Of a DNA stretch of 64,000 nt, positions 1-64,000 are shown piece by piece (positions within the stretch are counted from its first letter, which is position 1; every line of letters begins with the position of its first letter). The DNA is taken from the IMG/VR virus record IMGVR_UViG_3300045988_103535; one strand, 5' to 3'. The translations under genes and the position numbers were made by a program. The stretch is from a virus. The notes beneath the pieces were generated by a model. That model made no database searches. It saw only the letters and a list, made by a program, of their open reading frames with translations, and was not told the DNA's origin.

Positions 1-2
1 TA

Positions 3-503
3 CTTAATATACCTAGTGCTAAAGCATTGAAAATGGTTTATTATGACTTAATAACTAGATGTGAGGAAAAATGGAGAACATGGGACGAAGTCTTAATATG
101 GATAGTTCATATGTTCGAAGTGTATGCAGGTTTTGGACTATTCAAAGAAGTATTAGGAAGTGAAACACTATCATTAGAAACAACAACTCTATGGACTCAT
201 AATTACCCAATACCAGACGATGACGAATCTGTAAGAACTATAGCTATACAAGAAGTAGAAGCTAATGTGCGTTCTCATAAATCATATATTGAAGAATATG
301 GAAACTCAGAAGACGCAGATGCAGAATTTGAGCGCATTATGGAGGAACAAGAACAAATTCAAAATATGCAAAATATGATGATGGGTGGATTTGAACCTAA
401 TAGTAATACTCAAGAAGGCGAAGAAAACGAAGAAAATGACGAAGGCGAAGAAGATGACAAAAATAATAAAGGAGAAGACAATAACAAAAACAGTAAAAAA
501 TAG
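3..503 (+). CDS. portal protein, C-terminal fragment (5' end outside window)
   Basis: The frame is open from base 3, with no stop upstream of the TTG at 27 used by the ORF track. It has an acidic E/D/N-rich tail. It lies directly upstream of the MuF-like gene and, by wrap-around, downstream of terS/terL. The assignment is positional. Confidence 0.45.
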   Translation, partial: LNIPSAKALKMVYYDLITRCEEKWRTWDEVLIWIVHMFEVYAGFGLFKEVLGSETLSLETTTLWTHNYPIPDDDESVRTIAIQEVEANVRSHKSYIEEYGNSEDADAEFERIMEEQEQIQNMQNMMMGGFEPNSNTQEGEENEENDEGEEDDKNNKGEDNNKNSKK

Positions 504-544
504 TATATAATACTTGCCAATAAATTTTTAAGGAGGTATTAGAA

Positions 545-991
545 ATGAGCAGAATGGAAAGAGAGAAAATGCATCACCAAGTTGAGGTGGTATGCGATAA
601 TTGTGCTACAAAATTAAAAGTTATGACAAAAGAGTTATATTATGACAGTAAAACAAAATTAAGAGTTGAAGGGTTTGAATGTAAACATTGCGGAGCAGTA
701 TATGTTACAGTAATATCAGACAATAAACTCAGAGCTATGATAAACAGACTTCAAGAAAAACAAGCTGAATTACAACAAGCAGTTAAATCTCAAGGTAATG
801 ACTATCAATTTTACGACATGAATAATAGAAGTATTCCGCAGGACGTAGTTAGAAGATGGCAAACTAAAATTGTCAAACTTAAAAAAGAAGTGGACTCAAT
901 GATAGACAGGAATAAAAGTTATGAGCTATTACTAAGAGAAAAATATTTATTGAAGGAGGGGGAAGTGAGGGATTATGTCTACTCAAAATGA
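545..991 (+). CDS. small zinc-ribbon protein (CxxC...CxxC), function unknown
   Basis: AAGGAGGTATTAGAAATG start context. Contains 'CDNCATK' and 'CKHCGAV' Cys pairs followed by a coiled-coil-like tail. Confidence 0.55.
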   Translation: MSRMEREKMHHQVEVVCDNCATKLKVMTKELYYDSKTKLRVEGFECKHCGAVYVTVISDNKLRAMINRLQEKQAELQQAVKSQGNDYQFYDMNNRSIPQDVVRRWQTKIVKLKKEVDSMIDRNKSYELLLREKYLLKEGEVRDYVYSK

Positions 992-2819
992 TAGTATGTA
1001 TTTATTAACTATAGATAGAGCGGCACGTAGAATAGCGAGAGATGCGTCAGAAACACAAGAACGAGACATTATGCGAGTTTATACAATGGCTTTCGATGAT
1101 GCATTTTCGGATTATTTAAAACAACTTGAGAAGGGTAAAACCCCTTCTCAACCTAATTTAACACAATGTAAATTAGCTTATATTAATCAACTTTACTCAA
1201 CTTTACAGAAACAGTCTTTAATATGTAATGAAGAAATACCTAAAAGAATTTTAAATCAATATGCTAAAGTAATGAAGGATATAACAAACAATAAAGATGT
1301 TATAGATAAAATAAATAAAAATGTCGATGTCACATCACGAAATATTGTGGAACAAATGATAAAAGGCGAAATATATAAAGACGGAGTTGGTTTAGACAGT
1401 AGACTATGGAGTGCTACAAATGCCTCAGGACGTAAAATAGAAGATGTAATTACAAGTTGTCTAGCTAGAGGTATTAGTTCAGCAGAGGCATCAAAAATTA
1501 TTAGTCAATTTGCTAAAGGCGGACATCATACATGGGATAAAAATAAAATACGAGAAAAGTTAGGAGATAAATATGCTAACAAATATGGAACGGGTGGACT
1601 TGACTATGAGGCATTAAGATTAATGAGAACAACAAATACGCACATGGCACAATTAACAGTTATGAATTCTGATAAGGTTAACCCATATAATAAATTTGTT
1701 AAATATCATACTGGACATGCTGGCAGTAGAACTTGTTCAATGTGTAGAGATAGAAATGGAAAAATATTTCCAATACATGAAGCTCCTTTAGACCACCCAA
1801 ATGGACTATGTTGGCTATCGCCTGTAATGAGTAAAGACGGCAAGACAGAAATGTCATTAGCTGATATGGTCGACGATATGAATGATTATTTTGATGGCAA
1901 ACCTAATAGTGGAGTTATGGAACAATGGACTGGCAAATCTTATCCAAGGAGAGTTGAACCTAAACCTCAACCTAAACCACAACAACCTACCGAACCTCCT
2001 AAAGCTACAATACCTAAAGGACATTTATATACTGAAGAACAAAGAGAACAAAAATATCAAGAATTAGAAACACATTTATTAGACGGAATATCAAGTATGT
2101 TAGAGACTGAACTTGTTAATAATAAAAATAAAGACAACATGATTAAGCCATATGCGAAAACAACTGTAAAAGGCATTATTGGTACTTTGAGAAAATATCC
2201 AGCTTCTATTCAAGATTTATATTTGCATACAGCAAAAGATTTAAAAATGAATTATACACCTGACGGAGCATTTTATAGTCCTATGACAGACTCAATTCAT
2301 TTCTCAGTCAAGAAAACAAATAATGATAATAGAGGACCGTATGGAACTGTATTCCATGAATGGGGGCATATGATAGATAGGCATGTTAGTTCAGAAACAG
2401 GAGGTACGGTAACTAATAGTGTGAAGGAGGAAATGTATAAAATATTAAAACAAGATGTAGAGGATAGAATTAAATATCAACAAAAGAACTCAAAGGTAAA
2501 GATAAATAAAACAGAAGCAAAGAAATTAGTTACCAGCGAATTGAATGGTGCGACTGATGGGATAGCAGGTGTGTCTGATATATACGGAGGCGTAACAGGT
2601 AATGCAGTTGTAGGACGTTGGGGTCATGCCAAAAGTTATTGGACTAGAAGGGATAAAGAAGCTGAAGTATGTTCAGAAGCTTGGGCAGATATATTGCAGA
2701 GTTATGGTATACATTATCAATCTAAATATATTGAAAAATACTTGCCAGGTGGTAAAGCATTTGTAGAGAAGACAGTTGAAGAAATAATTGAAAAAATTAA
2801 AAGAGGTGAAATAAAATGA
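975..2819 (+). CDS. MuF / SPP1 gp7-like head morphogenesis protein fused to a C-terminal HExxH metallopeptidase-like domain
   Basis: MuF hallmark 'RTCSMCRDRNGKIF...HPNGLCW'. A PQPKPQQPTEPP linker follows. The C-terminal ~250 aa carry 'FHEWGHMIDRH' (HExxH) and a downstream 'SEAWAD'. Confidence 0.75.
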   Translation: MSTQNDSMYLLTIDRAARRIARDASETQERDIMRVYTMAFDDAFSDYLKQLEKGKTPSQPNLTQCKLAYINQLYSTLQKQSLICNEEIPKRILNQYAKVMKDITNNKDVIDKINKNVDVTSRNIVEQMIKGEIYKDGVGLDSRLWSATNASGRKIEDVITSCLARGISSAEASKIISQFAKGGHHTWDKNKIREKLGDKYANKYGTGGLDYEALRLMRTTNTHMAQLTVMNSDKVNPYNKFVKYHTGHAGSRTCSMCRDRNGKIFPIHEAPLDHPNGLCWLSPVMSKDGKTEMSLADMVDDMNDYFDGKPNSGVMEQWTGKSYPRRVEPKPQPKPQQPTEPPKATIPKGHLYTEEQREQKYQELETHLLDGISSMLETELVNNKNKDNMIKPYAKTTVKGIIGTLRKYPASIQDLYLHTAKDLKMNYTPDGAFYSPMTDSIHFSVKKTNNDNRGPYGTVFHEWGHMIDRHVSSETGGTVTNSVKEEMYKILKQDVEDRIKYQQKNSKVKINKTEAKKLVTSELNGATDGIAGVSDIYGGVTGNAVVGRWGHAKSYWTRRDKEAEVCSEAWADILQSYGIHYQSKYIEKYLPGGKAFVEKTVEEIIEKIKRGEIK

Positions 2820-2992
2820 GAAAACAAACTGAGGAAAAATTAGAACAATATGCACAAAACTTTGACGACATATTTCCATTAATGCAGTACAGTTTTAGCG
2901 AACAAGAAATAGTAAATATAATAAATAAATGTATTATAAATAATAAACCAGTAGAATATTATTATCCACTTGATGACGATGTTCTATATTAA
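2816..2992 (+). CDS. 58-aa ORF translationally coupled (ATGA overlap) to the MuF-HExxH gene; possible cognate inhibitor/immunity protein
   Basis: Not in the ORF track (<60 aa). The ATG at 2816 overlaps the TGA at 2817-2819. Translates to MRKQTEEKLEQYAQNFDDIFPLMQYSFSEQEIVNIINKCIINNKPVEYYYPLDDDVLY. A terminator follows immediately. Confidence 0.4.
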   Translation: MRKQTEEKLEQYAQNFDDIFPLMQYSFSEQEIVNIINKCIINNKPVEYYYPLDDDVLY

Positions 2993-3000
2993 TCATTGTA

Positions 3001-3031
3001 GCTAGGTACTCAATAGTATCTAGCTATTTTT
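3001..3031 (+). terminator. rho-independent terminator
   Basis: GCTAGGTACT-caat-AGTATCTAGC hairpin followed by TATTTTTAT. Confidence 0.7.
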
Positions 3032-3038
3032 ATGTTTA

Positions 3039-3068
3039 GTTAACAAACTTAGGTATTTAATATATAAT
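3039..3068 (+). promoter_or_regulatory. GTTAACA-type promoter upstream of scaffold/capsid operon
   Basis: GTTAACA (3039-3045), 17 nt, TATAAT (3063-3068), then the conserved ATAAGTA. Confidence 0.6.
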
Positions 3069-3167
3069 ATAAGTAGTAGTGAACCTGGGTCACTTAAAAT
3101 TCCCTTGTATCGTGTTATATAGTTACTTTTCTCTATTCAAAAGAATCGTATAAGGAGGTATTAGAAA

Positions 3168-3857
3168 ATGAGTAAAGATATTAAAGATTTCTTGCAAGGA
3201 GTAGACAACGCAGATGCCGTTGCCAAAATTATATCTGATAACTTAAAAGATGCAAAATGTAAGTTATTCATAGACGACGGTGAGAAAAATATATTTGTAC
3301 CTAAATCTAGATTAGATGCAAAAATTGGAGAACTCAATACCGCAACTCAAACAATAACAACATTGAATGCATCAATAAAAACTCTTGAAGCTCAGGTCAA
3401 AGATGATGATAAAGCTAAAGAAACAATTCAAAGTCTACAAACAGACTTAGATAATTATAAGAAAGCATTAAAAGATAGTCAAATAGATAGCGCATTACAA
3501 TTATGTGCAGTAGAAAATAAAGCCCATGATGCAAAAGACTTAAAAGGCTTTTTAGACATGGGTAAAATCTCTATTGGAGAAAATGGAGAGGTAATAGGTA
3601 TTAAAGAACAAGTTGAAAACTTGAAAAAAGAAAAAGCATACCTATTTGAAGCTAGTGAACCTGAACCTCAACAACAAAATGGAAAAAATCCATTCAATGG
3701 TACAGGCGTGCCTGGTAAACAAGCTAGTGGCTTTGTATTCAATTCACAGACAGCACAACCTGGAGATTTCGGTAAAATGCTAGCACATCAAAATGGAGTA
3801 CCGAAGGCAGAAGAAGGTCAAAAAGTAGGACCTGAGTATTTCTTCGGTGATAATTAG
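3168..3857 (+). CDS. scaffolding protein
   Basis: Coiled-coil-rich 229-aa protein between the MuF-like and capsid genes. Strong SD. Confidence 0.6.
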   Translation: MSKDIKDFLQGVDNADAVAKIISDNLKDAKCKLFIDDGEKNIFVPKSRLDAKIGELNTATQTITTLNASIKTLEAQVKDDDKAKETIQSLQTDLDNYKKALKDSQIDSALQLCAVENKAHDAKDLKGFLDMGKISIGENGEVIGIKEQVENLKKEKAYLFEASEPEPQQQNGKNPFNGTGVPGKQASGFVFNSQTAQPGDFGKMLAHQNGVPKAEEGQKVGPEYFFGDN

Positions 3858-3881
3858 TAAATTAATTAAGGAGGAATAAAA

Positions 3882-4319
3882 ATGCCAAAATTACAAACTA
3901 GACAATATTTAGCGCCAGAACCTCAATTCTTAGCATTTCCAGACCATTATGTAAATCTACCTGGAAAAATAGAATTCGCAGAATTGGCAAAATTATATGC
4001 ATCAATGTCAAAAGCTGAAACACAAAAATTAGCAAATGTATATACTGACTCAACAAAAGTATTACCTAGAGGGTTAGCTGTTCATATAGACGGAGATGGA
4101 AAAGTAACTGCACCAGCGGCTGCAGTAACAGGTGAAGCTGATGCAGTAAAACCTAATGCAGTATTATTCAATACTATAGAATTTGGAAAATATGATGAAG
4201 CTACAGATACAGAAGTAAATGCATCTATATTAGTACATGGATTTGTAAGAGCTGATAGATTATTCGGTTCAGAAAAAGCTAATTTAGATAATGCGATGAT
4301 ATGTGTAGTAAATAAATAA
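3882..4319 (+). CDS. head decoration-like / capsid accessory protein
   Basis: 145-aa protein between scaffold and major capsid, the position of lambda D. Ala/Gly-rich beta-type sequence. Confidence 0.4.
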   Translation: MPKLQTRQYLAPEPQFLAFPDHYVNLPGKIEFAELAKLYASMSKAETQKLANVYTDSTKVLPRGLAVHIDGDGKVTAPAAAVTGEADAVKPNAVLFNTIEFGKYDEATDTEVNASILVHGFVRADRLFGSEKANLDNAMICVVNK

Positions 4320-4337
4320 TAAGGAGGGAATTTAAAA

Positions 4338-5456
4338 ATGGCAGTAATAAAAAATTTATTTGATTATATAAACGCAACTGACATAGCTGCTTATGTTACA
4401 GAAAAACCTGAAAATAAAGTCCCTTATTTTGCAGAAACATTATTCCCAGCTCAAAGACAACTGGGTACAGATATATCTTGGCTAAAAGGAGCTAATGGTT
4501 TACCAGTAGCAATACAACCTAGTGAATATGATGTTAAAGCAAGATTAAGAGAAAAAACTGGATTTGAAGGCGTAGCAACTGAAATGGCATTCTTCAGAGA
4601 AGCTACAAGAATAGGTGAAAAAGATAGACAGCAATTAAATATGTTATTAAACAACCCTGAACAACAAATGGCAATGCCTATAATAAGAAACATATTTGAT
4701 GAAGTTTCTAGATTAGTAGAAGGTGTTAGAGTACAAGGTGAGTACATGAGATGTCAATTACTAACAAGTGGTAAAATAGACGTAACTTCTGCTGACGGTA
4801 GAGTTAAATATGTATATGACTATGGTCAACAAAATTTATTCAAATGCAAAAAAGGTCAAGCAGCTTGGGGTGAAGCAAATGATACCGCTGACCCTGTAAG
4901 AGACATAATAGCTTGGTGTGATTATATGGAAACATTAAGAGGTATTAGACCAACTAGACTTGTTATGAATAGAAATACATTCTTAAATATGGTGCGTTCT
5001 CCTAAAGTTCACAAAATGATGTACCCAAACGATTCAGCATTGAACTATTTCGTGTCTGATGCTCAAGCAAAATCATTTATAGAAACAACTACAGGTTGTA
5101 CTATATTTGTATACACTAAGAAAATAACAACATTATCACATGATACAGGTATAGCAACTGGAACTCCAGTAAATCTAATACCTGACGGTAAAGTTGTAGT
5201 ATTACCACCTAGAGCTTCATTAGGTTCTACATGGTATGGTACAACACCTGAAGAAAGTGACCTTATGACAGGTTCTGATGCTCAGGTGTCAATAGTTAAC
5301 AACGGAACTGCAATAACTACTTACAAAGAAAGACATCCGGTTCAAGTTGTAACAGTAGTTTCTTCAGTTATGATACCTTCATTCGAAACAATAGACGATT
5401 GCGCAGTAGCTGATGTTACTGAAGTATCAACTGATGCTACTACAGAAATAAAATAG
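4338..5456 (+). CDS. major capsid protein (lambda E-like family)
   Basis: Size, position and N-terminal 'AVIKNLFDYINATDIAAYV...VPYFAETLFP' are typical of E-family capsid proteins. A strong terminator follows. Confidence 0.8.
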   Translation: MAVIKNLFDYINATDIAAYVTEKPENKVPYFAETLFPAQRQLGTDISWLKGANGLPVAIQPSEYDVKARLREKTGFEGVATEMAFFREATRIGEKDRQQLNMLLNNPEQQMAMPIIRNIFDEVSRLVEGVRVQGEYMRCQLLTSGKIDVTSADGRVKYVYDYGQQNLFKCKKGQAAWGEANDTADPVRDIIAWCDYMETLRGIRPTRLVMNRNTFLNMVRSPKVHKMMYPNDSALNYFVSDAQAKSFIETTTGCTIFVYTKKITTLSHDTGIATGTPVNLIPDGKVVVLPPRASLGSTWYGTTPEESDLMTGSDAQVSIVNNGTAITTYKERHPVQVVTVVSSVMIPSFETIDDCAVADVTEVSTDATTEIK

Positions 5457-5478
5457 TTTGCTCATTTTTAATATACAT

Positions 5479-5522
5479 GCCGAGGGAGGGAATGAGGTTG
5501 CCATTAATTCCCTTGGCTTTTA
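5479..5522 (+). terminator. rho-independent terminator after capsid gene
   Basis: GCCGAGGGA...TCCCTTGGC stem followed by TTTTAT. Confidence 0.6.
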
Positions 5523-5542
5523 TAATATTCGGAGGTGAGTAA

Positions 5543-5839
5543 ATGGCATTAAATGTAGAAGTAATAAAAACCATGTTAATGGAAGATAGTAATCCAATGC
5601 TAACAGAAGCACAACTACAAATGTTAGCAAGTACTTATGATAATATTAATGAAGCTTGTTATTATGGGTGCTTAATGAAAGCGTCTTCTGAAAATATTAC
5701 AATAGGTCCAATATCAATAGAAAATAATACAAATGAATTTTGGTTAAAAATGGCTGATGGATTTTATAGAAAATTTATGCGTGAACAAAATGAAGAAGGC
5801 TTAACCGGATTGGCAATGAGGCGTTCAGATGAGTTATAA
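5543..5839 (+). CDS. putative head-tail connector / head completion protein
   Basis: Position only: the first gene after the capsid terminator. Confidence 0.3.
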   Translation: MALNVEVIKTMLMEDSNPMLTEAQLQMLASTYDNINEACYYGCLMKASSENITIGPISIENNTNEFWLKMADGFYRKFMREQNEEGLTGLAMRRSDEL

Positions 5840-6215
5840 TTATAAAAAACTGCTACCAAAAATCCAAGCCACTATTGAAAAATATGGAGTAGAACTTGAT
5901 GTATATAGAGATACCTATGAGAGTGAAGTAGGAGTACAAACTTATAAATCTACCTCATTAGTAACCAAGATAATGGGTGTATTAGATAATTCTAAAAGTT
6001 CAAATTCTAATGCGCAACAAGAACAACAATTTCATCAATACTCAATTAATGGAACTTTATATTATGCATATTTCCAAGACTCACGATACTCAATAGAACC
6101 TGGCGACTATGTTGTTATAAATAATATAAAGTATATATTAGACATGCCAGTCGATATATTAGAAGTAGGTTTATTATATCAAGTGGCAGTGCGAGGTGTT
6201 AAATATGAACGTTAG
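5829..6215 (+). CDS. putative head closure / head-tail adaptor protein
   Basis: Position and size. Overlapping starts and stops with its neighbours. Confidence 0.35.
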   Translation: MSYNYKKLLPKIQATIEKYGVELDVYRDTYESEVGVQTYKSTSLVTKIMGVLDNSKSSNSNAQQEQQFHQYSINGTLYYAYFQDSRYSIEPGDYVVINNIKYILDMPVDILEVGLLYQVAVRGVKYER

Positions 6216-6552
6216 TGTTACGGTAGACGATAGAATAGTTGCTCAAAACCTTGGTGAAATGTCAGAACGCTTAAAGACTCAATTACAAGTATTAGGTCAA
6301 GCGACAGGTCAAAAAATACAAGAATATGCTCAAGAAAATGCTCCTTGGACTGATAGAACAGGAGATGCAAGACAAAGACTAAAATACAATTCTGAAATAA
6401 ATGAAAATGGGTTAACAATATCAATATTTCATCAAATGGAATATGGTATTTATTTAGAGTTATGTAATAATGAAAAGTATGCAATACTAAAAAATTCAAG
6501 AGATGCTATGCTACCTGAATTTTTAGACGCAGTCAAACATATAAGACTATAG
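6205..6552 (+). CDS. HK97 gp10-like neck/tail-attachment protein
   Basis: 'ENAPWTDRTGDARQRL' and 'YGIYLE' match the AP..TG.LR / Y..ylE signature. I prefer the ATG at 6205 (GAGGTG 6 nt upstream) over the GTG at 6196 in the track. Confidence 0.6.
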   Translation: MNVSVTVDDRIVAQNLGEMSERLKTQLQVLGQATGQKIQEYAQENAPWTDRTGDARQRLKYNSEINENGLTISIFHQMEYGIYLELCNNEKYAILKNSRDAMLPEFLDAVKHIRL

Positions 6553-6561
6553 GAGGGTACG

Positions 6562-6915
6562 ATGGTTAGAAGCACATTACATGAACAACTGAATAAGATA
6601 ATCCCAACCTACTCAGTTGGATTTGATGTAAGCACTATCGAAACAGATTGTTGTATTCTTAGAAAAAATATTGATTTAGTTGCTGTATCAAATAGCAACG
6701 CAGGTTGGGATAGTTGGACTATAGAAATTTATTCAAAACGAAGTCCATTAAGAGTTGATGAATTAATTCAATTAATTGTAAAACAACTTGAAAATACTAC
6801 TGCCGAGCTAGTATATGGAGGTGGAGCAGAATACTTTGACAGACAATATCAAGCATTTTCTTCAAGTATTCAAATAAGAACACCTAAAACATTCGGCATA
6901 AAAAATGCTAACTAA
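6562..6915 (+). CDS. putative tail completion/terminator protein
   Basis: Position between the neck genes and the major tail protein. Confidence 0.35.
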   Translation: MVRSTLHEQLNKIIPTYSVGFDVSTIETDCCILRKNIDLVAVSNSNAGWDSWTIEIYSKRSPLRVDELIQLIVKQLENTTAELVYGGGAEYFDRQYQAFSSSIQIRTPKTFGIKNAN

Positions 6916-6928
6916 AGGAGGTTAACAA

Positions 6929-7492
6929 ATGGAAATTTTATATAATATAGAGAGAGTAGATTTAACTGAACTTGACCCATCAACAGGTAAACCCGCAACT
7001 GGGGAAACTGCAATAAAAACTACAATAAAAACTGCTAAAGAAGCAAAACTTGCTGCAGTTATATCTGAAGGAGCAGAGGAAATATTAAGAAATGCTACAA
7101 GTATATTAGCAGTTGTTAGAGAAGACGACTTATTATATGGTTATGATTTTACATTTACTGATAATACATTCGATATAAAAGCTGCTCAATTAGTTGCTGG
7201 ATATGTAAAAGCAACTGGAACAGGAGCAGGCGAAAATGATTTACAGACTCCAATGATGAATCAAGGTAATACAGGTAAACCTTTCAAGGCAGAAATATAT
7301 GTAGCTAACTATGAAGGAGATAGTATTAAAAACTATTGTAAAATAACATTAAATAAATGTTTAGGTAAATTCCCAGACATGACAGTAGGTTCAGAATTCT
7401 ATGCACCTGAGTTCTCAATAAAAGCGAGAGAAAACACTAAAGCTAGTTTACCTATAAAATCAATAGCATGGGTTGATAGTTTACCCAGCTAA
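6929..7492 (+). CDS. major tail protein
   Basis: 187-aa protein directly upstream of the chaperone pair and tape measure. Confidence 0.55.
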   Translation: MEILYNIERVDLTELDPSTGKPATGETAIKTTIKTAKEAKLAAVISEGAEEILRNATSILAVVREDDLLYGYDFTFTDNTFDIKAAQLVAGYVKATGTGAGENDLQTPMMNQGNTGKPFKAEIYVANYEGDSIKNYCKITLNKCLGKFPDMTVGSEFYAPEFSIKARENTKASLPIKSIAWVDSLPS

Positions 7493-7567
7493 TGCCTCAG
7501 CTCAGAATTTAGAAGTACAAGATGAGGCTAAACCTACAGTAGAATAAAATTAGGAGGTATATTAAAA

Positions 7568-7984
7568 ATGAGTAAAGTAATAAGCGCTGAACAATTTAGA
7601 AAAAAAGCAACTAGAATAATAACAATACCTGGGTTTACAGATGACGAATGTTTCGAAGTAATGATAAAATCTGTCTCAGTTCCCGATATGTTAATTAATG
7701 GCAAGTTGCCAAATTCATTATTAAAAATAGTGTCAGATATGTTTGACTCTAAAACAGTTCAACTGGATAAAGACAAACAACCTGAGGTGAACACAAAAGA
7801 AATATTAGATGACCCAGATAAACTAAAAGAATTAGTGAATATGATGAAACTAATAGCTAAAGAAGCATTAGTCGAACCCAAATATGATGATATAGAAGAT
7901 GTATTGACTCAAGAACAAATACAAACTATATTTGAACAGGCGTCAGGTGGAGTAAAAAAAGTTATGCCCATTGATGCAGAGTAA
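7568..7984 (+). CDS. tail assembly chaperone (G-like)
   Basis: Acidic 138-aa protein directly upstream of the tape measure. It overlaps an ORF that lacks an SD. Confidence 0.55.
   Translation: MSKVISAEQFRKKATRIITIPGFTDDECFEVMIKSVSVPDMLINGKLPNSLLKIVSDMFDSKTVQLDKDKQPEVNTKEILDDPDKLKELVNMMKLIAKEALVEPKYDDIEDVLTQEQIQTIFEQASGGVKKVMPIDAE
7954..7972 (+). promoter_or_regulatory. candidate programmed +1 (or -2) frameshift site
   Basis: A7G run (7954-7961) and ATG-CCC-ATT (7964-7972). The target frame opens only after the TAA at 7953-7955. The -1 frame hits TGA at 7972-7974. Confidence 0.4.
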
Positions 7985-8228
7985 AAAAGTATTAGATGTT
8001 ATTTCTATAGCAAAAACTTTTAATGCTCTGCCAAGTGATGTAATAGGGTTGAGTAAAGATGACCCATACACAAGATATTGTTTTGATGAAGCATGCACCT
8101 ATTTATATAGTAAAATGCAACCTGACAAAGACGGACATACTCAAAAACCAATATTTGAAGAAGATAGGAAAACAAAATCTAAACATAATAATCCAGGTTT
8201 AGAATTATTATTAGGTAAAGAAAAATAA
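7971..8228 (+). CDS. tail assembly chaperone frameshift extension (T-like part of G-T)
   Basis: No SD upstream. Overlaps the end of 7568-7984 in the +1 frame. Typical position before the tape measure. Confidence 0.45.
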   Translation: MMQSKKVLDVISIAKTFNALPSDVIGLSKDDPYTRYCFDEACTYLYSKMQPDKDGHTQKPIFEEDRKTKSKHNNPGLELLLGKEK

Positions 8229-8263
8229 GGCTATGAGGCTATTTAAGCCTTGTAGCCTTTTTA
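8227..8263 (+). terminator. hairpin terminator/attenuator before tape measure gene
   Basis: AAGGCTATGAGGC-N7-GCCTTGTAGCCTT stem (two G.U pairs) followed by TTTTATT. Confidence 0.55.
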
Positions 8264-8285
8264 TTATATATGGAGGTGAATATAT

Positions 8286-11200
8286 ATGGCAGGAACAGAT
8301 TTAGGTACTATTGTCGCCCACCTTAACCTCGATGTCAATCAATTTCAAAATGGAGTGCAACAAGCTCAGCAACAATTAGAAAATGCAAGTTCAGGTTTTG
8401 ATAGAGTTGCGAATGCAGGTAGGAGATTACAAGGTATAGGAGCAGGGTTAACCGCAGCAGTTACAGTTCCAGTAGCAGGAATTGCAAAATCCGCATATGA
8501 TGTAAATAAAGCATTCCAGTCTTCTATGTCTAATGTTCAAGCATTGTCTGGTGCAACTGGAAAAGATTTACAAGACCTTACTAATTTAGCTAGAGAAATG
8601 GGAGCTACTACTCAATTTAGTGCTTCAGAGGCGGCAGACGCACTTGGTTACATGGCGCTTGCAGGTTGGAATTCTAAAGAATCAATGAAAGGTTTACCAG
8701 GAGTCTTAAACTTGGCTGCGGCGTCAGGTATGGAGCTTGCAGATGCATCAGATATGGTTACCGATTATCTATCAGCTTTTGGTCAAGGTGCTGACCAAGC
8801 AGGACGAATGGCCGATGTACTTGCATACGCACAAGCTCATTCTAATACAACAACTGCCGGTTTAGGTGAAGCGTTCAAGAACTGTGCGGCTAATGCACAT
8901 GCTTTTGGTTTAGATATAGAACAAACAACAGCTTTAATAGGAAAACTATCAGACCAAGGGTTAAAAGGTTCTGAAGCAGGTACTGCATTAACTGCGATGA
9001 TGCGTGATATTACCCAAAAAATGAAAGACGGAAAAATACAAATAGGAAAAACAGCTGTATCGGTACAGGATTCAAATGGTAATTTCCGAGACATGACCGA
9101 CATATTAGGTGATGTAGAAAAAGCTACTAATGGAATGGGAGATGCACAAAAGAATGCCGCCTTAATGGGAACATTTACTGCCGACTCAATAAAAGCATTA
9201 AACATATTATTAAATACAGGTAGCGGAAATGTAAAAGACTTTGAAAAAGCATTGAGAGGTAGTAAAGGGTCAGCTGAGGAAATGGCTAAAACTATGAATG
9301 ACAACTTAGAAGGTGACTTGAAGTCTATGAATTCAGCTATTGAAGAATGTTATCTAACTATGATGGAAAAACTAGACCCAGTACTGAGATTAATAGTTCA
9401 AGGAATTACAAAATTAGCACAAGGTTTTTCAAAAATTCCACAACCTATAATGATAGTCATAATGAGTATAGCAGGCATACTTGCAGTACTAGGTCCACTA
9501 TTAGTAATAATAGGTACAGTAATGACAAAAGCAGAAAAATGTGTTGAAGTTATTAATAGATTTAGAGCATTCAGACAAGCAGGCGGATTTGCACGAATAT
9601 TCTCTACCGCACTCAACGGAGTTCGAACAGCTTGTACTCGAGTTGTAAGTGTTATAACTGGAACAGTAATTCCAGCACTTCAATCATTATGGGCATTTTT
9701 ATTAGCAAATCCAATAGTACTTGTAATAGCGGCTATCGTGGCATTAGTTGCAAGTTTCACTTATTTATGGAATCATTGCGAAGCCTTTAGAGCATTTTGG
9801 ATTAAGTTATGGAAAGACTTCTTAATGGCAGTTCAAAGTTTTTCACCGGCATTAGCAGGAGTTTTTAAAGGTCTTGGAAATGTTATATCAGGTTTTGTAA
9901 ATATTATTCAAGCGTTATTAGGTGGAATAAAAGATATATTTGTAGACATATTCACAGGTAACTTTGATAAAATACCTGAAGACTTTGCACAAATGGGAGA
10001 AAAATTGCAAGATGCAATTAATAAAATATTTGACGGTTTAGGTCAAATAGCACAAAATGCCATGCAAGCACTACAAGATGTATTCATGAATGGACTGAAT
10101 ACATTATTTGACCCAATTATAAATTGGGGATATTCAATATCAGGTGCATTTGGAGATGCAATGGTCGATTTATACGCAGTATTTAAAGACGGTTTTGACC
10201 TTATACTCGACTATTGGAGAGACGTAGGTTCTATTTTGAAGGATTTATTCTCAGGTGACTTTGAAGGCGCACTGCAAGGCGTACAGAACTTATTTTCTCA
10301 TTTAGGAGAAAATGTACTTAATGTATTACAAGACTTAGGAACATTTGTAGTTGATATATTCAGAAGTATAGGCGAAGGTATTACGAATGCGCTATCATCT
10401 GCATGGAATTCAATTACAAGTTGGTTCAGTCAATTAGGTTCTTCTATAATGACTATATTATCAAATGGATTAAGTGCAATAGGTGACTTTTTTAATAACC
10501 TACCTAGTATGATAGGAACTGCGATAGGAGTTGTAGGAGGTGTAATAGCAAGTGCAATAGTAAATGGTTGGAATTTTATTACTCAAACTGTACCTACATA
10601 TTTTACACAAATAGGTCAATGGTTCTCACAATTACCTAGCATGATAGGACAATGGTTGACTGATACGTATAATAGAGTTGCAGAATGGGCTGGTCAATTA
10701 CCTGGCAAAGCTCAAGAAGCTGGCTCAAGATTTATCGAAAGTGCTAGTAATTACTTTACTCAGTTACCTTCAAGAATTGGTAACTGGTTAACTCAAACAT
10801 ATAATAGAGCTAGTCAATGGGCAAGTCAAATGTGGACAAAAGCACAGCAAGCGGGTTCTCAATTTGTGAGTAGAGCATCAAGTGCATTATCTCAACTACC
10901 TGGAAGAATATGGAGTTATTTATCAAGTTGTATTTCAAGAGCAATTAATTTTGCTTCTCAATTTGCTAGTAAAGGTATGCAAGCTGCCTCTAATTTTAAG
11001 AACAGAATATTAAGTGGACTTAGAAGTATACCTTCTCAAGTAGTAGGAATAGGTAGACAAATAGTTCAAGGTTTATGGAATGGAATTAAAGGAGCTGGCA
11101 GTTGGCTAAGAGGTCAAATAAGTAGTTTTGCTAGTAGTGTAGTAGCTGGGTTTAAATCTTCATTTAAAATACATTCACCATCGGGAGTTATGAGAGATGA

Positions 11201-11609
11201 AGTAGGTAAATATTTACCTAAAGGTATAGACGTAGGTATAAAATTAGGAAGTAAAGATACATTAAAAGCGGTTCGAGATTTTTCTAATCAAATAATAGAA
11301 ACTGCTAAACTTGGAAATATATCACAAGCACTATCTGTCAATACTGGTGATGTTAGTACTCAAAATATAGTACAAAATGATAGTACAGTTGCCGCTATAC
11401 AAAGTTTAGAGAGAACTATTGCTCAACAAAATACAGAAATAGACTATAATAAAATAAAAGATTGTTTTGTGTCAGGTGCAAGTAATATAGACTCAACTAT
11501 ACTAATGGATAAAGAAGTTGTAGGTAAGAAAGTAGCGGCACCAGTCAAAACACATAATGACACGACAACAATGAGATTAAATAGATTGGAGGGCATAACA
11601 CAATGGTAA
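8286..11609 (+). CDS. tape measure protein
   Basis: 1107 aa, Ala/Gly/Gln-rich and helical. Central hydrophobic segment 'IPQPIMIVIMSIAGILAVLGPLLVIIGTVM'. The C-terminal third has ~40-aa tandem units ('QLPSMIGQWLTDTYNRVAEWAGQ' / 'QLPSRIGNWLTQTYNRASQWASQ'). Confidence 0.85.
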   Translation: MAGTDLGTIVAHLNLDVNQFQNGVQQAQQQLENASSGFDRVANAGRRLQGIGAGLTAAVTVPVAGIAKSAYDVNKAFQSSMSNVQALSGATGKDLQDLTNLAREMGATTQFSASEAADALGYMALAGWNSKESMKGLPGVLNLAAASGMELADASDMVTDYLSAFGQGADQAGRMADVLAYAQAHSNTTTAGLGEAFKNCAANAHAFGLDIEQTTALIGKLSDQGLKGSEAGTALTAMMRDITQKMKDGKIQIGKTAVSVQDSNGNFRDMTDILGDVEKATNGMGDAQKNAALMGTFTADSIKALNILLNTGSGNVKDFEKALRGSKGSAEEMAKTMNDNLEGDLKSMNSAIEECYLTMMEKLDPVLRLIVQGITKLAQGFSKIPQPIMIVIMSIAGILAVLGPLLVIIGTVMTKAEKCVEVINRFRAFRQAGGFARIFSTALNGVRTACTRVVSVITGTVIPALQSLWAFLLANPIVLVIAAIVALVASFTYLWNHCEAFRAFWIKLWKDFLMAVQSFSPALAGVFKGLGNVISGFVNIIQALLGGIKDIFVDIFTGNFDKIPEDFAQMGEKLQDAINKIFDGLGQIAQNAMQALQDVFMNGLNTLFDPIINWGYSISGAFGDAMVDLYAVFKDGFDLILDYWRDVGSILKDLFSGDFEGALQGVQNLFSHLGENVLNVLQDLGTFVVDIFRSIGEGITNALSSAWNSITSWFSQLGSSIMTILSNGLSAIGDFFNNLPSMIGTAIGVVGGVIASAIVNGWNFITQTVPTYFTQIGQWFSQLPSMIGQWLTDTYNRVAEWAGQLPGKAQEAGSRFIESASNYFTQLPSRIGNWLTQTYNRASQWASQMWTKAQQAGSQFVSRASSALSQLPGRIWSYLSSCISRAINFASQFASKGMQAASNFKNRILSGLRSIPSQVVGIGRQIVQGLWNGIKGAGSWLRGQISSFASSVVAGFKSSFKIHSPSGVMRDEVGKYLPKGIDVGIKLGSKDTLKAVRDFSNQIIETAKLGNISQALSVNTGDVSTQNIVQNDSTVAAIQSLERTIAQQNTEIDYNKIKDCFVSGASNIDSTILMDKEVVGKKVAAPVKTHNDTTTMRLNRLEGITQW

Positions 11610-13717
11610 ATTATTTCATGTTCAATAAAAGTGAAATAAATGAATTATATTTAGTTACAAATATAACAAGAGTGTTATTACCGAAAAAGAAAATAGAAAC
11701 TTTAGACATTGCGTCTAGAGATGGTGAAGTATTCAATGGGAGCAAATATGCTCCTATTGAATATGATATAACAATTCTTATTTCAGGTGATGACGAAGCA
11801 GACTTGAAAAGCAAAATAAGAGACTTAAAGAATTTACTTTATTCAAAAGTACCAGTAGAGGTTAAATTATTTGATGAAACTAAGTTCTCTTATGGCATAA
11901 TTTCAGACGATATCGACTTAACTCCAAAATCAGCATTAGATGTATTAGCTAAGGCACATTTAATATGTTATATGCCATTTTTCTATAGTGTGGATTTAAA
12001 AGTAACAGATAATAAAGAGAATAAAACATTAGTGAATATTGAAAATACTGGCGATGTGGAAACAAAACCATTCTTTACTAATGTATTTTCAAGTAATGCT
12101 AATTTCTTGCAATTACAAAATCAAGTTACTAAAGAAACTTTATTAGTAGGTGATTATCCAAGCTTAGAGCTTGAGTCCAAAGACCCATATTCAACTGCAC
12201 TAAATGACCCATGCACAACAACATCAAATTGGGTAAGTTCTACTGTACCTATTGATAGTAATAGAAGCGGTGGAGGAACTTTAGCAGTTACAAATGAAAA
12301 TTCGGGATTATGTATAGGTACTCTACCTTCTAATAGTTCTACTGATACAAATGTATGGAAAGGTGTGCAAGTAAGAAGAAATTTAACTGCACCATTAGAC
12401 GATTTTAAAGTAGAGGCATATTTAACAATGAAGTCAACCGGCGTAAATGGCGACCCTACTTTAGTGCCAGTCGACAAAGAAACAGTATATGCTGGTGGTA
12501 CTAAAACTGTATATGAAGTTAAATCAAAAACATTAAAATGTAGAACAGGCCCTGGTACTTCTTATTTGTGCGTGCATACACTAAAAAAAGGTCATATAAT
12601 ACAAAATGCTAATATAGTAAATGGTTGGTTAAAGTTTACTGACTCAGAAGTTAATAATGGAGCAACTTCTATCTATTGCAATAAAAATTATACAAAGGCA
12701 AAAACCGTATCGACAACTATTACTACAACAAAAAGAAATGTCGTAGCGAAACAACCTACAAGTATTAGAGCCTCATATTCATGGGATTCTACTTCATTAA
12801 TAGTAGTTCCTAAAAATGGAGTTGTTAGAATAATTTCAACTAAAACATATTCAAGTAAAGGTAGCGATGGCGTTGTAAGAAATTATTACAAACTTGCAGA
12901 ACCTTATAAAGGTTACGATGGTTATATTTGTACAGGTAATTTGTACCCACTTACAGACGACCCAGTCATTACGATTACGTATGATACGCCACAAGAAACT
13001 GCGGACGATAAAACCGGAGTTATTGAATTATACGGAATGGGAGTTAATGGCGAAAGGATTTTCAAATTTGAAATGTGTGACGACCAAGAATATTTTGAAT
13101 ATAACTGTCCAAAAGTATATGTTGGATTAAAATGTGAATATCAAGATGAAACAAAAGTCAGAAAACCGAATAACTATACTACTATAAATAATAACGAAGT
13201 CAAAGTTACAAATTATATGTCTGGTGTATTAGGTAATTGGAATGATTTTTATGGCAAAATATCAATTTCTAGGGTTAAAGATAGTAACGGCAATCATGTA
13301 TGGACTGTATCAATTAACAAATTATATCAAGGTAATATAATAGCTAATAAAAAATTTACAAAAACAATAAATAATACAGCTACAGAAAATCTATCATACT
13401 TTATTTTATACATGGGAACATATGGTAATATTGATAAGTGTACTGACATGGCACTTAATAGCTTAAAGGTACAGGGTATATCAAAGGTTGACACAACTGT
13501 AAATAATAAAATCGAATTTCGTGAGGGTGATGTTATTGATATAGACTTTGAAAATAGAAATGTATATCTCAATCAAGAACTTAGAAATGACCTTGTGGAT
13601 ATAGGTAGTTATTTCTTTGATATAGAAAAAGGTATAAATCCCATAAAAATATTTACTAATGATACGAATATTTATTCGTGTGGAATTATACAAGAAAAAT
13701 GGATTGGAGCTGAGTAA
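11603..13717 (+). CDS. distal tail protein (Dit), enlarged form with SH3b-like insertions
   Basis: First gene after the TMP. 704 aa versus ~250 aa for a minimal Dit. Internal 'KCRTGPGTSYLCVHTLKKGHIIQNANIVNGWLKF' is SH3b-like. Confidence 0.6.
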   Translation: MVNYFMFNKSEINELYLVTNITRVLLPKKKIETLDIASRDGEVFNGSKYAPIEYDITILISGDDEADLKSKIRDLKNLLYSKVPVEVKLFDETKFSYGIISDDIDLTPKSALDVLAKAHLICYMPFFYSVDLKVTDNKENKTLVNIENTGDVETKPFFTNVFSSNANFLQLQNQVTKETLLVGDYPSLELESKDPYSTALNDPCTTTSNWVSSTVPIDSNRSGGGTLAVTNENSGLCIGTLPSNSSTDTNVWKGVQVRRNLTAPLDDFKVEAYLTMKSTGVNGDPTLVPVDKETVYAGGTKTVYEVKSKTLKCRTGPGTSYLCVHTLKKGHIIQNANIVNGWLKFTDSEVNNGATSIYCNKNYTKAKTVSTTITTTKRNVVAKQPTSIRASYSWDSTSLIVVPKNGVVRIISTKTYSSKGSDGVVRNYYKLAEPYKGYDGYICTGNLYPLTDDPVITITYDTPQETADDKTGVIELYGMGVNGERIFKFEMCDDQEYFEYNCPKVYVGLKCEYQDETKVRKPNNYTTINNNEVKVTNYMSGVLGNWNDFYGKISISRVKDSNGNHVWTVSINKLYQGNIIANKKFTKTINNTATENLSYFILYMGTYGNIDKCTDMALNSLKVQGISKVDTTVNNKIEFREGDVIDIDFENRNVYLNQELRNDLVDIGSYFFDIEKGINPIKIFTNDTNIYSCGIIQEKWIGAE

Positions 13718-13718
13718 T

Positions 13719-16700
13719 ATGCAAATATATATTTTAGATAATAAAAAATATAATATAGGCTCAATAGATACAGAAACATCAAACATAAGTAATGATAAAT
13801 TTATTCAATACCTAGAAACAGGTGCATTTACTTATGAGTTTGATATTATTTTAGATAATAACAATAGTGAACTTTTAGAAGAAAAAAATTTCATGGTATT
13901 CTATTGGCGAAATAAACTAAAAATGTTTCAAATAGAAACTATAAAAGATACAGAAGGAATTCTATATGTTACAAGAAACGTCTATGCTGTGCCATGTACT
14001 TTAGAACTATACCAAAATCATGTTAGACCTATTACTATTGAAGGTACTATTGAGACATGCCTTACAAGTATTTTGCAAGATACAAACTTTAAAGTAGGAA
14101 ATATTTCTCCTACATTGGCAAATATAGGAAAAAGCATGAATATTACTTCTATTACCCCAGTCTATACTGTATTACAGGATTTAATATCATTATTTGATAA
14201 TATTGAGTTAGACATACGTATAGAACGTATAAGCAGTATTCAAGGCAAGTATGAATTTTATATAGACGTATACGCAAACGGTGAATTAGGTAATAAAACT
14301 GATTTAAGAATTGAGTATAATTGGAATGAATATGGACTCAAAAAGACAAGCGATGGCAGTAATTATTATAGTGGTTTAATAGCACAAGGAAAAAATGGAA
14401 TTACATTTTCAGATATAGCATGGGACGTATACAGAGGTGACCCATTAAATAAACCTCTAGGTCAAGATTATTTAGTTGACCCAAAAATTCATGAAATTTA
14501 TAACAATGGAGGAAAATATATTCTAGGTTCTTATAATTCAGATAGTGCTACAACTCCTATCGACTTATTATGGGAAACTTATGAAAAATTACAAGAAGTA
14601 AAAAGCGTAAAAGTTAATTTCGAAGTTCCTATATATTTAGAAAAATCTGAATATGAAAATATAAATATAGGAGATACAGTTCAAGTATTTAACCCAAAAT
14701 TTAACCCAGACATAACTTTAGCTGCTAGGGTAGGTACATTACAAATATCATTTACTGACCCAGCTCAAAATAAAATAACTCTAAGTAATTATAAGTCAGT
14801 AAAATCTAAAATAAGACATTATAGTAATGACGATATTATTAAGGAAGCAGTATCAAATATATTAAACCTTAGAGTTGGAAAATTAACTCCAGCGGATAGG
14901 TTAGCAATACAAAATTTACTTGCAAAATTAAATGTTGACAAGACAAACATGGATAAAATAATAGACAATATTATTAATAACCTAAAACCTGATATTCCAC
15001 AATTGCCAGACGATATTGGCGAGGACTTAGAAGACTATACTGCAATAAAAATAAATACTTTAGACAAAGGGTTATGGCTAGGTGATAAAAGAATTTATGA
15101 CCTAAAAAATTATGGAATTATTAAAATATCTGAACAACAAGAAGGTGACATAACGCAAGACACTAAAGCATATGCAGAAGCTATAAAATATTATAGTAAA
15201 TACAATTTAGGTAAATCAATTAATGACCCAGAATTCACGGCAATAGTTAGCTCCAATAATAAATATAAAATACCTACTATAGTTAATTATTGGGCGCCTA
15301 AATTTGGATTAGACCCATACATTGTTTTTATGTGTATTTGTGGAGAGTCAAGAGGAAATCCAACATCTGCAACTTCATATAGCGGAGGCGGCTATGGGCT
15401 AATGCAATGCGAACGTTCTGTATATTTCAATAAAAAACAAACGATAACTTTTATAGACGGCTCAACAACAACATTTACACCTTCTTATAGTACAATGCAA
15501 CCTAACAAAGGTGGAACTACTACTCTAAATGGCGTAGTAGTAAATAAAAATATTAGCAATCAAATAATGTTCGGTTGTCACGAATTGAGAGTTTCTGCCG
15601 ACTGGTGTCATTATAATATATTCGCTATGTTGATAGGTAATAATATGGGAATAGGAGCGGCAGCTTGGATAGTTGCAAAATATACTGCAGAAAAATATGG
15701 ATTCACTTTTAAAAATTCATATTTAAGTTTCGCTAGTTTACCTACTGCTTATAGAATTAAATGCTATGAAGTACTAGAAAGTGGTACAGGAGATTTCGCA
15801 TCTTATAGAAAAGATTGGGTAGATTATAGAAATTCAATCGGTAAGCCAGCTGGTACAGTTAATAATATAGAATTATATTTATGTTTCTATCAATCACAAA
15901 ATGGTAGTTTACCTTATATACTAGATAAGCAAGGTAAAAAATATGGTCTTGGAGTTAGTAATACTGGTGATAGTAAACCTGGACAACAACAAACAACTCA
16001 ACCTACAGGTTCGGAAGTTAGAAAAATAATAGTAGATACAGCGAAGAAAATAGTATCACAACACGTTGACCAAAAAATAGCTACTTATGACCAAGGTAGT
16101 AGAACTGTTAACTTTGATAAACCGAATAAATATAGAGGTACAATATATGGTATAAAAAATCCAATTTGTTACGACTGTTCATCATTAGTATCATGTTCAT
16201 ATTTAAAAGCTGGCATGAAGTCTGTATATGCTAAGAGTTGTGCTTATGGTACATTAGTTGCAGGAGCTACTGCAAAATCAGGTTACAAAATGTTTAAAAT
16301 AACAAAAACTACTATAGAGGATATGCTACCTGGCGATATTATAATGATGACTAATAAAACATGCCCTACAACATTTACTAGAGCACAAGCTATAGCAAAG
16401 AACTTTACACATCACACATTAATATATTGTGGCAAAGAAAATGGCACTCATATGGTAGCACATGCAAGAAAATGGGATTGGTGGCCTAAAGCAATAATGT
16501 ATATGCCGGTATATTCTGACATATATAAATACGGCTTCTGTCTAAGACCTTATGAATTAGTAGAAAAAGATAAACTTGTTACTAATACAGAAAGTACAGG
16601 AGCTGACGGTGAAATTATTATCGATGACCAAATAGTACAGAATAAAGACTTAAATGCATTTACAGCTAAAGGAGTGCCAGGTGCAACTGCAGACATGTTC

Positions 16701-18068
16701 TATGAAGATGACCTATTAGTCTCATATATACAAGTTGGGGAAACTGCTGACTCATTACCTTACCCAACTCAACCTGAATATATATTTTTACATTTTGGAA
16801 TAAATCATCTAACTACAGACGATGCACAGAATGTAATAAATCTAGTAGAAACTCTATTAGTTAAATATCCGAAAACTCCAATATTTATTGCAAAAGAATG
16901 GCATGCAACTTCTGTATTAGCTGATTATCAAACTATAAATACAAATGTTGATGAATATAATAATATAATTGAAACATACTGTAATAAAACTCAATATGTT
17001 ATATTCCTTGATATAGGTAATGTTCCAGACACTTCAGATGGATATACTTGTGCTGATAAAGCAAGTACTCAAACTTATTATAATCAAGTAAAAACTGCGA
17101 TAAAAAATAAAGTGATAGGATATACACCTTCAGACGATACAAAACCTGAAGAAACTGCAAAGAATGTGGAGTACATTATGGAATTTAAAGATGATAAAGA
17201 TTTCGGACTTGTAAAAAGTATATTCATTAAATTTTATTCAGCTGTATCTGATACATTTTGGGCTAAGTATAAATTTAAGACACAAAAAGATACTGAGCCA
17301 ACAAAATTTACGCAATCAAATATAATATATTATGAAGGCGATGACTGTAGTAGCGGCGCATTAATATGTAAGGCAGATACTCAATATTCAATACTATGTT
17401 TAAGTAATCCAGACAGAACTAATCAATACAATGGTAAAAAATATATAGGAGTTGTTACTGCTAATCATGGTAATGGCACATACACAGATTGTGGCGATTT
17501 TATAGGAAAAGATAAGATTATTGAAATCGGTGAAACTTATTGGGAAAATAGAGCAAAATTTGTATATAATACAAAAACCCCATTAACTTATACAAACCCA
17601 GACAAGAACAAAACTAAATGGAAAGATAGTAACGGTAAATATCATATAGACTGTTCAACATTCGTATCATTATGCTGTAGAGGAATTCCGTATAATGAGT
17701 CGCCTTATAGTAAAAAATGGACTTCACGAGATAAAAAAAGTTCAACTATACCTTGGGCATTTGACCCAGGTCGATATGCTGCCGATATTGCTAAATATTG
17801 TGTATCAAAAGGTTGGGTAGCAACTGGAATTGATACAACTAATTGGTCAAATATAGAAAAAGGTGACTTGATATTTTGGGATAGAGACGGCAAAGATTTA
17901 AAAAGATTTATGTCAGTTTCGCATGTAGGAATATGTAGTGGATTCGATGCTGACGGAGATGCGACTACTATTGAAGTTACAACTGTTAGTGGTGCAGTTT
18001 ACAAACGTAAACTAAAAGATAATCAACCTGGCAAGGTTATATTAGTATGTAGAATAAGAAAGGATTGA
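13719..18068 (+). CDS. tail-associated lysin (Tal) with lytic transglycosylase and two NlpC/P60-like domains
   Basis: Start moved to the ATG at 13719, directly after the Dit stop; the track extension from 13659 overlaps Dit. Motifs: SLT 'CGESRGNP...GGGYGLMQC'; NlpC/P60 'CYDCSSLVSCSYLKAG...HHTLIY'; second 'HIDCSTFVSLCCRG...SHVGIC'. Confidence 0.75.
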   Translation: MQIYILDNKKYNIGSIDTETSNISNDKFIQYLETGAFTYEFDIILDNNNSELLEEKNFMVFYWRNKLKMFQIETIKDTEGILYVTRNVYAVPCTLELYQNHVRPITIEGTIETCLTSILQDTNFKVGNISPTLANIGKSMNITSITPVYTVLQDLISLFDNIELDIRIERISSIQGKYEFYIDVYANGELGNKTDLRIEYNWNEYGLKKTSDGSNYYSGLIAQGKNGITFSDIAWDVYRGDPLNKPLGQDYLVDPKIHEIYNNGGKYILGSYNSDSATTPIDLLWETYEKLQEVKSVKVNFEVPIYLEKSEYENINIGDTVQVFNPKFNPDITLAARVGTLQISFTDPAQNKITLSNYKSVKSKIRHYSNDDIIKEAVSNILNLRVGKLTPADRLAIQNLLAKLNVDKTNMDKIIDNIINNLKPDIPQLPDDIGEDLEDYTAIKINTLDKGLWLGDKRIYDLKNYGIIKISEQQEGDITQDTKAYAEAIKYYSKYNLGKSINDPEFTAIVSSNNKYKIPTIVNYWAPKFGLDPYIVFMCICGESRGNPTSATSYSGGGYGLMQCERSVYFNKKQTITFIDGSTTTFTPSYSTMQPNKGGTTTLNGVVVNKNISNQIMFGCHELRVSADWCHYNIFAMLIGNNMGIGAAAWIVAKYTAEKYGFTFKNSYLSFASLPTAYRIKCYEVLESGTGDFASYRKDWVDYRNSIGKPAGTVNNIELYLCFYQSQNGSLPYILDKQGKKYGLGVSNTGDSKPGQQQTTQPTGSEVRKIIVDTAKKIVSQHVDQKIATYDQGSRTVNFDKPNKYRGTIYGIKNPICYDCSSLVSCSYLKAGMKSVYAKSCAYGTLVAGATAKSGYKMFKITKTTIEDMLPGDIIMMTNKTCPTTFTRAQAIAKNFTHHTLIYCGKENGTHMVAHARKWDWWPKAIMYMPVYSDIYKYGFCLRPYELVEKDKLVTNTESTGADGEIIIDDQIVQNKDLNAFTAKGVPGATADMFYEDDLLVSYIQVGETADSLPYPTQPEYIFLHFGINHLTTDDAQNVINLVETLLVKYPKTPIFIAKEWHATSVLADYQTINTNVDEYNNIIETYCNKTQYVIFLDIGNVPDTSDGYTCADKASTQTYYNQVKTAIKNKVIGYTPSDDTKPEETAKNVEYIMEFKDDKDFGLVKSIFIKFYSAVSDTFWAKYKFKTQKDTEPTKFTQSNIIYYEGDDCSSGALICKADTQYSILCLSNPDRTNQYNGKKYIGVVTANHGNGTYTDCGDFIGKDKIIEIGETYWENRAKFVYNTKTPLTYTNPDKNKTKWKDSNGKYHIDCSTFVSLCCRGIPYNESPYSKKWTSRDKKSSTIPWAFDPGRYAADIAKYCVSKGWVATGIDTTNWSNIEKGDLIFWDRDGKDLKRFMSVSHVGICSGFDADGDATTIEVTTVSGAVYKRKLKDNQPGKVILVCRIRKD

Positions 18069-18072
18069 TAAT

Positions 18073-21000
18073 ATGGCTAATTTAGAACATATACTGGAAT
18101 TAAATAATAAGTATAAAAATTCATATGGTCAGCTTGAAAAAATTCTACTAGAGGTATTAGAAAAAGGAGAAGTTTCTCAAACCGACCTTGAAGAAATGGA
18201 AAACTCAATGCAACAACAAACTGAAGATTACAATAAACTTAATGCAGCACAAAAACAAGCACAATCTGAAAATTTACAAGAACAAATTGACGATTTACGA
18301 AATACTAAGTTAGATATGAATATTGATACAGTTATAGATTTACTTACAAATGGCGGTCGAAGTACCGCCCTCTCAGTAAGTGATGATGGCACAATTATTC
18401 TAAATGCAGGTAGCTTAGAAGAATTAAATCAAATAAAATTATCGGTTGATGAACAAAGAAAAAGAATTGACGGCGTTATAGCTGATACTGAAGTTGAACA
18501 ACTTGACGGAACAAAAGTAAAACTAAAAGTATTATATTCTACTCTATCTCAAACAGTTGATGGCATTGAAACAAATGTAGGTACAATCGAAGGAGTAGCA
18601 AATGACGCTAATTCGAAAGCCAATGCGGCTATTACGCAAGCGTCTCAATTAAAACAAACTGTTGATAGTATTAAGTCAACTGTCACAAGTACCAGTACCG
18701 CAGTAGATGGGTCTATAAAAGAAACATACAATGAGTTTTATTTATCAAATAGTAATACTACTACAACAGGAGGTACTTGGGATAAAACTGCTCCTAATCC
18801 GCAGGCTGGTAAATATATATGGTTAAGAACTGTATATGTAACAAATAAAGGAGACAAAACTTATGGCAACCCTGCATGTATTACTGGAGCTAAGGGAGAT
18901 AAGGGTGACCCGGGACTTCAAGGTTTACAAGGTGAAAAAGGTGAACAAGGAGTGCCAGGTACTCCAGGTAAAAACGGGGCTGATGGTACAAACGGCACAG
19001 ATGGTAAAACATCTTATTTTCATATAAAATATTCTAGTGTAGAAAAACCTACTACAGCTGCTCAAATGTCAGAAACTCCAAATACTTTTATAGGGACTTA
19101 TGTAGATTTTGACCCATCGGATAGCACTGACCCTAAAAAATACACTTGGTACAGATTCCAAGGTTTACAAGGAGAAAAAGGAGAACAAGGAATACCTGGA
19201 GTTGGCACAGATGGGAAAACAAGCTATTTACACATAAAATATTCTGATGACGGAGGAACAACTTTTACTGCAAACAATGGCGAGACTGTAGGTACTTATA
19301 TAGGAACTTATACAGATTTTAATCAAAGTGACTCAAACGACACAAGTAGTTATACTTGGGCTAAAATTAAAGGTGAGCAAGGTAGTGATGGTGTAGGTAT
19401 AGACCATATATTAACAATATATTTTGTATCTACTTCTAAAACTACAGCTCCTACATTTGCAGAATATGGGTGGGTTCTTGATATTCCAGCTTACGTAGAA
19501 GGTAACTATTTATGGAGTGCATATAAAATTTGGTATACTGACGGTAATGTAGGATTCACCACTCCGCAATATTGTAGTGAGTGGGAGGCTAACCATAAAG
19601 CAGAAACAGCAGTATCTATAGCCACTCAAACAAGTGAGAAATTCGAATGGTTAGTAAAAAAAGGTTCTACGCAATCAAGTTTAACATTGACTGATGCGAC
19701 AATCACAGCAATAGCAAATTCTGATATAAAATTCAAAGCAAATCAAATATCATTAGAAGGACTTGTAACTGCTAATAATAATTTTAAGATATTAGCTGAT
19801 GGCTCTATTGAAGCTGTCAACGCTAAATTTACTGGAGATATATCAGGTTCTACATTTTCAAGTAAAGACGGGTCATTCAAAGTTGGAGATGACGGTAGAG
19901 TTGAATTAGATTCTCTATCTGTTAATAGTGAAATATCAACTGATATATTAACAATTAATACTATTAATAATTCTAGATATCAACCTGTATTAGACGAAGA
20001 CGTTACTATCACTATTGATAGTACAGGCGTAAATTCAGATGAATTTGAACATGGAAGTACTTATACAACATTATCTGCTTTTCAAGAAGCTTGTCCGACT
20101 AATTTAAATGGTCATGAAGTTACGTTGATATTTGCTAATGATTATGAAGGTAATTTGAATTTTACTACTCAAAATAACGGCAAAATAATATTAAACTTTA
20201 ATAACCATACAATTAAAGGCTATTTATACTTCGGTATAAAAACTATGGAATATGAATTTGCGGATAATAATAATGGCGTAATAATGCCTAATGCAGGCTA
20301 TGTAGGAGATAACGGAAATTATTCAATATTCGTATATAACACAAGTTTAAAAATATGCGATTGCAAAGTATATGCAAGTAATAGCAGCGGTAATAATAGT
20401 GGAATAGAATTTTCTTCATTTGCTCAAGGTAAAGTGGATAATGTATCTTTTGTTAATTGCTATAATGGAATACGTGCATATGTAAAATCTCAAGTATACT
20501 GCACAAATACAAAGGGGTCAACTTCATCATATGCTTTTTACAGTTTGTCAGGTTCAGATATATCATTTAGTGCTACATCTCAAACTAGTAGAAACAGTAG
20601 TACAAATCATTATAATACAAGTTCAAATGGTACTATTCATGCAGAAGGCGCAACATTCAATGGAACTACAATACCTGGCACAAATACAAATACTGACACA
20701 TCAACAGAAACTAAAACTATCACACTAACTGCCGATTATGGCGACACTTATAGAAAAACAGTTTATAACAACTGGAAAAAAGACGGTACAGTTAGACAAG
20801 GTGATTATGGTTACGGTGATTGCGTAGGTTGTTGGTTCTTCGGTAATAAATTGAGTAATTATGCTACTAAAAATATTAGTAAAATAGTAATTACATTTAC
20901 AAGACAAAGCGGAGGTAGTTATGGAGAAGTTTTACATGGAGTAAAAACACATAACTATAGTTCAAGACCAAGTAGCACACCTTCCTTTAGAAGTGACTTT

Positions 21001-21177
21001 AGTAAATCCGTGTCTGTCAGTGCAGGTTCAACTGGAATAATTACATTAACAAGTAGCACAGATATAGCAAACTTCATGAAAGCAAAAGGAGTTGGACTTG
21101 TACCTGCATCACAAGATAAAGCACATTATTCAGTATGTTCAGGTACTTGCAAAATAAAAATTACTTATGCAGAATAA
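18073..21177 (+). CDS. tail fibre / host-specificity protein with collagen-like Gly-X-Y runs
   Basis: Contains 'GAKGDKGDPGLQGLQGEKGEQGVPGTPGKNGADGTNGTDGK' and a duplicated 'DGKTSY(F/L)HIKYS...IGTY.DF..SDS.D...YTW' module. Confidence 0.7.
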   Translation: MANLEHILELNNKYKNSYGQLEKILLEVLEKGEVSQTDLEEMENSMQQQTEDYNKLNAAQKQAQSENLQEQIDDLRNTKLDMNIDTVIDLLTNGGRSTALSVSDDGTIILNAGSLEELNQIKLSVDEQRKRIDGVIADTEVEQLDGTKVKLKVLYSTLSQTVDGIETNVGTIEGVANDANSKANAAITQASQLKQTVDSIKSTVTSTSTAVDGSIKETYNEFYLSNSNTTTTGGTWDKTAPNPQAGKYIWLRTVYVTNKGDKTYGNPACITGAKGDKGDPGLQGLQGEKGEQGVPGTPGKNGADGTNGTDGKTSYFHIKYSSVEKPTTAAQMSETPNTFIGTYVDFDPSDSTDPKKYTWYRFQGLQGEKGEQGIPGVGTDGKTSYLHIKYSDDGGTTFTANNGETVGTYIGTYTDFNQSDSNDTSSYTWAKIKGEQGSDGVGIDHILTIYFVSTSKTTAPTFAEYGWVLDIPAYVEGNYLWSAYKIWYTDGNVGFTTPQYCSEWEANHKAETAVSIATQTSEKFEWLVKKGSTQSSLTLTDATITAIANSDIKFKANQISLEGLVTANNNFKILADGSIEAVNAKFTGDISGSTFSSKDGSFKVGDDGRVELDSLSVNSEISTDILTINTINNSRYQPVLDEDVTITIDSTGVNSDEFEHGSTYTTLSAFQEACPTNLNGHEVTLIFANDYEGNLNFTTQNNGKIILNFNNHTIKGYLYFGIKTMEYEFADNNNGVIMPNAGYVGDNGNYSIFVYNTSLKICDCKVYASNSSGNNSGIEFSSFAQGKVDNVSFVNCYNGIRAYVKSQVYCTNTKGSTSSYAFYSLSGSDISFSATSQTSRNSSTNHYNTSSNGTIHAEGATFNGTTIPGTNTNTDTSTETKTITLTADYGDTYRKTVYNNWKKDGTVRQGDYGYGDCVGCWFFGNKLSNYATKNISKIVITFTRQSGGSYGEVLHGVKTHNYSSRPSSTPSFRSDFSKSVSVSAGSTGIITLTSSTDIANFMKAKGVGLVPASQDKAHYSVCSGTCKIKITYAE
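18886..19398 (+). repeat. collagen-like triplet runs plus tandemly duplicated ~70-aa module inside fibre gene
   Basis: Gly-X-Y runs at 18886-19008, 19162-19218 and 19372-19398. The DNA copies differ mostly at synonymous positions. Confidence 0.7.
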
Positions 21178-21182
21178 ATATA

Positions 21183-21212
21183 GAGGTGATATTAACATAT
21201 CACCTTTCTTTT
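21183..21212 (+). terminator. rho-independent terminator
   Basis: AGGTGATAT-taac-ATATCACCT followed by TTCTTTTTAT. Confidence 0.8.
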
Positions 21213-21238
21213 TATATAATTAAGTAGAGGTGATTTAT

Positions 21239-21394
21239 ATGTCCGATATTGAAGTTATGTTAAACTTATACAAAAAACAATTAGCTGACGCAATAGAAGA
21301 ATGTAATCTATTCAAGGCTAAATATATTGTTTTACAACAACAGTATGAAAAATTAAAACAAGAAAAGGAGGAAAATAAAAAAGATGATAAGTAG
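21239..21394 (+). CDS. 51-aa coiled-coil protein (not in ORF track)
   Basis: GAGGTGA SD. Translates to MSDIEVMLNLYKKQLADAIEECNLFKAKYIVLQQQYEKLKQEKEENKKDDK. Overlaps the next start. Confidence 0.35.
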   Translation: MSDIEVMLNLYKKQLADAIEECNLFKAKYIVLQQQYEKLKQEKEENKKDDK

Positions 21395-23102
21395 AGATTG
21401 CATTATAACAGTAAATGGGAATACAGCAACTATAGATAGTGACATCTATTTATACAAATACGATAAAAATATTCAATTAGTTTTTTCAATAATTAATAGC
21501 AAATATATGTATGATAATGATGACTCTAATAATTTAATAAAAAGTATGCAAGCAGCATACGCTCAGGTTAAATTTAAAAAAGACGACTCAGCCGACATAG
21601 AAATTGAATTTGATATTCAAGCTACACGTGAAGGAGCTGTTTTACTTACAATAAACGAAGAACTTACAGATGAGGATACTGAATTAGGTGAATATACAAT
21701 ACAGATAAGATTATTAGACTCTAATAAAAACTCAGTTGTAACATTACCACCGGTAGAATCTTGTATTCATATTCTAGCTCCATTATTCGAAAAAATGGGA
21801 GCAAATACTAATGAAGTTAATAAGGCAGTAGTTAATAAAGCAGTAGCAAGATATGCCGCACCATTATCCGCTACTACAGAAGATGGAACATTTAATTCAA
21901 AAACATGGGTTGACGGTACTAAAATTACAACTGCTGAGCTTAATAGAATGGAGACAGGAATAAAAACTAATAGTACACAACTTAAAGATGTTGTGAACAG
22001 ACTAGAAATAATTCCGATAAAAAATACACACCATATTATTCAAAATGGAGTACCAGTTTCTCAACAAAATATAAATTTAGATGGAACTGATTATAAGGCA
22101 TATTTATTTAATGATGAACAAATAACAGTACCAGACAACTTAGTATTAGGAAATTTTGAAAATAAGTTTTTAGCTTTATATTCCGATTCTAATAAATTGG
22201 TAAATGCCATTGTCACATATAATGATGGTACAAATAATATAACAAAAGAAGTAGAGTTGACAGGTAACGATTATTCCAGTTCGAAAACGCTTTCTTATAC
22301 TGAAGAAGGCACATCTAAGTCATTTACAATAGAATTTGGATTCGATAATAACACTAATGAATTTTATATATATGTTGATGATTATTCATACGATGATGGT
22401 TCTGATACATTTTATGAGGTGAAAAATGTTTCTCTTTCATATTTGCAAATTACCAATTTATTAGATGATGATTATTTAAAAAGTATTGATTATTCTAAAA
22501 TTAAAAATATCCCTTCTAAGTTAAATGCCCTTGTAAATGGTTCAATAAAAACTTTAGATACTGGGGAATACGCATCTTTATTCGATAATTTATTTATTTG
22601 GGACGCTAATAAAATAAATGAGAAATTAGATAGTACAAGTGGGGTAAAACAGAATCAATATTATAATCATAATATAAAAATTAAACAAAAAGATAGTGAA
22701 GGAATAGGTTATGGTCAATATATACCAGCTTCTGTTATGACTGAATATAAATTATTTGTTTCAGCAGGTAGTGATGTTATAATAAAAGTTTATAATAGAA
22801 AATCTAAAGAATTAATAACTGAACTTTCAGATTTTTCTAATGGCGGATATCAAACAATTACTATAAGTGATTCATATTCAGACACAGATGGTATATTTAT
22901 TGCTTTTACAGTTAAAGATAATGTAACAGATTTTTATGGTAATACCTATGTTAATGATTTAGTTCTATGTAACCCAAGTGGATTTTTAACTAAACAAGAT
23001 GTAAATAATAAAGTCGATAAATCTCAATTGTCATTTAACTCTAATGGAGAACTGGTCGTGACTATAGATGGAGTTAGTAAAACATTCGTACCTAAAGCCT
23101 AA
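21384..23102 (+). CDS. second tail fibre / receptor-binding protein candidate
   Basis: 572-aa beta-rich protein between the fibre and the lysis cassette. The N-terminus resembles baseplate-upper-protein-type domains. By-eye call only. Confidence 0.45.
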   Translation: MISRDCIITVNGNTATIDSDIYLYKYDKNIQLVFSIINSKYMYDNDDSNNLIKSMQAAYAQVKFKKDDSADIEIEFDIQATREGAVLLTINEELTDEDTELGEYTIQIRLLDSNKNSVVTLPPVESCIHILAPLFEKMGANTNEVNKAVVNKAVARYAAPLSATTEDGTFNSKTWVDGTKITTAELNRMETGIKTNSTQLKDVVNRLEIIPIKNTHHIIQNGVPVSQQNINLDGTDYKAYLFNDEQITVPDNLVLGNFENKFLALYSDSNKLVNAIVTYNDGTNNITKEVELTGNDYSSSKTLSYTEEGTSKSFTIEFGFDNNTNEFYIYVDDYSYDDGSDTFYEVKNVSLSYLQITNLLDDDYLKSIDYSKIKNIPSKLNALVNGSIKTLDTGEYASLFDNLFIWDANKINEKLDSTSGVKQNQYYNHNIKIKQKDSEGIGYGQYIPASVMTEYKLFVSAGSDVIIKVYNRKSKELITELSDFSNGGYQTITISDSYSDTDGIFIAFTVKDNVTDFYGNTYVNDLVLCNPSGFLTKQDVNNKVDKSQLSFNSNGELVVTIDGVSKTFVPKA

Positions 23103-23139
23103 TTTAAATTAGCAATTTAAAAATATTATGTACTATTTA

Positions 23140-23172
23140 AAACTACTTACTATATATGTAAGTAGTTTTTTA
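23140..23172 (+). terminator. rho-independent terminator
   Basis: AAACTACTTAC-N7-GTAAGTAGTTT followed by TTTTATTT. Confidence 0.8.
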
Positions 23173-23193
23173 TTTATAGTTTTATACCTACTT

Positions 23194-23211
23194 ATAATAT
23201 AATATAAGTAA
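23194..23211 (+). promoter_or_regulatory. -10-only promoter-like box upstream of lysis cassette
   Basis: TATAATATAATATAAGTA matches the conserved -10/ATAAGTA block, but no GTTAACA or TTGACA lies 17 nt upstream. Confidence 0.3.
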
Positions 23212-23226
23212 CAAGGAGGTATTAGC

Positions 23227-23541
23227 ATGGGAGTAAATTCTATATTATACTTAGCAAGTCTTCTAACTGCGCTTACTATAATTGTTACAACTTTTTTCAA
23301 AGTATGCAAAGCAATGAAAGCAGTATATGATAAAATTCATGAATTTCAAGAAATAATGGAAGAAAATACAATGTATACTTTAAAACTTGTTATTTTGAAT
23401 GAAAATTTATCATTGGAGGAACGAATTCACGCAGGCGATAGATATATCGAATTGCATGGTAATGGTTATGTACATTCAATATATGACCAGTTAAAAAAGG
23501 AGGTTGAACAACAACATGAGCATGATACAAGAGTTAATTAA
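23227..23541 (+). CDS. membrane protein, holin-like
   Basis: N-terminal TM 'ILYLASLLTALTIIVTTFF'. First gene of the lysis cassette. Confidence 0.4.
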   Translation: MGVNSILYLASLLTALTIIVTTFFKVCKAMKAVYDKIHEFQEIMEENTMYTLKLVILNENLSLEERIHAGDRYIELHGNGYVHSIYDQLKKEVEQQHEHDTRVN

Positions 23542-23866
23542 TCAAATAGCAGGAAATATTATTCAAACATTTCTAGCAGTCATAGTAGCATATATAGGTA
23601 TAGTCGGAAAAAGACTGTATCAAAAATATGTAAATACAGAACTGAAAAAAATTGTAGTAAAAGATTGCGTAAAAGCAGTAGAACAAATTTATAAAGATAT
23701 TCATGGCGACGATAAAAAAGCACAATGTGAAAATCATATAGTCCAATTATTGTATGAGTATGGTATAACTATTACTCAAGCAGAATTAGATATAATGATT
23801 GAGTCAGCTGTGCAAGAACTTAACAAAACTTTAAAAGAGGATAAAACAATAGGGTTTAAAAAATAG
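23516..23866 (+). CDS. holin (LL-H-like, single N-terminal TM)
   Basis: ATG at 23516 lies 12 nt after GGAGG; the track TTG at 23504 abuts the SD. TM 'IIQTFLAVIVAYIGIVG'. Directly upstream of the endolysin. Confidence 0.5.
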   Translation: MSMIQELINQIAGNIIQTFLAVIVAYIGIVGKRLYQKYVNTELKKIVVKDCVKAVEQIYKDIHGDDKKAQCENHIVQLLYEYGITITQAELDIMIESAVQELNKTLKEDKTIGFKK

Positions 23867-23877
23867 GAGTTGATATA

Positions 23878-24651
23878 ATGTCGAGTAAAATAAACAATCA
23901 TAAATTAGTACATGGCAGTACTATTGGTCATGCCAGCGTTGTTGTTAGAGATTTAATGACTTCAGGTAAAGTAGTGCCAAGTTATTCATTAACACCTTCA
24001 TATATTACAATTCATAATGTCGGCGACGATGATGTTCCAGGTGTGACATGGGATAAAGCATTACGTAATGCTAATAAATATGGTAAATCTGGAGGTTATA
24101 GAATAGCATCGTGGCATGTTACAGTAGACTATAATAAAATATATCAAGAAATACCATTTAACAAAGTAGCATGGCACGCAGGCGACGGAGAATACGGAAA
24201 AGGAAATAGACATTCAATAGGTATAGAAAACTGCCAGTATTCACGTGATAAAACAAAACAAAAATTAGTCTGGGAAAATTGCGCAGCCTTATGCGTTGAA
24301 CTAACAAAAGAATATTCTATACCAACTAACCATATAGTACAACATTATTATTGGACTAAAAAAGATTGCCCATATTTATTAAGACATAAACGTTTTGGAT
24401 ATGACTGGACTTGGTTTATGAATTTAGTAAAAGGAGCAAAACCAGTAGACACAGAATTCAAATCTTATGTAGTTAGAATAATAGTAGACGAGTTAAATAT
24501 TAGAACAGGTCCTTCTACCTCATATGAAAAAGTTGGCGAACTTCACAAAGGCGACGCATACACAATAATAGAAGAAAAAAACAACTGGGGTAGACTTAAA
24601 TCTGGAGCCGGTTGGATTTCATTAAGTAATAAATATGTAGAAAAAATATAA
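23878..24651 (+). CDS. endolysin: N-acetylmuramoyl-L-alanine amidase (Amidase_2/PGRP) + SH3b
   Basis: Motifs 'ITIHNVG', 'SWHVTVD', 'AWHAGDG', 'HSIGIENC' and 'HYYWTKKDCP'. The C-terminal 'LNIRTGPSTSYEKVGELHKGDAYTIIEEKNNWGRLKSGAGWISL' is SH3b-like. Confidence 0.9.
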   Translation: MSSKINNHKLVHGSTIGHASVVVRDLMTSGKVVPSYSLTPSYITIHNVGDDDVPGVTWDKALRNANKYGKSGGYRIASWHVTVDYNKIYQEIPFNKVAWHAGDGEYGKGNRHSIGIENCQYSRDKTKQKLVWENCAALCVELTKEYSIPTNHIVQHYYWTKKDCPYLLRHKRFGYDWTWFMNLVKGAKPVDTEFKSYVVRIIVDELNIRTGPSTSYEKVGELHKGDAYTIIEEKNNWGRLKSGAGWISLSNKYVEKI

Positions 24652-24660
24652 ATACGAAAT

Positions 24661-24690
24661 AGACCCAATATATCGGGTCTATTTTTTTTT
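24661..24690 (+). terminator. rho-independent terminator ending the late region
   Basis: AGACCC-N8-GGGTCT followed by a T9 run. Confidence 0.75.
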
Positions 24691-24723
24691 ATAAAAAAAA
24701 GTGAAAAAATTTACTTCAGATAC

Positions 24724-24752
24724 TTGACTTATTACATACAAAAGTATATAAT
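24724..24752 (+). promoter_or_regulatory. early sigma-A-type promoter, repeat copy 1
   Basis: TTGACT (24724-29), 17 nt, TATAAT (24747-52). An A-rich UP-like tract lies upstream. Confidence 0.75.
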
Positions 24753-24799
24753 ATAAGTATAAAGAAAAACAAATAAGAAATAAAAAGGTGGTATGAAAA

Positions 24800-25789
24800 A
24801 TGAAAAAAAGCGAATTAGGTACATTAATCATAGGTAGTCAAATAGAAAATAAAAAGAACGGCGAAGTTTTTACAATAAATAATATTACAGAAATAGATAG
24901 TAAAGTAAAATATCAATTATCAAACGATAAAACAATATCTGCATCATCAATGTTAAGATGGTACAATCTAGTACAACCTGAAACAGTAGAACAAGTTGAA
25001 TTACCAATAGTACCAGTTGAAACAGTAGAACCTGTAGAACAAGTTGAACCTGAAACAGAACAACCTACTACAGAAGTTGAAACAGTAGAACCTGAACCTG
25101 TAGAACCTGAAACAGTTGAACCTGAACCTACTCCAGATGTTAAATTAACAGATTTAGAAAAAGAAGCTATGTGGATATTAAAAACTAATGAGTATGATAA
25201 CTGTTTCGATAGAAGTTGTGGCGTAGCTAGTACATGGGATTTTGTAATTACTGAAAACATTAGCTGTGGAATACAAGGAGCAAAAGGTGTTTTAGGTAGT
25301 CTTGTTAGAAAAGGACTTGTTATAATAGATACTGAAGGCGAATATAATAAAAACTCAAAACAATATGACCATGGCATCACACTTACAGATTTAGGTTATA
25401 AAGTAGGTCTTAAAGCATTAGAAACTTTTAACCCGGACAACATTAAACCAGTAGAACCTAAACAAGTAAATGTTAACACTAGCAACGATTTAGCAAACGA
25501 AATATTTGATTATTTTACAACTCAACAAAATACATTCACATTAAAACATAATTCAGACCATTCAGTTATTAAGCTAGGTCGCAAGAAATTAGTTGAAATA
25601 TATGTTAGTAATACAGAAGTAACAGTTGCAGTTAGACAAGAACTATATAGCGAAGACGAACAAGCAAACTTAGATAATAGCAGAATTGTTAAAGACTATG
25701 CTTTCACTCTAAAATTCAAAGTACATTCATTAGATGAATTTAAATCAGTTGTAAATCGTGCTAGCGTTTATGTTCCAGTTAAAAAATAG
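24800..25789 (+). CDS. early protein with Pro/Glu/Val-rich tandem repeat linker
   Basis: First gene after early promoter copy 1. Contains 'VEPVEQVEPETEQPTTEVETVEPEPVEPETVEPEPTP' and then 'LVRKGLVIIDTEG'. Confidence 0.65.
   Translation: MKKSELGTLIIGSQIENKKNGEVFTINNITEIDSKVKYQLSNDKTISASSMLRWYNLVQPETVEQVELPIVPVETVEPVEQVEPETEQPTTEVETVEPEPVEPETVEPEPTPDVKLTDLEKEAMWILKTNEYDNCFDRSCGVASTWDFVITENISCGIQGAKGVLGSLVRKGLVIIDTEGEYNKNSKQYDHGITLTDLGYKVGLKALETFNPDNIKPVEPKQVNVNTSNDLANEIFDYFTTQQNTFTLKHNSDHSVIKLGRKKLVEIYVSNTEVTVAVRQELYSEDEQANLDNSRIVKDYAFTLKFKVHSLDEFKSVVNRASVYVPVKK
24975..25135 (+). repeat. imperfect tandem repeats (GAAACAGTAGAACCTG-like units) encoding the PE-rich linker
   Basis: Repeated gttgaaacagtagaacct / gaacctgaa units are visible in the DNA. 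Confidence 0.7.
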
Positions 25790-25795
25790 TAACCT

Positions 25796-25836
25796 TTAAC
25801 CCCTTCAAATTATGGAGGGGTTAATAAAAAAATTTT
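25796..25836 (+). terminator. hairpin, probable terminator
   Basis: TTAACCCCT-N11-AGGGGTTAA. It is followed by an A7 then a T4 run rather than a clean U-tract. Confidence 0.45.
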
Positions 25837-25856
25837 AATAAATTTATGCAAAACAC

Positions 25857-25885
25857 TTGACTTATTACATAGAAAAGTATATAAT
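25857..25885 (+). promoter_or_regulatory. early sigma-A-type promoter, repeat copy 2
   Basis: TTGACT-N17-TATAAT. Shares ~65 bp with copy 1 and ~58 bp with copy 3. Confidence 0.75.
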
Positions 25886-25937
25886 ATAAGTATAAAGAAA
25901 AACAAATAAGAAATAAAAAGTAAAGGGGATATGAAAA

Positions 25938-26186
25938 ATGATGAAATTTGAAGAAAGAAAAACAATGGAAGTATTAGATTTATTAACAGAAAGCATGAAA
26001 GAAGCACAAGACCAAACAGGTGAACAACCTACATTATATGCAGAAACAATAGCAGACGAATTAGCTTATAGAGAAAACACTACATACGATGATTATTTTC
26101 AAGTATTAGTTGAAAAAGCATTAGACGAATTACAAACAATGGGACTTATAGAAGTAGACGATACTAATAAAGTAACAGTTTTATAA
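25938..26186 (+). CDS. small highly acidic early protein
   Basis: 82 aa with about 20 D/E versus 7 K/R. G-run SD (AAAGGGGA). Ends with 'LQTMGLIEVDD'. Confidence 0.6.
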   Translation: MMKFEERKTMEVLDLLTESMKEAQDQTGEQPTLYAETIADELAYRENTTYDDYFQVLVEKALDELQTMGLIEVDDTNKVTVL

Positions 26187-26195
26187 TAAATATGA

Positions 26196-26221
26196 GTTAG
26201 GAGGTTCTCAACAAAAACCTC
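26196..26221 (+). promoter_or_regulatory. conserved intercistronic hairpin element, copy 1
   Basis: GAGGTT-N9-AACCTC, then AATATAAAATAAAAAGGGGATATGAAAAATG. Homologous to 58952-59013. Confidence 0.4.
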
Positions 26222-26249
26222 AATATAAAATAAAAAGGGGATATGAAAA

Positions 26250-26495
26250 ATGAAGTCAATGATATATGATAGTCGATTAAAAAGAGAATATTATAATTTA
26301 AGAGAAGACAATAATACTGTAGATTTTTATAGTTATACGTGGATTGATGAATTTGAAGCATATGCACCAAGTGAAAATCATACTTTTAAATTAGATAATG
26401 AAGGTTATAAAAATTGGAATGAATTTGTTGAACATATACGTCAATTTGGATTTTTAACAATAGAAGAAATAAAAATAAAAAGTACTTGTAGATAA
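26250..26495 (+). CDS. hypothetical early protein
   Basis: G-run SD. 81 aa. No motif recognised. Confidence 0.6.
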   Translation: MKSMIYDSRLKREYYNLREDNNTVDFYSYTWIDEFEAYAPSENHTFKLDNEGYKNWNEFVEHIRQFGFLTIEEIKIKSTCR

Positions 26496-26517
26496 AAATA
26501 TACAAGGAGGCGGAAAA

Positions 26518-28191
26518 ATGATAAAACTAAAATTTGATTTTTCACAAAAATTGAATTATAAACAGTCTCTCTTTATTAAGGGAGACTATAACCCAACTAT
26601 TTTAGATGTAATACATTCTTTTCAAACTAGATATTATCATCGCAATAGTAAATTATGGGAATGCAAGATAGACTATTTTCCAATAATACTCGATAAACTA
26701 AAATTTGAAGATATTCAAATATGCGGTGAAGTGCCAAAGAAATTTGAAAAGTATTTAAAAATGCTTGATATATATGATGAACAAGATGCAGACTATTTGA
26801 GTAGAACAAAACCTTTCGAACATCAAATAGAGTCTTTTAATTATGCACTAACTCATAATAAATTTTTACTTGGTGATGAGCAAGGGCTAGGAAAAACAAA
26901 ACAGGCATTAGATATAGCAGTAGCACGAAAGCATAAAATGAGACATTGTCTTATAGTATGTGGCGTTAATAATTTGAAGTGGAACTGGTATAAAGAGGTA
27001 GAAATACATACTAATGAAAAAGCACACATATTAGGTAGCAGAGTTAATAGAAAAGGAAAAACTGTTATTGGTAGCAGTGCTGAGCGCCTCGCAGACCTTA
27101 AACAAATACATGATGAATATTTTCTAATAACTAATATTGAAACATTACGAGACAAGGAGATACAGGGTCAAATAAAGAAAATGTGTAATGAGGGCATAAT
27201 AGGAATGACTATAATTGATGAAATTCATAAATGCAAAAATAGTCAATCAAAACAAGGTAAAGCAATACATTGTTGCTGTTCTTATTATAGACTAGCATTA
27301 ACAGGTACTCCACTTATGAACAACCCAATAGATTTATATAATGTGTTGAAATGGTTAGAGGTTGAAAATCATTCACTTACTTATTTCAAAAACATATATT
27401 GCGAAATGGGTGGATTCGGTGGGTATGAAATTATAGGTTATAAAAACCTAGACCAGTTAGAAAATTCACTTAATAAAAATATGCTAAGAAGACGTAAAGA
27501 AGAAGTACTTGATTTACCACCTAAAATTTATACTGACGAGCTATTAGATTTAGATAGTTCTCAAGACAAATTATATAGAGATGTCACTAATCAAATTATT
27601 GAGGATATTGATAGAATTATGTTATTACCTAACCCATTAACTGAGTTAATTCGATTGAGACAAGTTACTTCAAACCCGAACATATTAACTAGCAAAAATA
27701 TTACTAATGTGAAGTATGATAGAATATTAGACATATTAGAGTCTACAACAGACAAAGTTATAATATTTAGCAACTGGACTAAAGTTATAAATCCACTATA
27801 TATTAAGTTGAGTAGCTTAGGTTATAACCCAGCATTAGTTACTGGAGAATCTAAAGACCCAATATTAGAAATGAATAAATTTCAATCTGACAATACTTGT
27901 AAAGTGATATTAGGTACAACTCCAGCATTAGGTACTGGCTATACATTAACTGCGGCAAATACAGTAATATTTATTGATGAACCTTGGAGCAAAGCAATAA
28001 AAGACCAAGCAGAAGACCGATGCCATAGAATAGGAACAAAAGGAACAGTTAATATTATAACTCTAATTTGTAAAGATACAATAGATGAACGAATACATCA
28101 AATAATAAAAGACAAAGGCGAATTGTCTGACCGTATTGTAGACGGAAAAGCAGTTCAACCTTCAGATATAAAATTCTTAATAGGAGCGTGA
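26518..28191 (+). CDS. SNF2-family helicase/ATPase
   Basis: Motifs 'GDEQGLGKTKQA', 'DEIHKCKN', 'LTGTPLMNNPIDLYN', 'GTGYTLTAANTVIFIDEPW' and 'QAEDRCHRIG'. Confidence 0.85.
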   Translation: MIKLKFDFSQKLNYKQSLFIKGDYNPTILDVIHSFQTRYYHRNSKLWECKIDYFPIILDKLKFEDIQICGEVPKKFEKYLKMLDIYDEQDADYLSRTKPFEHQIESFNYALTHNKFLLGDEQGLGKTKQALDIAVARKHKMRHCLIVCGVNNLKWNWYKEVEIHTNEKAHILGSRVNRKGKTVIGSSAERLADLKQIHDEYFLITNIETLRDKEIQGQIKKMCNEGIIGMTIIDEIHKCKNSQSKQGKAIHCCCSYYRLALTGTPLMNNPIDLYNVLKWLEVENHSLTYFKNIYCEMGGFGGYEIIGYKNLDQLENSLNKNMLRRRKEEVLDLPPKIYTDELLDLDSSQDKLYRDVTNQIIEDIDRIMLLPNPLTELIRLRQVTSNPNILTSKNITNVKYDRILDILESTTDKVIIFSNWTKVINPLYIKLSSLGYNPALVTGESKDPILEMNKFQSDNTCKVILGTTPALGTGYTLTAANTVIFIDEPWSKAIKDQAEDRCHRIGTKGTVNIITLICKDTIDERIHQIIKDKGELSDRIVDGKAVQPSDIKFLIGA

Positions 28192-28196
28192 TAAAT

Positions 28197-28463
28197 ATGA
28201 AAATAATAGACGGTAAAAAATATTACACTGCTTTCGAAACTGCTGAGCTATGTAATGTTACTAGAAATACATTAATTAGATGGTATGAATACGAAGAAAC
28301 AACAGGAAGAACATTATTACCTCCATTTATTAGAGTTGGAGGTAATCATGCAAGATATTGGAGCGAAGACGACATTGAAAAAATCTTAACTTTTAAAACA
28401 AATAAAGTAAAAGGAGAAATGAAAGTTATTTCCGACAAGTATAGTGGAAAATGTAAAAAATAG
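28197..28463 (+). CDS. HTH DNA-binding protein (MerR/excisionase-like)
   Basis: 'YYTAFETAELCNVTRNTLIRWYE'. ATG at 28197 preferred (AGGAG 10 nt upstream). Confidence 0.5.
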   Translation: MKIIDGKKYYTAFETAELCNVTRNTLIRWYEYEETTGRTLLPPFIRVGGNHARYWSEDDIEKILTFKTNKVKGEMKVISDKYSGKCKK

Positions 28464-28531
28464 GCGACGTGCGACTGTCTCATAAGTCGTATGTTCCTGT
28501 TCAATAATTTATATATAAAGGAGAAAAAGTT

Positions 28532-28969
28532 ATGAAAATAGGCGTTATACAAGACGAATTTAAATTCGTGAAATTATTAGAAAGATGTAAAGAAATGAAA
28601 GAACAAGAAAAAGAGGTAAAAGCAGAAACTAAAAAACTGACAGACGAAGTAAAAACTGAATTTAAGAGTAGAGCTATAAATGAATATAATGTTCCAGGTG
28701 TTTGTTGTGTAAAATGCACCGAAGTGGAGAGAACTTCTGTAAATGAAGAAAAGTTGCTAGACATATTAACTAAAATAATTGATGCTCAAAAAGACGAGAC
28801 AGTCGCAGACAGCCTTAAACAATGTATTGAGTATAAACCATGTATTAATGAAAAGAAAGTTCAACAATTACTATATCAAGGTCTTCTAAATGTTGAGGAC
28901 ATAGCTCCTGCTGTAGCAACATCAATACAAACAAGATTAACATTTAGTAAACCTAAAAAGGAGGCATAA
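28532..28969 (+). CDS. hypothetical protein (coiled-coil N-terminus)
   Basis: AAAGGAG SD. No motif recognised. Confidence 0.55.
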   Translation: MKIGVIQDEFKFVKLLERCKEMKEQEKEVKAETKKLTDEVKTEFKSRAINEYNVPGVCCVKCTEVERTSVNEEKLLDILTKIIDAQKDETVADSLKQCIEYKPCINEKKVQQLLYQGLLNVEDIAPAVATSIQTRLTFSKPKKEA

Positions 28970-28970
28970 T

Positions 28971-29405
28971 ATGTTTAAAGAATTACAATCTAAAAAGAAT
29001 AGCAAACAGATTATACCTAATGAAAAGGAATATAAAATAGTCGAACACAAACTTCAATTAGCACAAGAACCTAATATGACTGAAATTAGAAAATGGTTTA
29101 TATTTAAGGCAGAAAAAATTTATAGCACTAAAATGTTAGGAACTCAGGTTATATACTGTAATAAGACATTGAATAAAATAAAAGAAAAATATCAATTTAA
29201 TAATCTCGCACTTGCCGCAAAACTAGATGTATGGCTAATTAAATATAAACAATTAGGCTATGACGGCATATTCGATTTTTCTAAACTTAATACCGACTGG
29301 ATATTGCATAACCTTGATGCTAATATTCCTAATTATAAAGGTAAGCATACTTCATATCAAAATAATAATGTAAACCAAATAAATACTGTTAATCGCAGAA
29401 TATAA
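28971..29405 (+). CDS. hypothetical protein
   Basis: AAGGAGG SD, coupled to the previous stop. Confidence 0.55.
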   Translation: MFKELQSKKNSKQIIPNEKEYKIVEHKLQLAQEPNMTEIRKWFIFKAEKIYSTKMLGTQVIYCNKTLNKIKEKYQFNNLALAAKLDVWLIKYKQLGYDGIFDFSKLNTDWILHNLDANIPNYKGKHTSYQNNNVNQINTVNRRI

Positions 29406-29418
29406 TTTTACTAAAATT

Positions 29419-29454
29419 GCTCAACCCTTGTAATATCAACGGGTTGAGTATTTT
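29419..29454 (+). terminator. rho-independent terminator
   Basis: CTCAACCC-N13-GGGTTGAG followed by TATTTT. Confidence 0.65.
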
Positions 29455-29482
29455 GTAACAAAAAAGTTACAATATTGTAACT
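29453..29482. promoter_or_regulatory. operator/origin-like palindromes
   Basis: TTGTAAC-A6-GTTACAA-TA-TTGTAAC. The segment 29465-29482 (AGTTACAATATTGTAACT) is a perfect 18-bp palindrome. Confidence 0.45.
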
Positions 29483-29490
29483 ATTTTAAG

Positions 29491-29520
29491 GTTAACATTA
29501 ACAGTCGCAAAAAGTATATT
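29491..29520 (+). promoter_or_regulatory. GTTAACA-type promoter
   Basis: GTTAACA-N17-TATATT. No obvious gene or clean terminator within the next ~120 nt. Confidence 0.4.
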
Positions 29521-29636
29521 ATATATAATTAGTTAAACAAATAAAACAAGTTAAAAAAAATAAAAAAAAATCTAAGCTGCGGAAGTTATTGTGCTAACGC
29601 ACCTCAACTAATATTTATAATTTTAGTAAATTTTAG

Positions 29637-29667
29637 TTTACACTATAATAAACTATTCGTATATAAT
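29637..29667 (+). promoter_or_regulatory. TTTACA-type promoter of mini-unit 1
   Basis: TTTACA (29637-42), N17, TATATAATATATAAGTA. Confidence 0.5.
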
Positions 29668-29671
29668 ATAT

Positions 29672-29776
29672 AAGTAATTAAAGTTTAAGATTTTAGTTAC
29701 TTAATACAAATTATTTCTTTTATTGTATTACCCCCTTTCCACTTTAAGTACCTAATAATTATTAGGTACTTTTTTA
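29672..29776 (+). ncRNA. candidate sRNA 1 (~105 nt, C-rich seed ACCCCCUUUCC)
   Basis: Promoter-to-terminator unit without ATG or SD. Predicted hairpins: AAGTAA...TTACTT and AATACAA...TTGTATT. The C-run at 29730-29740 is unpaired. Terminator is AGTACCTAATA/TATTAGGTACT + T5. Confidence 0.45.
29747..29776 (+). terminator. rho-independent terminator of mini-unit 1
   Basis: 11-bp perfect inverted repeat followed by TTTTT. Confidence 0.75.
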
Positions 29777-29784
29777 ATTTATTA

Positions 29785-29816
29785 GTTAACAATTTTGTAT
29801 CATATTAGTATATAAT
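29785..29816 (+). promoter_or_regulatory. GTTAACA-type promoter of mini-unit 2
   Basis: GTTAACA (29785-91), N17, TATATAATATATGTA. Confidence 0.55.
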
Positions 29817-29821
29817 ATATG

Positions 29822-29918
29822 TAAATACTTTATAGTAATAAAGTAAATCTCCCTTTTATTTTATTTATTTGTTTGGATACTGAGTTGAGGACTCCCCCTT
29901 CAACTCAGTATTTTTTTT
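29822..29918 (+). ncRNA. candidate sRNA 2 (~97 nt, CUCCCUUUU and CUCCCCCUU motifs)
   Basis: No ATG. Hairpin TACTTTAT-agta-ATAAAGTA. Unpaired UCUCCCUUUU at 29848-29857. The terminator loop carries ACUCCCCC. Confidence 0.45.
29878..29918 (+). terminator. rho-independent terminator of mini-unit 2
   Basis: TACTGAGTTGA...TCAACTCAGTA followed by T8. Confidence 0.8.
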
Positions 29919-29937
29919 ATTTGAATTACTGATATTA

Positions 29938-29974
29938 GTTAACGTTTTAGTTAAATTATTATTATATATATAAC
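29938..29974 (+). promoter_or_regulatory. GTTAACG-type promoter upstream of Bro-N gene
   Basis: GTTAACG then TATATATATAACATACATAA. The spacing is less canonical (18-22 nt). Confidence 0.35.
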
Positions 29975-30019
29975 ATACATAACAAAAAATATATTTAATT
30001 TATAAGGAGGAGTAAAAAG

Positions 30020-30673
30020 ATGAAGAAATTACAATTATTCATTAATGAAGAATTTGGAGAAATAAGAGGAATGGAGGTTAATGGTAAACCATATGTAGTT
30101 GCGAGTGATGTAGCTAAAGCATTAGGGTATAAAAGACCAAATGACGCAATATCACAACATTGTAAGTATACTGTAAAACACCGTATACCTCACCCTCAAA
30201 ATAAAACAAAAACTTTAGAGGTAAATATTATACCCGAGGGAGATGTTTATAGATTGATTATAAAATCTAAATTACCGTCAGCACAAAAATTTGAAGAATG
30301 GGTCATGGATGAAGTATTGCCAGAAATAAGAAGAACTGGAGGTTATATAGACGAGGGAGCAACTACACAACAATTAGAACAACTCCAACAAAAAATAAAC
30401 AAATTATTAAATTATAAAATAAAAGGCGATACTATAAACGATGTTTGCAGTGCTACTGGTTTAAGACGTAAAGATATAAAACAATATTTATTTGATAATG
30501 ATTGGGTAGTAGAATATAATGGAGAAATAACAAATTATGATTGTAGATATATCTTTATAGTAAGACATAAAGATATACATTTTACTTCAAAGGGATTAGA
30601 TAAAATATTAAAAGATTTACAACCTCTAAAACCTGTAAGACCATTAATTAATAAAGAACTTTATAGAAAGTAA
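30020..30673 (+). CDS. Bro-N domain protein (antirepressor-like)
   Basis: Contains 'FGEIRGMEVNGKPYVVASDVAKALGYKRPNDAISQHC' and 'IPEGDVYRLIIKSKLPSAQKFEEWVMDEVLPEIRRTGGY'. Confidence 0.8.
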   Translation: MKKLQLFINEEFGEIRGMEVNGKPYVVASDVAKALGYKRPNDAISQHCKYTVKHRIPHPQNKTKTLEVNIIPEGDVYRLIIKSKLPSAQKFEEWVMDEVLPEIRRTGGYIDEGATTQQLEQLQQKINKLLNYKIKGDTINDVCSATGLRRKDIKQYLFDNDWVVEYNGEITNYDCRYIFIVRHKDIHFTSKGLDKILKDLQPLKPVRPLINKELYRK

Positions 30674-30685
30674 TATACATTTATA

Positions 30686-30717
30686 GTTAACATTAATATG
30701 TATTAATTGTATATAAT
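30686..30717 (+). promoter_or_regulatory. GTTAACA-type promoter of mini-unit 3
   Basis: GTTAACA-N17-TATATAATACATA. Confidence 0.5.
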
Positions 30718-30722
30718 ACATA

Positions 30723-30797
30723 CAATTCATTAATAGTATTATCTAAATCATTTTCAACCCTTTAGTGTCTGGTAAACACTTTAGGGTTATTTTTTTT
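30723..30797 (+). ncRNA. candidate sRNA 3 (~75 nt)
   Basis: Promoter, ~35 nt of A/U-rich leader, then a terminator. No ATG. Confidence 0.35.
30756..30797 (+). terminator. rho-independent terminator
   Basis: AACCCTTTAGTGT-N7-ACACTTTAGGGTT followed by ATTTTTTT. Confidence 0.7.
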
Positions 30798-30799
30798 AT

Positions 30800-30831
30800 A
30801 TTAACAAAATATGTTACTTTTTATATATAAA
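30800..30831 (+). promoter_or_regulatory. (A)TTAACA-type promoter upstream of dnaC-like gene
   Basis: TTAACA (30801-06), N17, TATATAAAATATAAG. Confidence 0.5.
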
Positions 30832-30851
30832 ATATAAGAGGAGGTTTTACA

Positions 30852-31565
30852 ATGTATGATGTAAAAGAATTTAAATTTGAGCAAACTAAATGCTGGTTCA
30901 AAACAGTATGTAATAATTATAAGAGTGATATATGTAATTGCGGGTGTCCTTTATATTGTCAATATTATTATTTAGTAAATCTTGCTAATATACCTGAACA
31001 GTTACAGTACCCACAAAATCAAAAGTTGAGCGCAGGAGCAGACATAGAAAAATATCAATACTTAGCTAACTTAAAAGCAAATATTTTAGATTTTGTAACT
31101 GGAGGAAATAATTTATTTATATATAGTAAATATTATGGTAACGGCAAGACAACTTGGAGCATAAAATTAATGTCTAGTTATTTTAGCAGAATATGGCATA
31201 ATAATGGAACGCAGTGCAGAGGTTTATTTGTAAATGTTGATGATTTTCTAATGCAGAAGAAATCCGCTATTTCAAAACGAAATGACCGACTATTACAAAT
31301 TGAAGAACTATTACCTAGCGTAGACATAGTAGTGTGGGACGATATAGGTTGTACAAAGTTGAGTGACTATGACCATTCAATACTATTTCCACTTATAAAT
31401 AGCAGAATAAGTTCTAATAAATGTAATATATTCACATCAAACGTAATTGACGATGAATTCGTAAATAATGTTGGAGGTAGACTTGCAAGTAGAATATTAG
31501 AAACTTCTACAATAGTAGAATTTAATAACCCTCCACAACGTACTCCAAAGGAGGTCAGAATATGA
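30852..31565 (+). CDS. DnaC/IstB-like helicase loader ATPase with Cys-rich N-terminus
   Basis: Walker A 'YYGNGKTTWS' and Walker B 'DIVVWDDIG'. N-terminal 'CNNYKSDICNCGCPLYC'. Confidence 0.65.
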   Translation: MYDVKEFKFEQTKCWFKTVCNNYKSDICNCGCPLYCQYYYLVNLANIPEQLQYPQNQKLSAGADIEKYQYLANLKANILDFVTGGNNLFIYSKYYGNGKTTWSIKLMSSYFSRIWHNNGTQCRGLFVNVDDFLMQKKSAISKRNDRLLQIEELLPSVDIVVWDDIGCTKLSDYDHSILFPLINSRISSNKCNIFTSNVIDDEFVNNVGGRLASRILETSTIVEFNNPPQRTPKEVRI

Positions 31566-32860
31566 TTGAATTACAATGTATTAATAATATATTAGCTGAA
31601 AACAATATAGAAACATATTTAGAAGAAGGTATCAATGAAGACTTTTTTCCTAATTATATAAAAGAGTGGAATTATATATTAGACCATTACAAGAAATACG
31701 GCAAAGTTCCAGACCAAGCTACTTTTTTAGCAACTTTTACTGAGTTCGATTTAATTGATGTATTAGAACCGCCTAAATATTTATTAGAGAATTTAAGAGA
31801 GGATTATGTATTTAGACAATCTGCCAAACTATTTAATGAGTCAGTTGAGTTATTAAAACAAAATGCTTTTGAAGGACTTAGAAATATATTAGCAAAAGGA
31901 GAGAAATTGCTCGTCAGCAACTCTATCACACATGGAACGGACATTAATAATATTGTTAATCAAAAACTAGAAGAAATTAATAGTAAGAAGCGTATGGACG
32001 GTCTATTGGGAATTTCAACTGGCTTAAAAGAATTAGACGACGTACTTGGAGGTTGGTTACCAGGTGAGGAATTTGTAACCATAGTAGGTAGGGTTAATCA
32101 AGGTAAATCATGGTTATTACAAAAATTTTTGACTTCAGCACATAGTCAACATAAAAGAGTATTATTATACTCAGGTGAGATGAGTGCTATGCAAGTAGGT
32201 TATAGACATGACACTTTAGCCATGAATTATAGTAATAGACAATTAACAAGAGGTACGATTTCAGATTTAGAATTTAGCAATTATGAAAACGATTTACAGA
32301 AAAGAGCTAAAGAGTTAGAGCCTTTTATTGTAGTAACTCCAAAAGACTTAGGCGGCAAATATATGACAGTAAGCATGTTAAAAGCATTATGTAAAAAATA
32401 TCAACCTGACATTATAGGAATAGACCAGTTATCATTAATGGACGATGAAAGACGAGGTGAGAACAGGAGATTACAACTTGCTAATATTACAATGGACTTA
32501 TTTAGATTGTCAGAAGAACTAGGTAAACCTATATTAGCTGATGCGCAAGCTAACAGAAATAAAACAAGTTCAGAAGAACCTGAAAATCCCGAGCTAGCAG
32601 ATATTGGTGAAGCTGATGCAATAGGTCAAAATAGTAGTAGAGTAATTTCATTAGTTCAAACAAAATTAGGGTTATCGCTATTAGTTACTAAAAATAGATA
32701 TGGCGAAAACAATAAAAAATTTATATACAGTTGGGATATAGATTTAGGTACTTTTAGATTTGTTTCTGAGGAAGGTTCGCAAAAAGAAACTGAGTTGCCT
32801 TTTAAAAATAATAGAAATGATATTCCACAAGGTATGCCAAATCCAGTAGACGTTTTTTAA
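31562..32860 (+). CDS. DnaB-like replicative helicase
   Basis: Contains 'GISTGLKELDDVLGGWLPGEEFVTIVGRVNQGKSWLLQKF' and 'IIGIDQLSLM'. The C-terminus ends in ...PNPVDVF. Confidence 0.85.
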   Translation: MIELQCINNILAENNIETYLEEGINEDFFPNYIKEWNYILDHYKKYGKVPDQATFLATFTEFDLIDVLEPPKYLLENLREDYVFRQSAKLFNESVELLKQNAFEGLRNILAKGEKLLVSNSITHGTDINNIVNQKLEEINSKKRMDGLLGISTGLKELDDVLGGWLPGEEFVTIVGRVNQGKSWLLQKFLTSAHSQHKRVLLYSGEMSAMQVGYRHDTLAMNYSNRQLTRGTISDLEFSNYENDLQKRAKELEPFIVVTPKDLGGKYMTVSMLKALCKKYQPDIIGIDQLSLMDDERRGENRRLQLANITMDLFRLSEELGKPILADAQANRNKTSSEEPENPELADIGEADAIGQNSSRVISLVQTKLGLSLLVTKNRYGENNKKFIYSWDIDLGTFRFVSEEGSQKETELPFKNNRNDIPQGMPNPVDVF

Positions 32861-32866
32861 AAATTA

Positions 32867-32898
32867 GTTAACATAAATTTTATGAAATTGTATATAAT
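32867..32898 (+). promoter_or_regulatory. GTTAACA-type promoter of mini-unit 4
   Basis: GTTAACA-N17-TATATAATATAAGTA. Confidence 0.55.
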
Positions 32899-32903
32899 AT
32901 AAG

Positions 32904-32998
32904 TAAGAAAAGTAATTCCCATTACACTTTTCTCCTTATAATATATTTTATGAATAATAACCGCAAAAGACTTCAACTCAAAAAGTTGGAGTCTTTTT
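32904..32998 (+). ncRNA. candidate sRNA 4 (~95 nt, UCCC loop and CUCCUU anti-SD)
   Basis: Hairpin AGAAAAGTAAT-UCCC-ATTAC(A)CTTTTCT, then CTCCTT (32932-37), then a terminator. The only ATG (32950) lacks an SD. Confidence 0.4.
32968..32998 (+). terminator. rho-independent terminator
   Basis: AGACTTCAACT-caaa-AGTTGGAGTCT followed by TTTTT. Confidence 0.75.
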
Positions 32999-33000
32999 AT

Positions 33001-33031
33001 GTTAACAAAATTTATAAAATTTGTATATAAT
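33001..33031 (+). promoter_or_regulatory. GTTAACA-type promoter upstream of primase
   Basis: GTTAACA-N16-TATATAATATATAA. Confidence 0.5.
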
Positions 33032-33059
33032 ATATAAACATGGAGAGGAGGTTTTACAA

Positions 33060-34046
33060 ATGTTTACAGTAAACGGATTATCGGTTGATGTTGACGGAAT
33101 GACATTATTAACCGATTTACAACAAGACTTGAATGTAAATGGAATTCAATTATTGCATTCAATAAAACCTGTGAATGATAATATTATGATATCATGTCCG
33201 TCTCATAAGTCTGGACAAGAACGCAAGCCAAGTTGTGGAGTTTCATTAGTAAATTCATATGAAAATGGAAAATTAACACCGGCAGGTACAGTACATTGTT
33301 TCACCTGTGGCTATACTTCAGATTTAGCAAATTTTATTTCATTTTGTTTCGGTTATCAAGACGGTGGGTTATATGGCAATAATTGGTTAAAATCAAAATA
33401 TAGAACTACTTTGACAGAAACAACTAGAACATTAGATTTGAATATAAATAGAACTAACACGATTAGCACGTATCCAACAATTCCGAATTCAGTATTAAAT
33501 AATTACGATTATTATTGTAAGTATTTAGCTGACAGAGGCATAGACAAAGAAATTTGTACTAAATTTAGTATAGGGTGTAGTCCAACTGAAATGCTAATAA
33601 CATTACCAGTAAAAGATTTAAAAGGTGATGTGAAATTTATTCAAACAAGAAATATAAATAGTAAATTTTATAAAATACCACCTGGCATAAAGAAAACCGA
33701 TTTTCTATTTGGTGGATATGAATGTATTATCGAAAATTGTAAAATAGTATGGATAGTAGAGTCAATATTCAATGCATTAACATTATGGCAATTAGGAATA
33801 CCTGCAGTAGCATTATTAGGTACAGGTGGAGGTAAACAGTATGAGTTATTAAAAAAATTGCCAGCTAGAGAATATGTAATAGCATTAGATAATGATGAAG
33901 CAGGCAGAGAGGGAACTGCTAAAATTATTCAAAAATTGAATAACACAAAATTGCTAAAAGTTCTACAATATAGTTATAACGATACAAGAGACATTAACGA
34001 TTTAGGTTCAGAAGTACTCAGCCTACCTTTAAAAAATATTTTATAA
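33060..34046 (+). CDS. DNA primase (zinc finger + TOPRIM)
   Basis: ATG at 33060 after GGAGAGGAGG; the track extension from 33021 covers the promoter. Contains 'CPSHKSGQERKPSCGV...CFTCG' and the TOPRIM motifs 'VESIFNALTL...ALDNDEAGREG'. Confidence 0.8.
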   Translation: MFTVNGLSVDVDGMTLLTDLQQDLNVNGIQLLHSIKPVNDNIMISCPSHKSGQERKPSCGVSLVNSYENGKLTPAGTVHCFTCGYTSDLANFISFCFGYQDGGLYGNNWLKSKYRTTLTETTRTLDLNINRTNTISTYPTIPNSVLNNYDYYCKYLADRGIDKEICTKFSIGCSPTEMLITLPVKDLKGDVKFIQTRNINSKFYKIPPGIKKTDFLFGGYECIIENCKIVWIVESIFNALTLWQLGIPAVALLGTGGGKQYELLKKLPAREYVIALDNDEAGREGTAKIIQKLNNTKLLKVLQYSYNDTRDINDLGSEVLSLPLKNIL

Positions 34047-34062
34047 AATTTACTCAAAACTA

Positions 34063-34091
34063 TTTACAAATTACATACTTTAGTATATAAT
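34063..34091 (+). promoter_or_regulatory. TTTACA-N17-TATAAT promoter upstream of sigma factor 1
   Basis: The leader ATAAGTATAAAGTAAAACAAATAA resembles the early-repeat leaders. Confidence 0.6.
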
Positions 34092-34148
34092 ATAAGTATA
34101 AAGTAAAACAAATAAAATAAATAAATAAAACGATGGGGGTTTAATATT

Positions 34149-34781
34149 ATGAAACAAAACATATTTTTAAATATAATGGATAATTTCACAGGTAAAAAAT
34201 CTGTAGAAGAATTAATCAATGAATATCATACAGGTAACAAAGACGTTATAATAGCATTCGTATATGAAACAGGTTACGCTCAATTCAGTTCAATAGCAAA
34301 CAAATTCTTAGGTGTAGATGAAGCTACTAAAGAATCTGTTATTTTGGAACAAATCTGGAAAGGTTTAGAAAATTACGAAATAGGAAGTAATGCTAAACTA
34401 ACAAGTCTAATATGCACATATATTTATAATGAGTTAAGACATTTAACTCAAGCAGAAAAAATGCAAAAGAGAGTATTAAATCAATGTACACATACACAAT
34501 TATTTTCAGATTACTTTGTTGGAGATGACGACGAAGGAAGTGAAGACAAACATAGTTGCATGGGTCAAACAGACTCAGAAGACTTTGAGGAAGTTGAGTT
34601 GAAATATTATTTAGACTCAATCGAGATGAATGATAATCAAAGAAAATTCTGCGACGCTTTAGTTGAAGGTTGTAAACCAACCAAATCTGCAGTAGCTTCT
34701 CAAATAGGTATTTCAAGAGCAGGCGCTAATGTAGTAGTTAAGGCGTTACAAGAAAAATTAATAGATTTAAAAGCAGTATAA
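34149..34781 (+). CDS. phage sigma-70-family factor (regions 2 and 4 recognisable)
   Basis: Region 2-like 'ILEQIWKGLENYEIGSNAKLTSLICTYIYNELRHL'. Region 4-like 'NQRKFCDALVEGCKPTKSAVASQIGISRAGANVVVKALQEKL'. Confidence 0.55.
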   Translation: MKQNIFLNIMDNFTGKKSVEELINEYHTGNKDVIIAFVYETGYAQFSSIANKFLGVDEATKESVILEQIWKGLENYEIGSNAKLTSLICTYIYNELRHLTQAEKMQKRVLNQCTHTQLFSDYFVGDDDEGSEDKHSCMGQTDSEDFEEVELKYYLDSIEMNDNQRKFCDALVEGCKPTKSAVASQIGISRAGANVVVKALQEKLIDLKAV

Positions 34782-34793
34782 GGAGGAATGAAC

Positions 34794-37697
34794 ATGGAAT
34801 TAAAAAATTGGCTAGACACGCAGTTAGGTCAAGATATTTGGACTAGAAAATATCAAAATGGAGACGAGACATTCGACCAATGGCTTGATAGAGTATCAAA
34901 TGGAGATGATGCTGTCAAAGATTTAATATTAAGTAAAAAATTTATATTCGGAGGTAGAATATTAGCATCAAGAGGAATTACTGACAGAAAAGTAACTTAT
35001 AGTAATTGTTATGTATTACCTCCAGTAGGTGACAGTATAGAAGAAATATACGACACTAATAAATACTTGGCAAGAACATTTTCATACGGTGGAGGTTGTG
35101 GTATTGATATATCACAACTAAGACCCAAAGGTTCACCAGTTAATAATGCTGCATTGACAACAACTGGAGCAGTTTCATTTATGGAAACATTCAATAATAC
35201 TTCACAGACTATAGGACAAAAAGGTAGACGTGGAGCATTAATGATAAGTATGGACGTAAACCATGCGGAAATTGAAGATTTTATAAACGCAAAAACTCAA
35301 AATGAAAAATTAGAAGAATGTAATATCTCAGTAAGAACAGATGAATCATTTATGAATAGAGTAATAGATGGAGACGATAATGCAAATAAATTAATGTATA
35401 AATTAGCTGAAAATAACTGGAACTGGGGAGAACCTGGAATGTTATTTTGGGATAATATTAATAAAGAAACATTATTATCTGAGTATATAAAGAATGGCAA
35501 GTTTGAGTTTGCAGGAGTTAACCCATGTTTAGTAGGTGATACACTAATACAAACTATAGAAGGTGCTAAACCTATAAAAGATTTAGTAGGAACTCAACCC
35601 TATGTTTACTGCATGAACGATGAAGGTAAATTAATTATCAAGCAAGCAAGTAAAGTATGGAAAACTAGAGAAAATGCAGAATTAGTTGAAATTGATTTTA
35701 ATAGAGGAAAACTAATTTGTACACCTGACCATAAAATATTTACTAGAAATAGAGGCTGGGTAAAAGCAGTAGATTTACAACCTAAAGATAAATTAAATGG
35801 GTTAGGATTTAGCAAAGGAAATGAAATAGACGAAGTTGTTAAACTATCATCTGATGCAAAATACTATAAACATCATAGATTCATAATGGAACAAATGGGA
35901 TTTGATATTAAGAATAAAGACATACATCATAAAGATGCAAACCACTTAAATAATGTATACAGTAATTTAGAAGTACTAGAACATGATAAACATAGTAGAC
36001 ATACTAATTTAGGTCATAAGTGTTACGCTGACAAAGATTTAGCAACTGGTCAATTTATAGCTAAAGCAGTCAAAGCTAAAACTAAAAAAACTAATAGTGT
36101 TAATCATGTTAATACAGGTAAAAACTTTATAGTAAAATCAGTTACAAAATTAAATTATACTGCTGATGTGTATGACATGACAGTTAAAGGAGTACACAAT
36201 TTTATAGCTAATAATATAATAGTTCACAACTGCGCAGAAGAGCCATTGCCAGCTGGAGGCAGTTGTTTATTAGGTTCACTTAATTTAGCAGAATTTGTAA
36301 AAGACCCATTCGGTAAGAGACCTGCATTTGATATACCTAGTTTTAAACAAGCTGTAAAAGTAGCAATACGAGCATTAAATCAAGTATTAGACGAGGGGTT
36401 ACCATTACACCCATTACAAATACAAAGAGACTCAGTTGCAAAATGGAGACAAATAGGTCTTGGCATTATGGGATTTGGCGACATGCTTATCAAAATGAGA
36501 ATACCATATGGAAGTGATAGATGTTCTAATTTAATAGCAACAATAGGTATGGCATTATGTAATGCTGGACTTCAAGAGTCAGCTTTACTTGCAAAAGAAT
36601 TAGGTACATTCGAAGCATATAATTCAGACTATATACTTAGCTCATTTTATTTACAAAGTAAAATAAAAGAAGGCGTAATATATGAAGAAACTATTGACTT
36701 AATAAAAGCTCATGGTCTTAGAAATAGTCAATTATTTACAATAGCACCAACAGGTAGTATAGGTACTATGTTCGGTGTATCAACTGGAGTCGAACCTATA
36801 TATGATGTCAACGGTTTTGCAAGAACAACAAAATCATTAAACGCTGAGGATAAAGTTTACATGGAATACCCAAATATTGTGCAACGAGCAATTGAAGCTG
36901 ACGATATCGACATGCTAAATAATAAACCGGCATATTTGATAGGAGCAAAAGACTTAGACTTTATGAGTAGAGTAAAAACTCAAGCCGATTGGCAAGTGTG
37001 GATTGATGCTAGTATTTCTAGTACTTTAAATTTACCTAAAGAGTCTCCAGTTGAAGACGTATTTAAAGCATATGTTGCCGCACATGAATTAGGTTGTAAA
37101 GGCTTAACTGTATTCAGAGACGGCTGTAAAAAAGAAGGTATTTTAAAAGGAGTAGCTAAAGAGGAAAAACCTGAACCTACTCAATTAAATGCAATCGACA
37201 CCGACATAAATCATTGTATTGCATTTGGCAGTAAACTGCAAACAGGTTGTGGAAGTTTATGGATGACTGTATATTTCCATAAGAAAACTGGTCAACTATG
37301 CCATATATTCTTAAACAAAGGAAGTAAAGGCGGTTGTAATAGTTATATGGTAGGTTTATCAAGACTAATATCATTAGCAGGTAAAAAAGGAGCAACTGTT
37401 GAAGAAATTGTCGACCAACTAAAATCCGTTGTGGCTTTTCCTTCATTTTTAAGTAGAAAAACAACTGAAGCAAGTATTAGTGACGGCAGAAGTTGTGCAG
37501 AGGCAGTAGGTAGAGAGTTGTTAAAATTACACGAGCAATTTAAACTAAATTATCTTAATCAACCTGAAATTACTCAACTTAAAATTGATAATGAGGTAAA
37601 AATTGAAATTGCAAAATGTCCCGAATGTGGTGCAGAATTAAGTCATACAGGTGGCTGTATTAATTGTTATAATTGCGGTTGGACAAAATGCGATTAG
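34794..37697 (+). CDS. nrdJ: class II (adenosylcobalamin-type) ribonucleotide reductase, interrupted by an intein
   Basis: Exteins join to '...GVNP|CAEEPLPAGGSC', restoring the NPCxE active-site loop. Also contains 'TVFRDGCKKEGIL' and a C-terminal zinc ribbon 'CPECGAEL...CINCYNCG'. ATG at 34794 preferred (7 nt after AGGAGG). Confidence 0.85.
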   Translation: MELKNWLDTQLGQDIWTRKYQNGDETFDQWLDRVSNGDDAVKDLILSKKFIFGGRILASRGITDRKVTYSNCYVLPPVGDSIEEIYDTNKYLARTFSYGGGCGIDISQLRPKGSPVNNAALTTTGAVSFMETFNNTSQTIGQKGRRGALMISMDVNHAEIEDFINAKTQNEKLEECNISVRTDESFMNRVIDGDDNANKLMYKLAENNWNWGEPGMLFWDNINKETLLSEYIKNGKFEFAGVNPCLVGDTLIQTIEGAKPIKDLVGTQPYVYCMNDEGKLIIKQASKVWKTRENAELVEIDFNRGKLICTPDHKIFTRNRGWVKAVDLQPKDKLNGLGFSKGNEIDEVVKLSSDAKYYKHHRFIMEQMGFDIKNKDIHHKDANHLNNVYSNLEVLEHDKHSRHTNLGHKCYADKDLATGQFIAKAVKAKTKKTNSVNHVNTGKNFIVKSVTKLNYTADVYDMTVKGVHNFIANNIIVHNCAEEPLPAGGSCLLGSLNLAEFVKDPFGKRPAFDIPSFKQAVKVAIRALNQVLDEGLPLHPLQIQRDSVAKWRQIGLGIMGFGDMLIKMRIPYGSDRCSNLIATIGMALCNAGLQESALLAKELGTFEAYNSDYILSSFYLQSKIKEGVIYEETIDLIKAHGLRNSQLFTIAPTGSIGTMFGVSTGVEPIYDVNGFARTTKSLNAEDKVYMEYPNIVQRAIEADDIDMLNNKPAYLIGAKDLDFMSRVKTQADWQVWIDASISSTLNLPKESPVEDVFKAYVAAHELGCKGLTVFRDGCKKEGILKGVAKEEKPEPTQLNAIDTDINHCIAFGSKLQTGCGSLWMTVYFHKKTGQLCHIFLNKGSKGGCNSYMVGLSRLISLAGKKGATVEEIVDQLKSVVAFPSFLSRKTTEASISDGRSCAEAVGRELLKLHEQFKLNYLNQPEITQLKIDNEVKIEIAKCPECGAELSHTGGCINCYNCGWTKCD
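35526..36230 (+). mobile_element. intein (235 aa) with HNH-type endonuclease domain
   Basis: Starts with Cys ('CLVGDTLIQTIEGAKPIKDL'). Ends '...NNIIVHN' before the +1 Cys. Internal 'HHKDANHLNNVYSNLEVLEHDKHSRH'. Confidence 0.8.
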
Positions 37698-37707
37698 AGG
37701 TGATATT

Positions 37708-37782
37708 ATGATAACACCTGATACAATTATAATAATCTTAACGATATTTGTAATAAGTTGTATAATATGGGCATTATATTAG
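37708..37782 (+). CDS. 24-aa hydrophobic micro-ORF (MITPDTIIIILTIFVISCIIWALY)
   Basis: GAGGTGA SD. The stop overlaps the next promoter's GTTAACA. Speculative. Confidence 0.2.
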   Translation: MITPDTIIIILTIFVISCIIWALY

Positions 37783-37813
37783 TTAACAAAATTTAGTAAG
37801 AAAAATATATAAT
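37782..37813 (+). promoter_or_regulatory. GTTAACA-type promoter
   Basis: GTTAACA-N17-TATATAATATACAAATAAGTA. Confidence 0.55.
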
Positions 37814-37844
37814 ATACAAATAAGTAATTAGGGAGGTAACTAAA

Positions 37845-38453
37845 ATGATTGATATAACTAGAAAGGATTTAAGTAAACAATATCCAGTTTATACAAAAGC
37901 TGGCAATATATGGAAAAACAGAATAGACTGGAATAGCATATTAAAACCTGGTACAGTTATATCAACTCATTTCGGAATATTTACTTTCGTAAATACTTAT
38001 AAAGAAAACAAAGTATGGTATATTATATTATCTGACGGGGTTAATAATTATACAGTAAAAAGACAACAAGCAAGAAATAATAAAAAACTACCTAAAAAGA
38101 CTGTTACTCAAAAAGTTGTATATTTAGCGAGACTGGATTTAATAGAGTCTTTATTTCAACAAGCTAAAAAATATATTAATGAATATAATGCAGAACATAC
38201 AGAAGATTATGTACCATTTGGTAGTGGCAAAGTATTAGTACCAAGTGACGCATTTATTAAGCGTTTTGGTGTAGGTTTAAAAATACAAGGAATTTTGAGC
38301 GTGGGTTATATTAACGAAGCATTATATAGAAAATTTAGACGACAACTAATAAATTATTATCACCCCGACAAGGGAATTGTTAAAGATAATACAGTTTTCA
38401 ATATAATATGTAGAAAAACTGCTTTATTAAAATTATCGAAAGGGGCAATGTAA
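37845..38453 (+). CDS. J-domain (DnaJ-like) protein
   Basis: The C-terminal 'ALYRKFRRQLINYYHPDKGIVKDNTVFNIICRKTALLK' has the HPD tripeptide in J-domain helix II/III context. Confidence 0.6.
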   Translation: MIDITRKDLSKQYPVYTKAGNIWKNRIDWNSILKPGTVISTHFGIFTFVNTYKENKVWYIILSDGVNNYTVKRQQARNNKKLPKKTVTQKVVYLARLDLIESLFQQAKKYINEYNAEHTEDYVPFGSGKVLVPSDAFIKRFGVGLKIQGILSVGYINEALYRKFRRQLINYYHPDKGIVKDNTVFNIICRKTALLKLSKGAM

Positions 38454-38454
38454 T

Positions 38455-38895
38455 ATGAGAGGTTATACAGTAGTGTTTTATTTTGAAGAACAACAGGTAA
38501 CTTTAGATGATTTATTAGAAATAGTCAAAATGGGCGACGTAGATGTTGACGCTGTTATTATTAAAATTAAAACAGGTTGGACATCACCTAAACAACATTT
38601 AACGTTATCTTTACGCAAAGAAGAACAACAAATAATGAATGTAGCAAGTAAAAATGAATTAAGTGTTTTAACAATAGACTCATTTAAAAAAGGAAATGTA
38701 TCTAAGTTATTATTTAATGGCAAGAATTTCTCACCTTCAATTATTAAAAGAATAGAAAAATTATTAAGACCACCTGAAGGAAGTAATGCAAAAATTAGAC
38801 AAATTATTATACAAACAGATGAGGGCAAATGGGTATTAAATCCAAGATTTATACCGAATAAAAAAGTAAGAAACAAAGTTAACAATATTTACTAA
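38455..38895 (+). CDS. hypothetical protein
   Basis: AAAGGGG SD. Coupled to the previous gene. Confidence 0.55.
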   Translation: MRGYTVVFYFEEQQVTLDDLLEIVKMGDVDVDAVIIKIKTGWTSPKQHLTLSLRKEEQQIMNVASKNELSVLTIDSFKKGNVSKLLFNGKNFSPSIIKRIEKLLRPPEGSNAKIRQIIIQTDEGKWVLNPRFIPNKKVRNKVNNIY

Positions 38896-38909
38896 AATAA
38901 ATATATAAC
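38878..38909 (+). promoter_or_regulatory. GTTAACA-type promoter (TATATAAC variant) upstream of SSB
   Basis: GTTAACA lies inside the end of the previous ORF, then N17, then TATATAACATACATAA. Confidence 0.5.
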
Positions 38910-38912
38910 ATA

Positions 38913-39006
38913 CATAACCCAATAGGGGGAGGGTTATAAAATATATCCTCCTAGCTTAAAAACTTATACACTTATACAAAAACTAAAAACAAGGAGGAAC
39001 ACAAAA
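38913..39006 (+). promoter_or_regulatory. structured SSB leader: hairpin + anti-SD + A/U-rich repeat
   Basis: ATAACCC-N10-GGGTTAT hairpin. TCCTCCT (38946-52) is complementary to the SD AGGAGGA (38992-98). Direct repeat CTTATACA x2 at 38963-78. Confidence 0.4.
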
Positions 39007-39678
39007 ATGGCAAAAATAGGAATTGGAAATGCAGGTAAATATCAAAGTTCAGGTAATGGAGGTTACTTCAGTTTAAAAGATGACGGTGACAGCGCAGTAG
39101 TTAGATTTTTATATAATCAACCTGACGGCTCAGACATTGATTATTTTTTAGTACATGAAGTACAAATTGACGGTAAAAAACGTTATGTTAGTTGTAACTC
39201 AGTAGACGAAAATGGAGAATCTCACCCAGACGATTGCCCATTATGTAAAGCAGGTAATAAACCTAAAGAAAAATTATTTTTACAACTTGTAGCATCAGAT
39301 AACCCAGACTCAGTTCAAATATGGGAGAGAGGTTCGAGTTTTGTATCAAAAATTATAACTTACTTAAATGAATTTGGCAACTTGTCAGCAGTAAAAATTA
39401 AAGTTATAAGACGAGGTAAAAAAGGTGACCAAAAAACTCAATATGAATTTATGCCAATGGGTAAAGACGATGTAAAACTTGAAGACTTGCCACAAAAACA
39501 AGAACTTGAAGGAAGTCTAATAATTAAAGCAAATATTGATGAAATGAATCAAATAATAGCAGGAACTTATACACCTCAACATGCAGCACAACAACATCAA
39601 ATGCAAGAACAACAATTTGAGCCAATGCATCATACTGAACGTGGAACTAGAACTACTGCACCAAGTGATGTATTTTAG
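39007..39678 (+). CDS. T4 gp32-like single-stranded DNA-binding protein
   Basis: 'AVVRFLY' matches gp32 'AVIRFLP'. The H-x12-C...C-x2-C pattern ('HEVQIDGKKRYVSC...CPLC') matches the gp32 zinc site spacing H64-x12-C77. C-terminal tail ends ...APSDVF. Confidence 0.7.
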   Translation: MAKIGIGNAGKYQSSGNGGYFSLKDDGDSAVVRFLYNQPDGSDIDYFLVHEVQIDGKKRYVSCNSVDENGESHPDDCPLCKAGNKPKEKLFLQLVASDNPDSVQIWERGSSFVSKIITYLNEFGNLSAVKIKVIRRGKKGDQKTQYEFMPMGKDDVKLEDLPQKQELEGSLIIKANIDEMNQIIAGTYTPQHAAQQHQMQEQQFEPMHHTERGTRTTAPSDVF

Positions 39679-39689
39679 GAGGTGGTAAT

Positions 39690-39953
39690 ATGGAATTAAA
39701 AGATACTATAGATTTAATGCTAAGTGGCAATTATATGGAAAGATTTTTAGCAGAATATCATCAACTAAATAATAGAATAGCTGGTTTAGAAAAAATGCTA
39801 GAAAAATACAGAAAAGGTACTTTAGAATTTACGCCAAATTGTCCATATGAATTATTACACACACAATTGGTAATTATGAAAGTATATAGAGACAGATTAG
39901 AAGAACGAGCAAAAATAGAAAATATAGATTTAAGTGTTGACGCAGTATTTTAA
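39690..39953 (+). CDS. hypothetical protein
   Basis: AGGAGGTGG SD. 87 aa. Confidence 0.55.
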   Translation: MELKDTIDLMLSGNYMERFLAEYHQLNNRIAGLEKMLEKYRKGTLEFTPNCPYELLHTQLVIMKVYRDRLEERAKIENIDLSVDAVF

Positions 39954-39957
39954 AATG

Positions 39958-39989
39958 ATAACCACCTCAAATAAGGGGTGGTTATTTTA
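39958..39989 (+). terminator. rho-independent terminator
   Basis: ATAACCACC-N10-GGTGGTTAT followed by TTTTAT. Confidence 0.7.
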
Positions 39990-40004
39990 TAAGGAGGTAT
40001 AATT

Positions 40005-42383
40005 ATGGGAAGAATTGGCGACATGTTCTGTAATGTTAGTGCTAGAAAAACACAAGAAGCACAAAAGAAAGCACTTGAAATGTTGAGTAAAAAATCAAGT
40101 AAAAAACAAGTTGCTAAAGTAGTACCGAAAAGTATTAGTGGAAAAGTACAACTTGCAAAAGAAATGTCTAAAGAAGTATTCGCAGATAAATTAGATAGAC
40201 TAGAATTATTAGACAATGAGAACAAAATTAGAGAATATATAGACTGTGCTATTACAAATGGCATAATAGCAGTTGATACAGAAACAAATGGCTTAGATAG
40301 AATAGACGGAAAAATAGCAGGCGTATGCTTATATACACCTGGACAAAAAGGAGTATATATTCCAGTACAACATGAGAGTTTCATGACAGGTATAGAATTA
40401 AAAACAAATGTATCAAAAGAATTTATGAAAGACCAATTTGAACGAATGAACAAATCGAATATAAAATATGTACTGCATAATGCTAAATTTGATATGCATA
40501 TTCTTTGGTGGATGCTCGGAATTAAAATAATTCCATACTGGGATACGCAAATAGGTTCACAACTTTTAAATGAAAATGAACCGCATAAACTAAAAGTATT
40601 ATATAAAAAATATGTAGATAATGCAGATGAAAATAGTAAAGTTGCCTCTTTTAACTCATTATTTAAAGGTATTGAATTTAATAAAGTACCGCCAGATGTT
40701 GCTTATATGTATGCATCATTTGACCCAATAATGACTTATGAACTATATCAATTCCAGTATAATTTTATTGATATTAACGGAAAATACTGCAAGGAAAAAG
40801 GTTTAGAGAGAGTCGCAGAAGTATTTCGAAATATAGAAATGCCACTAATACAAGTAGTATTCGAAATGGAATGTACAGGCGTTAAAATAGACACAGACTT
40901 AGCTGATAAACTAAAGGCACAATATACAAAACATAAAGATGCGGCAGAAGTAAAATTCAATTTAGAAATAAAAAAATTGAATGATAAATTCGATAAACTA
41001 ATGATAAAAAACCCAGCAGCTTATAATAAATTATTTAAAGACGGAATACGTAAAGTAAGTATAAGTTCACCTACTCAGTTGGCTATTTTATTTTATGATG
41101 TATTAGAATTTGAAAGCCCAGACAAAAAGTCACCTAGAGGAACTGGTGAAGCTATTTTAAAATCATTTAATCACCCATTAGTAGACAGCATATTAGAATA
41201 TAGAAGTATGAGCAAATTATTGAGTACTTATATAGAAGCAATTCCAAGTCATATTGCAAAACGAGATAATAGACTCCATGCGAATTTCAATCAATATGGT
41301 GCAAAAACAGGCAGATTTAGTAGTAGTGACCCAAATTTACAAAATATACCTTCACAAAAAACAAAATTGAGTGACGGAACTGTAATAGACGCAGGTCATG
41401 ATATTAGACAAATGTTTATAGCAGGAGAAGGTCAAGTAATAGTAGGTGGAGACTTTTCACAACAAGAACCTAGATGTCTAGCTCATATGAGTGATGACCC
41501 CCATATGCTACAGGCGTATTTAGAAGGAAAAGATTTATATGCTACAATAGCATCGAAAATATATAAAATGCCATATGACGAATGTAAAGAGTTTCGTGCA
41601 GACGGAACTGTAAATCCAGATGGTAAAGCTAGACGTACAAGTGTTAAACCTGTATTACTTGGACTTATGTACGGTAGAGGTGTGCCAAGTATAGCTGAGC
41701 AAATGAAAATATCAACTCAAGAAGCACAAAAGATAATTGATGACTTTTATGCTGAGTTTCCTAAAGTAAAAGAATTTGTAGATTTTGCTCAAACCTTTGC
41801 AAGAGACTATGGGTTTGTAGAAACCGCTTGGGGTAGAAAAAGAAGACTGTCTGATATGCAATTACCTCCAATAGAAATAAAACCTTGCATAAAATCGTAC
41901 AGCGACAATTTTGACCCATTCGCATTTGATGCTACTGAGTTAATACCTCAAGATGATTATGTGCCAGACGAAGTGTACAGAAAATATTATACATTATTAA
42001 ATAGAGCTAGAGGTAGACAACAGCAACAAAAAGTAAAAGAACTAGCAGAACAAGAAGGTTATACTATAAAAGATAATAGAGGTTTTATAGAAGACGCAAA
42101 AAGACAATGTGTAAATAGTATTATTCAAGGTTCAGCCGCAGACATGACCAAGCTAACTATGATAAAAATTTTTAATGATGAAGAACTCAACAAACTTGGT
42201 TATAAATTAATAATTCCAGTTCACGATGAAGTATTAGGAATATGTCCAAGAGAAAATGCGAAAGCAGTTCGAGATAGACTAGAATATATAATGGTACACA
42301 TTGTAGACGGAAAATTTAAAATACCTATGAAATGTGATATTGAAGTAACAGAGAGATGGTATGGTGAAGGAATAGAAATATAG
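40005..42383 (+). CDS. family A DNA polymerase with 3'-5' exonuclease domain
   Basis: Exo I 'IAVDTETNGLD'. Motif A 'GGDFSQQEPR'. Motif B 'RRTSVKPVLLGLMYG'. Motif C 'IPVHDEVL'. Confidence 0.9.
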   Translation: MGRIGDMFCNVSARKTQEAQKKALEMLSKKSSKKQVAKVVPKSISGKVQLAKEMSKEVFADKLDRLELLDNENKIREYIDCAITNGIIAVDTETNGLDRIDGKIAGVCLYTPGQKGVYIPVQHESFMTGIELKTNVSKEFMKDQFERMNKSNIKYVLHNAKFDMHILWWMLGIKIIPYWDTQIGSQLLNENEPHKLKVLYKKYVDNADENSKVASFNSLFKGIEFNKVPPDVAYMYASFDPIMTYELYQFQYNFIDINGKYCKEKGLERVAEVFRNIEMPLIQVVFEMECTGVKIDTDLADKLKAQYTKHKDAAEVKFNLEIKKLNDKFDKLMIKNPAAYNKLFKDGIRKVSISSPTQLAILFYDVLEFESPDKKSPRGTGEAILKSFNHPLVDSILEYRSMSKLLSTYIEAIPSHIAKRDNRLHANFNQYGAKTGRFSSSDPNLQNIPSQKTKLSDGTVIDAGHDIRQMFIAGEGQVIVGGDFSQQEPRCLAHMSDDPHMLQAYLEGKDLYATIASKIYKMPYDECKEFRADGTVNPDGKARRTSVKPVLLGLMYGRGVPSIAEQMKISTQEAQKIIDDFYAEFPKVKEFVDFAQTFARDYGFVETAWGRKRRLSDMQLPPIEIKPCIKSYSDNFDPFAFDATELIPQDDYVPDEVYRKYYTLLNRARGRQQQQKVKELAEQEGYTIKDNRGFIEDAKRQCVNSIIQGSAADMTKLTMIKIFNDEELNKLGYKLIIPVHDEVLGICPRENAKAVRDRLEYIMVHIVDGKFKIPMKCDIEVTERWYGEGIEI

Positions 42384-42395
42384 GAGGTATAAATA

Positions 42396-43352
42396 ATGTT
42401 ATTCGATTATTCTGAAATAAAAGGTTATACTAGATTTAAGTATAACCCTGAAAATGTAAAAATTGCTACTGAGTTAATACAGGCACAACCTTATATGCTT
42501 TATTCATTTTCAATAGCAGAACTATTTAGCTATTATGATAGTGATAGAAGAAGACTTTATATTAATAAAGACTATAAAGAAACTGGAGACATAATTTTAA
42601 TATCAATTACTGGAAAATATAGTAAAAAGGCAGAGATGATTTGCCCATTATGTAGTAATGAAAGGTTGTATAAAGAAATGAAAGCAATACCTATGCCAGT
42701 TAAAGTTTCATTCGTACCTGCAGCACAATCTAAAGAATTTATTACTCAATATAAAGATACACAAAGAACTAGAACTGCAGGTGACTTTGTGTACGACTTA
42801 GAAGACATATCTAAATTGCAAGGTGGTAAATGGCATAGTAGTAGAAAAAAGGTAAAAAGAGCACAAAAGAATTTAACCTGGAGATACGCAACATATGAAG
42901 ACTATGATTTAATAATGAATTTTTTACAAACATGGCTAAATGACTGCAAAAGCACAGAACGATTATCAAGACCGGCAATAGGTAGAGATAAAAATTTAAT
43001 AAACTTCATATGGCAGAATAAATTATTAGAAAAGAACCCATTTTATATAGTATTAGTATTTTATGAAGGAAAACTAGATGCAATTAATGTTACTGAGTTA
43101 TCATTATTTAATAGAGAGTGGCAATTAGGTATATTGGAAAAATCACTTCGCCAATATAATTTGAGTGGCTTTTATGTAGGTTGGTTATGTGAGGATATTG
43201 GCTATCATGAAGGCAGAAAATTTGATAATGCATCAGGTCCGTATCATGATATGTATAATAAAGACGGAATTAATGACCATAAAATGCTATTTAAACCTAT
43301 AGATTTTTATTACTCATACACAATAGAATTTAAAAAGAATTCCAAAAAATAG
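42396..43352 (+). CDS. DUF2156-like (MprF C-terminal / aminoacyl-tRNA-dependent transferase-like) protein
   Basis: 'GDFVYDLEDISKLQGGKWHSSRKKVKRAQKNL' resembles the DYxYxxxxLxxLxGxxxxxxRxxxxxF core of that family. ~300 aa, consistent with a tandem-GNAT size. By-eye call only. Confidence 0.4.
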   Translation: MLFDYSEIKGYTRFKYNPENVKIATELIQAQPYMLYSFSIAELFSYYDSDRRRLYINKDYKETGDIILISITGKYSKKAEMICPLCSNERLYKEMKAIPMPVKVSFVPAAQSKEFITQYKDTQRTRTAGDFVYDLEDISKLQGGKWHSSRKKVKRAQKNLTWRYATYEDYDLIMNFLQTWLNDCKSTERLSRPAIGRDKNLINFIWQNKLLEKNPFYIVLVFYEGKLDAINVTELSLFNREWQLGILEKSLRQYNLSGFYVGWLCEDIGYHEGRKFDNASGPYHDMYNKDGINDHKMLFKPIDFYYSYTIEFKKNSKK

Positions 43353-43381
43353 TTAACATTATACTGTAAAAATTGTATATT
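43352..43381 (+). promoter_or_regulatory. GTTAACA-type promoter upstream of rSAM-like/QueT operon
   Basis: GTTAACA-N17-TATATTATAAGTA. Confidence 0.55.
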
Positions 43382-43389
43382 ATAAGTAC

Positions 43390-43448
43390 GTGGAGTAGTT
43401 TTCCTAATCCTGCTCCACTATAAAAATATTAAAACAGGAGGTTCTAAA
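43390..43448 (+). promoter_or_regulatory. preQ1-I-riboswitch-like leader (hairpin + A-rich tail + SD-sequestering pairing)
   Basis: GUGGAG(UAG)-UUUUCCUAAUC-(CUG)CUCCAC, then UAUAAAAAUAUUAAAAC, then AGGAGG. Loop UCCU/UCCUG is complementary to the SD AGGA/CAGGA. Confidence 0.35.
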
Positions 43449-44204
43449 ATGGACGAAATGAAAAGATATGGCATTGTTAATGATGCTAAAGAACAAATGG
43501 AAGTTGTATTATTAAGAGGTACTGGGTGTGAATGGGCTCAATGTAATTTCTGCGATTATTGTATTGACCATGATAAAAATACAGAAGCAGACTATCAACT
43601 TAATGCAAAAGTATTAGACAAAGTTACTGGCATACACAATAAGTTACAAGTAATATGCAGTGGAAGTTTCGCAGAATTAGATAGTAAAACTATTGAGTAT
43701 ATTCACAAAGTAGTAACTGAAAAGAAAATATCAACTGTAATATTTGAAGGACATTATATGCACAGAAAATTTATAAAATTTATGAGATTAATTTTTAGTG
43801 GCATAAATCTAGAGTTTATAGTAGGCGCAGAAACTTTTAATTTATTCAATCGTGAAGCTATATTGAATAAAGGAATGGGAGTGGCAAGTCCTCAAAGTAT
43901 TAGTAAATATTTTAATAGAACTAATTTATTATTCGGTTGGAAAGGTCAAACATATGAGTCTTTCTTGGAAGATGTTGAATTAGGTCTTAAATATTTCGAC
44001 AAAATTTGTATTAATGTATTTACTCCTAATACAACAAAATTTGAGCGAGATGAAAAATTAGTACAACAATTTTATAATTCTACTGAGTTTCAAGAATTAT
44101 TAGCAAATCCTAGAGTAAGAATAATTGATGACTTAAATCGAGATATTACAGATACATTCGATTTAGTCGGAGAAAAATTGTCTAAAATAGGAGGTACTAA
44201 ATAA
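43449..44204 (+). CDS. radical-SAM-like enzyme (non-canonical Cys cluster)
   Basis: N-terminal 'VVLLRGTGCEWAQCNFCDYC' (Cx4Cx2Cx2C). ~250 aa, TIM-barrel-sized. It does not show the QueE 'QGEG' pattern. Confidence 0.4.
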   Translation: MDEMKRYGIVNDAKEQMEVVLLRGTGCEWAQCNFCDYCIDHDKNTEADYQLNAKVLDKVTGIHNKLQVICSGSFAELDSKTIEYIHKVVTEKKISTVIFEGHYMHRKFIKFMRLIFSGINLEFIVGAETFNLFNREAILNKGMGVASPQSISKYFNRTNLLFGWKGQTYESFLEDVELGLKYFDKICINVFTPNTTKFERDEKLVQQFYNSTEFQELLANPRVRIIDDLNRDITDTFDLVGEKLSKIGGTK

Positions 44205-44701
44205 TGAAAGTAACAGTAAAATCAATGTGTAGAATAAGCATAGTAGCCGCACTTTATTTTGTAATAACAATGGTATGTAAACCTTTTGTATTCGGACCGG
44301 TTGAATTCAGATTATCCGAAATGTTAAATTTCTTAATGTTTATAGACCCAATATATATAATAGGAATTACATTAGGTTGTGCATTGAGTAACTTCTTTAC
44401 ATTTGGAGTTATGGACGTATTTATAGGTTCAGCTTCTACATTCCTTGTAGGTGTTCTAATGTGGAAAGGCAAAAGAATGTGGTATGGAATTCCAATAGCA
44501 ACATTAGGTACAAGTGTAATTGCTTGGGAATTATGGTTTTTCTTTGGTTTACCATTTTGGTATCAATTTGCTGTTGGAGCATTTGGCGAATTTGTAAGTA
44601 TGGTACTTGGATATATTGTAGCTGTAAAATTATTCAAGAACGAAGGTTTACTAAATATATTTAGATGTACACCTGGCAATAATAAAGAAGTAAAATATTA
44701 G
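44204..44701 (+). CDS. queT: QueT-like queuosine-precursor transporter (ECF S-component)
   Basis: 'ISIVAALYFVITMVCKPFVFGPVEFRLSEMLNFL' matches the QueT N-terminal signature (AALY...F.f..iqFRiSE). 5-6 TM segments. Confidence 0.65.
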   Translation: MKVTVKSMCRISIVAALYFVITMVCKPFVFGPVEFRLSEMLNFLMFIDPIYIIGITLGCALSNFFTFGVMDVFIGSASTFLVGVLMWKGKRMWYGIPIATLGTSVIAWELWFFFGLPFWYQFAVGAFGEFVSMVLGYIVAVKLFKNEGLLNIFRCTPGNNKEVKY

Positions 44702-44711
44702 AAAAAATATA

Positions 44712-44743
44712 ATGAGTAGGGTTAACAACCTTACTCATTTTTT
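44712..44743 (+). terminator. terminator whose loop carries the next promoter's GTTAACA
   Basis: ATGAGTAGG-gttaaca-ACCTTACTCAT followed by TTTTTT. Confidence 0.65.
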
Positions 44744-44752
44744 ATATATAAC
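44721..44752 (+). promoter_or_regulatory. GTTAACA-type promoter (TATATAAC variant) upstream of dpdA-like gene
   Basis: GTTAACA-N17-TATATAACATACATAA. Confidence 0.5.
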
Positions 44753-44782
44753 ATACATAAATAAAAAAGGAGGAAAAAAGAT

Positions 44783-45700
44783 ATGGATTTGTATTTTGCA
44801 GGACAAGGTCAAATAGCATCAGACGTATTTATATCAAAACTTCATGTTAATAGACTTTACTCATTCTTAGATGGGTCTAGATGTATTAATAGGTGGATTG
44901 GTCTTACAGAAGGTCAAACTGACTCAAAATTATTTTTAGACTCAGGTGCATTTACTGCTCATACAAAAGGTAAAACTGTTAATGTTGATGAATATATTGC
45001 TCGAATAAATGAGTTAGACGAACATCTTACATTATATGCACAACTTGATACAATCCCAGGTGAATATAAAAAACCTAAGACTATACAACAGTTAAAAGAA
45101 GCGCCCGAATTGAGTTGGCAAAATTATTTATATATGAAAGACAAAGTAGCAAATAGAGATAAATTATTGTCTATATTTCATCAAGGAGAAGACTTTAAAC
45201 ATTTAAAAAGAATGTTAGAATATAGACATGAAGACGGTGAGCCAATAAAATATATTGGAATATCACCTGCCAATGATGTTGTAACTCAGTATAAAGATAA
45301 ATGGTTTGCACAGGTATTTGGAATTATAAAAAATTCCAGTAACCCAAACGTAAAGACGCATGCATTTGGAATGACTTCAAAATTAATGTTAGAAAAATAT
45401 CCATTTACTTCTGCTGATGCAACTACATGGTTAGTGCATGCTCGTATGGGAACATTACATTTCGGTGATAACAATATTGTAGTGTCTGACAGGAAAACAG
45501 ATGACCCAAATTTTTATAAAAATTTAGGACCTGAAATGATAAAAGCATTTGAAGACAAAGTTGAAGAACGAGGTTTAGACTTAGACTTGATGATGACTTC
45601 TTGTCATTATAGAAGTAGATGGGAAGCATTAGAATTAGTTGAGTGGCTACAAAATTATGAGTATAAAGGTAGTACAAAATTTCAAAAACGATTATTTTAG
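44783..45700 (+). CDS. dpdA: DpdA / tRNA-guanine-transglycosylase-fold protein (putative DNA 7-deazaguanine transglycosylase)
   Basis: 'FLDSGAFTA' versus TGT 'DSGGFQ'. 'SADATTWLVHARMGTLHF' versus TGT 'MFDCVxPTRxARNGxLF', with identical D-x7-AR-x-G spacing. No TGT zinc site is obvious, as in DpdA. Confidence 0.6.
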   Translation: MDLYFAGQGQIASDVFISKLHVNRLYSFLDGSRCINRWIGLTEGQTDSKLFLDSGAFTAHTKGKTVNVDEYIARINELDEHLTLYAQLDTIPGEYKKPKTIQQLKEAPELSWQNYLYMKDKVANRDKLLSIFHQGEDFKHLKRMLEYRHEDGEPIKYIGISPANDVVTQYKDKWFAQVFGIIKNSSNPNVKTHAFGMTSKLMLEKYPFTSADATTWLVHARMGTLHFGDNNIVVSDRKTDDPNFYKNLGPEMIKAFEDKVEERGLDLDLMMTSCHYRSRWEALELVEWLQNYEYKGSTKFQKRLF

Positions 45701-45714
45701 AGGAGGTATTTTCT

Positions 45715-46776
45715 ATGAAAATAAATACAAGTAAATTAAAAAATATGTTAGGTCATGTTACTAAAATAAAACCCAACCCATTATTAGAAATATCTAATTA
45801 TATACAATTAGTATGTGATAATGAAGGTTTAAAAATAAATGCAACTGACGGTGATAATCATATAACTGTATTTCAAGATAACGAAACAACTGAAGAACCT
45901 GTTGAGTTCATAATTAAAACTGACCAATTTGTTAGCTTAATAAATAAAACAACAACAGAAACCGTTACTCTTACAGATAAGGAAACTTATTTAGAGGTAA
46001 AAGGTAACGGAACATATAAAGTTGAGTTAGTTCAAGGTGAAGTATACCCAGACCATAAAATAGAAACTAACGGAGCATTAAAAATAGAAGATTGTGTTAC
46101 TTATAATTTGAAACATGGAATAAACGTAGGTAAAAATGTTAAATCACAAACTGCGGCAGACGGGTGTTTATTTGGGTATTTAATTAGAAGCAATCATATA
46201 ATAACTGCAGACGCAATAAAAGTTAATGCATCAGATTTTGAATGTGAAGGACTAGAAGTATTAATACCACCTTCTTTAGCAAATTTAATTCCTACATTAG
46301 ACGAGGAAAAAGTTAATATTATTTTAGATGATAGTAATAATGCAATAATGTTTGAAGGTAAAAATATAGTAATAAGTGGGACATTAATGGAAGGGGTTGA
46401 AGAATACCCAGACAGTATATTACCAATGATAGAAGAAACTCAACCTAGTTTATGCACAGTTGATACACAAGAACTATTAAAAGCATTAGATAGAATAGGT
46501 TTATTCGTTGATGTGTATGATATGAATACTTTACAAGTAGCATTTGTAGGTGATTTAATAACTCTACAAACAACAGGAGGTTCAATAGAAAGTATAGCTA
46601 CAAAAGATTGTCCAACTCATACCGATATAGTTTATCCAGTAAATATTAAATTCTTATACGATTTAGTTTCTTCTGTAGATTCTCCAACTATCGACATTGA
46701 ATATGGAACTTCAGATTTAATCAAAATTGTATCTGATAAAGACAAAATGTTATTATCAACATTAGATAATGAATAG
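45715..46776 (+). CDS. DnaN-like sliding clamp (beta subunit)
   Basis: 353 aa. 'LKNMLGHVTKIKPNPLLEISNYIQLVCDNEGLKINATDGDNHI' matches the beta-clamp N-terminal pattern. Confidence 0.7.
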   Translation: MKINTSKLKNMLGHVTKIKPNPLLEISNYIQLVCDNEGLKINATDGDNHITVFQDNETTEEPVEFIIKTDQFVSLINKTTTETVTLTDKETYLEVKGNGTYKVELVQGEVYPDHKIETNGALKIEDCVTYNLKHGINVGKNVKSQTAADGCLFGYLIRSNHIITADAIKVNASDFECEGLEVLIPPSLANLIPTLDEEKVNIILDDSNNAIMFEGKNIVISGTLMEGVEEYPDSILPMIEETQPSLCTVDTQELLKALDRIGLFVDVYDMNTLQVAFVGDLITLQTTGGSIESIATKDCPTHTDIVYPVNIKFLYDLVSSVDSPTIDIEYGTSDLIKIVSDKDKMLLSTLDNE

Positions 46777-46787
46777 GAGGTATTAGA

Positions 46788-47564
46788 ATGGCAAAGTTAG
46801 GTTCGCTTGCTAAAATGGTAAAGCAAGCTCAAGAAAATAAAGTTGCTGAACAATTTATCGAAGACCTAATTTATACCATAGAGGAAGAAGACAGGAGTTC
46901 AGTTAGAACTCCTACTCAATCTTTTAAACCTTCAGGTATAAGTGGGTGTACTAGAAGTTTATATTATCAATTAACTGGCGTAGCACCAGACGACACAGAC
47001 GCAGGAGTTAACTTAGTAGGTATATGTGAAAGTGGTACTGACAGACATGAACGTATTCAAAATTATATTGCGAAAATGAGTAAATATGATATTAATTGTG
47101 AATGGTTAGATGTAGGTAAATACCTTAAAGAAAATAAAATAAAAGACCCTGAAGTAATAAGCAAGGTCGGAAATGAAACAAAATTATATTCGCAAAAATA
47201 TAATATGAGATTTATGTGTGATGGGTTAATAAAATATAATGGTGAATATTATATAGTAGAAATAAAAACAGAGTCTACTCATAAATTTAATCGTCATACA
47301 GACGCATGGGCAGACCATAAATTACAAGCAACTTGTTATTCAATGACAATAGGTGTACCGAAAGTAATATTTATTTATGAAGACCGAGATAACTGCACTA
47401 AAAAAGGTTATCTAGTTGAAATAACTGAATTGATGAAAAATAGAATAGAAGACATAATTGATTATGTTAATACTTTCGTATTGAATAAGGAGGTTCCACC
47501 TAGGGAATTAGATAAATGTAAATATTGCGATTATCAAAATCAATGCAGAAAAGATGGTGAATAG
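46788..47564 (+). CDS. PD-(D/E)xK exonuclease, Cas4/RecB-like with Fe-S Cys cluster
   Basis: 'YIVEIKTE' (ExK). One N-terminal Cys ('SGCTRSLYYQ') plus C-terminal 'CKYCDYQNQC'. Confidence 0.7.
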   Translation: MAKLGSLAKMVKQAQENKVAEQFIEDLIYTIEEEDRSSVRTPTQSFKPSGISGCTRSLYYQLTGVAPDDTDAGVNLVGICESGTDRHERIQNYIAKMSKYDINCEWLDVGKYLKENKIKDPEVISKVGNETKLYSQKYNMRFMCDGLIKYNGEYYIVEIKTESTHKFNRHTDAWADHKLQATCYSMTIGVPKVIFIYEDRDNCTKKGYLVEITELMKNRIEDIIDYVNTFVLNKEVPPRELDKCKYCDYQNQCRKDGE

Positions 47565-47565
47565 T

Positions 47566-48069
47566 ATGAATGATGGAAAAAGATGGGAACAAAATTTTAA
47601 AGACAGTTTAGGTTTAAGCTGTATTAGACTATATGACACAACTAATGGCTTTTCAGGTGTTAGAAATCCATGCGATTTTATTTATTACCGCTACCCATAC
47701 CAATATTTATTTGAGTTAAAAAGTACAAAAGATAAATCTATATATTTAAATATGGAAACAACAAAAAGACAAATAAACGCATTAGTAGAATTAGGAAAAA
47801 TAGACGGAATATTAGGTGGACTATGTGTTGAATTTAGAGAAGAACAAAGAGCATTTTTTATACCCGCAGTTGTATGTAGAGAATTCTTAGAAATAAGATG
47901 TAAAAAGTCAATTTCTATTAGAGATTGCGAAGAACATGAATTAATTAGAGAAATACCATTAGAATATAAAAGAACAAATTGTGTTATCAATAAAGTAGAA
48001 TTTGACGCTGTAATGTCAAGCCTTATGTATCATCTGAGATGGGGTGGAAAAGAATGCGCCTACCGTTAA
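47566..48069 (+). CDS. RecU-like Holliday junction resolvase
   Basis: 'GKRWEQNFKDSL...PCDFIYY...YLFELKST' fits the G..fE / D / ExK order. The start could also be the ATG at 47554. Confidence 0.5.
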   Translation: MNDGKRWEQNFKDSLGLSCIRLYDTTNGFSGVRNPCDFIYYRYPYQYLFELKSTKDKSIYLNMETTKRQINALVELGKIDGILGGLCVEFREEQRAFFIPAVVCREFLEIRCKKSISIRDCEEHELIREIPLEYKRTNCVINKVEFDAVMSSLMYHLRWGGKECAYR

Positions 48070-48545
48070 TACAAAAATTAGATGCAGATACATTAGACAT
48101 AATTGATACAGTAAATAACATTACTAAAAATTATACTTCAGAATTAGATAAATGTATAAATGAAATACAAGAATTGTTGAGTAATGGGGAGGACATTCCT
48201 CCCCAACAACTTAATTATTATATAACTATATTACCAATATTATTATATGATGTAACTGGCAAAATAACAGAACTTGGAATAAAATCAGACGCGGCTAAAA
48301 TGCAAAGGCGAACTGTATTCAATGATGCATATGTACAACAGACACACGGAACAGTTTCGCAGAAAACTTCAGTAGCTCAAAATCAATCAATGAATGAGCA
48401 ATTCGTGGAAGATGTAATGTTGCGAGCATACAAAGAATGTGCAAGTAAAATAGAAATAGCAACTATGTTACATTCTAGTCTGAAAAAAGTTCAAAGTTGG
48501 AAGACTTCAGAGTTAGAAATAACTAGAAATAATATTATAAGATAG
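48054..48545 (+). CDS. hypothetical protein
   Basis: GGGGTGG SD before the ATG at 48054; the track starts at 48039. Confidence 0.5.
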   Translation: MRLPLIQKLDADTLDIIDTVNNITKNYTSELDKCINEIQELLSNGEDIPPQQLNYYITILPILLYDVTGKITELGIKSDAAKMQRRTVFNDAYVQQTHGTVSQKTSVAQNQSMNEQFVEDVMLRAYKECASKIEIATMLHSSLKKVQSWKTSELEITRNNIIR

Positions 48546-48556
48546 GAGGCAAAATT

Positions 48557-48628
48557 ATGTATTCAATATTAGAAACATTAGATAGACAATTACATGGGTT
48601 AACATTATTACAATTATTAAAATTTTAG
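48557..48628 (+). CDS. 23-aa micro-ORF (MYSILETLDRQLHGLTLLQLLKF)
   Basis: TAGGAGG lies 7 nt upstream. The stop overlaps the next SD. Not in the track. Confidence 0.3.
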   Translation: MYSILETLDRQLHGLTLLQLLKF

Positions 48629-48639
48629 GAGGTGTAAAA

Positions 48640-48906
48640 ATGAAATATATAGTCAGAGTTAAAGTATCCGATGATAGTTATGAGGATAATATATTTACCT
48701 CTAGGATGGACGCTTTAGATTATGTTTACAAAGAAGGAGCTGCACATGGTATAGATGCTCAATTAATAGAAATTCAAGATACTAACTTTTTTAAATATAA
48801 ATATACACCAAAGTTAGCTAACTTAGTTAAATATTTAAAGAATCATGATATTCCTTTTACAGTAGACGATGGATTGAATGTAATTATAAATTTTAGAGAT
48901 TTATAG
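48640..48906 (+). CDS. hypothetical protein
   Basis: AGGAGGTG SD. 88 aa. Confidence 0.55.
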   Translation: MKYIVRVKVSDDSYEDNIFTSRMDALDYVYKEGAAHGIDAQLIEIQDTNFFKYKYTPKLANLVKYLKNHDIPFTVDDGLNVIINFRDL

Positions 48907-48913
48907 GAGGTAA

Positions 48914-49432
48914 ATGATGGCAAATAAAAAAGTAAGAATAAGAAAAATAAGACCAAGCGCTCAGTTACCTGTTAAAAATAATGGTAACTGGTATGACTGC
49001 TTTGTAAATAAAATTTCATTAGTTAGTTGTGAAAAACTGCAAAAGTCTTTTAACGAAAGTGTATTTGACAATGTAGAATTGATAGGCGGACATAGTCCTA
49101 TAAAATATAAAAGAGGTGATGTTTTAATATGTAGCTTAGGTTTTGCTATGGAGTTAGGTAAAGGTTATGAGGCTCATATAATTCCAAGAAGTAGTACATT
49201 TGCTAAAAAAGGTTTGATATTAACAAATAGTGTAGGTCTTATTGACTCCAGCTATTGTGGTGATGAAGATGAATGGGTTGCAGTATTTTATGCAACTAGA
49301 CCAGGTAGCATAAAAGTTCATGATAGACTGGTACAAATGACAATACAAAAATCTAATCCTAATGTAGATTTTGAAGAAGTTGACTCATTAAATAATCCAA
49401 ATAGAGGAGGTTATGGTTCAACAGGTCAATAA
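48914..49432 (+). CDS. dut: dUTPase (trimeric type)
   Basis: Contains 'LTNSVGLIDSSYCGD' and the C-terminal 'RGGYGSTG'. Confidence 0.85.
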   Translation: MMANKKVRIRKIRPSAQLPVKNNGNWYDCFVNKISLVSCEKLQKSFNESVFDNVELIGGHSPIKYKRGDVLICSLGFAMELGKGYEAHIIPRSSTFAKKGLILTNSVGLIDSSYCGDEDEWVAVFYATRPGSIKVHDRLVQMTIQKSNPNVDFEEVDSLNNPNRGGYGSTGQ

Positions 49433-49441
49433 TAATTTTAG

Positions 49442-49473
49442 CCCTTGCAACTTTACAGTTGCGAGGGTTTTTT
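49442..49473 (+). terminator. terminator whose loop carries the next promoter's TTTACA
   Basis: CCCTTGCAAC-tttaca-GTTGCGAGGG followed by T6. Confidence 0.75.
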
Positions 49474-49482
49474 ATATATAAC
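49452..49482 (+). promoter_or_regulatory. TTTACA-N17-TATATAAC promoter upstream of recA-sigma operon
   Basis: The -35 lies in the terminator loop. The -10 block is TATATAACATATATAA. Confidence 0.5.
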
Positions 49483-49512
49483 ATATATAAAGAATTATAA
49501 GGAGGTAGCTAT

Positions 49513-50685
49513 ATGAGAAACATAGATTTAAAAATGGCAGAGCTTAATAAAAAATTCAAAGCTCAAATAATCAACCAGGGAACAGACATAATAGAAGTAG
49601 CAAAAATACCATTTAGTTCACCTACAGCTAACTGGATGACCTATGGCGGAATTCCAGTAGGTAAAATAACTGAGTTTTTCGGTGGCGAAGGTGGAGGTAA
49701 AACAACTTCCGCATTAGATATATGTGCAAATGCACAAAAGAAATTTAATGAAGTATTTGAACAACATAAAGAAAAAGTGTTAGACGAAATAGAACAACTT
49801 AAAGCAAAAGACACAAAAGACTCTAAAAAGAAAGCAGATAAATTGATGTCAGATTTAATGGAATACGTAGAGCGAGGTCCGAAAGTAGTTGTATATATTG
49901 ATGCCGAACAAACACTTGATGTACAATGGGCACAACTATTAGGAGTAGACACTGAAGCCATGATATTAGTTAGACCTCAAGAACAAACCGCAGAACAAGT
50001 ATTACAAATAGCAATTGATTTAATAGCAACTGGAGATGTTGGATTATGTGTGCTTGACTCAATACCAATGTTAGTTTCTCAAAATATATTCAATGAAGAC
50101 ATGGATAAAAAATCGTATGGAGGAATATCTCAAGCATTAACAGTATTTTGTAGTAAAGTTACTCCACATTTAACTCAAAATCAATGTGCGTTTATTGGAA
50201 TTAATCAAATAAGAGAAGATTTAGCAAGTATGTATAATACCGTATCAACTCCAGGTGGTAAAATGTGGAAACATGCTTGCTCATTAAGATTAAGATTTAG
50301 AAAAGACACTTTATTAGATATGAATAATGGCGAATTAACTTCAAGAGCTGAAAATCCAGCAGGTAATAGAGTCGGTATTGAAATTGCAAAAACTAAGGTT
50401 TGTAAACCTGATAGAAGAATTGGCTATTATACTTTAAATTATACTGAAGGCATTGATGTATTAGCAGACATAATTACAGTAGCATTACAATATCGAATAT
50501 TAAAACAAGGTGGCAGTTGGTATTACTATTTAGATGAAGAAGGTAATGTTGAAGTAGATGCAGAAAACAATGAAATAAAATTTCAAGGTAAAGCTAAATT
50601 ATTAGACGAATTAAGAAATGATGAAGAATTCAAAGAAGATGTTATATCTAGATTAAATAAGGTGATGTACAATGAAAACAAATAA
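49513..50685 (+). CDS. RecA-family recombinase
   Basis: Contains 'GGIPVGKITEFFGGEGGGKTTSALD' and 'VYIDAEQTLD'. 390 aa. Confidence 0.8.
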   Translation: MRNIDLKMAELNKKFKAQIINQGTDIIEVAKIPFSSPTANWMTYGGIPVGKITEFFGGEGGGKTTSALDICANAQKKFNEVFEQHKEKVLDEIEQLKAKDTKDSKKKADKLMSDLMEYVERGPKVVVYIDAEQTLDVQWAQLLGVDTEAMILVRPQEQTAEQVLQIAIDLIATGDVGLCVLDSIPMLVSQNIFNEDMDKKSYGGISQALTVFCSKVTPHLTQNQCAFIGINQIREDLASMYNTVSTPGGKMWKHACSLRLRFRKDTLLDMNNGELTSRAENPAGNRVGIEIAKTKVCKPDRRIGYYTLNYTEGIDVLADIITVALQYRILKQGGSWYYYLDEEGNVEVDAENNEIKFQGKAKLLDELRNDEEFKEDVISRLNKVMYNENK

Positions 50686-51280
50686 TTCTGAATTAATTCA
50701 AGAACTGGTTATAAAAATACAACATTCTGAAGGCGTTGAAAAACGCCTCCTTTTAAACCAACTAACACCTGAACTAGAAGCTTTTATATGGAGTATTCTC
50801 AGAACACATGGAGTAAAACAGTTACCTCAAGACTCATTTCAAACAGCATGGCTAGGTGTTATGCAAGCTATAGAAACTTATGATGCATCAAAAGGCACTA
50901 AATTTCTCACTCATTGTTATTGGCAAATATTGAGTTCTTTATCAAAACTAAAAATATATGCATCACGATATGAAACAGGTCAAGGAACATGGTCTCTATC
51001 TAGTTTAAATCAAATTATAATAGATACTGATAATGTTCCACTTCAAGAAAAATTAGTAGCTTCAGACGATACTGCTACAGATTGTGTAGTAAAAACCTTA
51101 AAAGAAAGCGCTATACAACTCATAGAACAAAATTATACAGGAACTAAGAAACTAATACTGTTAAAGTATATGCAAGGGGTCAGACCAGTAGACATCGCAG
51201 CACAGTTAGGAGTTACAAGAAGTCATGTCTCAAATACAGTTAGTAAATTTAAACAAAAATGTAGAAAAGAGTTAACATAA
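50672..51280 (+). CDS. phage sigma-70-family factor
   Basis: Region 2-like 'QDSFQTAWLGVMQAIETYDASKGTKFLTHCYWQILSSL'. Region 4 'KLILLKYMQGVRPVDIAAQLGVTRSHVSNTVSKFKQKCRKEL'. Confidence 0.7.
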   Translation: MKTNNSELIQELVIKIQHSEGVEKRLLLNQLTPELEAFIWSILRTHGVKQLPQDSFQTAWLGVMQAIETYDASKGTKFLTHCYWQILSSLSKLKIYASRYETGQGTWSLSSLNQIIIDTDNVPLQEKLVASDDTATDCVVKTLKESAIQLIEQNYTGTKKLILLKYMQGVRPVDIAAQLGVTRSHVSNTVSKFKQKCRKELT

Positions 51281-51302
51281 ATTAGTATAAAATGTATATA
51301 AC
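51271..51302 (+). promoter_or_regulatory. GTTAACA-type promoter (TATATAAC variant)
   Basis: GTTAACA overlaps the last codons and stop of the sigma gene, then N17, then TATATAAC. Confidence 0.45.
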
Positions 51303-51323
51303 TTTTACAAGGAGGTAAGTGAA

Positions 51324-51668
51324 ATGGAAAATAAACCTACAAGACATTACAGTAAATTACAAGAAGAAAAAGTAGCAAACTACTTAGGTGGAACATTAAC
51401 ACCTAATAGTGGTGCAAAACATAAGAAAGGAGATATACTTTTAGATGACACAATAATTGAGTGCAAAACAAGAACAAAACAAAGTATATCGCACACAATT
51501 AAAAAGGAATGGGTATTAGATTTAATCAAAGAATGTATTGAAATGGGTAAAAATCATTGGGCATTAATATTTGACTTTGGTACACAAAATCTAATTGACC
51601 AATGTGTAGTAATACCTATTGATGACTACAAAGAATATTTGAGTTTAAAGGAGGAACAAAATGTCTAG
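51324..51668 (+). CDS. small PD-(D/E)xK-fold nuclease-like protein
   Basis: 'PNSGAKHKKGDILLDDTIIECKTRT' shows a D...ExK arrangement. By-eye call. Confidence 0.35.
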   Translation: MENKPTRHYSKLQEEKVANYLGGTLTPNSGAKHKKGDILLDDTIIECKTRTKQSISHTIKKEWVLDLIKECIEMGKNHWALIFDFGTQNLIDQCVVIPIDDYKEYLSLKEEQNV

Positions 51669-52254
51669 AATGAAAAATAGAGAGGAATTTATAAAAATAT
51701 TGAGACAAGTAGAAAGACCAGGTGTCGAGGAATTAATTAGTTGGCTAGATACTACCGATTTTTTTTCTGCTCCTGCTAGTACAAGATTTCATGGAAGTTA
51801 CCCAGGTGGACTTGTATTTCATACTTTAAATGTAGCATATGAGTTGAGAGAACTTGTTAGATTCTATGAAGTAGATATACCTAAAGATAGCATAATATTA
51901 ACAGCCTTAGGTCATGATTTATGTAAAATTGGCGTATATGAAGAAACAATCGTAAATGTTCCTCCACAAAGAAGCAAATCTGGAAAATGGGAACAACAAC
52001 CGGGTTATAAGAAAAATGAACCTTTTAGAATGGGACATGGAGCTAAATCTTTGTCAATACTTCAAGATTTTATAAAACTTGAAGATTATGAAAAAGAAGC
52101 TATATTTTGGCATATGGGAGCATACGATTTAGGACAATATAATACAATGAACGATTTAGGCGCAACATTTGAAGAAAATAAATTAGCATTTCTACTTCAT
52201 ATAGCAGATTTAGTAGCAACTTATATAGTAGAAACAAAGGGAGGGGAAAATTAA
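51661..52254 (+). CDS. HD-domain phosphohydrolase
   Basis: 'FHGSYPGGLVFHTLNV' followed by 'LGHDLCKIG'. Confidence 0.7.
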   Translation: MSRMKNREEFIKILRQVERPGVEELISWLDTTDFFSAPASTRFHGSYPGGLVFHTLNVAYELRELVRFYEVDIPKDSIILTALGHDLCKIGVYEETIVNVPPQRSKSGKWEQQPGYKKNEPFRMGHGAKSLSILQDFIKLEDYEKEAIFWHMGAYDLGQYNTMNDLGATFEENKLAFLLHIADLVATYIVETKGGEN

Positions 52255-53270
52255 TGAATTTAGCAACAAAATATAGACCTAAAAAATTCAATGATATAGT
52301 ATGTCAAGATAATGTAAAAATAGTTCTTCAAAATCAAATAGATACAAATGAATTTAAACAAGCATATTTATTTTGTGGAAGTGCTGGAACAGGAAAAACA
52401 ACAAGTGCAAGAATATTCGCCAATGAAATTAATAAAGGCGAAGGCAGAATTGTAGAAATAGACGGAGCTAGTAATAACGGTGTTGATAATATAAGAAACT
52501 TAATAGACAACTGTAAAATGAAGTCACTTGACGGAACATATAAAGTATTTATAATAGACGAAGTTCATATGCTAAGTATAGGAGCATTCAATGCACTACT
52601 AAAAATATTAGAAGAACCGCCAAAAGGTACAATTTTTATTTTATGTACAACTGACCCACAAAAAATACCTGCTACCATATTAAGTAGAGTACAAAGATTT
52701 GACTTCAAGAGAATACCAACTCAAAGAATAATGAATAGACTAACATATATAATAAAAAAAGAAAATCAAACTAGAACTGAACAAATTGAATATACAGATG
52801 AAGCATTACAATATATAGCACAACTTGCAGAGGGTGGAATGCGAGATGCCATAACAAAACTTGATACAGTATTAGGTTTTACTCAAAACATAACATCTGA
52901 AGCAGTTATAAAATGTTTGGGTTTAACTTCAACTCAATTTATATTAGAAATACTAGATAACATAATAGCTAAAGAACCTAAAAATATATTAGGAGCAATA
53001 GACACTATATTTTTAGAAGGTAAAGACTTGAAACTATTCATTAAAGACTCAATTAAAGTATTAATTGATGTAATAAAATGTCAAATGGGCAGTAGCAGTG
53101 TTAATATTCCACAATCTTGTCAAGCTAGAGTAACTAATATAATCGAACATAGTACACCTGGACAATTATTAAGTATATTAGATAGCTATAATAGTTTATA
53201 TTTTAAAATCAGATATGAACACAATCCAAAGATTTTCATAGAAAGCGAGATGTTGTACTTATGCAAATAA
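52254..53270 (+). CDS. clamp loader ATPase, DnaX (gamma/tau)-like
   Basis: Motifs 'KYRPKKFNDIVCQ', 'GSAGTGKTT', 'IIDEVHMLS', 'ALLKILEEPP' and 'ILSRVQRFDF'. Confidence 0.85.
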   Translation: MNLATKYRPKKFNDIVCQDNVKIVLQNQIDTNEFKQAYLFCGSAGTGKTTSARIFANEINKGEGRIVEIDGASNNGVDNIRNLIDNCKMKSLDGTYKVFIIDEVHMLSIGAFNALLKILEEPPKGTIFILCTTDPQKIPATILSRVQRFDFKRIPTQRIMNRLTYIIKKENQTRTEQIEYTDEALQYIAQLAEGGMRDAITKLDTVLGFTQNITSEAVIKCLGLTSTQFILEILDNIIAKEPKNILGAIDTIFLEGKDLKLFIKDSIKVLIDVIKCQMGSSSVNIPQSCQARVTNIIEHSTPGQLLSILDSYNSLYFKIRYEHNPKIFIESEMLYLCK

Positions 53271-54079
53271 TTGGAATGAACAACTGTAAAGAAATGTTAG
53301 CAAGAATGTCCAACATGCCTCATTTATCAATAATCTCAGCACCAAGAGGTGCTGGGAAATCTTTACTCATAAAAAGAATTGCAACTGAGAGAAAATTGAG
53401 ACTTCAATATATAGGTAATAAAATAGATAATATTAGAGAGTTAATTCAAGACTCAGTCGCATTGGAAGAGCCAACATTATTCGCAATTTCTGAAGGCGAT
53501 ACAATGTCAGTAGGAGCTAAAAATGCTTTACTAAAAATAACTGAGGAACCGCCTAAAAATTGTTATATTGCGATGGAAATAACAGACATAAACTCAGTAT
53601 TAGAAACTATAATATCAAGAGGAACTATATTTGAAATAGATAGATACTCATACCAAGATTTAAAAAAATATGCTATAGAAGTGTTAGGTATGAGTGATAA
53701 TGAAGACACTTCAAATATATGTCAAATAGCAACAACTCCAGGTGATGTAAAACTGTATTTAGAAGTTGGCTATAAAGATTGTTATAATTTCGCTGAAATG
53801 GTATTTAATAATATCATGAAGGTTACAACAGGTAACGCGTTCAAAATAAAAAATAGAATTAACTTTACAGGAAAAGGTGAAGGTTTCCCAGTTGATATGT
53901 TTTTTAATATGATGTTATTTATATGTCGAAAACATATAGATGACCCAAAAGCTTTATACATTATCGAATGCACAATAAAAGCATTGCACATGAGTAAAGT
54001 AAACGGAGCTAATAAAGAAATGGCATTTGATATATGGGTATTAGATTGTAGATTAAGAAGAGGTGAATATTATGCTTAA
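53261..54079 (+). CDS. clamp loader delta'-like subunit
   Basis: Motifs 'SAPRGAGKS', 'GAKNALLKITEEPP' and 'ETIISRG'. Confidence 0.6.
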   Translation: MQIIGMNNCKEMLARMSNMPHLSIISAPRGAGKSLLIKRIATERKLRLQYIGNKIDNIRELIQDSVALEEPTLFAISEGDTMSVGAKNALLKITEEPPKNCYIAMEITDINSVLETIISRGTIFEIDRYSYQDLKKYAIEVLGMSDNEDTSNICQIATTPGDVKLYLEVGYKDCYNFAEMVFNNIMKVTTGNAFKIKNRINFTGKGEGFPVDMFFNMMLFICRKHIDDPKALYIIECTIKALHMSKVNGANKEMAFDIWVLDCRLRRGEYYA

Positions 54080-54386
54080 AATAACAACTGAACAACAAAT
54101 ATTAGAAACAGCACTTGCATATGTTCATAGTTGTAAAATGTGTTTCGATTGGCAAAGTACTGAAAAGTGGGTTAGAATGTTTGCGAATAAAAGATATGAC
54201 ACTTTATATCAAATACAAAAAGACGACTTGGAAAATGTAATGCCAAGAAAATTTAGAAAGTTATTTGAGGACAGATTTACTCAAGGTATGATGAAGGAAA
54301 TAGAGGATAAACAACGAATTCATATAGCAAAAGAAAAAGCAGAGAAATCTAAGAAAAAAGCAATTCATAGAAAGGGGAAAAGATAA
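54072..54386 (+). CDS. hypothetical protein with basic C-terminus
   Basis: ATG at 54072 lies 7 nt after GAGGTG; the track GTG is at 54063. Confidence 0.5.
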   Translation: MLKITTEQQILETALAYVHSCKMCFDWQSTEKWVRMFANKRYDTLYQIQKDDLENVMPRKFRKLFEDRFTQGMMKEIEDKQRIHIAKEKAEKSKKKAIHRKGKR

Positions 54387-55316
54387 ATGGAATTAGTTGA
54401 ACTGAATAGACAATTAAGAACTAATAGCATAGGTAATTTCTATATCTTTACAGGAGATGAGATTGGACTTCAAAATGTGTATTTAAAACAATTCGGAGAA
54501 TATAAAAGAGTAGATACTGTTAGTGAAATATTAAGTAAATTAACTGCCAAAGGTTTTGGATTTAATAAAGGAGCAAAAGAAGTATATGTTGTTCGAGATG
54601 ATTTAGATTTTTTAACTAATAAACACCTAGAAGAAAATATTAAACAACTGGAGAAAGCGAAATTAGGAACTTTAGTAATTCAAATAACAAATGCTAATAA
54701 AAAGTCATCGTGGTATAAGACATTGAAGAATTATGTAGTGGAATTCAATAAATTAACTCCTACTCAACTTATACATCAAATACAACATTATAATCTAACA
54801 ACAAATAAAAAAACATTAGAATATTTCGTTGACGCATGTAATAATGATTTTACTACAATAATAAACGAGATAGATAAATATAAAAGGTTAAAAGAAGCTG
54901 GCGTTTATAAAGAGTTTACAATAGATACTCTAATTGATATGATGCCAGTAAAATATAATTATACTGTATTTGACTTAGTCGACATGGTATTGAGTAAAGA
55001 TATTCGAGCAATAGACGTAATGGATTATTTATTATCTCAAAATCAAAATCCGCTTGGGATATTATCATTATTGTATCAAAATATATCAAAAGCAATATTA
55101 GTAGTAGGTCATAAGGGTCAACAAAATATTACAGAAAAGACAGGTCTACCTTATTGGCAAGTGAAAAAAATACTCAATAATACTAGAGTAAGTCCACGTG
55201 GGTTACTTGCATCACTAAGGTTTATACAGCAATATGATACAGGAATAAAAACTGGAAAATATTCACCTGAAATTGGGTTACAATGTTGTATTTTAAATAT
55301 TTTATATTCTAATTAA
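54387..55316 (+). CDS. clamp loader delta (HolA)-like subunit
   Basis: 'FYIFTGDEIGLQNVYLKQF' is HolA-like at the N-terminus. ~310 aa. Adjacent to the DnaX and delta' genes. Confidence 0.55.
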   Translation: MELVELNRQLRTNSIGNFYIFTGDEIGLQNVYLKQFGEYKRVDTVSEILSKLTAKGFGFNKGAKEVYVVRDDLDFLTNKHLEENIKQLEKAKLGTLVIQITNANKKSSWYKTLKNYVVEFNKLTPTQLIHQIQHYNLTTNKKTLEYFVDACNNDFTTIINEIDKYKRLKEAGVYKEFTIDTLIDMMPVKYNYTVFDLVDMVLSKDIRAIDVMDYLLSQNQNPLGILSLLYQNISKAILVVGHKGQQNITEKTGLPYWQVKKILNNTRVSPRGLLASLRFIQQYDTGIKTGKYSPEIGLQCCILNILYSN

Positions 55317-55324
55317 AATTAACG

Positions 55325-55354
55325 CCTGCTAGTTAACATTAATTAGCAGGTTTT
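55325..55354 (+). terminator. terminator whose loop carries the next promoter's GTTAACA
   Basis: CCTGCTA-gttaacattaat-TAGCAGG followed by TTTT. Confidence 0.6.
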
Positions 55355-55363
55355 GTATATAAC
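55332..55363 (+). promoter_or_regulatory. GTTAACA-type promoter (TATATAAC variant)
   Basis: GTTAACA-N17-TATATAACATATAA. Confidence 0.5.
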
Positions 55364-55396
55364 ATATAACAATAAAAAATAAGGAGGTTAAAAAAA

Positions 55397-55594
55397 ATGG
55401 ATAATAATCTCGTTGAATTAGTAAAAGCACTTAAATTAATTAAGGAAACTTGTGAATCTATATCAAGTAAGGAATGCGATATTATGCGAGAATTTGGAAA
55501 TTGTCCTATATATGAAATATTAGGAGATTGCACTCAAGAAGAAGTGCCGGAGGATTGGATTATAAAGGAGGAATTCAACAATGAAAATAAATAA
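55397..55594 (+). CDS. small Cys-containing hypothetical protein
   Basis: AAGGAGG SD. 65 aa. Confidence 0.5.
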   Translation: MDNNLVELVKALKLIKETCESISSKECDIMREFGNCPIYEILGDCTQEEVPEDWIIKEEFNNENK

Positions 55595-55832
55595 AGAGTA
55601 TGAAATATTAGTTGACTCTATAGGTACTTATATTTTAAGACAACATTATACATCAAAAGTAGGTACACCTACTTATAAAGATTTAGGATATTATAGAACA
55701 TTAGAACAAGTCAGAAAAGGCTTATTAAAACAAGAAATAGCAAAATCAGAATTAAAAGATGTTGATACTGTTATTGAATATATCAATAGAGCTATCGACT
55801 TAATAAAAGATATACCAGTTAAGGAGGTATAA
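55581..55832 (+). CDS. hypothetical protein
   Basis: AAGGAGG SD. 83 aa. Confidence 0.5.
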   Translation: MKINKEYEILVDSIGTYILRQHYTSKVGTPTYKDLGYYRTLEQVRKGLLKQEIAKSELKDVDTVIEYINRAIDLIKDIPVKEV

Positions 55833-55833
55833 T

Positions 55834-56550
55834 ATGTTTACATTACAAGATTTCAAAGTAAAGTTAGTAAATGGAGAAGAGGTTAAAAGTTTTATAAAGA
55901 AACATGGAGAATTCGCAGCTGTATGCTACAATACACCATTAGATAGAGCAGAAAAAGTTGGCGAACATTGTTTAAAAAGTGGTCATATGTCAGGTTCAAG
56001 ACATTTATTCTTTGTATTTGAACTAAAAACAGTACCTAGAAGTGCAGTCGACCAATTAGTTAGACATTATACAGGATTTGTTCCTAATGTACAAAGTTTA
56101 AGATATTGTAATAAAGACGGTAAAGTTAATATATATGCGGCACCTGAACTATTACAAAATGAATACATGGTAAAAACAATACAAGACCAAGAAAATATTG
56201 TAAATGCACAATATAATTATATTCAAACATATTTAGAAGAAGCAGGTATAACTGGAGAAAAAGCTAACGAAATAGCTAGAACTATACTGCCAATAGGTGT
56301 TGCTACTGAGTGCAGTATAGCTTGTAATATAGAGTCTTTAATACATTTAGCAAACCTTAGATTATGTACTAGAGCTGAATTACCAATTAGAACTATAATA
56401 AAACAAATGGTCGACCAGGTAGTTGAAGTTGAACCTAGATATAAACCATATTTAGTTCCTCAATGTAAAAAATTAGGTTATTGTCCAGAGAGCAATAAAA
56501 ATTGCCCTAGATACAAATTAAATAATAAGGAGGTCAAAAAGCATGAATAA
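55834..56550 (+). CDS. thyX: flavin-dependent thymidylate synthase ThyX
   Basis: 'SGHMSGSRHLFFVFELKTVPRSAVDQLVRHYTGFVPNVQSLRY' fits the ThyX core (RH..x8-S motif region). Confidence 0.8.
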   Translation: MFTLQDFKVKLVNGEEVKSFIKKHGEFAAVCYNTPLDRAEKVGEHCLKSGHMSGSRHLFFVFELKTVPRSAVDQLVRHYTGFVPNVQSLRYCNKDGKVNIYAAPELLQNEYMVKTIQDQENIVNAQYNYIQTYLEEAGITGEKANEIARTILPIGVATECSIACNIESLIHLANLRLCTRAELPIRTIIKQMVDQVVEVEPRYKPYLVPQCKKLGYCPESNKNCPRYKLNNKEVKKHE

Positions 56551-56698
56551 AAACACAATGAGTGCGAATGTAATAACAATAGGTGGAGTTGGAGCTATGC
56601 TAGCAATAGCAGGTTTAAGTTTACCTGTTAGTGGAGTTATAATGGCGTACACAGTAGCAGGTTGTTATCATTTATCTAAAAAGGAGGTAACTAAATAA
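56543..56698 (+). CDS. 51-aa membrane micro-protein (not in ORF track)
   Basis: AAGGAGG SD. Translates to MNKNTMSANVITIGGVGAMLAIAGLSLPVSGVIMAYTVAGCYHLSKKEVTK. The stop overlaps the next ATG (TAATG). Confidence 0.35.
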   Translation: MNKNTMSANVITIGGVGAMLAIAGLSLPVSGVIMAYTVAGCYHLSKKEVTK

Positions 56699-56973
56699 TG
56701 AATACATCAAAATTAGTTGATTTATCAGTTGAAGACAGAACAGAATATATTTCAGATATGTGCGTACTTGCACAACATATACAAGATTTAACTCTTAAAT
56801 TGCAAATTAAAATAAGCACAGTTAAACAATACATGGAAGAAGAAGGTGTTGATAAAATATTTACTGAGTGCGGAACTATACTATATATGGCTTATGACAA
56901 AGATTTACTAAATAAAGATAAAACACTTCTAATCAAAATAAATGATATGCAAAAAGACGAAAATATATTATAG
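56698..56973 (+). CDS. hypothetical protein
   Basis: AAGGAGG SD. 91 aa. Confidence 0.5.
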   Translation: MNTSKLVDLSVEDRTEYISDMCVLAQHIQDLTLKLQIKISTVKQYMEEEGVDKIFTECGTILYMAYDKDLLNKDKTLLIKINDMQKDENIL

Positions 56974-57004
56974 AATGCAAATTAAAGGCATGGAGGATTA
57001 ATTT

Positions 57005-57337
57005 ATGAAAAAAGAGTTATACAATTCAATAATATCACAAATGAGTAAAACATATGAAGCTAAAAATGTTGACTATGGAGACTCAGTTGGCGACACATAT
57101 AATAAATTCGGAGATGTATCATTCTTAACTAGAATTACTGACAAATACAATAGAATATTATCATTGTCAAATAAAGGCGAATGTGGAGAAGTAAAAGACG
57201 AGAAATTAGACGATACAATATTAGACTTAGCTAATTATTGTGTTCTATGGTTAGTTGAGAGAGAATATAAATCAACTCCAAAATCTGAAACTTTAGCTGG
57301 ACTGACTAAAACATTTTTAAAAAGTTCTTATAAATAA
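57005..57337 (+). CDS. DUF1599-like helical protein (nucleotide-modification-associated family)
   Basis: 'AKNVDYGDSVGDTYNKFGDVSFLTRITDKYNRILSL...DDTILDLANYCVLWL' resembles the DUF1599 pattern. By-eye call. Confidence 0.4.
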   Translation: MKKELYNSIISQMSKTYEAKNVDYGDSVGDTYNKFGDVSFLTRITDKYNRILSLSNKGECGEVKDEKLDDTILDLANYCVLWLVEREYKSTPKSETLAGLTKTFLKSSYK

Positions 57338-57369
57338 GTTAACATAAATTATATAAAAAAGTATATAAT
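57338..57369 (+). promoter_or_regulatory. GTTAACA-type promoter
   Basis: GTTAACA-N17-TATATAATATATAC. Confidence 0.5.
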
Positions 57370-57406
57370 ATATACAAATAAAAAATAAAACCTAGGAGGT
57401 AACAAA

Positions 57407-57814
57407 ATGATAGAAGTTAAAGAATTAGAATTAACTCAAGACCAATGCGAGGAAATAATAGGAGCCGCAGAAAACAAAGTAGATGAAATATTAAAAGGTG
57501 GTATAGACGAAGTATTAGCAAAAACATTATTTATTTCACCAAAACAAAGAACAGCTTATTTACACGATAAAGCATTAGAACAAATGCAAATAAATGTATT
57601 CTTAAAAACTTTAAAAGTTCATGATGCAATAACAGATATATGTGAGTTAGAAAATGAATATAGTGTAATAACTGAAGGCGAACAAGCACAATATGCAATA
57701 GATAGATATAATAGATATGTAGATTTACACAATGACTATGTTTGTCAAATATTAGTAGAATTAGCACTTGATATATTAGATGAAGACGAAATACAAGAAA
57801 TTTTACAAAAATAA
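57407..57814 (+). CDS. acidic hypothetical protein
   Basis: TAGGAGG SD. 135 aa, D/E-rich. Confidence 0.55.
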   Translation: MIEVKELELTQDQCEEIIGAAENKVDEILKGGIDEVLAKTLFISPKQRTAYLHDKALEQMQINVFLKTLKVHDAITDICELENEYSVITEGEQAQYAIDRYNRYVDLHNDYVCQILVELALDILDEDEIQEILQK

Positions 57815-57842
57815 GTATAAATTTTAAATCACAAAATGACTT

Positions 57843-57868
57843 AGAGGCGGTCAATAAATGCCTCTTTT
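57843..57868 (+). terminator. hairpin terminator
   Basis: AGAGGC-N11-GCCTCT followed by TTTTAAT. Confidence 0.5.
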
Positions 57869-57894
57869 AATATATTATAAAAGGAGTGAACGTA

Positions 57895-58431
57895 ATGAAT
57901 AAATCATTAATAGCAATTTTAGCAGGTGTGGCAATATCAATAACAGGTTGTACAAATGCAGGAGAATCAACTGTAAGTGATTATGAACAAGGCGGTTATT
58001 TTAAAGAAGAACAACAGATAGAACAACAAAAAGAAGTTGAGAAACCAAAAGCAAATACTAATACAACTCAACATACAAAAATAAACGACAAGCAACAGAC
58101 AGAAAGCAAACATAACAGTAATAGAGTAAATAATCAACAACAAAATAAAAAATCTACAAAAGGCGTAGACAAAGTTAAACGTAATTCAGAAAGTTCAGAA
58201 GAACCTAAACATAATAATCAATCAACACAAGAGAATACTCAACAAAATACACAACAAGAAGCAACAGATACAACTTGTACAATATGCGGACGTCCAATAT
58301 ACAATGGCGACGACATTGTTGAGCGAGATGATTTTCCAGTAGACGATGGCACAGGACATTATATATATGGAGCATTTATAGCTCATAGAGAATGCTATGA
58401 ACGTGAATTTGCGAATGGTTATCGTCCATAA
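57895..58431 (+). CDS. lipoprotein with Q/N-rich linker and C-terminal Cys/His domain
   Basis: Signal peptide plus lipobox 'LAGVAISITGC'. ATG at 57895 lies after AAGGAG. C-terminus has 'CTICGRP...HRECYE'. Confidence 0.65.
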   Translation: MNKSLIAILAGVAISITGCTNAGESTVSDYEQGGYFKEEQQIEQQKEVEKPKANTNTTQHTKINDKQQTESKHNSNRVNNQQQNKKSTKGVDKVKRNSESSEEPKHNNQSTQENTQQNTQQEATDTTCTICGRPIYNGDDIVERDDFPVDDGTGHYIYGAFIAHRECYEREFANGYRP

Positions 58432-58441
58432 ATTATATTAA

Positions 58442-58471
58442 ATACTCCCTTTAATAGGGAGTATTTTTTTT
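58442..58471 (+). terminator. rho-independent terminator
   Basis: ATACTCCCT-ttaat-AGGGAGTAT followed by T8. Confidence 0.8.
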
Positions 58472-58473
58472 AT

Positions 58474-58487
58474 TTAACAATTGTTAA
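58474..58487. promoter_or_regulatory. perfect 14-bp palindrome TTAACAATTGTTAA just upstream of early promoter copy 3
   Basis: The palindrome ends 19 bp before the TTGACT -35. Its half-site resembles that of the 29465-29482 palindrome. Confidence 0.4.
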
Positions 58488-58506
58488 ATAAATTTATGCA
58501 AAACAC

Positions 58507-58535
58507 TTGACTTATTACATACAAAAGTATATAAT
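58507..58535 (+). promoter_or_regulatory. early sigma-A-type promoter, repeat copy 3
   Basis: TTGACT-N17-TATAAT with the same AATAAATTTATGCAAAACAC upstream block as copy 2. Confidence 0.75.
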
Positions 58536-58573
58536 ATAAGTATAATAAGAAATAAGGAAAGAGGTTAAGGAAA

Positions 58574-58945
58574 ATGAAAAAACAAATAGTATTAGAAGGT
58601 TTAAACAAAAAAGAAATAAGAAAACAAATGCATAACTTAGAAGAAAAAGGAATATACTTTGGAAAATGTATAGCAACAGCAGAACAAGATGGAATAATAA
58701 CAATGACATTTAGAGTGGAAAATCAATTTATGGATACAGAAGAATACAACAAATTAGTAGAAGTAGAACATGACCCAAGAATAACAACAGGCGCAAGAGT
58801 AAGAGTTAAAACAACTGGAGAAGAATTTACATTAGCTAGATTATATGAATACTCAAGAAGTCATAAAGTCGTTTATTGTACATCAGACGGAAGAAAATGG
58901 ACTCCAAATACAGTATATAAAAGATGTGAATATATAGGTCAATAA
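58574..58945 (+). CDS. hypothetical early protein
   Basis: First gene after promoter copy 3. 123 aa. Confidence 0.6.
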   Translation: MKKQIVLEGLNKKEIRKQMHNLEEKGIYFGKCIATAEQDGIITMTFRVENQFMDTEEYNKLVEVEHDPRITTGARVRVKTTGEEFTLARLYEYSRSHKVVYCTSDGRKWTPNTVYKRCEYIGQ

Positions 58946-58951
58946 AATAAG

Positions 58952-58980
58952 TTAGGGTTTGAGGTTATCCCTAAAACCTC
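58952..58980 (+). promoter_or_regulatory. conserved intercistronic hairpin element, copy 2
   Basis: TTAGGG...CCCTAA and GAGGTT...AACCTC (overlapping alternatives), then TAATATAAAAATAAAGGGGGATAT. Confidence 0.4.
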
Positions 58981-59010
58981 TAATATAAAAATAAAGGGGG
59001 ATATATAAAA

Positions 59011-60036
59011 ATGAAAAAAGAAATTAAATTAACTCAAAAACAAGAACAAGTAATAAATAGCTTAAATGAAATGTTAGCAAAAACAGAATATGAAGTACAA
59101 CCTGTATCAGACACATATACTTATATGACAGCAGTTGCGAAGATAGTTTCTCACAGATGGTTCGATAGAACTTTTAAAGCATTAATAGAAAAAGGGTTAG
59201 TAGAAAAAGTTGATGCAGTAATAGAAATAACAAAAGGCGTACACGCTGGAAAAACAATAAAAACATATGGATATATTTTAACAGATTTAGGTTTTGAATA
59301 TTTAGGTATAGATAACCCAAATAAAACTGAGGAACAAAACCTACAAAATAATAATGAGTTAGTAGAAAGCTTATTTAAGTTACAACCTGTAGTTGATACA
59401 CCTGCAGAAACTGAATTAAGTCAGTATAAAAATAAACCTGAATATTCAATATATCCCGAAAATATAAACAGTCTTGATAAAGTTAAAGAGGTCGTAGGTA
59501 TAGTATTAAATGATGTATTATCAAAGAAACATCAACAACTATTACTAGACGAAATACATGATGGATATTTTAAAGTAACATTCAATTCTAGACTTAGAAC
59601 TTCATTAGGTAGATGTTGTGAGACTGCTAGATATGGAAAACGCCATATAAGATGTATTGAATTTAGTTCAAATTATATAAAATATGAACCTGACAATAAT
59701 TTAAAAATAGATACTATAATACATGAAATATGTCATGCGGTAACAGATTTAGAAACTGAAGAATCTAATATGCATGGACCTAAATGGCAAGCTAATTGTA
59801 TCAAATATGGGTGTAGTCCAACAACCAGGGATAAAATAGTACATTATAAAGAGGTAATGTGGAAAAAAGGTCTTATATCTCATAGACTTGTATGTGTAGA
59901 CTGCGATAAAGTAATCCAGTATGTAAACAATCCAAGTAAAAGTTATATATACAACGTATTACATCATTACTATTATCATAAACAATGCGGTGGACATCGT
60001 TTAATATTAGAAACAAATCCAGTTAACAATAAATAG
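59011..60036 (+). CDS. SprT-like zinc metalloprotease with N-terminal winged-helix-like region
   Basis: Contains 'TIIHEICHAV...HGPKWQ' and C-terminal 'CVDCDK...HKQCGGH'. The N-terminal part has 'FKALIEKGLVEKVD'. Confidence 0.7.
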   Translation: MKKEIKLTQKQEQVINSLNEMLAKTEYEVQPVSDTYTYMTAVAKIVSHRWFDRTFKALIEKGLVEKVDAVIEITKGVHAGKTIKTYGYILTDLGFEYLGIDNPNKTEEQNLQNNNELVESLFKLQPVVDTPAETELSQYKNKPEYSIYPENINSLDKVKEVVGIVLNDVLSKKHQQLLLDEIHDGYFKVTFNSRLRTSLGRCCETARYGKRHIRCIEFSSNYIKYEPDNNLKIDTIIHEICHAVTDLETEESNMHGPKWQANCIKYGCSPTTRDKIVHYKEVMWKKGLISHRLVCVDCDKVIQYVNNPSKSYIYNVLHHYYYHKQCGGHRLILETNPVNNK

Positions 60037-60053
60037 TAAAAATTGTATATAAT
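60022..60053 (+). promoter_or_regulatory. GTTAACA-type promoter
   Basis: GTTAACA within the last codons of the SprT-like gene, then N17, then TATATAATATATAAGT. Confidence 0.5.
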
Positions 60054-60122
60054 ATATAAGTTGCTACTGAGTTTCAACTATAAATAGAACTCAACAGAAT
60101 ATATAATTAGGGGTGAATAGAT

Positions 60123-60446
60123 ATGGCATATAACATTGAAGGAATACCTTTTTATATTATTTCTCAAAACAAAAGAATATCAAGAGAAATAACAAGTAAA
60201 TATCAAGTTTATGGCGAGCTAATAAATTTAGGTTGTATATTTACAACTCCACAGCGTAATAAAATAGATAATTGTCTTACACAAAACATCATTCTAAAAG
60301 TGTTAGGTGTACATGATACAAAAGAGATACAAACTTGTAAATATATCTATAATGCACATGAAATACTGCCATTAAGAATAGTACTTAAAAAAGACATCGG
60401 AGAAATAGACCCAAGAATATTATTAGACTCAAATAAGGAGGTGTAA
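60123..60446 (+). CDS. hypothetical protein
   Basis: AGGGGTGA SD. 107 aa. Confidence 0.55.
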   Translation: MAYNIEGIPFYIISQNKRISREITSKYQVYGELINLGCIFTTPQRNKIDNCLTQNIILKVLGVHDTKEIQTCKYIYNAHEILPLRIVLKKDIGEIDPRILLDSNKEV

Positions 60447-60448
60447 TT

Positions 60449-60538
60449 ATGAATAATATAACATTACTTAGAATAATAGCAACAATAAACCCAACAATGA
60501 CATTTGGTGAATTATTAGAAGGGTTAAAAAGATGTTAG
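60449..60538 (+). CDS. 29-aa micro-ORF
   Basis: AAGGAGGTG SD. Translates to MNNITLLRIIATINPTMTFGELLEGLKRC. Speculative. Confidence 0.25.
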   Translation: MNNITLLRIIATINPTMTFGELLEGLKRC

Positions 60539-60621
60539 TTGTAATAGCAGTATTAATAGTACTGTTAGTATTAGAAGTTATTATAGAAATAAAATATTTT
60601 AAGGAGGACAAATATGAGTAG
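60532..60621 (+). CDS. 29-aa hydrophobic micro-ORF
   Basis: Translates to MLVVIAVLIVLLVLEVIIEIKYFKEDKYE. Overlaps both neighbours. Speculative. Confidence 0.25.
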   Translation: MLVVIAVLIVLLVLEVIIEIKYFKEDKYE

Positions 60622-60805
60622 AAGAAGAATATCAAACATCAGACAGGTAGATAGATTAGGTAGAATTTGTATACCTAAAGATATAAGAACTATGTTAGGT
60701 GTTACTGAAGAAACACTATTTACAGTAACCTATGATGTAGAAGAAAAAGAAATACGAGTTATTCCATTATCAGATGAAGTTTGCGAACAATTAAATATAA
60801 AATAA
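60614..60805 (+). CDS. AbrB/SpoVT-family DNA-binding protein
   Basis: 'VDRLGRICIPKDIRTMLGVTEETLFTV' is a typical swapped-hairpin AbrB motif. Confidence 0.7.
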   Translation: MSRRRISNIRQVDRLGRICIPKDIRTMLGVTEETLFTVTYDVEEKEIRVIPLSDEVCEQLNIK

Positions 60806-60829
60806 TACAAGTAAAAGGCGGTAGGTACA

Positions 60830-61093
60830 ATGAAAAAAATGTTATTTTTAGAAGCTATAGAATTCGAAAGATGTCCTAATGTAATAGAAAGTTCAACATT
60901 AGCAGATTACGTTATCAATTATTTAGACGTATTTGAAAATACACAATTAAACGAAAGTCAATTCAAACTATTAGTAGCAAGCTTAGAACGTAAAGGGTTA
61001 ATCAAATTAGATAGAACTGCACCTGATTATAAATATTGGAGAATAGGTTTAACACAAGATGGACAAAACGTGCTAGACAGTATTCGTAAATAA
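60830..61093 (+). CDS. small winged-helix-like protein
   Basis: The 'LVASLERKGLIKLDR' motif is shared with three other early proteins. Confidence 0.45.
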   Translation: MKKMLFLEAIEFERCPNVIESSTLADYVINYLDVFENTQLNESQFKLLVASLERKGLIKLDRTAPDYKYWRIGLTQDGQNVLDSIRK

Positions 61094-61106
61094 TATAATA
61101 TAAAAA

Positions 61107-61137
61107 CTCATACAAAGGAACAAAACCTTTGTATGAG
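61107..61137. other. perfect 12-bp stem hairpin without + strand U-tract
   Basis: CTCATACAAAGG-aacaaaa-CCTTTGTATGAG. The T-run lies only on the minus-strand side. Confidence 0.5.
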
Positions 61138-61180
61138 GCGCATAGAAGGTTATTTAATATAATATAAGGAGGTGGTATAT

Positions 61181-61414
61181 ATGAAATATATGCAAAGAGT
61201 AGAAGTTGGAAAAGATACTTATGTATACCCAAAATATCCAATAGAACTTAATACAGAAGGCCATATGTATTTAGGTTGTTCACAAGTTAATTGCAAGCAT
61301 ATAAATAATTGTAATAAATGTATGCTAAACTTTGCTAGACGTAATCAATTACAAATTAAGACATTGCTAATACAAAACTATGACCAAGCTAAACACAGAT
61401 GGCAATATATTTAA
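61181..61414 (+). CDS. small Cys-rich protein (paralogue A)
   Basis: ATG at 61181 lies 8 nt after GGAGG. Contains 'CSQVNCKHINNCNKCMLNFARR'. Confidence 0.5.
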   Translation: MKYMQRVEVGKDTYVYPKYPIELNTEGHMYLGCSQVNCKHINNCNKCMLNFARRNQLQIKTLLIQNYDQAKHRWQYI

Positions 61415-61426
61415 GGAGTTGATTAT

Positions 61427-61627
61427 ATGATTATAAATCTTCAAGGCGAATGGGCAATAGTATACCCAGACAAATTATGGGGTGAAAATACAATATGTTG
61501 TGCAGATGTATTATGTGAATATAACAATAATATAGAATGTAAACATTGTATTTTAAGATTGGCGGTAAGGTCATTACCACAATTAGTTTCAGAAGGTGTT
61601 ATTAAATTTTTAGATAGGGAGGAATAA
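61427..61627 (+). CDS. small Cys-rich protein (paralogue B)
   Basis: 'CCADVLCEYNNNIECKHCILRLAVR' shows the same C..C......C..C.L..A.R layout as the previous gene. Confidence 0.5.
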   Translation: MIINLQGEWAIVYPDKLWGENTICCADVLCEYNNNIECKHCILRLAVRSLPQLVSEGVIKFLDREE

Positions 61628-61632
61628 AAAGT

Positions 61633-61878
61633 ATGTATAAAGGAAAATTATTTAAAGAAGGACAAGAAGTACGAATAGTACCAGTTGAGGAATTAGTAAG
61701 ATTAAGAGATGATGTAGATATCGTATGTGAAATGTTTAAATACGGAGGATATAAAACTAAAATAGCAAGAGTAGTACCTGAAAAAGAATGGTGGCATCCA
61801 GATATACCTGAATATGAGTTAGAGGTAGATAATAAATTTTGGACATGGTATACTGAACTATTAGAACCAATAGAATAA
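61633..61878 (+). CDS. hypothetical protein
   Basis: GGGAGG SD. 81 aa. Confidence 0.55.
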   Translation: MYKGKLFKEGQEVRIVPVEELVRLRDDVDIVCEMFKYGGYKTKIARVVPEKEWWHPDIPEYELEVDNKFWTWYTELLEPIE

Positions 61879-61896
61879 TATAGGGGTTTAATTTAA

Positions 61897-62679
61897 ATGA
61901 ATAATAATGAGAAATATAAATTATATAATGGTGACTGCTTGGCAGTTATGGATAAACTAATTGAACAGGGAGTAAAGGTGGACGCAGTAATATGCGACCC
62001 ACCTTACGGAACTACTGCTTGTAAATGGGATTCAGTTATACCTTTAGATGAAATGTGGGAAAGATTAAATAAATTAATAAAAGATAATGGCGCTATATGT
62101 TTATTTGGGAATGAACCCTTTACTAGCAAATTAATATGTAGCAATTTAAATAGCTTTAAATATAGATGGGATTGGAATAAAAAAATCCCAAGTGGTATGG
62201 GATATGCAAAATATAGACCAATGCAACAAACTGAAGACATATGTGTATTTACTAAAAATGGAGAAAAAACAATATATAATCCACAGATGATTAAAAGAAA
62301 AAAACCTATAAAAAGTGGAGGCAACACTATTCAAGCAGGTGTTTATAGTGGTTTTAAATGTATGGGCGAAGGAAAAGAGTATAAAAAGACATATGAATAT
62401 AAAAACCCAACTACATTAATCGAATTTGATAAGATAAGAAAAGGAAGTGTGCATCCAACTCAAAAACCAGTAGATTTATTAGAATATTTAATTAAAACAT
62501 ATACAAATGAAAATGATTTAGTATTAGATTTTACTATGGGCAGCGGTAGTACAGGAGTTGCTTGCTTAAACACTACTAGAAAATTTATTGGCATAGAAAT
62601 AGATGAAAAATACTTTAATATTGCTAAAGATAGAATGAAAGCTGCTGCATTAGGTAATAAACAGAAGAAACTATTTTAA
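61897..62679 (+). CDS. orphan DNA methyltransferase (N6-adenine/N4-cytosine type, DPPY)
   Basis: 'VICDPPYGTT' (motif IV) precedes 'VLDFTMGSGSTGVAC' (motif I). No restriction endonuclease partner is present. Confidence 0.85.
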   Translation: MNNNEKYKLYNGDCLAVMDKLIEQGVKVDAVICDPPYGTTACKWDSVIPLDEMWERLNKLIKDNGAICLFGNEPFTSKLICSNLNSFKYRWDWNKKIPSGMGYAKYRPMQQTEDICVFTKNGEKTIYNPQMIKRKKPIKSGGNTIQAGVYSGFKCMGEGKEYKKTYEYKNPTTLIEFDKIRKGSVHPTQKPVDLLEYLIKTYTNENDLVLDFTMGSGSTGVACLNTTRKFIGIEIDEKYFNIAKDRMKAAALGNKQKKLF

Positions 62680-62689
62680 GTAAATACAA

Positions 62690-62720
62690 AGAGTAGATAG
62701 AGAAATATCTACTCTTTTTT
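62690..62720 (+). terminator. rho-independent terminator
   Basis: AGAGTAGAT-N8-ATCTACTCT followed by T6. Confidence 0.8.
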
Positions 62721-62815
62721 ATTGTATAAATGTACTCAAAAAGTTTGGCGGGTGTGGGTGAAATGTATAGTCTAAATATAAAAAGTATATATACAACAAA
62801 TACCTATATAACTAT

Positions 62816-62876
62816 TAACAATCCAATAACAAAGCATTAACAAACATAACACATAAATAAACAAACCCGCATAACT
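62816..62876. repeat. helically phased TAACA repeats (candidate terminase/regulator binding array)
   Basis: TAACA at 62816, 62827, 62838 and 62847; TAAACA at 62858; TAACT at 62872. Spacings are 11, 11, 9, 11 and 14 bp. Confidence 0.45.
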
Positions 62877-62916
62877 GGAGTATAATATAATTAAAACGGA
62901 GAGGAGCTATTAGCTA

Positions 62917-63228
62917 ATGTCTAGAATAGTAAAAGAATTAAAACCATTGGTAATACTATATTCAAGTAAAGAAGAACGATATATAGTTTATAATACCAGT
63001 AAAGAATGGAGTAAAGGACATACGCATATTAAGACATTAAAACAAGCTGAATACTTATGTGATTGCATTAGAAAAAACAAAGTGCCGACCAATGTTAACA
63101 AGTATTTCATCATTAGTTTGCTTAGATTAAGTAATGATGAGAAGTATTCGAACAAATTGGAGTCTAAATTACATAGTTTTCAAGGCTCAAAAGGGTACAG
63201 AAATACCCCTCAGAATGTAAGGAAATAA
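62917..63228 (+). CDS. hypothetical protein upstream of terS
   Basis: GGAGAGGAG SD. 103 aa. No HNH or other motif recognised. Confidence 0.5.
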   Translation: MSRIVKELKPLVILYSSKEERYIVYNTSKEWSKGHTHIKTLKQAEYLCDCIRKNKVPTNVNKYFIISLLRLSNDEKYSNKLESKLHSFQGSKGYRNTPQNVRK

Positions 63229-63347
63229 AGCAAAACATACGATTTTATTTAATAAATTAACTGCGGTGTCAAAAAACCGCCGGCAAAACACTTTTAACGG
63301 TTTATTTATTAAAGTAAAATCGAAATAAACTTAAAAGGAGGTCAAAA

Positions 63348-63971
63348 ATGACAACAAAGAAAAGCAACTGGAACAGTATATGTAATGTAAATGGAGTTAA
63401 AATGTCAGTAACTCAAAGAAACAAAATAATAAAGAATAAATATATTTATGAAGATGTGAGTTTGCAAGATTTAGCAAAAGAATTTAACATTAGTTATCAA
63501 ACAGTTAGATGCTTATCTAGTAAAGAGAAATGGAAGGAAGAAAAAGAAAAAATAATAGCCACATTAAAAGACGACATCGACAAACAAACCTATGATGTAT
63601 ATTTAGAGGCAGGGGTCGATATTAATTTACAATACCATGCGCTATGGCAAGAGTTGTATAATAAAGCAACTTATATGTTAGAGACTGGAGAAGGAATTAC
63701 AAAAGGAGGTCAATATGATGTTTATAAATTAAATCAATTAGCCGACATCATAACTAAAGCACAACAAGGTCAACAATTTACTTCAGGATTACTTAGCAAA
63801 GAAGTTCAAATAGACATAGACATGAAAAAACAAAAACTTGAAATCGACAAAGGTAAATATGAATTACAGAAAAAACTATTAGGAGAAGATGATAGCATGA
63901 CTGTCGACACAACTGGCTTAATGAAAGCATTAGGATTTGCGGCAGTTAACGCAGGAATAGGTGATGAATAA
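63348..63971 (+). CDS. terS: terminase small subunit
   Basis: HTH 'VSLQDLAKEFNISYQTVRCLSSKEKWKEEKEK' followed by a coiled coil. TAATG-coupled to the next ORF at the window end. Confidence 0.6.
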   Translation: MTTKKSNWNSICNVNGVKMSVTQRNKIIKNKYIYEDVSLQDLAKEFNISYQTVRCLSSKEKWKEEKEKIIATLKDDIDKQTYDVYLEAGVDINLQYHALWQELYNKATYMLETGEGITKGGQYDVYKLNQLADIITKAQQGQQFTSGLLSKEVQIDIDMKKQKLEIDKGKYELQKKLLGEDDSMTVDTTGLMKALGFAAVNAGIGDE

Positions 63972-64000
63972 TGCTTAGATTAAAAGATAGAGTTGTGCCA
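63971..64000 (+). CDS. terL: terminase large subunit, first 10 codons only (truncated by window end)
   Basis: The ATG overlaps the terS stop. Translates to MLRLKDRVVP. The assignment is positional only. Confidence 0.35.
   Translation, partial: MLRLKDRVVP

What the first reader, a model, noticed from the sequence alone, without database searches (positions are those of the whole stretch)
29637..29918. Two back-to-back promoter-to-terminator mini-units: candidate C-rich anti-Shine-Dalgarno sRNAs
Unit 1 runs from TTTACA-N17-TATATAAT to the terminator at 29747-29776. Unit 2 runs from GTTAACA-N17-TATATAAT to the terminator at 29878-29918. Each would give a ~100-nt transcript with no ATG or SD. 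Each has internal hairpins and exposed C-runs: ACCCCCUUUCC at 29730-40, UCUCCCUUUU at 29848-57, and CUCCCCCUU in the second terminator loop. CCCCCUUU is perfectly complementary to the unusual G-run ribosome-binding sites of early genes: AAAGGGGG at 58993-59000, and AAAGGGG at 25921 and 26233. Similar G-runs occur at 34136 and 60111. Most middle and late genes instead use AAGGAGG. C-rich seeds that pair with SDs are the hallmark of Firmicute sRNAs such as RsaE/RoxS. The hypothesis is that the phage makes these sRNAs to shut off early-gene, or host, translation.
Basis: partly seen in the sequence, partly recalled or inferred. Interest (0 to 1): 0.75.

Follow-up and report, generated by a model that had tools for sequence, protein, structure and literature searches.

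The report
Phage sibling sRNAs with C-rich seeds
Two tiny self-contained genes (of about four) in this uncultured gut-phage genome most likely make ~100-nt regulatory RNAs with exposed C-rich motifs that resemble the ribosome's anti-Shine-Dalgarno sequence, a regulator type well known in Firmicute bacteria that I did not find described for their lytic-type phages.

Summary
Both units start at members of a phage promoter family, TTAACA-N17-TATATAAT (15 hits, all on the + strand, 0.68 expected). Both end at strong intrinsic terminators, contain no ORF, and fold far better than shuffles (z about -5.7). CCCCC occurs three times on the + strand in 64 kb, and two of those are in these units.

About 60 related human-gut phage contigs keep both units while the neighbouring genes change. 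The unit-2 terminator occurs with at least four unrelated stems, yet its loop keeps a C-run in nearly every variant. Of 25 CCC-containing loops among 153 distinct terminators, 24 belong to this family. Two further mini-units have the same build (30687-30797 and 32868-33000).

The best reading is a set of autonomous sibling sRNAs with anti-SD-like seeds. In architecture they are closest to Listeria LhrC and streptococcal csRNAs, not RsaE/RoxS. No Rfam family reaches threshold.

The proposed targets (G-run RBSs at 25938, 26250 and 59011) do rank top by duplex energy relative to the 16S anti-SD. That is nearly automatic, coding-region sites score as well, and nothing shows these genes are early. 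Expression and targets are untested, and the host is unknown.

The parts
29420..29448 (+). Intrinsic terminator that closes the upstream operon (ends at ORF 28971-29405)
29492..29522 (+). P0, a third member of the promoter family. No terminator lies before unit 1, so it would give a longer (~250 nt) isoform ending at the unit-1 terminator
   Evidence: Its own transcript segment is not structured (z -0.7)
29637..29667 (+). Unit 1 promoter, TTTACA-N17-TATATAAT
   Evidence: Conserved in relatives
29672..29779 (+). Predicted sRNA 1 (~107 nt): 5' hairpin 29673-29701, hairpin 29702-29730, unpaired C-rich stretch, then terminator
   Evidence: MFE -24.2, z -5.6; consensus fold
29731..29745 (+). Single-stranded seed candidate CCCCCUUUCCACUUU. 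In relatives it reads CCCCCCUUUCC, UUUCCCCUUU, UCUCCCUUCC, UCUCCCCCUUCC, CCCCUUUUU or UUACCUCUUAU
29746..29777 (+). Unit 1 intrinsic terminator (11-bp stem plus U-tract), nearly invariant in relatives
29786..29816 (+). Unit 2 promoter, TTAACA-N17-TATATAAT (exact match to the consensus)
29821..29921 (+). Predicted sRNA 2 (~100 nt): 5' hairpin, CU-rich unpaired or loop region, then a long terminator with a C-rich loop
   Evidence: MFE -26.8, z -5.8
29848..29857 (+). UCUCCCUUUU motif. It is in a loop in the MFE and single-stranded in the consensus fold. It contains the CUCCC...UUUU motif described for LhrC
29875..29920 (+). Unit 2 terminator: 16-bp stem, loop ACUCCCC (29891-29897), U-tract
29939..29968 (+). 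P3, the promoter-like site for the downstream Bro-N gene (30020-30673). It shows that unit 2 is not that gene's only promoter or leader
   Evidence: (repeat D4)
30687..30797 (+). Unit 3: same promoter type, ~75-nt non-coding transcript, terminator 30756-30788 with the conserved loop CUGGUAA. No exposed C-run
32868..33000 (+). Unit 4: same promoter type, ~98-nt non-coding transcript with UUCCCA in the first hairpin loop and a CUCCUUAUAA stretch, terminator 32965-32997. It is followed by a second promoter for the primase gene
58993..59000 (+). Candidate target: AAAGGGGG RBS of gene 59011 (SprT-like). It is the best genome-wide duplex partner of the unit-2 CU motif
25922..25928 (+). Candidate target: AAAGGGG RBS of gene 25938
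26234..26240 (+). Candidate target: AAAGGGG RBS of gene 26250

Best explanation
Units 1 and 2 are autonomous small-RNA genes, and probably so are the similarly built units at 30687-30797 and 32868-33000.

Inferred steps:
1. Host RNA polymerase starts at the phage's standard promoter (TTAACA-N17-TATATAAT).
2. It stops about 100 nt later at an intrinsic terminator.
3. The RNAs fold into a 5' hairpin, an unpaired C/U-rich stretch, and a terminator hairpin. In unit 2 that hairpin displays a second C-run in its loop.
4. These motifs (CCCCCUUUCC, UCUCCCUUUU, ACUCCCC) resemble the 16S anti-Shine-Dalgarno sequence. They most likely act as seeds that base-pair with purine/G-rich ribosome-binding regions of mRNAs, from the phage, the host or both, and block translation initiation. 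This is how the multicopy CU-rich sRNAs LhrC and csRNA, and RsaE/RoxS, work in Firmicutes.
5. Because the seeds are C5 or CUCCC rather than CCUCC, they should prefer GGGGG/GGGAG-type RBSs over canonical GGAGG.

Shown here: promoter-family membership, terminators, non-coding status, predicted structure, and clade-wide conservation of the C-rich motifs against a changing background.
Inferred: transcription, trans action, RBS pairing and target identity.
For: - Promoter family: 15 hits, all on +, against 0.68 expected. It includes both units.
- Terminators and folds: z about -5.7.
- Only three intergenic regions in 64 kb have the order promoter, no ORF, terminator, promoter. They hold most of the intergenic CU-rich motifs found in the window (4 of 7).
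- CCCCC: 2 of the 3 + strand occurrences lie here.
- Conservation: units 1 and 2 are kept in IMG/VR and human-gut metagenome relatives at 75-99% identity, while the flanking genes vary (Bro-N, a 77-aa gene, an inserted Rha-like cassette, dnaC) and each downstream gene has its own promoter.
- Unit-2 family: 20 distinct hairpins with 8 different 5' arms falling into at least four unrelated stem types. All 200 of 200 inner stem pairs are canonical. Loop C content is 40-71% against 12.7% background, and 17 of the 20 loops keep a run of at least 4 C.
- 24 of 25 CCC-containing loops among 153 distinct + strand terminators belong to this family.
- Clades with unrelated sequence keep the same plan, a C/U-rich motif just 5' of a terminator.
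- Indels of 1-3 nt exclude coding.
- The consensus folds leave the motifs unpaired.
[quoted passage not shown] They also match csRNAs: two stem-loops with an unpaired anti-SD, in multiple copies (PMC3091779).
- G-run TIRs are where the seeds beat the 16S anti-SD most.
- The GGGG RBS of 59011 homologues persists in three different upstream contexts, and the G5 RBS of 34149 persists in relatives.
Against: - There are no expression data of any kind, and the host is unidentified.
- No Rfam family reaches threshold.
- A covariance model built from the distant clade finds window unit 2 at only 21.6 bits (E about 0.04). Ordinary gene-end terminators score the same, so cross-clade homology is argued from synteny and architecture, not shown statistically.
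- Within close clades the stems hardly vary, so there is no within-clade covariation.
- A few relatives carry interrupted loops (CUCCACC, CUCCCGC, UUCCCA).
- Target complementarity is not specific. Coding-region sites give equal or better duplex energies.
- The 25938 RBS changes to GGAG in a relative, and no sRNA/target covariation was seen.
- Terminator stems would covary whether or not the RNA had a trans function.
Confidence: 0.55

Rival explanations
1. These are transcription-architecture elements with no trans function. The region is a cassette junction where terminators insulate modules and promoters restart transcription. The short transcripts are by-products, and the C-rich loops are kept for some reason linked to termination or are hitch-hiking.
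For: The phage is densely punctuated by terminator/promoter pairs, some with the -35 box inside the terminator loop. Accessory genes are inserted and lost exactly at these terminators in relatives. Terminator stems covary regardless of any RNA function. The covariance model cannot tell unit 2 from ordinary terminators.
Against: Insulation needs no promoter in front of each terminator. It also needs no conserved ~60-nt body and no C-run. Of about 128 other distinct terminators in the clade, only 1 has CCC in its loop. The C/U-rich single-stranded motif upstream of the terminator is kept even where all other sequence differs. The units persist whatever genes flank them.
Confidence: 0.15
2. These are protein-sequestering or decoy RNAs. 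The repeated C/U-rich motifs in loops and single strands titrate a host or phage RNA-binding protein or nuclease that recognises pyrimidine-rich or anti-SD-like sequence, rather than pairing with mRNAs.
For: Several copies of a short motif are displayed in loops of several sibling RNAs, the same layout as CsrB/RsmZ-type sponges. The LhrC authors raise this possibility themselves. The unit-1 motif ACCCCCUUUCC resembles the 16S 3' tail ACCUCCUUUCU (my own knowledge of the 16S sequence).
Against: No candidate binding protein was identified here. All characterised UCCC/C-rich Firmicute sRNAs cited in the literature I read act by base pairing.
Confidence: 0.12
3. These are cis-acting leaders or attenuators. 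Transcripts from the unit promoters normally stop at the terminators, and a phage antiterminator lets them read through into bro, dnaC or the primase gene. This would time the replication module.
For: All units are co-oriented with the replication genes and sit immediately upstream of them. Tandem promoter/terminator arrays are used for temporal control in other phages (my own knowledge).
Against: Every downstream gene has its own family promoter between the terminator and its RBS (29939, 30801, 33002). The gene downstream of unit 2 differs between relatives. No alternative antiterminator fold was predicted.
Confidence: 0.08
4. This is a replication origin or primer-transcript region. The A/T-rich 614-bp spacer with clustered promoters, next to the helicase loader, helicase and primase genes, would be a transcription-activated origin, with the short RNAs acting as R-loop primers.
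For: The position is upstream of the replication module. There is a long A-tract at 29552-29570 and a perfect 16-bp palindrome at 29466-29481.
Against: GC skew shows no inflection there. No iteron-type repeats were found beyond the promoter repeats. The same kind of unit recurs at two other sites and sits directly before dnaC in the distant clade. An origin does not explain the conserved C-run loops.
Confidence: 0.05

Closest known systems
LhrC1-5 multicopy sRNAs of Listeria monocytogenes (PMC4132741)
   Same: About 100-110 nt. Several sibling copies, four of them in one locus, each with its own promoter and terminator. [quoted passage not shown] They pair with Shine-Dalgarno regions. Window unit 2 carries UCUCCCUUUU and a C-rich terminator loop, and unit 1 carries a single-stranded C-run.
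   Different: No sequence or structure match to the Rfam LhrC model at E<=10. The window RNAs are phage-encoded rather than chromosomal. Their promoters are the phage's general promoters, not LisRK-dependent. The seeds are often C5-C9 rather than UCCC. The siblings are not near-identical copies of each other.
csRNAs (Cia-dependent small RNAs) of Streptococcus, Rfam RF02379 (PMC3091779)
   Same: Multiple sibling sRNAs with two stem-loops and an unpaired region that carries anti-SD sequence. Unit 4 gives its best sub-threshold Rfam hit to csRNA over the full model (27.3 bits). The paper notes 'limited similarity' to csRNAs in streptococcal phages. Dp-1 of S. pneumoniae is a distant relative of this phage.
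   Different: The score is far below the gathering threshold (27.3 against 57). No CiaR box is present. No Rfam family reaches its gathering score in Dp-1 or in the phiCTP1 replication-region segment L001. There is no clear anti-AUG next to the anti-SD in units 1 and 2.
RsaE/RoxS and other UCCC-motif sRNAs (RsaA-K, IsrR, RNAIII) of Bacillales
   Same: C-rich motifs in loops or unpaired regions pair with G-rich RBSs, and action is Hfq-independent.
   Different: No match to the RsaE model. RsaE is a single-copy, highly conserved chromosomal gene with defined metabolic targets.
Phage T4 RegB endoribonuclease (functional analogy only; my own knowledge)
   Same: A phage-encoded device that inactivates a subset of mRNAs through their Shine-Dalgarno sequence (GGAG) to shut off early translation.
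   Different: RegB is a protein nuclease, not an RNA. There is no evidence here that the G-run genes are early.
Known phage or prophage sRNAs (e.g. SprY of S. aureus phi12, DicF, StxS; review PMC12197685)
   Same: Trans-acting sRNAs encoded on phage DNA.
   Different: The only Gram-positive example my term search of that review found is a single prophage gene (SprY of S. aureus); the term search found nothing for Gram-positive, Listeria, Bacillus, Clostridium or lytic phages, though I did not read the review in full. None of the examples I saw is a clade-conserved set of C-rich sibling sRNAs in a Bacillota siphophage. A Listeria lytic-phage study explicitly noted the absence of UCCC-motif RNAs.

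Membership tests
LhrC (Rfam RF00616) | Match to the family covariance model | tested here: not met
   cmscan of 29000-30500 and of 29630-29930 at E<=10 lists no LhrC hit. Nothing in the whole window reaches gathering.
LhrC (Rfam RF00616) | Three CU-rich (UCCC) sites: hairpin loop, inter-hairpin single strand, terminator loop | tested here: met
   The criterion is met only across the pair of units; neither RNA carries all three sites. Unit 2 has UCUCCCU in a loop or single strand, plus ACUCCCC in the terminator loop. Unit 1 has CCCCCUUUCC single-stranded.
LhrC (Rfam RF00616) | Several near-identical copies per genome, clustered | tested here: inconclusive
   Two adjacent units plus two more within 3.3 kb share promoter type and plan. 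They are not near-identical to each other: only the promoters align (70% over 54 nt).
LhrC (Rfam RF00616) | Direct pairing with the SD of target mRNAs and translational repression | not testable with these tools
   Only duplex energies could be computed.
csRNA (Rfam RF02379) | Match to the family covariance model at gathering score 57 | tested here: not met
   Unit 4 scores 27.3 bits over model positions 1-93 of 93. Units 1 and 2 give no hit.
csRNA (Rfam RF02379) | CiaR-dependent promoter (direct repeat TTTAAG-N5-TTTAAG upstream of -10; my own knowledge of the family) | tested here: not met
   The promoters of units 1, 2 and 4 read TTAGTT(A/T)ACA-N17-TATATAAT, with no such repeat.
csRNA (Rfam RF02379) | Two stem-loops with an unpaired region carrying anti-SD (and usually anti-AUG) | tested here: inconclusive
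   Two or three stem-loops and an unpaired CU-rich stretch are present. No CAU is placed next to the CU motif in units 1 and 2.
RsaE/RoxS (Rfam RF01820) | Match to the family covariance model | tested here: not met
   No hit at E<=10.
RsaE/RoxS (Rfam RF01820) | C-rich motifs in unpaired regions or loops | tested here: met
Generic bacterial trans-acting sRNA gene | Own promoter, intrinsic terminator, no ORF, conserved independently of its neighbours | tested here: met
   promoter and terminator; conservation with changing neighbours
Generic bacterial trans-acting sRNA gene | Discrete transcript detected | not testable with these tools
   No transcriptome data are available, and the host is unknown.
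One homologous phage sRNA family across clades (unit 2 = the dnaC-upstream unit of the distant clade) | Statistically significant sequence/structure similarity | tested here: inconclusive
   Model R1, built from 18 distant-clade sequences, finds window 29838-29917 at 21.6 bits (E about 0.04). That ranks third, behind two ordinary gene-end terminators. Synteny, length, the GUAA 5' start, the CU motif, the U-rich linker and the C-run loop are shared.

The most novel reading that the evidence does not exclude
A whole clade of human-gut Bacillota phages carries a small 'anti-SD sRNA regulon'. Three or four sibling sRNAs have C5/CUCCC seeds that distinguish G-run ribosome-binding sites (GGGGG, GGGAG) from canonical GGAGG. 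G-run RBSs then act as address tags. This lets the phage switch off a defined subset of its own or host mRNAs by RNA pairing, an RNA-based counterpart of T4 RegB. Ribosomes can still read those sites through G-U wobble when the sRNAs are absent.
Probability: 0.2. Interest if true: 0.8.

Novelty: new variant of a known kind. Interest (0 to 1): 0.55.

Why it matters
C-rich (UCCC-type) sRNAs that mask Shine-Dalgarno sequences are a signature of post-transcriptional control in low-GC Gram-positive bacteria. Phage-encoded sRNAs are known mostly from prophages of proteobacteria. In the papers I retrieved, I found no set of C-rich sibling sRNAs described for a Bacillota phage, and a recent Listeria-phage transcriptome study noted their absence.

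If these RNAs are expressed and act as predicted, a widespread group of uncultured human-gut phages uses the host's own riboregulatory grammar, either to time its gene expression or to take over host translation. The family would also give a compact, naturally diversified set of seeds and terminator scaffolds for studying loop-presented seeds. The G-run against GGAGG distinction is directly testable with reporters.

Tried and rejected
- Known RNA families: Rfam at gathering over the whole window and at E<=10 over the region gave nothing. The best sub-threshold hit is csRNA for unit 4. No tRNA or tmRNA was found.
- DNA similarity of the spacer to 50,697 phage records: no match. Related isolates (phiCTP1, FA88, Dp-1) have no equivalent spacer at that position.
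- Hidden small ORFs on either strand: rejected. There is no ATG or SD, and the indels are not in multiples of three. The apparent ATG-started frame in the distant-clade unit is frameshifted between relatives.
- Cross-clade homology by covariance model: inconclusive. MAFFT could not keep the unrelated stems in register, so I counted the pairs by script instead.
- Origin of replication by GC skew: no signal.
- RNA anti-CRISPR or solitary-repeat idea: I considered this because a relative carries a CRISPR-like array nearby. By eye the units show no resemblance to that repeat. I did not pursue it further.
- The G5 hairpin loop in the 5'UTR of gene 39007 as a kissing-loop target (8 bp perfect with CUCCCCCU): downgraded. 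In relatives that G-run covaries with a CU-rich element in the same UTR, which indicates a cis helix.
- Target prediction by duplex energy: TIRs are enriched among the top sites, but coding sites score equally, so it does not discriminate.
- Host identification: the genome-contig scan found only 30-46% identical relatives, almost all in Bacillota (Clostridia and related) MAGs. The protein at 24800-25789, which I took for a possible endolysin and did not annotate, has no match in the phage collection.
Full report
CONTEXT. The window is a ~64-kb, 30% G+C phage genome with every gene on the + strand. Structural genes occupy about 1-25 kb. An SNF2 helicase, a Bro-N protein, a DnaC-like loader, DnaB, a primase and further replication genes follow. 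The nearest isolates are only distant: Clostridium phages phiCTP1 and FA88, and Streptococcus phages Dp-1 and MS1, at 40-49% protein identity. Close relatives are uncultured IMG/VR and human-gut metagenome contigs. The host is unknown. Distant DnaC relatives sit almost entirely in Bacillota MAGs (Clostridia and related). The finding lies in the longest intergenic region of the window, 29406-30019 (614 bp), between a 144-aa ORF and the Bro-N gene.

Both units begin with TT(T/A)ACA-N17-TATATAAT. This is the phage's own promoter consensus, not an AT-rich accident. With at most one mismatch it occurs 15 times, all on the + strand and almost all in front of genes, against 0.68 expected (19 on + and 2 on -). 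A generic sigma-70 scan was not enriched, so the family-specific consensus is what counts.

Both units end in strong intrinsic terminators, at 29746-29771 and 29875-29913. Neither has an ATG or an SD. The predicted transcripts (~107 and ~100 nt) fold much better than shuffles (z -5.6 and -5.8). The C-rich stretches are unpaired or in loops. C is the rarest base on this strand (12.7%). CCCCC occurs three times on the + strand in 64 kb, twice here.

THE UNITS BELONG TO A LARGER SET. Only three intergenic regions in the window have the order promoter, no ORF, terminator, promoter, gene. They are this one (two units), 30674-30851 (unit 3, before dnaC) and 32861-33059 (unit 4, before the primase gene). 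Unit 4 folds with z -5.9. It shows UUCCCA in its first hairpin loop and a CUCCUUAUAA stretch. Unit 3 has no exposed C-run, but it has a conserved terminator loop of a different kind, CUGGUAA. A third family promoter, P0 at 29492, lies upstream of unit 1 with no terminator of its own.

COMPARATIVE EVIDENCE. About 60 related contigs were recovered.

Units 1 and 2 are present in the close clade (85-99% DnaC identity) although their neighbours change. In several relatives a Rha-like gene with its own promoter is inserted between unit 1 and unit 2, flanked by a duplicated terminator half. Downstream of unit 2 one finds Bro-N, a 77-aa gene or other genes.

In unit 1 the terminator is nearly invariant. 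The stretch just 5' of it is always C/U-rich but varies by slippage-like indels: CCCCCUUUCC, CCCCCCUUUCC, UUUCCCCUUU, UCUCCCUUCC, UCUCCCCCUUCC, CCCCUUUUU. This rules out coding.

In a 72% clade (L009) both units are there with different sequences but the same plan: UUACCUCUUAU plus a terminator, and UUUCCCCUUAAUUAA plus a terminator.

In the 65-67% clade, which uses a different promoter consensus, a ~95-nt unit sits directly upstream of the dnaC promoter. It has a 5' hairpin, a single-stranded AACCC(C)UUAA, a U-rich linker, and a terminator whose loop is UCCCCCCUUU, ACUCCCCCA, UACCCCCUUU or similar. A unit-4 counterpart with ACUCCC(C)UUU(C)UUUU follows dnaB in the same genomes.

For the unit-2 family I compared 20 distinct terminator hairpins. 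They have eight different 5' arms that fall into at least four unrelated stem types, yet all 200 inner stem pairs are canonical. Loop C content is 40-71%, and 17 of the 20 loops keep a run of at least 4 C. Among 153 distinct + strand terminators in the clade's loci, 25 have CCC in the loop, and 24 of those are this family. So the C-run is specific to this RNA and is not a general property of the phage's terminators. It is retained while the stem around it is replaced.

LIMITS OF THE COMPARATIVE EVIDENCE. Within close clades there is no covariation, because the sequences are too similar. A covariance model trained on the distant clade finds window unit 2 at only 21.6 bits. Ordinary gene-end terminators score the same. 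Cross-clade homology therefore rests on synteny and architecture. A few relatives have interrupted loops: CUCCACC, CUCCCGC and UUCCCA.

WHAT IT IS MOST LIKELY. These are autonomous sRNA genes. Three points argue this. Each downstream gene has its own promoter. The downstream gene varies between relatives. The conserved features are the RNA's unpaired C/U-rich motifs.

The layout is a 5' hairpin, an unpaired CU-rich stretch and a terminator with a CU-rich loop, in several sibling genes. [quoted passage not shown] It is also close to streptococcal csRNAs. Window unit 2 literally contains UCUCCCUUUU. The motifs also resemble the 16S 3' tail (ACCUCCUUUCU, my own knowledge). I therefore commit to base pairing with purine-rich translation-initiation regions as the mechanism (confidence about 0.55).

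TARGETS: WHAT CAN AND CANNOT BE SAID. The three seeds pair best with G-run TIRs in duplex energy. Relative to the 16S anti-SD, the largest advantage is at 25938, 38455, 26250, 59011, 975 and 34149. The best genome-wide site for the unit-2 CU motif is the 59011 TIR, with 13 contiguous pairs. The GGGG RBS of 59011 homologues is kept in three different upstream contexts, and the G5 RBS of 34149 is kept in 82-83% relatives.

But C-runs pair with G-runs by construction. Coding-region sites score as well. The 25938 RBS is GGAG in one relative. No seed/RBS covariation was seen. Unit 4's seed (CUCCUUAUAA) fits canonical UAUAAGGAG sites that many genes share. The G-run genes include structural, replication and methylase genes, so calling them 'early genes' is unsupported. 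Host targets cannot be examined.

RIVALS. The alternatives I weighed are by-products of a terminator/promoter cassette junction (0.15), a protein decoy or sponge (0.12), a cis attenuator (0.08) and origin or primer transcripts (0.05). Evidence for and against each is in the rival explanations above. No GC-skew signal supports an origin.

KNOWN FAMILIES. No Rfam model reaches threshold anywhere in the window. No LhrC or RsaE hit appears at E<=10. Unit 4's best hit is csRNA at 27.3 bits against a gathering score of 57. Dp-1 and the phiCTP1 segment give nothing. So the units work like LhrC, csRNA or RsaE but are members of none of them.

My term search of a 2025 review of phage sRNAs turned up no comparable Firmicute lytic-phage example. 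A Listeria phage transcriptome paper remarks on the absence of UCCC motifs in its phage RNAs. Marx et al. mention 'limited similarity' to csRNAs in streptococcal phages.

VERDICT. I call this a new variant of a known kind: phage-encoded, clade-conserved sibling C-rich sRNAs. Interest is 0.55. The comparative signal is solid and the hypothesis is directly testable, but expression, targets and host are all unknown.

Noticed in passing
window 30687-30797: Unit 3 is a promoter-to-terminator mini-gene before the dnaC promoter. Its terminator loop CUGGUAA (30769-30775) is kept in relatives on at least five unrelated stems. It has no C-run, and its function is unknown.
   Followed up: partly
window 32868-33000: Unit 4 is a mini-gene between dnaB and the primase gene, with UUCCCA in a hairpin loop and a CUCCUUAUAA stretch. 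It is conserved in all clades with CUCC(C)UUU motifs. Its best sub-threshold Rfam hit is csRNA at 27.3 bits.
   Followed up: partly
window 29466-29481: A perfect 16-bp palindrome, GTTACAATATTGTAAC, sits just upstream of the -35 of promoter P0, with a further TTGTAAC half-site at 29453. It is unique in the window and conserved in relatives. It looks like an operator.
   Followed up: partly
window 38911-39006: The 5'UTR of gene 39007 has a hairpin with a G-rich loop (AGGGGGAGGG) and a downstream CU-rich element. The two covary in relatives (GGGGG/CCCCC, GGGAG/CUCCC, AGAGG/CCUCU), which indicates a conserved cis helix near the RBS.
   Followed up: partly
window 44711-44752, 49440-49482, 55325-55363: These are compact terminator/promoter fusions. 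The -35 hexamer (TTAACA or TTTACA) of the next promoter lies in or directly beside the loop of the preceding terminator hairpin.
   Followed up: no
window 25922-25940, 26234-26252, 58993-59013: Three unrelated genes share nearly the same translation-initiation region, AAAGGGG(G)AUAU(G/A)(A/U)AAAA-AUG. 25938 and the gene at 58574 also share an almost identical TTGACT promoter and leader module, which is also seen before a different gene in L028.
   Followed up: partly
L027:5568-5813 (IMGVR_UViG_3300045988_080327): A relative carries a CRISPR-like mini-array in the same accessory region. It has four copies of a ~37-nt repeat (GTAATAGACTATATTTCAATTATACAAGGATTAAAAC) at a 73-nt period. From memory, the repeat's 3' end resembles type VI-A repeats. 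I did not test this.
   Followed up: partly
L028:4876-5688 and L034:6892-7593: In several relatives a Rha-like regulatory gene (231-233 aa) with its own TTGACA promoter is inserted between units 1 and 2. The insertion ends in a duplicate of the 3' half of the unit-1 terminator, which suggests cassette exchange by recombination at terminators.
   Followed up: partly
L011-L025, about 150 nt upstream of the dnaC start: The 65-67% clade uses a different promoter consensus (GTTAGTAAA ... TTTCTATACTATATAT) from the window's TTAACA-N17-TATATAAT, yet keeps the same mini-gene layout.
   Followed up: no

Follow-up and report, generated by a model that had tools for sequence, protein, structure and literature searches.

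A probable salvage-fed 7-deazaguanine DNA modification module in a gut-type relative of Streptococcus phage Dp-1

The IMG/VR virus record IMGVR_UViG_3300045988_103535, analysed here over a stretch of 64,000 nucleotides (the window), is a gut-type relative of Streptococcus phage Dp-1. It carries an island of four genes that, judged from sequence comparison, is probably the Dp-1-type module for 7-deazaguanine DNA modification in a form fed by salvage. Base synthesis by five genes is replaced by a transporter and a queuine-cleaving enzyme, which makes a scavenged micronutrient the probable source of the phage's protective DNA base, and a rare additional enzyme (P1) may attach an amino acid to the modified base. 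In the literature searched, we found no description of a phage QueL or phage DUF2156 gene linked to DpdA.

Results

The four genes of the initial annotation are present as plus-strand open reading frames (ORF1 to ORF4), all under purifying selection (pN/pS 0.06-0.30 against near relatives), and the peptides that it cited are all found in the translations: DFVYDLEDISKLQGGKWHSSRKKVKR in ORF1, CEWAQCNFCDYC in ORF2, AALYFVITMV...FGPVEFRLSEML in ORF3, and LDSGAF and D-x7-ARMG in ORF4. The genes and the elements between them are:

42396..43352, + strand: P1 (ORF1, 318 aa), a stand-alone DUF2156 tandem-GNAT protein and putative aminoacyl-tRNA-dependent transferase, first in the DpdA module
43353..43381, + strand: promoter-like site TTAACA-17-TATATT ahead of QueL (consensus scan, 10/12 positions; a consensus match only)
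43390..43441, + strand: leader of the QueL-QueT unit, with a 9-bp hairpin (43390-43418), an A-rich tail and the SD AGGAGG (43436-43441)
43449..44204, + strand: QueL (ORF2, 251 aa), radical-SAM queuine lyase orthologue by sequence (queuine to preQ1)
44204..44701, + strand: QueT (ORF3, 165 aa), substrate-binding S component of an ECF transporter for queuosine precursors
44711..44739, + strand: terminator-like hairpin between QueT and DpdA, with a 13-bp stem and a T run after it (consensus scan and sequence)
44783..45700, + strand: DpdA (ORF4, 305 aa), DpdA1-type DNA guanine transglycosylase of the Dp-1 clade

QueT, as ORF3 had been called, is borne out by Pfam PF06177 (E = 1.4e-30, 106.9 bits), the profile proposed for checking it, by phrog_27044 (E = 3.9e-27) and by Dp-1 gp6 QueT (33% identity). 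Its start overlaps the stop of QueL. ECF A/T components were not found among the window ORFs scanned, and QueT would work with a host ECF energising module to import queuine and/or preQ1.

ORF2 is, by its homology, an orthologue of the queuine lyase QueL, which converts queuine to preQ1 (PMC11130926; PMC12632869; bioRxiv 10.1101/2023.12.05.570228). In a phmmer search, residues 3-220, nearly the full length, align with PDB 6P78 ‘queuine lyase’ (E = 1.7e-42). At 40% identity, ORF2 shares with bacterial homologues the triad C27-x4-C32-x2-C35 and about 30 further invariant positions. The phage QueLs form a clade of their own, 41-44% identical to the bacterial homologues and carrying a C-terminal extension of ~30 residues relative to them. 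Bacterial members of the family occur widely among gut Clostridia, where a Q-precursor (QPTR) transporter adjoins the gene in 78 of 80 loci. ORF2 had been described as radical-SAM-like and not QueE, which stands, but its supposed tailoring role of unknown kind does not, since it belongs to the QueL family; a new radical-SAM tailoring enzyme was rejected on the same 6P78 match. No Pfam entry whatsoever was matched, Radical_SAM included. The only NCBIfam match was RaSEA TIGR01210 (E = 1.5e-10), at 40.8 bits far under the cut-off of 212, and RaSEA was rejected as only a distant relative. QueE was also rejected, by tblastn with Dp-1 and a QueE HMM. QueK was not found among the window ORFs scanned, and nucleoside Q would hence not be usable without host help.

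The initial annotation had claimed that folE, queD, queE and queC are absent and that the island relies on salvage rather than synthesis. In the window, neither tblastn with Dp-1 proteins nor HMMs (3-4 phage homologues each) run against the six-frame translation found these genes or queF, the sole exception being a 14.7-bit match of the QueE profile to ORF2 that reflects radical-SAM-core similarity only. With QueT and QueL present and the de novo genes absent, salvage is supported. The order is PolA, QueF-C-D-E-FolE, QueT, DpdA, DnaN in Dp-1 and contig L011; PolA, QueL, QueT, DpdA, DnaN in L106, L005 and the window, the last of these alone with P1 after PolA; and PolA, QueL, QPTR, DpdA, DnaN in L016. 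In this lineage QueL occupies the genomic position at which Dp-1 carries QueF/QueC/QueD/QueE/FolE, all of which it replaces. Four independent phage sub-lineages have QueL and a transporter in precisely this place, between PolA and DpdA.

The identification of ORF4 as DpdA holds, by routes other than the Pfam profile suggested for it. Neither Pfam TGT PF01702 nor any PDB profile was matched, and hhalign gave no significant match to E. coli Tgt. ORF4 matches phrog_887 ‘queuine tRNA-ribosyltransferase’ (E = 1.4e-45) and Dp-1 gp7 (43.7% identity, E = 8e-77), CAjan and 9g-like DpdAs were matched by tblastn, and its subfamily aligns with the validated CAjan DpdA at a probability of 99.9% (E = 1.4e-34, hhalign). 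Across the subfamily D53 (DSGA) and D212 (SAD) are invariant. DpdAs of the Dp-1 clade accompany QueF in Dp-1, Flasso, L010 and L011, and natural DpdA-QueF fusions occur in P0114 and P0149. By analogy, this DpdA would insert preQ1 and yield dPreQ1; that the DpdA enzymes assayed so far insert preQ0 (PMC10516641) counts against this.

P1 matches PF09924 (LPG_synthase_C/DUF2156) at 32.5 bits against a gathering score of 27.5 (E = 6e-8), in line with its earlier description as DUF2156/MprF-C-like. Its family profile finds PDB 2HQY (E = 1.5e-22), with MprF/LpiA domains next, and in Foldseek the AF2 model (pLDDT 87.7) matches 2HQY at a TM of 0.73-0.78 and MprF, FemX and Sbb17 at 0.54-0.66. The aa-tRNA-binding alpha(+) helix, a basic inter-domain helix at residues 144-159, is kept, which agrees with the aminoacyl-tRNA-transferase-like core that had been pointed at. 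Because of the analogy with every characterised DUF2156 domain, the donor is most likely aminoacyl-tRNA. P1 has a pN/pS of 0.06-0.08. It is an optional cassette, dispensable for the module (it is missing in L005, L016, L106 and Dp-1), and phages with QueL identities of 84%, 75% and 55% lack it. Its repeated placement in DpdA clusters suggests that it further derivatises the deazaguanine, and it may, by analogy, aminoacylate (d)preQ1.

The leader folds at -16.9 kcal/mol (z = -2.8) and its hairpin is kept in L005, with one compensatory change from A-U to G-C. No Rfam family was matched, PreQ1 included, and the leader could be an SD-sequestering regulatory element. The terminator-like hairpin between QueL-QueT and DpdA makes separate transcription units possible.

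Alternative explanations

This separation from DpdA, with a promoter-like site, leader and hairpin of its own, would suit QueL and QueT as auxiliary metabolic genes that raise host tRNA queuosine for translation tuning and do not feed DpdA, which would then use host pools or have an independent supply; bacterial QueL and transporters do serve tRNA-Q salvage. We regard this as unlikely, given that QueL and the transporter occupy the slot of the de novo preQ1 genes in all four sub-lineages, that no QueL-bearing phage contig without DpdA was seen, and that DpdA could in any case draw on whatever preQ1 is made. A route modelled on ArcS/RaSEA, in which 7-deazaguanine would receive an amino acid from P1 and the adduct would then be processed by the radical-SAM enzyme to a new or archaeosine-like base, had been offered as a precedent, and the adjacency of ORF1 and ORF2 in the window, the aminoacyl-transferase type of P1 and the RaSEA match all fit it. 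That match is, however, far below its cut-off, whereas 6P78 is matched nearly end to end, and the partners of ORF2 homologues in bacteria are transporters, not transferases. P1 is a clean ~970-bp insertion between the PolA stop (42382) and 43350, in a pre-existing PolA/QueL junction. Each gene also occurs without the other, QueL-QueT/QPTR-DpdA without P1 in L106, L005 and L016, and P1 without QueL in other DpdA clusters (L006, L010, L011, L014 and L021); the two are thus inherited independently, and comparative genomics contradicts the coupling, which we consider highly improbable.

A larger share of doubt attaches to P1 itself, which may be unrelated to deazaguanine: a tRNA- or acyl-CoA-dependent transferase acting on a host lipid (as MprF), a protein or a PolA-linked replication factor, at a junction tolerant of cassettes. 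The known DUF2156 acceptors are all lipids (PMC7334510), the closest structure (2HQY) is of unknown function, and P1 behaves like a mobile cassette that follows PolA in nearly every context. We hold this to be possible and still somewhat less probable than a role in the module. The family is soluble and basic (pI 8.1-9.4), with no membrane segment, and related tRNA-dependent tandem GNATs have amine acceptors (Sbb17/streptothrisamine, FemX). A search of 1.84 billion representative proteins gave only 15 matches to the family at E <= 0.001, and all recovered contexts long enough to interpret are DpdA-bearing phage contigs, with DpdA within about 6 kb of P1 in every one and directly abutting it in L010 and L021. 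PolA linkage and DpdA-module linkage can be told apart in L014 only, the two being neighbours elsewhere, and there P1 lies inside the deazaguanine cluster, away from the polymerase, which is of a different type.

Discussion

In the salvage-fed module that we favour, imported queuine would be cleaved to free preQ1 by the radical-SAM enzyme QueL, and DpdA would replace guanines of the replicated phage DNA by preQ1, the resulting dPreQ1 shielding the DNA against host nucleases. P1 would be a separate, optional step that further derivatises the deazaguanine, most plausibly at the primary amine of preQ1 or dPreQ1.

Among the closest known systems is the Dp-1 module (gp72, gp1-gp7). In Dp-1 DNA, Hutinet et al. 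2019 (PMC6884629) measured dPreQ1 at about 1.7% of G but no dPreQ0. Both phages share a backbone and its order (SSB, PolA, module, DpdA, DnaN, Cas4, RecU, dUTPase, UvsX, clamp loaders), their DpdA and QueT are 44% and 33% identical, and the end product dPreQ1 is probably common to both. Dp-1 differs in having the QueF/C/D/E/FolE set where the window has QueL, and in lacking a DUF2156 gene. The initial annotation did not recognise the combination of DpdA with a transporter, an aminoacyl-transferase-like gene and a radical-SAM-like gene; the pairing of DpdA with a transporter is known already, as Dp-1 has QueT and a YhhQ-like gene beside DpdA, whereas the QueL and DUF2156 genes had no match in the GenBank phage records searched.

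Indirect queuine salvage in Clostridioides difficile is described as QueK-QueT-QueL (Yuan et al. 2019, as cited in PMC11130926). The phage and the gut Clostridia loci alike place a QueL homologue beside a Q-precursor transporter, but the downstream user is the tRNA bTGT in bacteria and the DNA transglycosylase DpdA in the phage, which also lacks the QueK of C. difficile. RaSEA is a distant radical-SAM relative of QueL, and both act on C7 side chains of 7-deazaguanine; in contrast to the archaeosine route, the window has no ArcS, P1 is not ArcS-like and its inheritance is separate from that of the radical-SAM gene.

With the MprF C-terminal domain, LpiA, ErdS and 2HQY, P1 shares the double GNAT fold, the basic alpha(+) helix between the halves and a conserved C-terminal G-x4-K-x4-P motif, but it is stand-alone and soluble, without a flippase or membrane domain or an aaRS fusion, and is phage-encoded in a DNA-modification and replication context. 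The phage preQ1-tailoring enzymes DpdM (methyl) and DpdN (formyl) (Cui et al. 2023, PMC10516641) are likewise optional accessory genes of DpdA clusters and act on the preQ1 aminomethyl group, the role proposed for P1, although the P1 fold is unrelated and its donor is probably aa-tRNA. Phage Mu Mom carries out a Gly-tRNA-dependent hypermodification of dA (PMC13219725). It works on adenine N6 as a single-GNAT dimer and is unrelated at the sequence level to the tandem-GNAT DUF2156 protein P1, but as a phage GNAT-superfamily enzyme that uses a charged tRNA to acylate a DNA-base amine it provides a mechanistic precedent for P1.

Genome context

The window is a tailed-phage genome with a G+C content of approximately 30% and almost all long ORFs on the + strand, and its gene order is in common with that of Streptococcus phage Dp-1: SSB, PolA, a variable module, DpdA, DnaN, Cas4, RecU, a hypothetical protein, dUTPase, UvsX and clamp loaders. 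The four ORFs that the initial annotation had described as a 7-deazaguanine island were all found at their coordinates, and every motif peptide quoted for them is present in the translations.

Genes of the island
42396-43352, + strand, P1 (ORF1), 318 aa, DUF2156 protein
43449-44204, + strand, QueL (ORF2), 251 aa, homologue of PDB entry 6P78
44204-44701, + strand, QueT (ORF3), 165 aa, PF06177
44783-45700, + strand, DpdA (ORF4), 305 aa, homologue of phrog_887 and Dp-1 gp7

The endolysin (23878-24651), with Amidase_2 and SH3_3 domains, and the presence of QueT, an ECF S-component, point to a Gram-positive, Firmicute-type host. No tRNA genes were found in the window, and no terminal repeats at its ends. 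The ribonucleotide reductase large subunit (34788-37697) is split by an intein with an HNH endonuclease domain. The window also encodes ThyX (55834-56550), a DUF1599 'nucleotide modification associated domain 1' protein (57005-57337) and an N6/N4 DNA methyltransferase (61897-62679), and the phage may carry DNA modifications other than deazaguanine.

A probable queuine salvage pair in place of preQ1 biosynthesis

By homology, ORF2 is a queuine lyase (QueL). phmmer aligns its residues 3-220 to residues 22-235 of 6P78, which was submitted to the PDB under the name 'queuine lyase' (E = 1.7e-42, 40% identity). The radical-SAM triad C27-x4-C32-x2-C35 is invariant in all nine phage, bacterial and PDB sequences compared, and around 30 further invariant positions are common to QueL and its phage and bacterial homologues. 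QueL is the radical enzyme of indirect queuine salvage and converts queuine to preQ1 (PMC11130926, PMC12632869, bioRxiv 10.1101/2023.12.05.570228), an activity that the phage protein would be expected to have as well. For ORF2, described earlier as radical-SAM-like, Pfam-A gave zero matches, Radical_SAM included. Because of this blank, and because the GenBank label of a phage homologue with 73% identity (P0021) reads just 'putative Fe-S oxidoreductase', QueL is overlooked by standard annotation pipelines. Two other assignments of ORF2 were rejected: RaSEA (TIGR01210), which scored 40.8 bits against an NCBIfam equivalog cut-off of 212.15 with the N-terminal half alone aligned, and QueE, for which tblastn gave E = 0.009 over 56 aa and the phage QueE HMM 14.7 bits.

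Homologues of QueL are present in at least 427 species-level genomes, chiefly of gut Clostridia, and in 78 of 80 bacterial loci from this group a gene for the queuosine-precursor transporter QPTR/Vut_1 is no more than 300 bp away. Phage QueT had zero tblastn matches in these 80 loci, and the pairing of QueL with QueT, as found in the phage and C. difficile, is a minority arrangement within this sample. In the window the QueL stop codon overlaps the QueT start, and in one related phage contig (L016) QueL is paired with QPTR.

ORF3 is assigned unambiguously to QueT by its match to PF06177 (106.9 bits against a gathering threshold of 33.7, E = 1.4e-30, profile positions 2-139 of 141), the profile against which the initial assignment was to be checked. 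No energising (A/T) components of an ECF transporter were found among the window ORFs scanned, including Pfam scans of 30 further ORFs, and the T/A/A' module for QueT would have to come from the Firmicute-type host. The scans of the 30 further ORFs also returned no QueK-type nucleoside hydrolase, and neither QPTR nor an SDR is present in the window. The de novo genes folE, queD, queE, queC as well as queF are absent from the window by tblastn with the Dp-1 proteins and by a search of its six-frame translation with HMMs built from three or four phage homologues each, in agreement with the salvage-type DpdA island proposed initially.

QueL and QueT look like a transcription unit of their own.

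Putative transcription signals around QueL and QueT
43353-43381, + strand, promoter-like site ahead of QueL
43390-43441, + strand, conserved leader upstream of QueL, made up of a 9-bp hairpin, a tail rich in A and an SD (AGGAGG)
44711-44739, + strand, strong terminator-like hairpin between QueT and DpdA

The loop of the leader hairpin, TCCT, could pair with the SD AGGAGG. The hairpin is retained in the related contig L005 with one compensatory change from A-U to G-C, and a second type of hairpin, laid out in the same way, is found in the leaders of L016 and L106. A preQ1 riboswitch was rejected on the basis of empty Rfam searches, PreQ1-I/II/III included, at E <= 1 over 4 kb and at E <= 10 over 116 nt. 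No preQ1 riboswitch was found in the L106 leader or upstream of 14 bacterial QueL genes; an 11-bit PreQ1 match outside the L106 leader is due to chance. The leader may be an unclassified riboswitch-like element.

The transglycosylase

ORF4 is placed in the DpdA family by matches to phrog_887 (E = 1.4e-45) and Dp-1 gp7 (43.7% identity), by tblastn matches to DpdAs from CAjan as well as from 9g-like and iggy-like phages, and by alignment of its subfamily profile with the genetically validated CAjan DpdA (hhalign probability 99.9%, E = 1.4e-34). D53 in the DSGxF motif and D212, the second Asp, which precedes R-x-G, are invariant in nine subfamily members. The initial annotation had read ORF4 as a TGT/DpdA protein; its membership of the DpdA family is shown here. 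The Pfam TGT profile (PF01702) gave no match. The alignment with E. coli Tgt (hhalign probability 0.6%) is not significant, and there the DSGAF segment alone aligns to the catalytic DSGGFQ. The subfamily profile matched no solved structure in the PDB, and the deeper kinship of DpdA with the TGT fold comes from published HHpred work (PMC6884629). A pN/pS of approximately 1.0 for the DpdA and DnaN of L005 was disregarded as artefactual, since the sequences had been compared without gaps across indels.

In two natural fusion proteins, P0114 (548 aa) and P0149 (522 aa), a DpdA of this clade is joined to QueF domains (PF14489/PF14819), which connects the transglycosylase with preQ1 formation in the Rosetta-stone sense.

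A conserved DUF2156 cassette

P1 is a genuine DUF2156 protein, as had been suggested. It scores 32.5 bits against PF09924 (DUF2156/LPG_synthase_C; gathering threshold 27.5) with only residues 112-189 aligned, and the domain is also detected in five relatives (P0001, P0002, P0004, P0005 and P0008). In the PDB, a 12-member family profile matched first the stand-alone DUF2156 structure 2HQY (E = 1.5e-22) and next the synthase domains of MprF/LpiA. The AF2 model (pLDDT 87.7, pTM 0.86) has a double GNAT fold, for which Foldseek returned 2HQY at TM 0.73-0.78. Aminoacyl-tRNA-dependent transferases (MprF/A-PGS/L-PGS, FemX and Sbb17/Sba18) follow at TM 0.54-0.66, with MprF/A-PGS/L-PGS at about 0.62-0.66, whereas acetyl-CoA tandem GNATs fit more poorly (TM 0.42-0.53). 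The segment singled out initially turns out to be the basic alpha(+) helix modelled at residues 144-159 at the GNAT I/GNAT II junction, GKWHSSRKKVKRAQKN, in which 7 of 16 residues are K or R; G143 is invariant in the family and R150 nearly so. In DUF2156 enzymes this basic helix binds aminoacyl-tRNA (PMC7334510). MprF itself, a bifunctional aminoacyl-phosphatidylglycerol synthase and flippase with an N-terminal membrane domain and a lipid acceptor, was rejected as an identity for P1, which is hydrophilic (318 aa, GRAVY -0.60) and has no extra domain.

P1 is under strong constraint, with a pN/pS of 0.06-0.08, the same as PolA. Family members have a pI of 8.1-9.4 throughout and lack hydrophobic segments, features more in keeping with the binding of nucleic acid than with lipid substrates. 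The family is very small: a search of 1.84 billion representative proteins yielded only 15 matches at E <= 0.001, P1 and P0005 had no tblastn match in GenBank phages, and the family has no close match in the viral structure library. The alignment of 12 family sequences contains no block of sufficient conservation for scanning, and a scan of IMG/VR with a P1 subfamily alignment found nothing. All P1-family contigs long enough to judge are DpdA-bearing phage contigs; three contexts are too short to inform beyond the immediate neighbours.

Module variants between PolA and DnaN

The content of the variable module was compared among the window, reference phages and related phage contigs.

Gene content of the module between PolA and DnaN
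Dp-1 and L011: (QPTR-like), QueF, QueC, QueD, QueE, FolE, QueT, DpdA
Bacillus phage Flasso: QueC, QueD, QueE, FolE, QueF ... DpdA
Window and its near-identical IMG/VR relatives L002-L004: P1, QueL, QueT, DpdA
L106 (QueL 84% identical) and L005 (75%): QueL, QueT, DpdA, without P1
L016 (QueL 55% identical): QueL, QPTR, DpdA, without P1
L006, 4997-9287 (L007 and L008 likewise): P1 (59% identical), Vut_1/QPTR, 37-aa ORF, SDR, two tandem DpdA paralogues
L010: P1-like, DpdA, QueF, QueC, QueD, QueE, FolE
L011, 7297-9224 (L012 likewise): a tandem pair of diverged P1-family paralogues (319 and 321 aa), upstream of the full QueF/C/D/E/FolE/QueT/DpdA set
L021: PolA, P1-like, DpdA
L014: P1-like, ..., QueC, ..., FolE, ..., DpdA; downstream, a polymerase of another kind, fused to UDG

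QueL and a transporter are a positional, and presumably a functional, replacement of the five-gene preQ1 supply arm, and this replacement is seen again in several sub-lineages with either transporter family (QueT or QPTR). P1 and QueL are inherited independently. Homology of the window to its P1-less relatives ends at the PolA stop codon (42382) and restarts at 43350, and P1 is hence a cassette insertion of approximately 970 bp.

QueL, QueF and QueC are all absent from L006, in which the SDR may provide an alternative, non-radical processing of a salvaged precursor and the presence of two DpdAs hints at two specificities, for sequence or for substrate. The P1 paralogues of L011 may differ in donor or acceptor specificity. 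The replication module of L014 differs, though a P1-like gene and DpdA are present, and a UDG-domain DNA polymerase is encoded at 8545-9351. The FolE of L014 (401 aa, 3779-4984) is fused to an N-terminal HNH endonuclease-like region.

Proposed pathway and product

We propose that queuine and/or preQ1 would be imported by QueT with the ECF module of the host, that QueL would release free preQ1 from queuine, and that DpdA would exchange G in phage DNA for this preQ1. The homology of QueL and DpdA is shown here; the activity of the former and the substrate of the latter are those we would predict. Speculatively, P1 would draw on an aminoacyl-tRNA to acylate preQ1 or dPreQ1 at the primary amine. 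We consider dPreQ1 formation by QueT, QueL and DpdA to be somewhat probable, and action of P1 on the deazaguanine to be rather unlikely.

dPreQ1 as the product is supported by Dp-1, the DNA of which contains dPreQ1 at approximately 1.7% of G and no dPreQ0 (PMC6884629), and by the regular companion of the window DpdA's clade, a preQ1-forming enzyme that is even fused to it as QueF in P0114 and P0149. On the other side, the DpdAs tested to date all insert preQ0 (PMC10516641), and preQ1 acceptance by DpdAs of the Dp-1 clade was explicitly left open by Hutinet et al. (PMC6884629). A DpdA fed by QueL in a phage lacking QueC and QueF would therefore argue that the clade accepts preQ1 itself.

For P1, the initial annotation had envisaged an ArcS/RaSEA-like coupled route in which its action is followed by radical-SAM chemistry. 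This coupling is not sustained, given the sub-threshold RaSEA score and the independent inheritance of P1 and QueL. Tailoring after preQ1 formation has precedents: the preQ1 amine is the site tailored by DpdM and DpdN (PMC10516641), the phage GNAT Mom uses Gly-tRNA on DNA (PMC13219725), and Sbb17 and FemX, both Foldseek matches of P1, show that amine acceptors exist for its fold. P1 as a new phage enzyme family that transfers an amino acid from charged host tRNA to the 7-aminomethyl group of preQ1 (before insertion) or of dPreQ1 in DNA is a proposal that we regard as doubtful.

Comparison with known systems

Queuine is a gut micronutrient for which animals and many bacteria compete. If the pathway is correct, the phage would be the first virus to make a protective DNA base from scavenged queuine, tying the anti-restriction of phages to the availability of gut nutrients. 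The exchange of five biosynthetic genes for one shows the supply arm to be modular and exchangeable, with QueT and QPTR swapped likewise across sub-lineages. Both QueL and P1 are missed by current annotation. The DUF2156 cassette, which is rare and under strong conservation, is a candidate both for a deazaguanine decoration of a new kind and for a novel use of charged tRNA. Were P1 to act as proposed, virion DNA would contain a previously unseen aminoacyl-7-deazaguanine, a product of new chemistry. P1 would then join Mom as the second known class of DNA hypermodification that depends on tRNA, would be the first of these to act on a deazaguanine, and would give the DUF2156 enzymes their first non-lipid acceptor.

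Full-text searches returned no paper linking phage DpdA to QueL, queuine lyase or DUF2156, and an earlier mention may exist. Hutinet et al. considered only possible uptake by YhhQ, for phages with DpdA alone (PMC6884629). The window provides a natural variant for the question raised there in 2019, whether DpdAs of the Dp-1 clade insert preQ1 or dPreQ0 is reduced on DNA, and makes it testable because QueL would supply free preQ1 to a phage without QueC and QueF. The island would work like the dPreQ1 system of Dp-1, but with the indirect queuine salvage pair of bacteria as its supply arm.

Follow-up and report, generated by a model that had tools for sequence, protein, structure and literature searches.

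A phage leader RNA upstream of queuine-salvage genes as a probable new variant of the preQ1-I riboswitch

The preQ1-I fold is already the smallest riboswitch, with a first stem (P1) of usually 5-6 bp and a loop of 9-12 nt. Its type I members, represented by the Carnobacterium antarcticum structure, the C. difficile leader and the Rfam family RF00522, show an H-type succession of P1, a loop, an A-rich tail (L3) and a second helix (P2) that overlaps the Shine-Dalgarno sequence (SD). In this type the ligands are contacted by the pair G5-C18 and by U6, U7, U16, C17, A30 and C31 (PMC8752633), and the type is marked by a UC that immediately precedes the 3' strand of P1 (PMC11625349); the pocket signature of types I and III is defined in these two publications. 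The C. difficile queK-qrtT-queL genes are under the control of a preQ1-I riboswitch (PMC11477304). Type III, with the E. coli yhhQ leader (PDB 8fza) as example, is found in gamma-proteobacteria, and the preQ1-II leaders (RF01054; the queT/COG4708 leaders of Streptococcaceae and Lactobacillales) regulate queT by means of an SD-sequestering pseudoknot. Precursors of this kind also enter DNA: that of phage Dp-1 carries dPreQ1 (PMC6884629).

Here we describe a structured leader RNA of ~60 nt that stands 5' of the queuine-salvage genes of a gut phage, within a stretch of 64,000 nucleotides of viral DNA (IMGVR_UViG_3300045988_103535) that is called the window below and on whose + strand all features given are located. 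An earlier note, made from the letters alone, had proposed a preQ1-riboswitch-like pseudoknot at 43390-43451, and the sequence at these positions matches its quotation exactly. Between promoter and SD there is one hairpin only, the P1 of which is formed by a 5' strand GUGGAGUAG (43390-43398) and a 3' strand CUGCUCCAC (43410-43418), as read from sequence, fold and the pairing in relatives. The loop UUUUCCUAAUC (43399-43409) is 11 nt long, inside the preQ1-I range, and pyrimidine-rich; it comprises L1 (UUU, 43399-43401), the proposed P2 5' strand or anti-SD (UCCU, 43402-43405) and L2 (AAUC, 43406-43409). After P1 follow the A-rich L3 UAUAAAAAUAUUAAAAC (17 nt, 43419-43435), the SD AGGAGG (43436-43441), which is at the same time the proposed P2 3' strand, and, behind a spacer of 7 nt, the AUG at 43449-43451.

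The H-type preQ1-I-like layout that had been recognised earlier, i.e. hairpin, loop, A-rich tail and SD in this order, holds, and so does the remark that stem and tail exceed the canonical length, since P1 has 9 bp (7-8 bp in the relatives L004 and L022) instead of the usual 5-6 bp and L3 has 17 nt. The two complementarities to the SD that had been pointed out are also present, namely UCCU 43402-43405 to AGGA 43436-43439, and UCCUG 43408-43412, across the junction of loop and P1, to CAGGA 43435-43439. The hairpin folds with -16.9 kcal/mol (z = -2.4 against shuffles), its 9-bp P1 being stable without any ligand, and it is not a terminator because it lacks a U-tract. The loop-SD complementarity is not better than that of shuffled loops (p = 0.13-0.19) and is therefore not counted as evidence by itself; in some relatives (L019, L097) the pairing extends over only 2 bp.

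The first gene behind the leader, described before as rSAM-like, is queL (43449-44204), coding for the radical-SAM enzyme queuine lyase, by which queuine is turned into preQ1: the profile of its homologues matches PDB 6p78_A ('Queuine lyase') with an E-value of 5.4e-68. There is in addition a weak match to TIGR01210, and the assignment to RaSEA (archaeosine) that a weak match would give is superseded by the far stronger match to QueL. The second gene is queT (44204-44701; PF06177, E 1.4e-30), encoding the S-component of an ECF transporter for queuosine precursors; its start and the stop codon of queL share 1 nt. The unit is closed by an intrinsic terminator (44711-44739; a 13-bp stem and then a T-run), and the next transcription unit carries dpdA (44783-45700; phrog_887, E 1.4e-45), the gene for a DNA 7-deazaguanine transglycosylase. 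QueT is 33% identical to QueT of Dp-1 and DpdA is 44% identical to Dp-1 gp7 (DpdA; E 1e-85), while queC, queD, queE and folE are absent among the window proteins that were scanned. The leader lies between the promoter and queL-queT, i.e. 5' of queuosine-precursor genes as had been stated, and this gene context is firmer than could be known at that time, in that the first gene encodes the maker of preQ1 from queuine.

The promoter (43352-43383) consists of a -35-like GTTAACA at 43352-43358 and a -10-like TATATT/TATTAT at 43376-43383, and belongs to a family, GTTAACA-N16-19-TATAWT, of which the + strand of the window holds 10 copies as compared to 0.14 expected; it is also a sigma-70-type match (10/12). 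The copy at 43352-43381 ends 8 nt 5' of the hairpin, in agreement with the earlier estimate for the distance from the -10 box, and the predicted 5' end falls within 0-2 nt of the hairpin start. Among the promoter copies in the window it is the only one with a hairpin between -10 box and SD, and it aligns with the annotated promoter of the Dp-1 operon. A T4-late-like promoter (TATAAAAATA) within the tail, which would leave the hairpin outside the mRNA, was ruled out because this string is not kept in L004 and L022, whereas the upstream GTTAACA-type promoter is conserved.

Every ligand-contacting position of type I has a counterpart in the window leader, the G-C top pair, UU, UC and AAAAC occupying the positions that touch the two type I ligands. 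The floor of the pocket is G43398-C43410, G43398 being the equivalent of G5, and this pair is invariant in 6/6 members of the lineage and in 13/13 Dp-1-type relatives. The first two bases after the P1 5' strand, U43399 and U43400, are the equivalents of U6 and U7 of types I and III and are invariant as well, and the same is true for the specificity cytidine C43409 (equivalent of C17), with which the loop ends and which follows U43408 (equivalent of U16). The end of the tail, AAAAC at 43431-43435, corresponds to A28-A30 and C31. A G-C closing pair together with a loop that starts with UU and ends with UC is found in 7 of the 4426 window hairpins (stem of at least 6 bp, loop of 8-24 nt), CCU is also present in 2 of those 7, one of which is the leader, and the three-part signature occurs in 0.11% of the hairpins in 2.1 Mb of other viral DNA. 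In this genome of 30.5% GC, A-rich tails with an SD behind them are generic, and this feature carries no weight by itself.

With respect to the described subtypes, the leader combines the UC and UU of type I with the long linker and short pyrimidine loop of type III; the comparison with B. subtilis made in the earlier note concerned the wrong subtype, as that riboswitch belongs to type II and has AC before P1. Type I is resembled in the G-C under the pocket, the UU after the P1 5' strand, the UC before the P1 3' strand, the A-A-C just 5' of the SD (the equivalents of A30 and C31) and the proposed control, at the level of translation, of queL and a QueT-family transporter. It differs in having a P1 of 5 bp instead of 9 bp, a P2 of 1-2 pairs where the window leader could form 4 Watson-Crick and 2 G-U pairs, and a CGUAA block in the loop, the C8, G9, A11 and A12 of which are missing from the 11-nt loop of the window, so that the C8-A12-U32 ceiling is not found. 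The tail reads AAAAC-UA(A)GG in type I, whereas in the window AAAAC is followed directly by AGG at the end of a 17-nt L3, without U32 and hence without the type I 'CUA' (U32-A33-G34). The bacterial queL homologues that were fetched have type-I-like preQ1-I leaders, 31 distinct ones showing 'CAG UUCGNNACCAUC CUG ... AAAAC UA(A/G)GG'.

The similarity to type III lies in a loop that is short and rich in pyrimidines (UUU(U)CCUAAUC in the window, UUCCCUCAC in E. coli), in a P2 that would pair CCU of the loop with (A)AGG/AGGA and occlude the SD fully, in a long linker of variable length that is followed by a conserved adenine run, and in the proposed control of a precursor transporter. However, the window leader has UC and not AC before P1, its P1 measures 9 bp, and C43435 separates the adenine run from AGGA, where in type III 4-5 adenines abut P2. 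In type III register this C stands where E. coli has the ligand-contacting A27/A33, the last of these adenines, and regulation was lost in E. coli upon the mutation A33C (PMC10622847). Moreover, type III belongs to gamma-proteobacteria, whereas the window leader belongs to a phage of a low-GC host. For preQ1-II, with its ~80-nt HLout fold, embedded P4 hairpin and different pocket, the 52 nt of the window leader leave no room.

A relative outside the lineage is the leader of the Dp-1 operon (queF-queC-queD-queE-folE-queT-dpdA). In a global alignment promoter plus leader score 76.5, as compared to 31.0 +/- 5.1 for shuffles (z ~8-9), and for the leader alone 0/1000 shuffles reach the score. The two have in common the promoter type, the AUAAGU start, the frame AG/UUUU ... 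CCU ... AUC/CUGCU, the A-rich tail, the AGGAGG and a similar SD-AUG spacer, they occupy the same slot 5' of the first 7-deazaguanine gene, and the module queT-dpdA...dnaN-cas4 is syntenic. Alignment and shared genomic slot together show that the leaders of the window and of Dp-1 are of common descent. The differences are that the loop has 18-22 nt in the Dp-1 type versus 11 nt in the window, that P1 is lengthened in the window by GUGG/CCAC, and that in the Dp-1 type the SD is preceded by UAA or AAU instead of AAAAC. Removal of GUAAA and two more bases from the Dp-1 loop yields the loop of the window; the GUAA block that type I and Dp-1-type loops have in common is deleted. Contig L019, the QueL of which is 95% identical to that of the window, nevertheless has a Dp-1-type leader in the same slot.

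The Dp-1-type motif, as defined here, is absent from Rfam and unannotated in NC_015274, and in phage contigs that are unrelated it stands 5' of queL, QPTR/Vut_1 and queF. When Dp-1 was left out of the model, its leader was still detected, with 35.5 bits (E 8.5e-6). The stem shows compensatory changes in 6/7 pairs, and at one P2 pair CC(U/G) in the loop and (A/C)GG in the tail vary together (13 U-A, 3 G-C, 1 mismatch; Fisher p = 0.006 without regard to phylogeny). The Dp-1-type motif is matched weakly by a model that was made from type I leaders of bacteria (best 19.9 bits, E 0.0098), the match falling on the motif in 10/13 phage loci.

Covariance models do not recognise the window leader. The search with RF00522, RF01054 and RF02680 (PreQ1, PreQ1-II and PreQ1-III) that the earlier note had advised as a check yielded no match, neither in the whole window at gathering score nor, at E<=10, in 221 nt or in the 61-nt leader alone. 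The gathering score of RF00522 is 39 bits, and clearly type-I-like bacterial queL leaders also fall below it, one with 21.5 bits and others without any match in a search at gathering score. On the related loci Rfam gave nothing relevant at gathering score, and in E-value mode the leader, locus L005 and Dp-1 gave chance-level matches only. Matches to the SAM-II long loop, PK-PYVV and cow-rumen-4 were rejected as being far below gathering score and in the wrong gene context; the score of SAM-II (RF01726; 15.8 bits, E 1.2 on 221 nt, and 10.9 bits on 61 nt, with a gathering score of 44 bits) reflects a generic likeness of a hairpin plus an A-rich tail. A Dp-1-type model made from 13 phage leaders did not list the window leader at E<=10 in the window and scored it, taken alone, with just 5.5 bits in a shifted register, and the search with the bacterial type I model did not find it either.

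Within the lineage of the window 30/30 unpaired bases of the leader recur unchanged in L004 and L022 (loop 10/10, tail and SD 20/20, including the 3' part of the tail, AAAAAUAUUAAAAC), while the fourfold-degenerate sites of queL in these contigs are 52-53% identical and the sequences that flank the leader diverge among the relatives. L1 is invariant save for the loss of one U, the anti-SD UCCU is invariant in the lineage and the UC of L2 in all relatives, and pairing in P1 is kept at 100%, the stem showing one compensatory exchange, from A-U to G-C, and one change between U-G and U-A. This shows purifying selection on the unpaired bases of the leader. P2 (UCCU/AGGA) is possible in the window leader, without any variation across the lineage that could speak for or against the pseudoknot. 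Neither the region nor QueL nor the leader had a match in 50,697 phage records (megablast, tblastn and blastn), i.e. there is no cultured close relative of the window phage among these records. A pattern scan of IMG/VR for a window-type loop retained, after filtering, only the lineage itself, the rest being chance matches, and two looser scans (IMG/VR; GTDB genomes) gave, among the matches listed, only chance ones and none after filtering. A QueT-based locus search in IMG/VR returned the same four contigs again; a leader of this kind is missing from some phage queL-queT units (L101/L102).

We favour, at somewhat better than even confidence, the reading of the leader as a compact translational off-switch of preQ1-I lineage that has diverged beyond all existing models. 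It is probably a preQ1-responsive variant of preQ1-I that is new, and the phage would thereby probably sense the modified base that enters its DNA, because the ligand-contacting nucleotides are kept and the leader shares its descent with that of Dp-1. Against this reading speak the silence of the covariance models, the invariance of P2 and its chance-level complementarity, the C beside P2, the deletion of the GUAA block, a long P1 that needs no ligand, the generic A-rich tails and the phage queL-queT units that lack such a leader. We infer ligand binding, preQ1 as the ligand, the number of ligands (one or two) and repression on binding along the following lines. Transcription would start at or just 5' of G43390, and the 9-bp P1 hairpin would form first. 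When plentiful, preQ1, which QueL makes and DpdA presumably takes as its substrate, would be bound atop G43398-C43410 and be contacted by C43409 (Watson-Crick), U43399/U43400, U43408 and the A-A-C at 43433-43435. Binding would lock the A-rich tail in the minor groove of P1 and dock AGGA(GG) on the loop (UU)UCCU as helix P2, by which the SD of queL would be hidden and, via the overlapping stop and start codons, the expression of queT lowered too. With preQ1 scarce, the tail would be free and the salvage genes would be translated.

The most serious alternative, to which we give a minor though real chance, is that the leader is conserved and structured and yet senses no ligand. The 5'-terminal 9-bp hairpin might guard the mRNA from 5' exonucleolytic or RppH-dependent decay, which agrees with a P1 that is very stable by itself and that starts 0-2 nt from the predicted 5' end. 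Or, as a constitutive pseudoknot or protein operator, the hairpin and its two UCCU boxes might fix a low translation of a membrane transporter operon, the second anti-SD UCCUG abutting P1 and being able to form a classical H-type knot without ligand. The silence of the covariance models and the disappearance of the GUAA block from the ancestral loop fit this alternative. However, a stabiliser needs no invariant loop and tail, whereas here all unpaired bases are kept against a neutral identity of ~52%; the loop edges are the preQ1 pocket signature, which only ~0.1% of hairpins show; and the slot is otherwise held by a motif that is restricted to queuosine-precursor genes, while no other window promoter of the GTTAACA family has such a hairpin. 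That the leader is instead a decayed Dp-1-type element, in which the loop deletion killed sensing and left a hairpin without regulatory role, we hold to be quite improbable: the loop does resemble a Dp-1 loop minus 7 bases, and no covariance model matches, but the deleted form is unchanged in lineages with a QueL that is only 75% identical, and the stem changes are compensatory, which is unlike a dead element.

A riboswitch it may be for another 7-deazaguanine, such as queuine (the substrate of QueL and cargo of QueT) or preQ0, and possibly an on-switch. No characterised subtype has this loop or this base before P2, the regulated genes import and cleave queuine, and the known preQ1-I subtypes vary in their discrimination of preQ0 (PMC10622847). 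Nevertheless we consider this unlikely, since the contacts that are kept (the C before P1, the UU and the G-C floor) are those that recognise the aminomethyl group and the face which 7-deazaguanines have in common, bacterial queL operons have ordinary type-I-like preQ1 leaders, and the cyclopentenediol of queuine would need room in a loop that has become smaller. With preQ1 as the favoured ligand, a more far-reaching view can be formulated, which we regard as possible at somewhat less than even confidence, namely that the window and Dp-1-type leaders are phage-borne new subtypes of preQ1-I missed by the models. The window form would then unite the residues of the type I two-ligand pocket (U6, U7, U16, C17, A30, C31) with two traits of type III, namely the long linker and a P2 that buries the SD by Watson-Crick pairs throughout, the whole set on a P1 of unusual length, and would gate an undescribed viral route from imported queuine via preQ1 (QueL) to dPreQ1 in the phage DNA (DpdA).

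The findings point to a blind spot of Rfam-based annotation, as not only the phage leaders but also plainly type-I-like bacterial queL leaders remain below gathering score. If the riboswitch is real, the preQ1-I fold tolerates more rearrangement than its three known subtypes show, i.e. a shorter or longer loop, a 9-bp P1 and another base beside P2. Streptococcus pneumoniae offers a direct test of the idea, because Dp-1 is cultured, its DNA is known to contain dPreQ1 and a related leader is present there. If real, it would further mean that viruses which swap the guanine in their DNA for 7-deazaguanines regulate this pathway by a metabolite sensor of their own, and with the phage-encoded queuine lyase that is indicated here, gut phages would be competitors of bacteria and of the host for queuine, a micronutrient.

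The leader, at 43390-43451, is present in the window with the sequence that the earlier note had quoted. All its elements lie on the + strand: the hairpin stem P1 consists of 9 bp, one U-G among them, between 43390-43398 and 43410-43418, it encloses the loop UUUUCCUAAUC (43399-43409), and an A-rich tail UAUAAAAAUAUUAAAAC (43419-43435) leads to the Shine-Dalgarno sequence (SD) AGGAGG (43436-43441), with 7 nt between it and the AUG at 43449. Minimum-energy folding predicts this hairpin (-16.9 kcal/mol, z = -2.4); a U-tract is absent after it and a terminator scan gave no result at that position. The promoter proposed upstream is real by the measure of its family, as the copy of GTTAACA-N16-19-TATAWT at 43352-43381 is one of 10 on the + strand of the window, where 0.14 are expected. 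These promoters, i.e. GTTAACA-N16-19-(TG)TATATAAT, are found at 3039, 29491, 29785, 30686, 32867, 33001, 37782, 43352, 57338 and 60022, all on the + strand. Within the intergenic regions of the window, only the queL promoter of this family has a hairpin between its -10 box and the SD, whereas at other promoters hairpins sit upstream of the promoter, as terminators. The preQ1-I-like layout described in the earlier note holds up; its A-rich stretch before a strong SD was given no weight, since that arrangement is usual in this 30.5% GC genome. A sigma-70-like factor is also encoded by the phage (50672-51280; Sigma70_r2, E 1.2e-6).

Type I preQ1-I aptamers are characterized by UC directly before the 3' strand of P1, UU directly after its 5' strand, a C that is conserved in the 3' tail, and a G5-C18 floor, and their two stacked ligand sites are made by U6, U7, U16, C17, A30 and C31 (PMC11625349, PMC8752633). 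Like these aptamers, the window leader carries G-C, UU, UC and AAAAC at exactly the corresponding positions. The G-C/UU/UC signature, which was taken from the literature and not from this data, is shown by 7 of 4426 window hairpins; in a further 2.1 Mb of viral DNA, 158 of 143,531 hairpins (0.11%) have it. Unlike type I, the window leader lacks the CGUAA block and U32, has a P1 of 9 bp and could form a regular P2, namely a loop/SD pseudoknot helix of UCCU/AGGA plus two G-U pairs. In these points it is similar to type III, in which a short loop of pyrimidines (UUCCCUCAC) pairs through CCU with AGG as P2, the linker is long and of variable length, and the SD is fully buried (PMC10622847). The E. 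coli type III switch, however, has a ligand-contacting adenine directly before P2; the window leader has C43435 there, and in E. coli the corresponding A33C change inactivates the switch (PMC10622847). If a type I register is assumed, C43435 would correspond to C31 in the second ligand site.

The Rfam check suggested earlier came out negative: in Rfam 15, RF00522 (preQ1-I), RF01054 (PreQ1-II) and RF02680 (PreQ1-III) gave no match, either at the gathering score or at E<=10 on 221 nt or on the 61-nt leader alone. The best Rfam hits on the leader, a SAM-II long loop (15.8 bits) and a plant-virus pseudoknot, were dismissed as noise. The absence of a match says less than it seems to, because type-I-like bacterial queL leaders also stay below the gathering score; that of RF00522 was reached by 0 of the 20 searched, one of the bacterial leaders giving 21.5 bits on RF00522 in E-value mode. 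The 31 distinct bacterial queL leaders from gut metagenomes have a near-invariant CAG-UUCGNNACCAUC-CUG ... AAAAC-UA(A/G)GG, often with an additional hairpin inserted in the A-rich tail (L3), and their sequence matches the type I residues U6, U7, C8, G9, A11, A12, U16, C17, A30, C31 and U32 (PMC8752633; PMC10622847). In the gut bacterial loci L030-L096, leaders resembling type I preQ1-I aptamers lie ~100-150 nt 5' of queL (e.g. L063 1358-1440), most of them with an extra 15-30-nt hairpin within the A-rich L3 and a terminator after it.

Other phage queL orthologues, among them those of L005-9, L024, L097-100, L103 and L019, are preceded at this position by another leader, namely (C/G)AG-UUAUGUA-N-CC(U/G)-(U)GACGUC-CUG with a 15-18-nt A-rich tail and (A/C)GGAGG. 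This motif, which we call Dp-1 type, or a close variant that begins UUUUGUAA, also precedes QPTR/Vut_1 transporter genes in unrelated 77-166-kb phage contigs and queF in another unrelated contig (L242). It was located in phage Dp-1 itself (L526 48-99, i.e. NC_015274 positions 77-128), at L243 6354-6412 and L500-L509 638-696, and on the - strand at L231 3011-3070, L242 3643-3702 and L517 4103-4161; across these loci it reads G-UU(A/U)UGUA..CCU..GAC(G/A)UC-C, A-rich tail, AGGAG. A covariance model built from 13 such leaders, with Dp-1 left out (R1), finds the leader of the Dp-1 operon queF-queC-queD-queE-folE-queT-dpdA (35.5 bits, E 8.5e-6). Compensatory changes are seen in 6 of the 7 P1 pairs of the family, the top G-C pair being invariant, and the loop CC(U/G) covaries with the tail (A/C)GG (13 U-A, 3 G-C, 1 mismatch, 0 G-A; Fisher p = 0.006, taking no account of phylogeny). 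Of the three positions between P1 and SD at which L005 and L024 differ, two make up the covarying loop/tail pair. A second model (R2), for which just five bacterial type I leaders were used, has its match on the motif in 10 of these 13 phage loci (best 19.9 bits, E 0.0098), and on that ground the Dp-1-type leader appears to derive from type I through insertions in loop and tail. It is not in Rfam 15 and can itself be considered a riboswitch candidate. The window leader was missed by R1 (5.5 bits) and by R2. Upstream of a phage-like queL-queT pair (L101 1000-1104 and L102; QueL 56% identical) the sequence is AT-rich with no recognisable hairpin or signature, so not every phage queL has the leader.

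Aligned globally with its Dp-1 counterpart, the promoter plus leader of the window scores 76.5 against 31.0 +/- 5.1 for shuffles, and the transcribed part alone 55 against 20.9 +/- 4.1, a score reached by 0 of 1000 shuffles. Common to both are TTAACA, the -10 box, AUAAGU, AG-UUUU, CCU, AUC-CUGCU, the A-rich run, AGGAGG and the SD-AUG spacer; compared with Dp-1, GUAAA and two more bases are absent from the window loop, and P1 is longer by GUGG/CCAC. The significant alignment and the shared blocks argue that the window leader is a shortened descendant or sibling of the Dp-1-type family, whose associated genes (queF, queL, QPTR and the whole preQ0/preQ1 operon) are those to be expected with a preQ1-family regulator. 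The QueL of L019 is 95% identical to that of the window, but its leader (L019 1440-1503, against window 43386-43451) is of the Dp-1 type, a mosaicism from which it follows that recombination has exchanged the two leader forms at one and the same slot.

With moderate confidence, we regard the window leader as a translational off-switch responding to preQ1. The ligand would stack on G43398-C43410 and be read by C43409 plus flanking U's and A's; binding would fix the tail in the P1 groove and thereby dock the SD onto the loop UCCU, by which queL and, via coupling, queT would be repressed. The basis of this reading is anatomy, conservation, homology and gene association, while we infer binding, ligand identity, stoichiometry and sign of regulation from the crystal structures in the cited papers. 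The leader would work like preQ1-I and descends from its neighbourhood; it falls outside the preQ1-I model and departs from several subtype-defining positions. In the literature searched we found no published preQ1 riboswitch in a phage and no published phage QueL; nor did that literature, which did not include the Dp-1 genome paper, report a regulatory RNA for the Dp-1 leader, where the RefSeq record annotates only promoter and RBS.

Between the window and its relatives L004 and L022 (QueL 73-78% identical), none of the 10 shared loop bases differs, nor does any of the 20 bases that run from AAAAAUAUUAAAAC to the end of AGGAGG, whereas identity at queL fourfold-degenerate sites is only 52-53% and divergence is seen both 5' of the -35 box and in the SD-AUG interval. 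Such purifying selection contradicts a decayed remnant, which we consider very improbable. The stem is fully paired in these relatives, although one A-U pair has become G-C by a double change and another pair is U-G in some and U-A in others, and the eighth P1 pair of L022 shows a U-A to A-U flip, seen by eye at a pair that MAFFT gapped. Invariant unpaired bases on a drifting stem fit the sequence pattern of an aptamer and not that of a mere stabilising hairpin. A structured leader acting independently of a ligand, either as a 5' stabiliser or as a constitutive knot using a second UCCUG box, is rated as unlikely; P2 never varies in this lineage, which is therefore silent on the pseudoknot. A switch for queuine or preQ0 seems distinctly improbable.

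Several further elements of the window were observed. Between polA and the queL promoter lies an ORF of 318 aa (42396-43352) that weakly resembles the C-terminal domain of lysyl-phosphatidylglycerol synthase (PF09924, E 6e-8); nothing in PDB matched its sequence. It is missing from the sister phages L004, L005 and L097, where polA adjoins the leader, and a role as an aminoacyl-tRNA-dependent transferase with the modified base as its target is pure speculation. An intein that carries an HNH endonuclease domain (PF14890, E 7e-21; PF13392) splits the ribonucleotide reductase large subunit (34788-37697). A near-identical pair at 26196-26240 and 58962-59005, each 5' of a gene with a GGGG-type SD, consists of a hairpin GAGGUU..AACCUC followed by (U)AAUAUAAAA(A)UAAA..GGGG(G)AUAU and may be a second leader class or a terminator-RBS cassette.

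As to the genes behind the leader, the first, described in the earlier note as rSAM-like, encodes a 251-aa protein that can be named more precisely as queuine lyase (QueL), its profile (with ten homologues) matching PDB 6p78 "Queuine lyase" at E 5.4e-68, and the assignment of the second as queT was upheld (PF06177). QueL converts queuine to preQ1 (PMC11130926). On the + strand, queT directly follows queL with overlapping stop and start, and a terminator (44711-44739) separates it from the next gene, which encodes a DpdA-like transglycosylase that shares 44% identity with gp7 of Streptococcus phage Dp-1, a phage with dPreQ1 in its DNA (PMC6884629). The gene order queT-dpdA ... dnaN-cas4 is common to the window and Dp-1, the remainder of the window comprising structural genes and a module for replication and nucleotide metabolism; sister phages (L005-L009) have a Vut_1/QPTR transporter in place of QueT. 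Since QueL and QueT stand beside DpdA (43449-45700) and none of queC, queD, queE and folE was found among the window proteins scanned, the phage appears to obtain its preQ1 through salvage and not through synthesis, and the QueL/QueT/DpdA set implies that queuine is salvaged to preQ1 for DNA modification.
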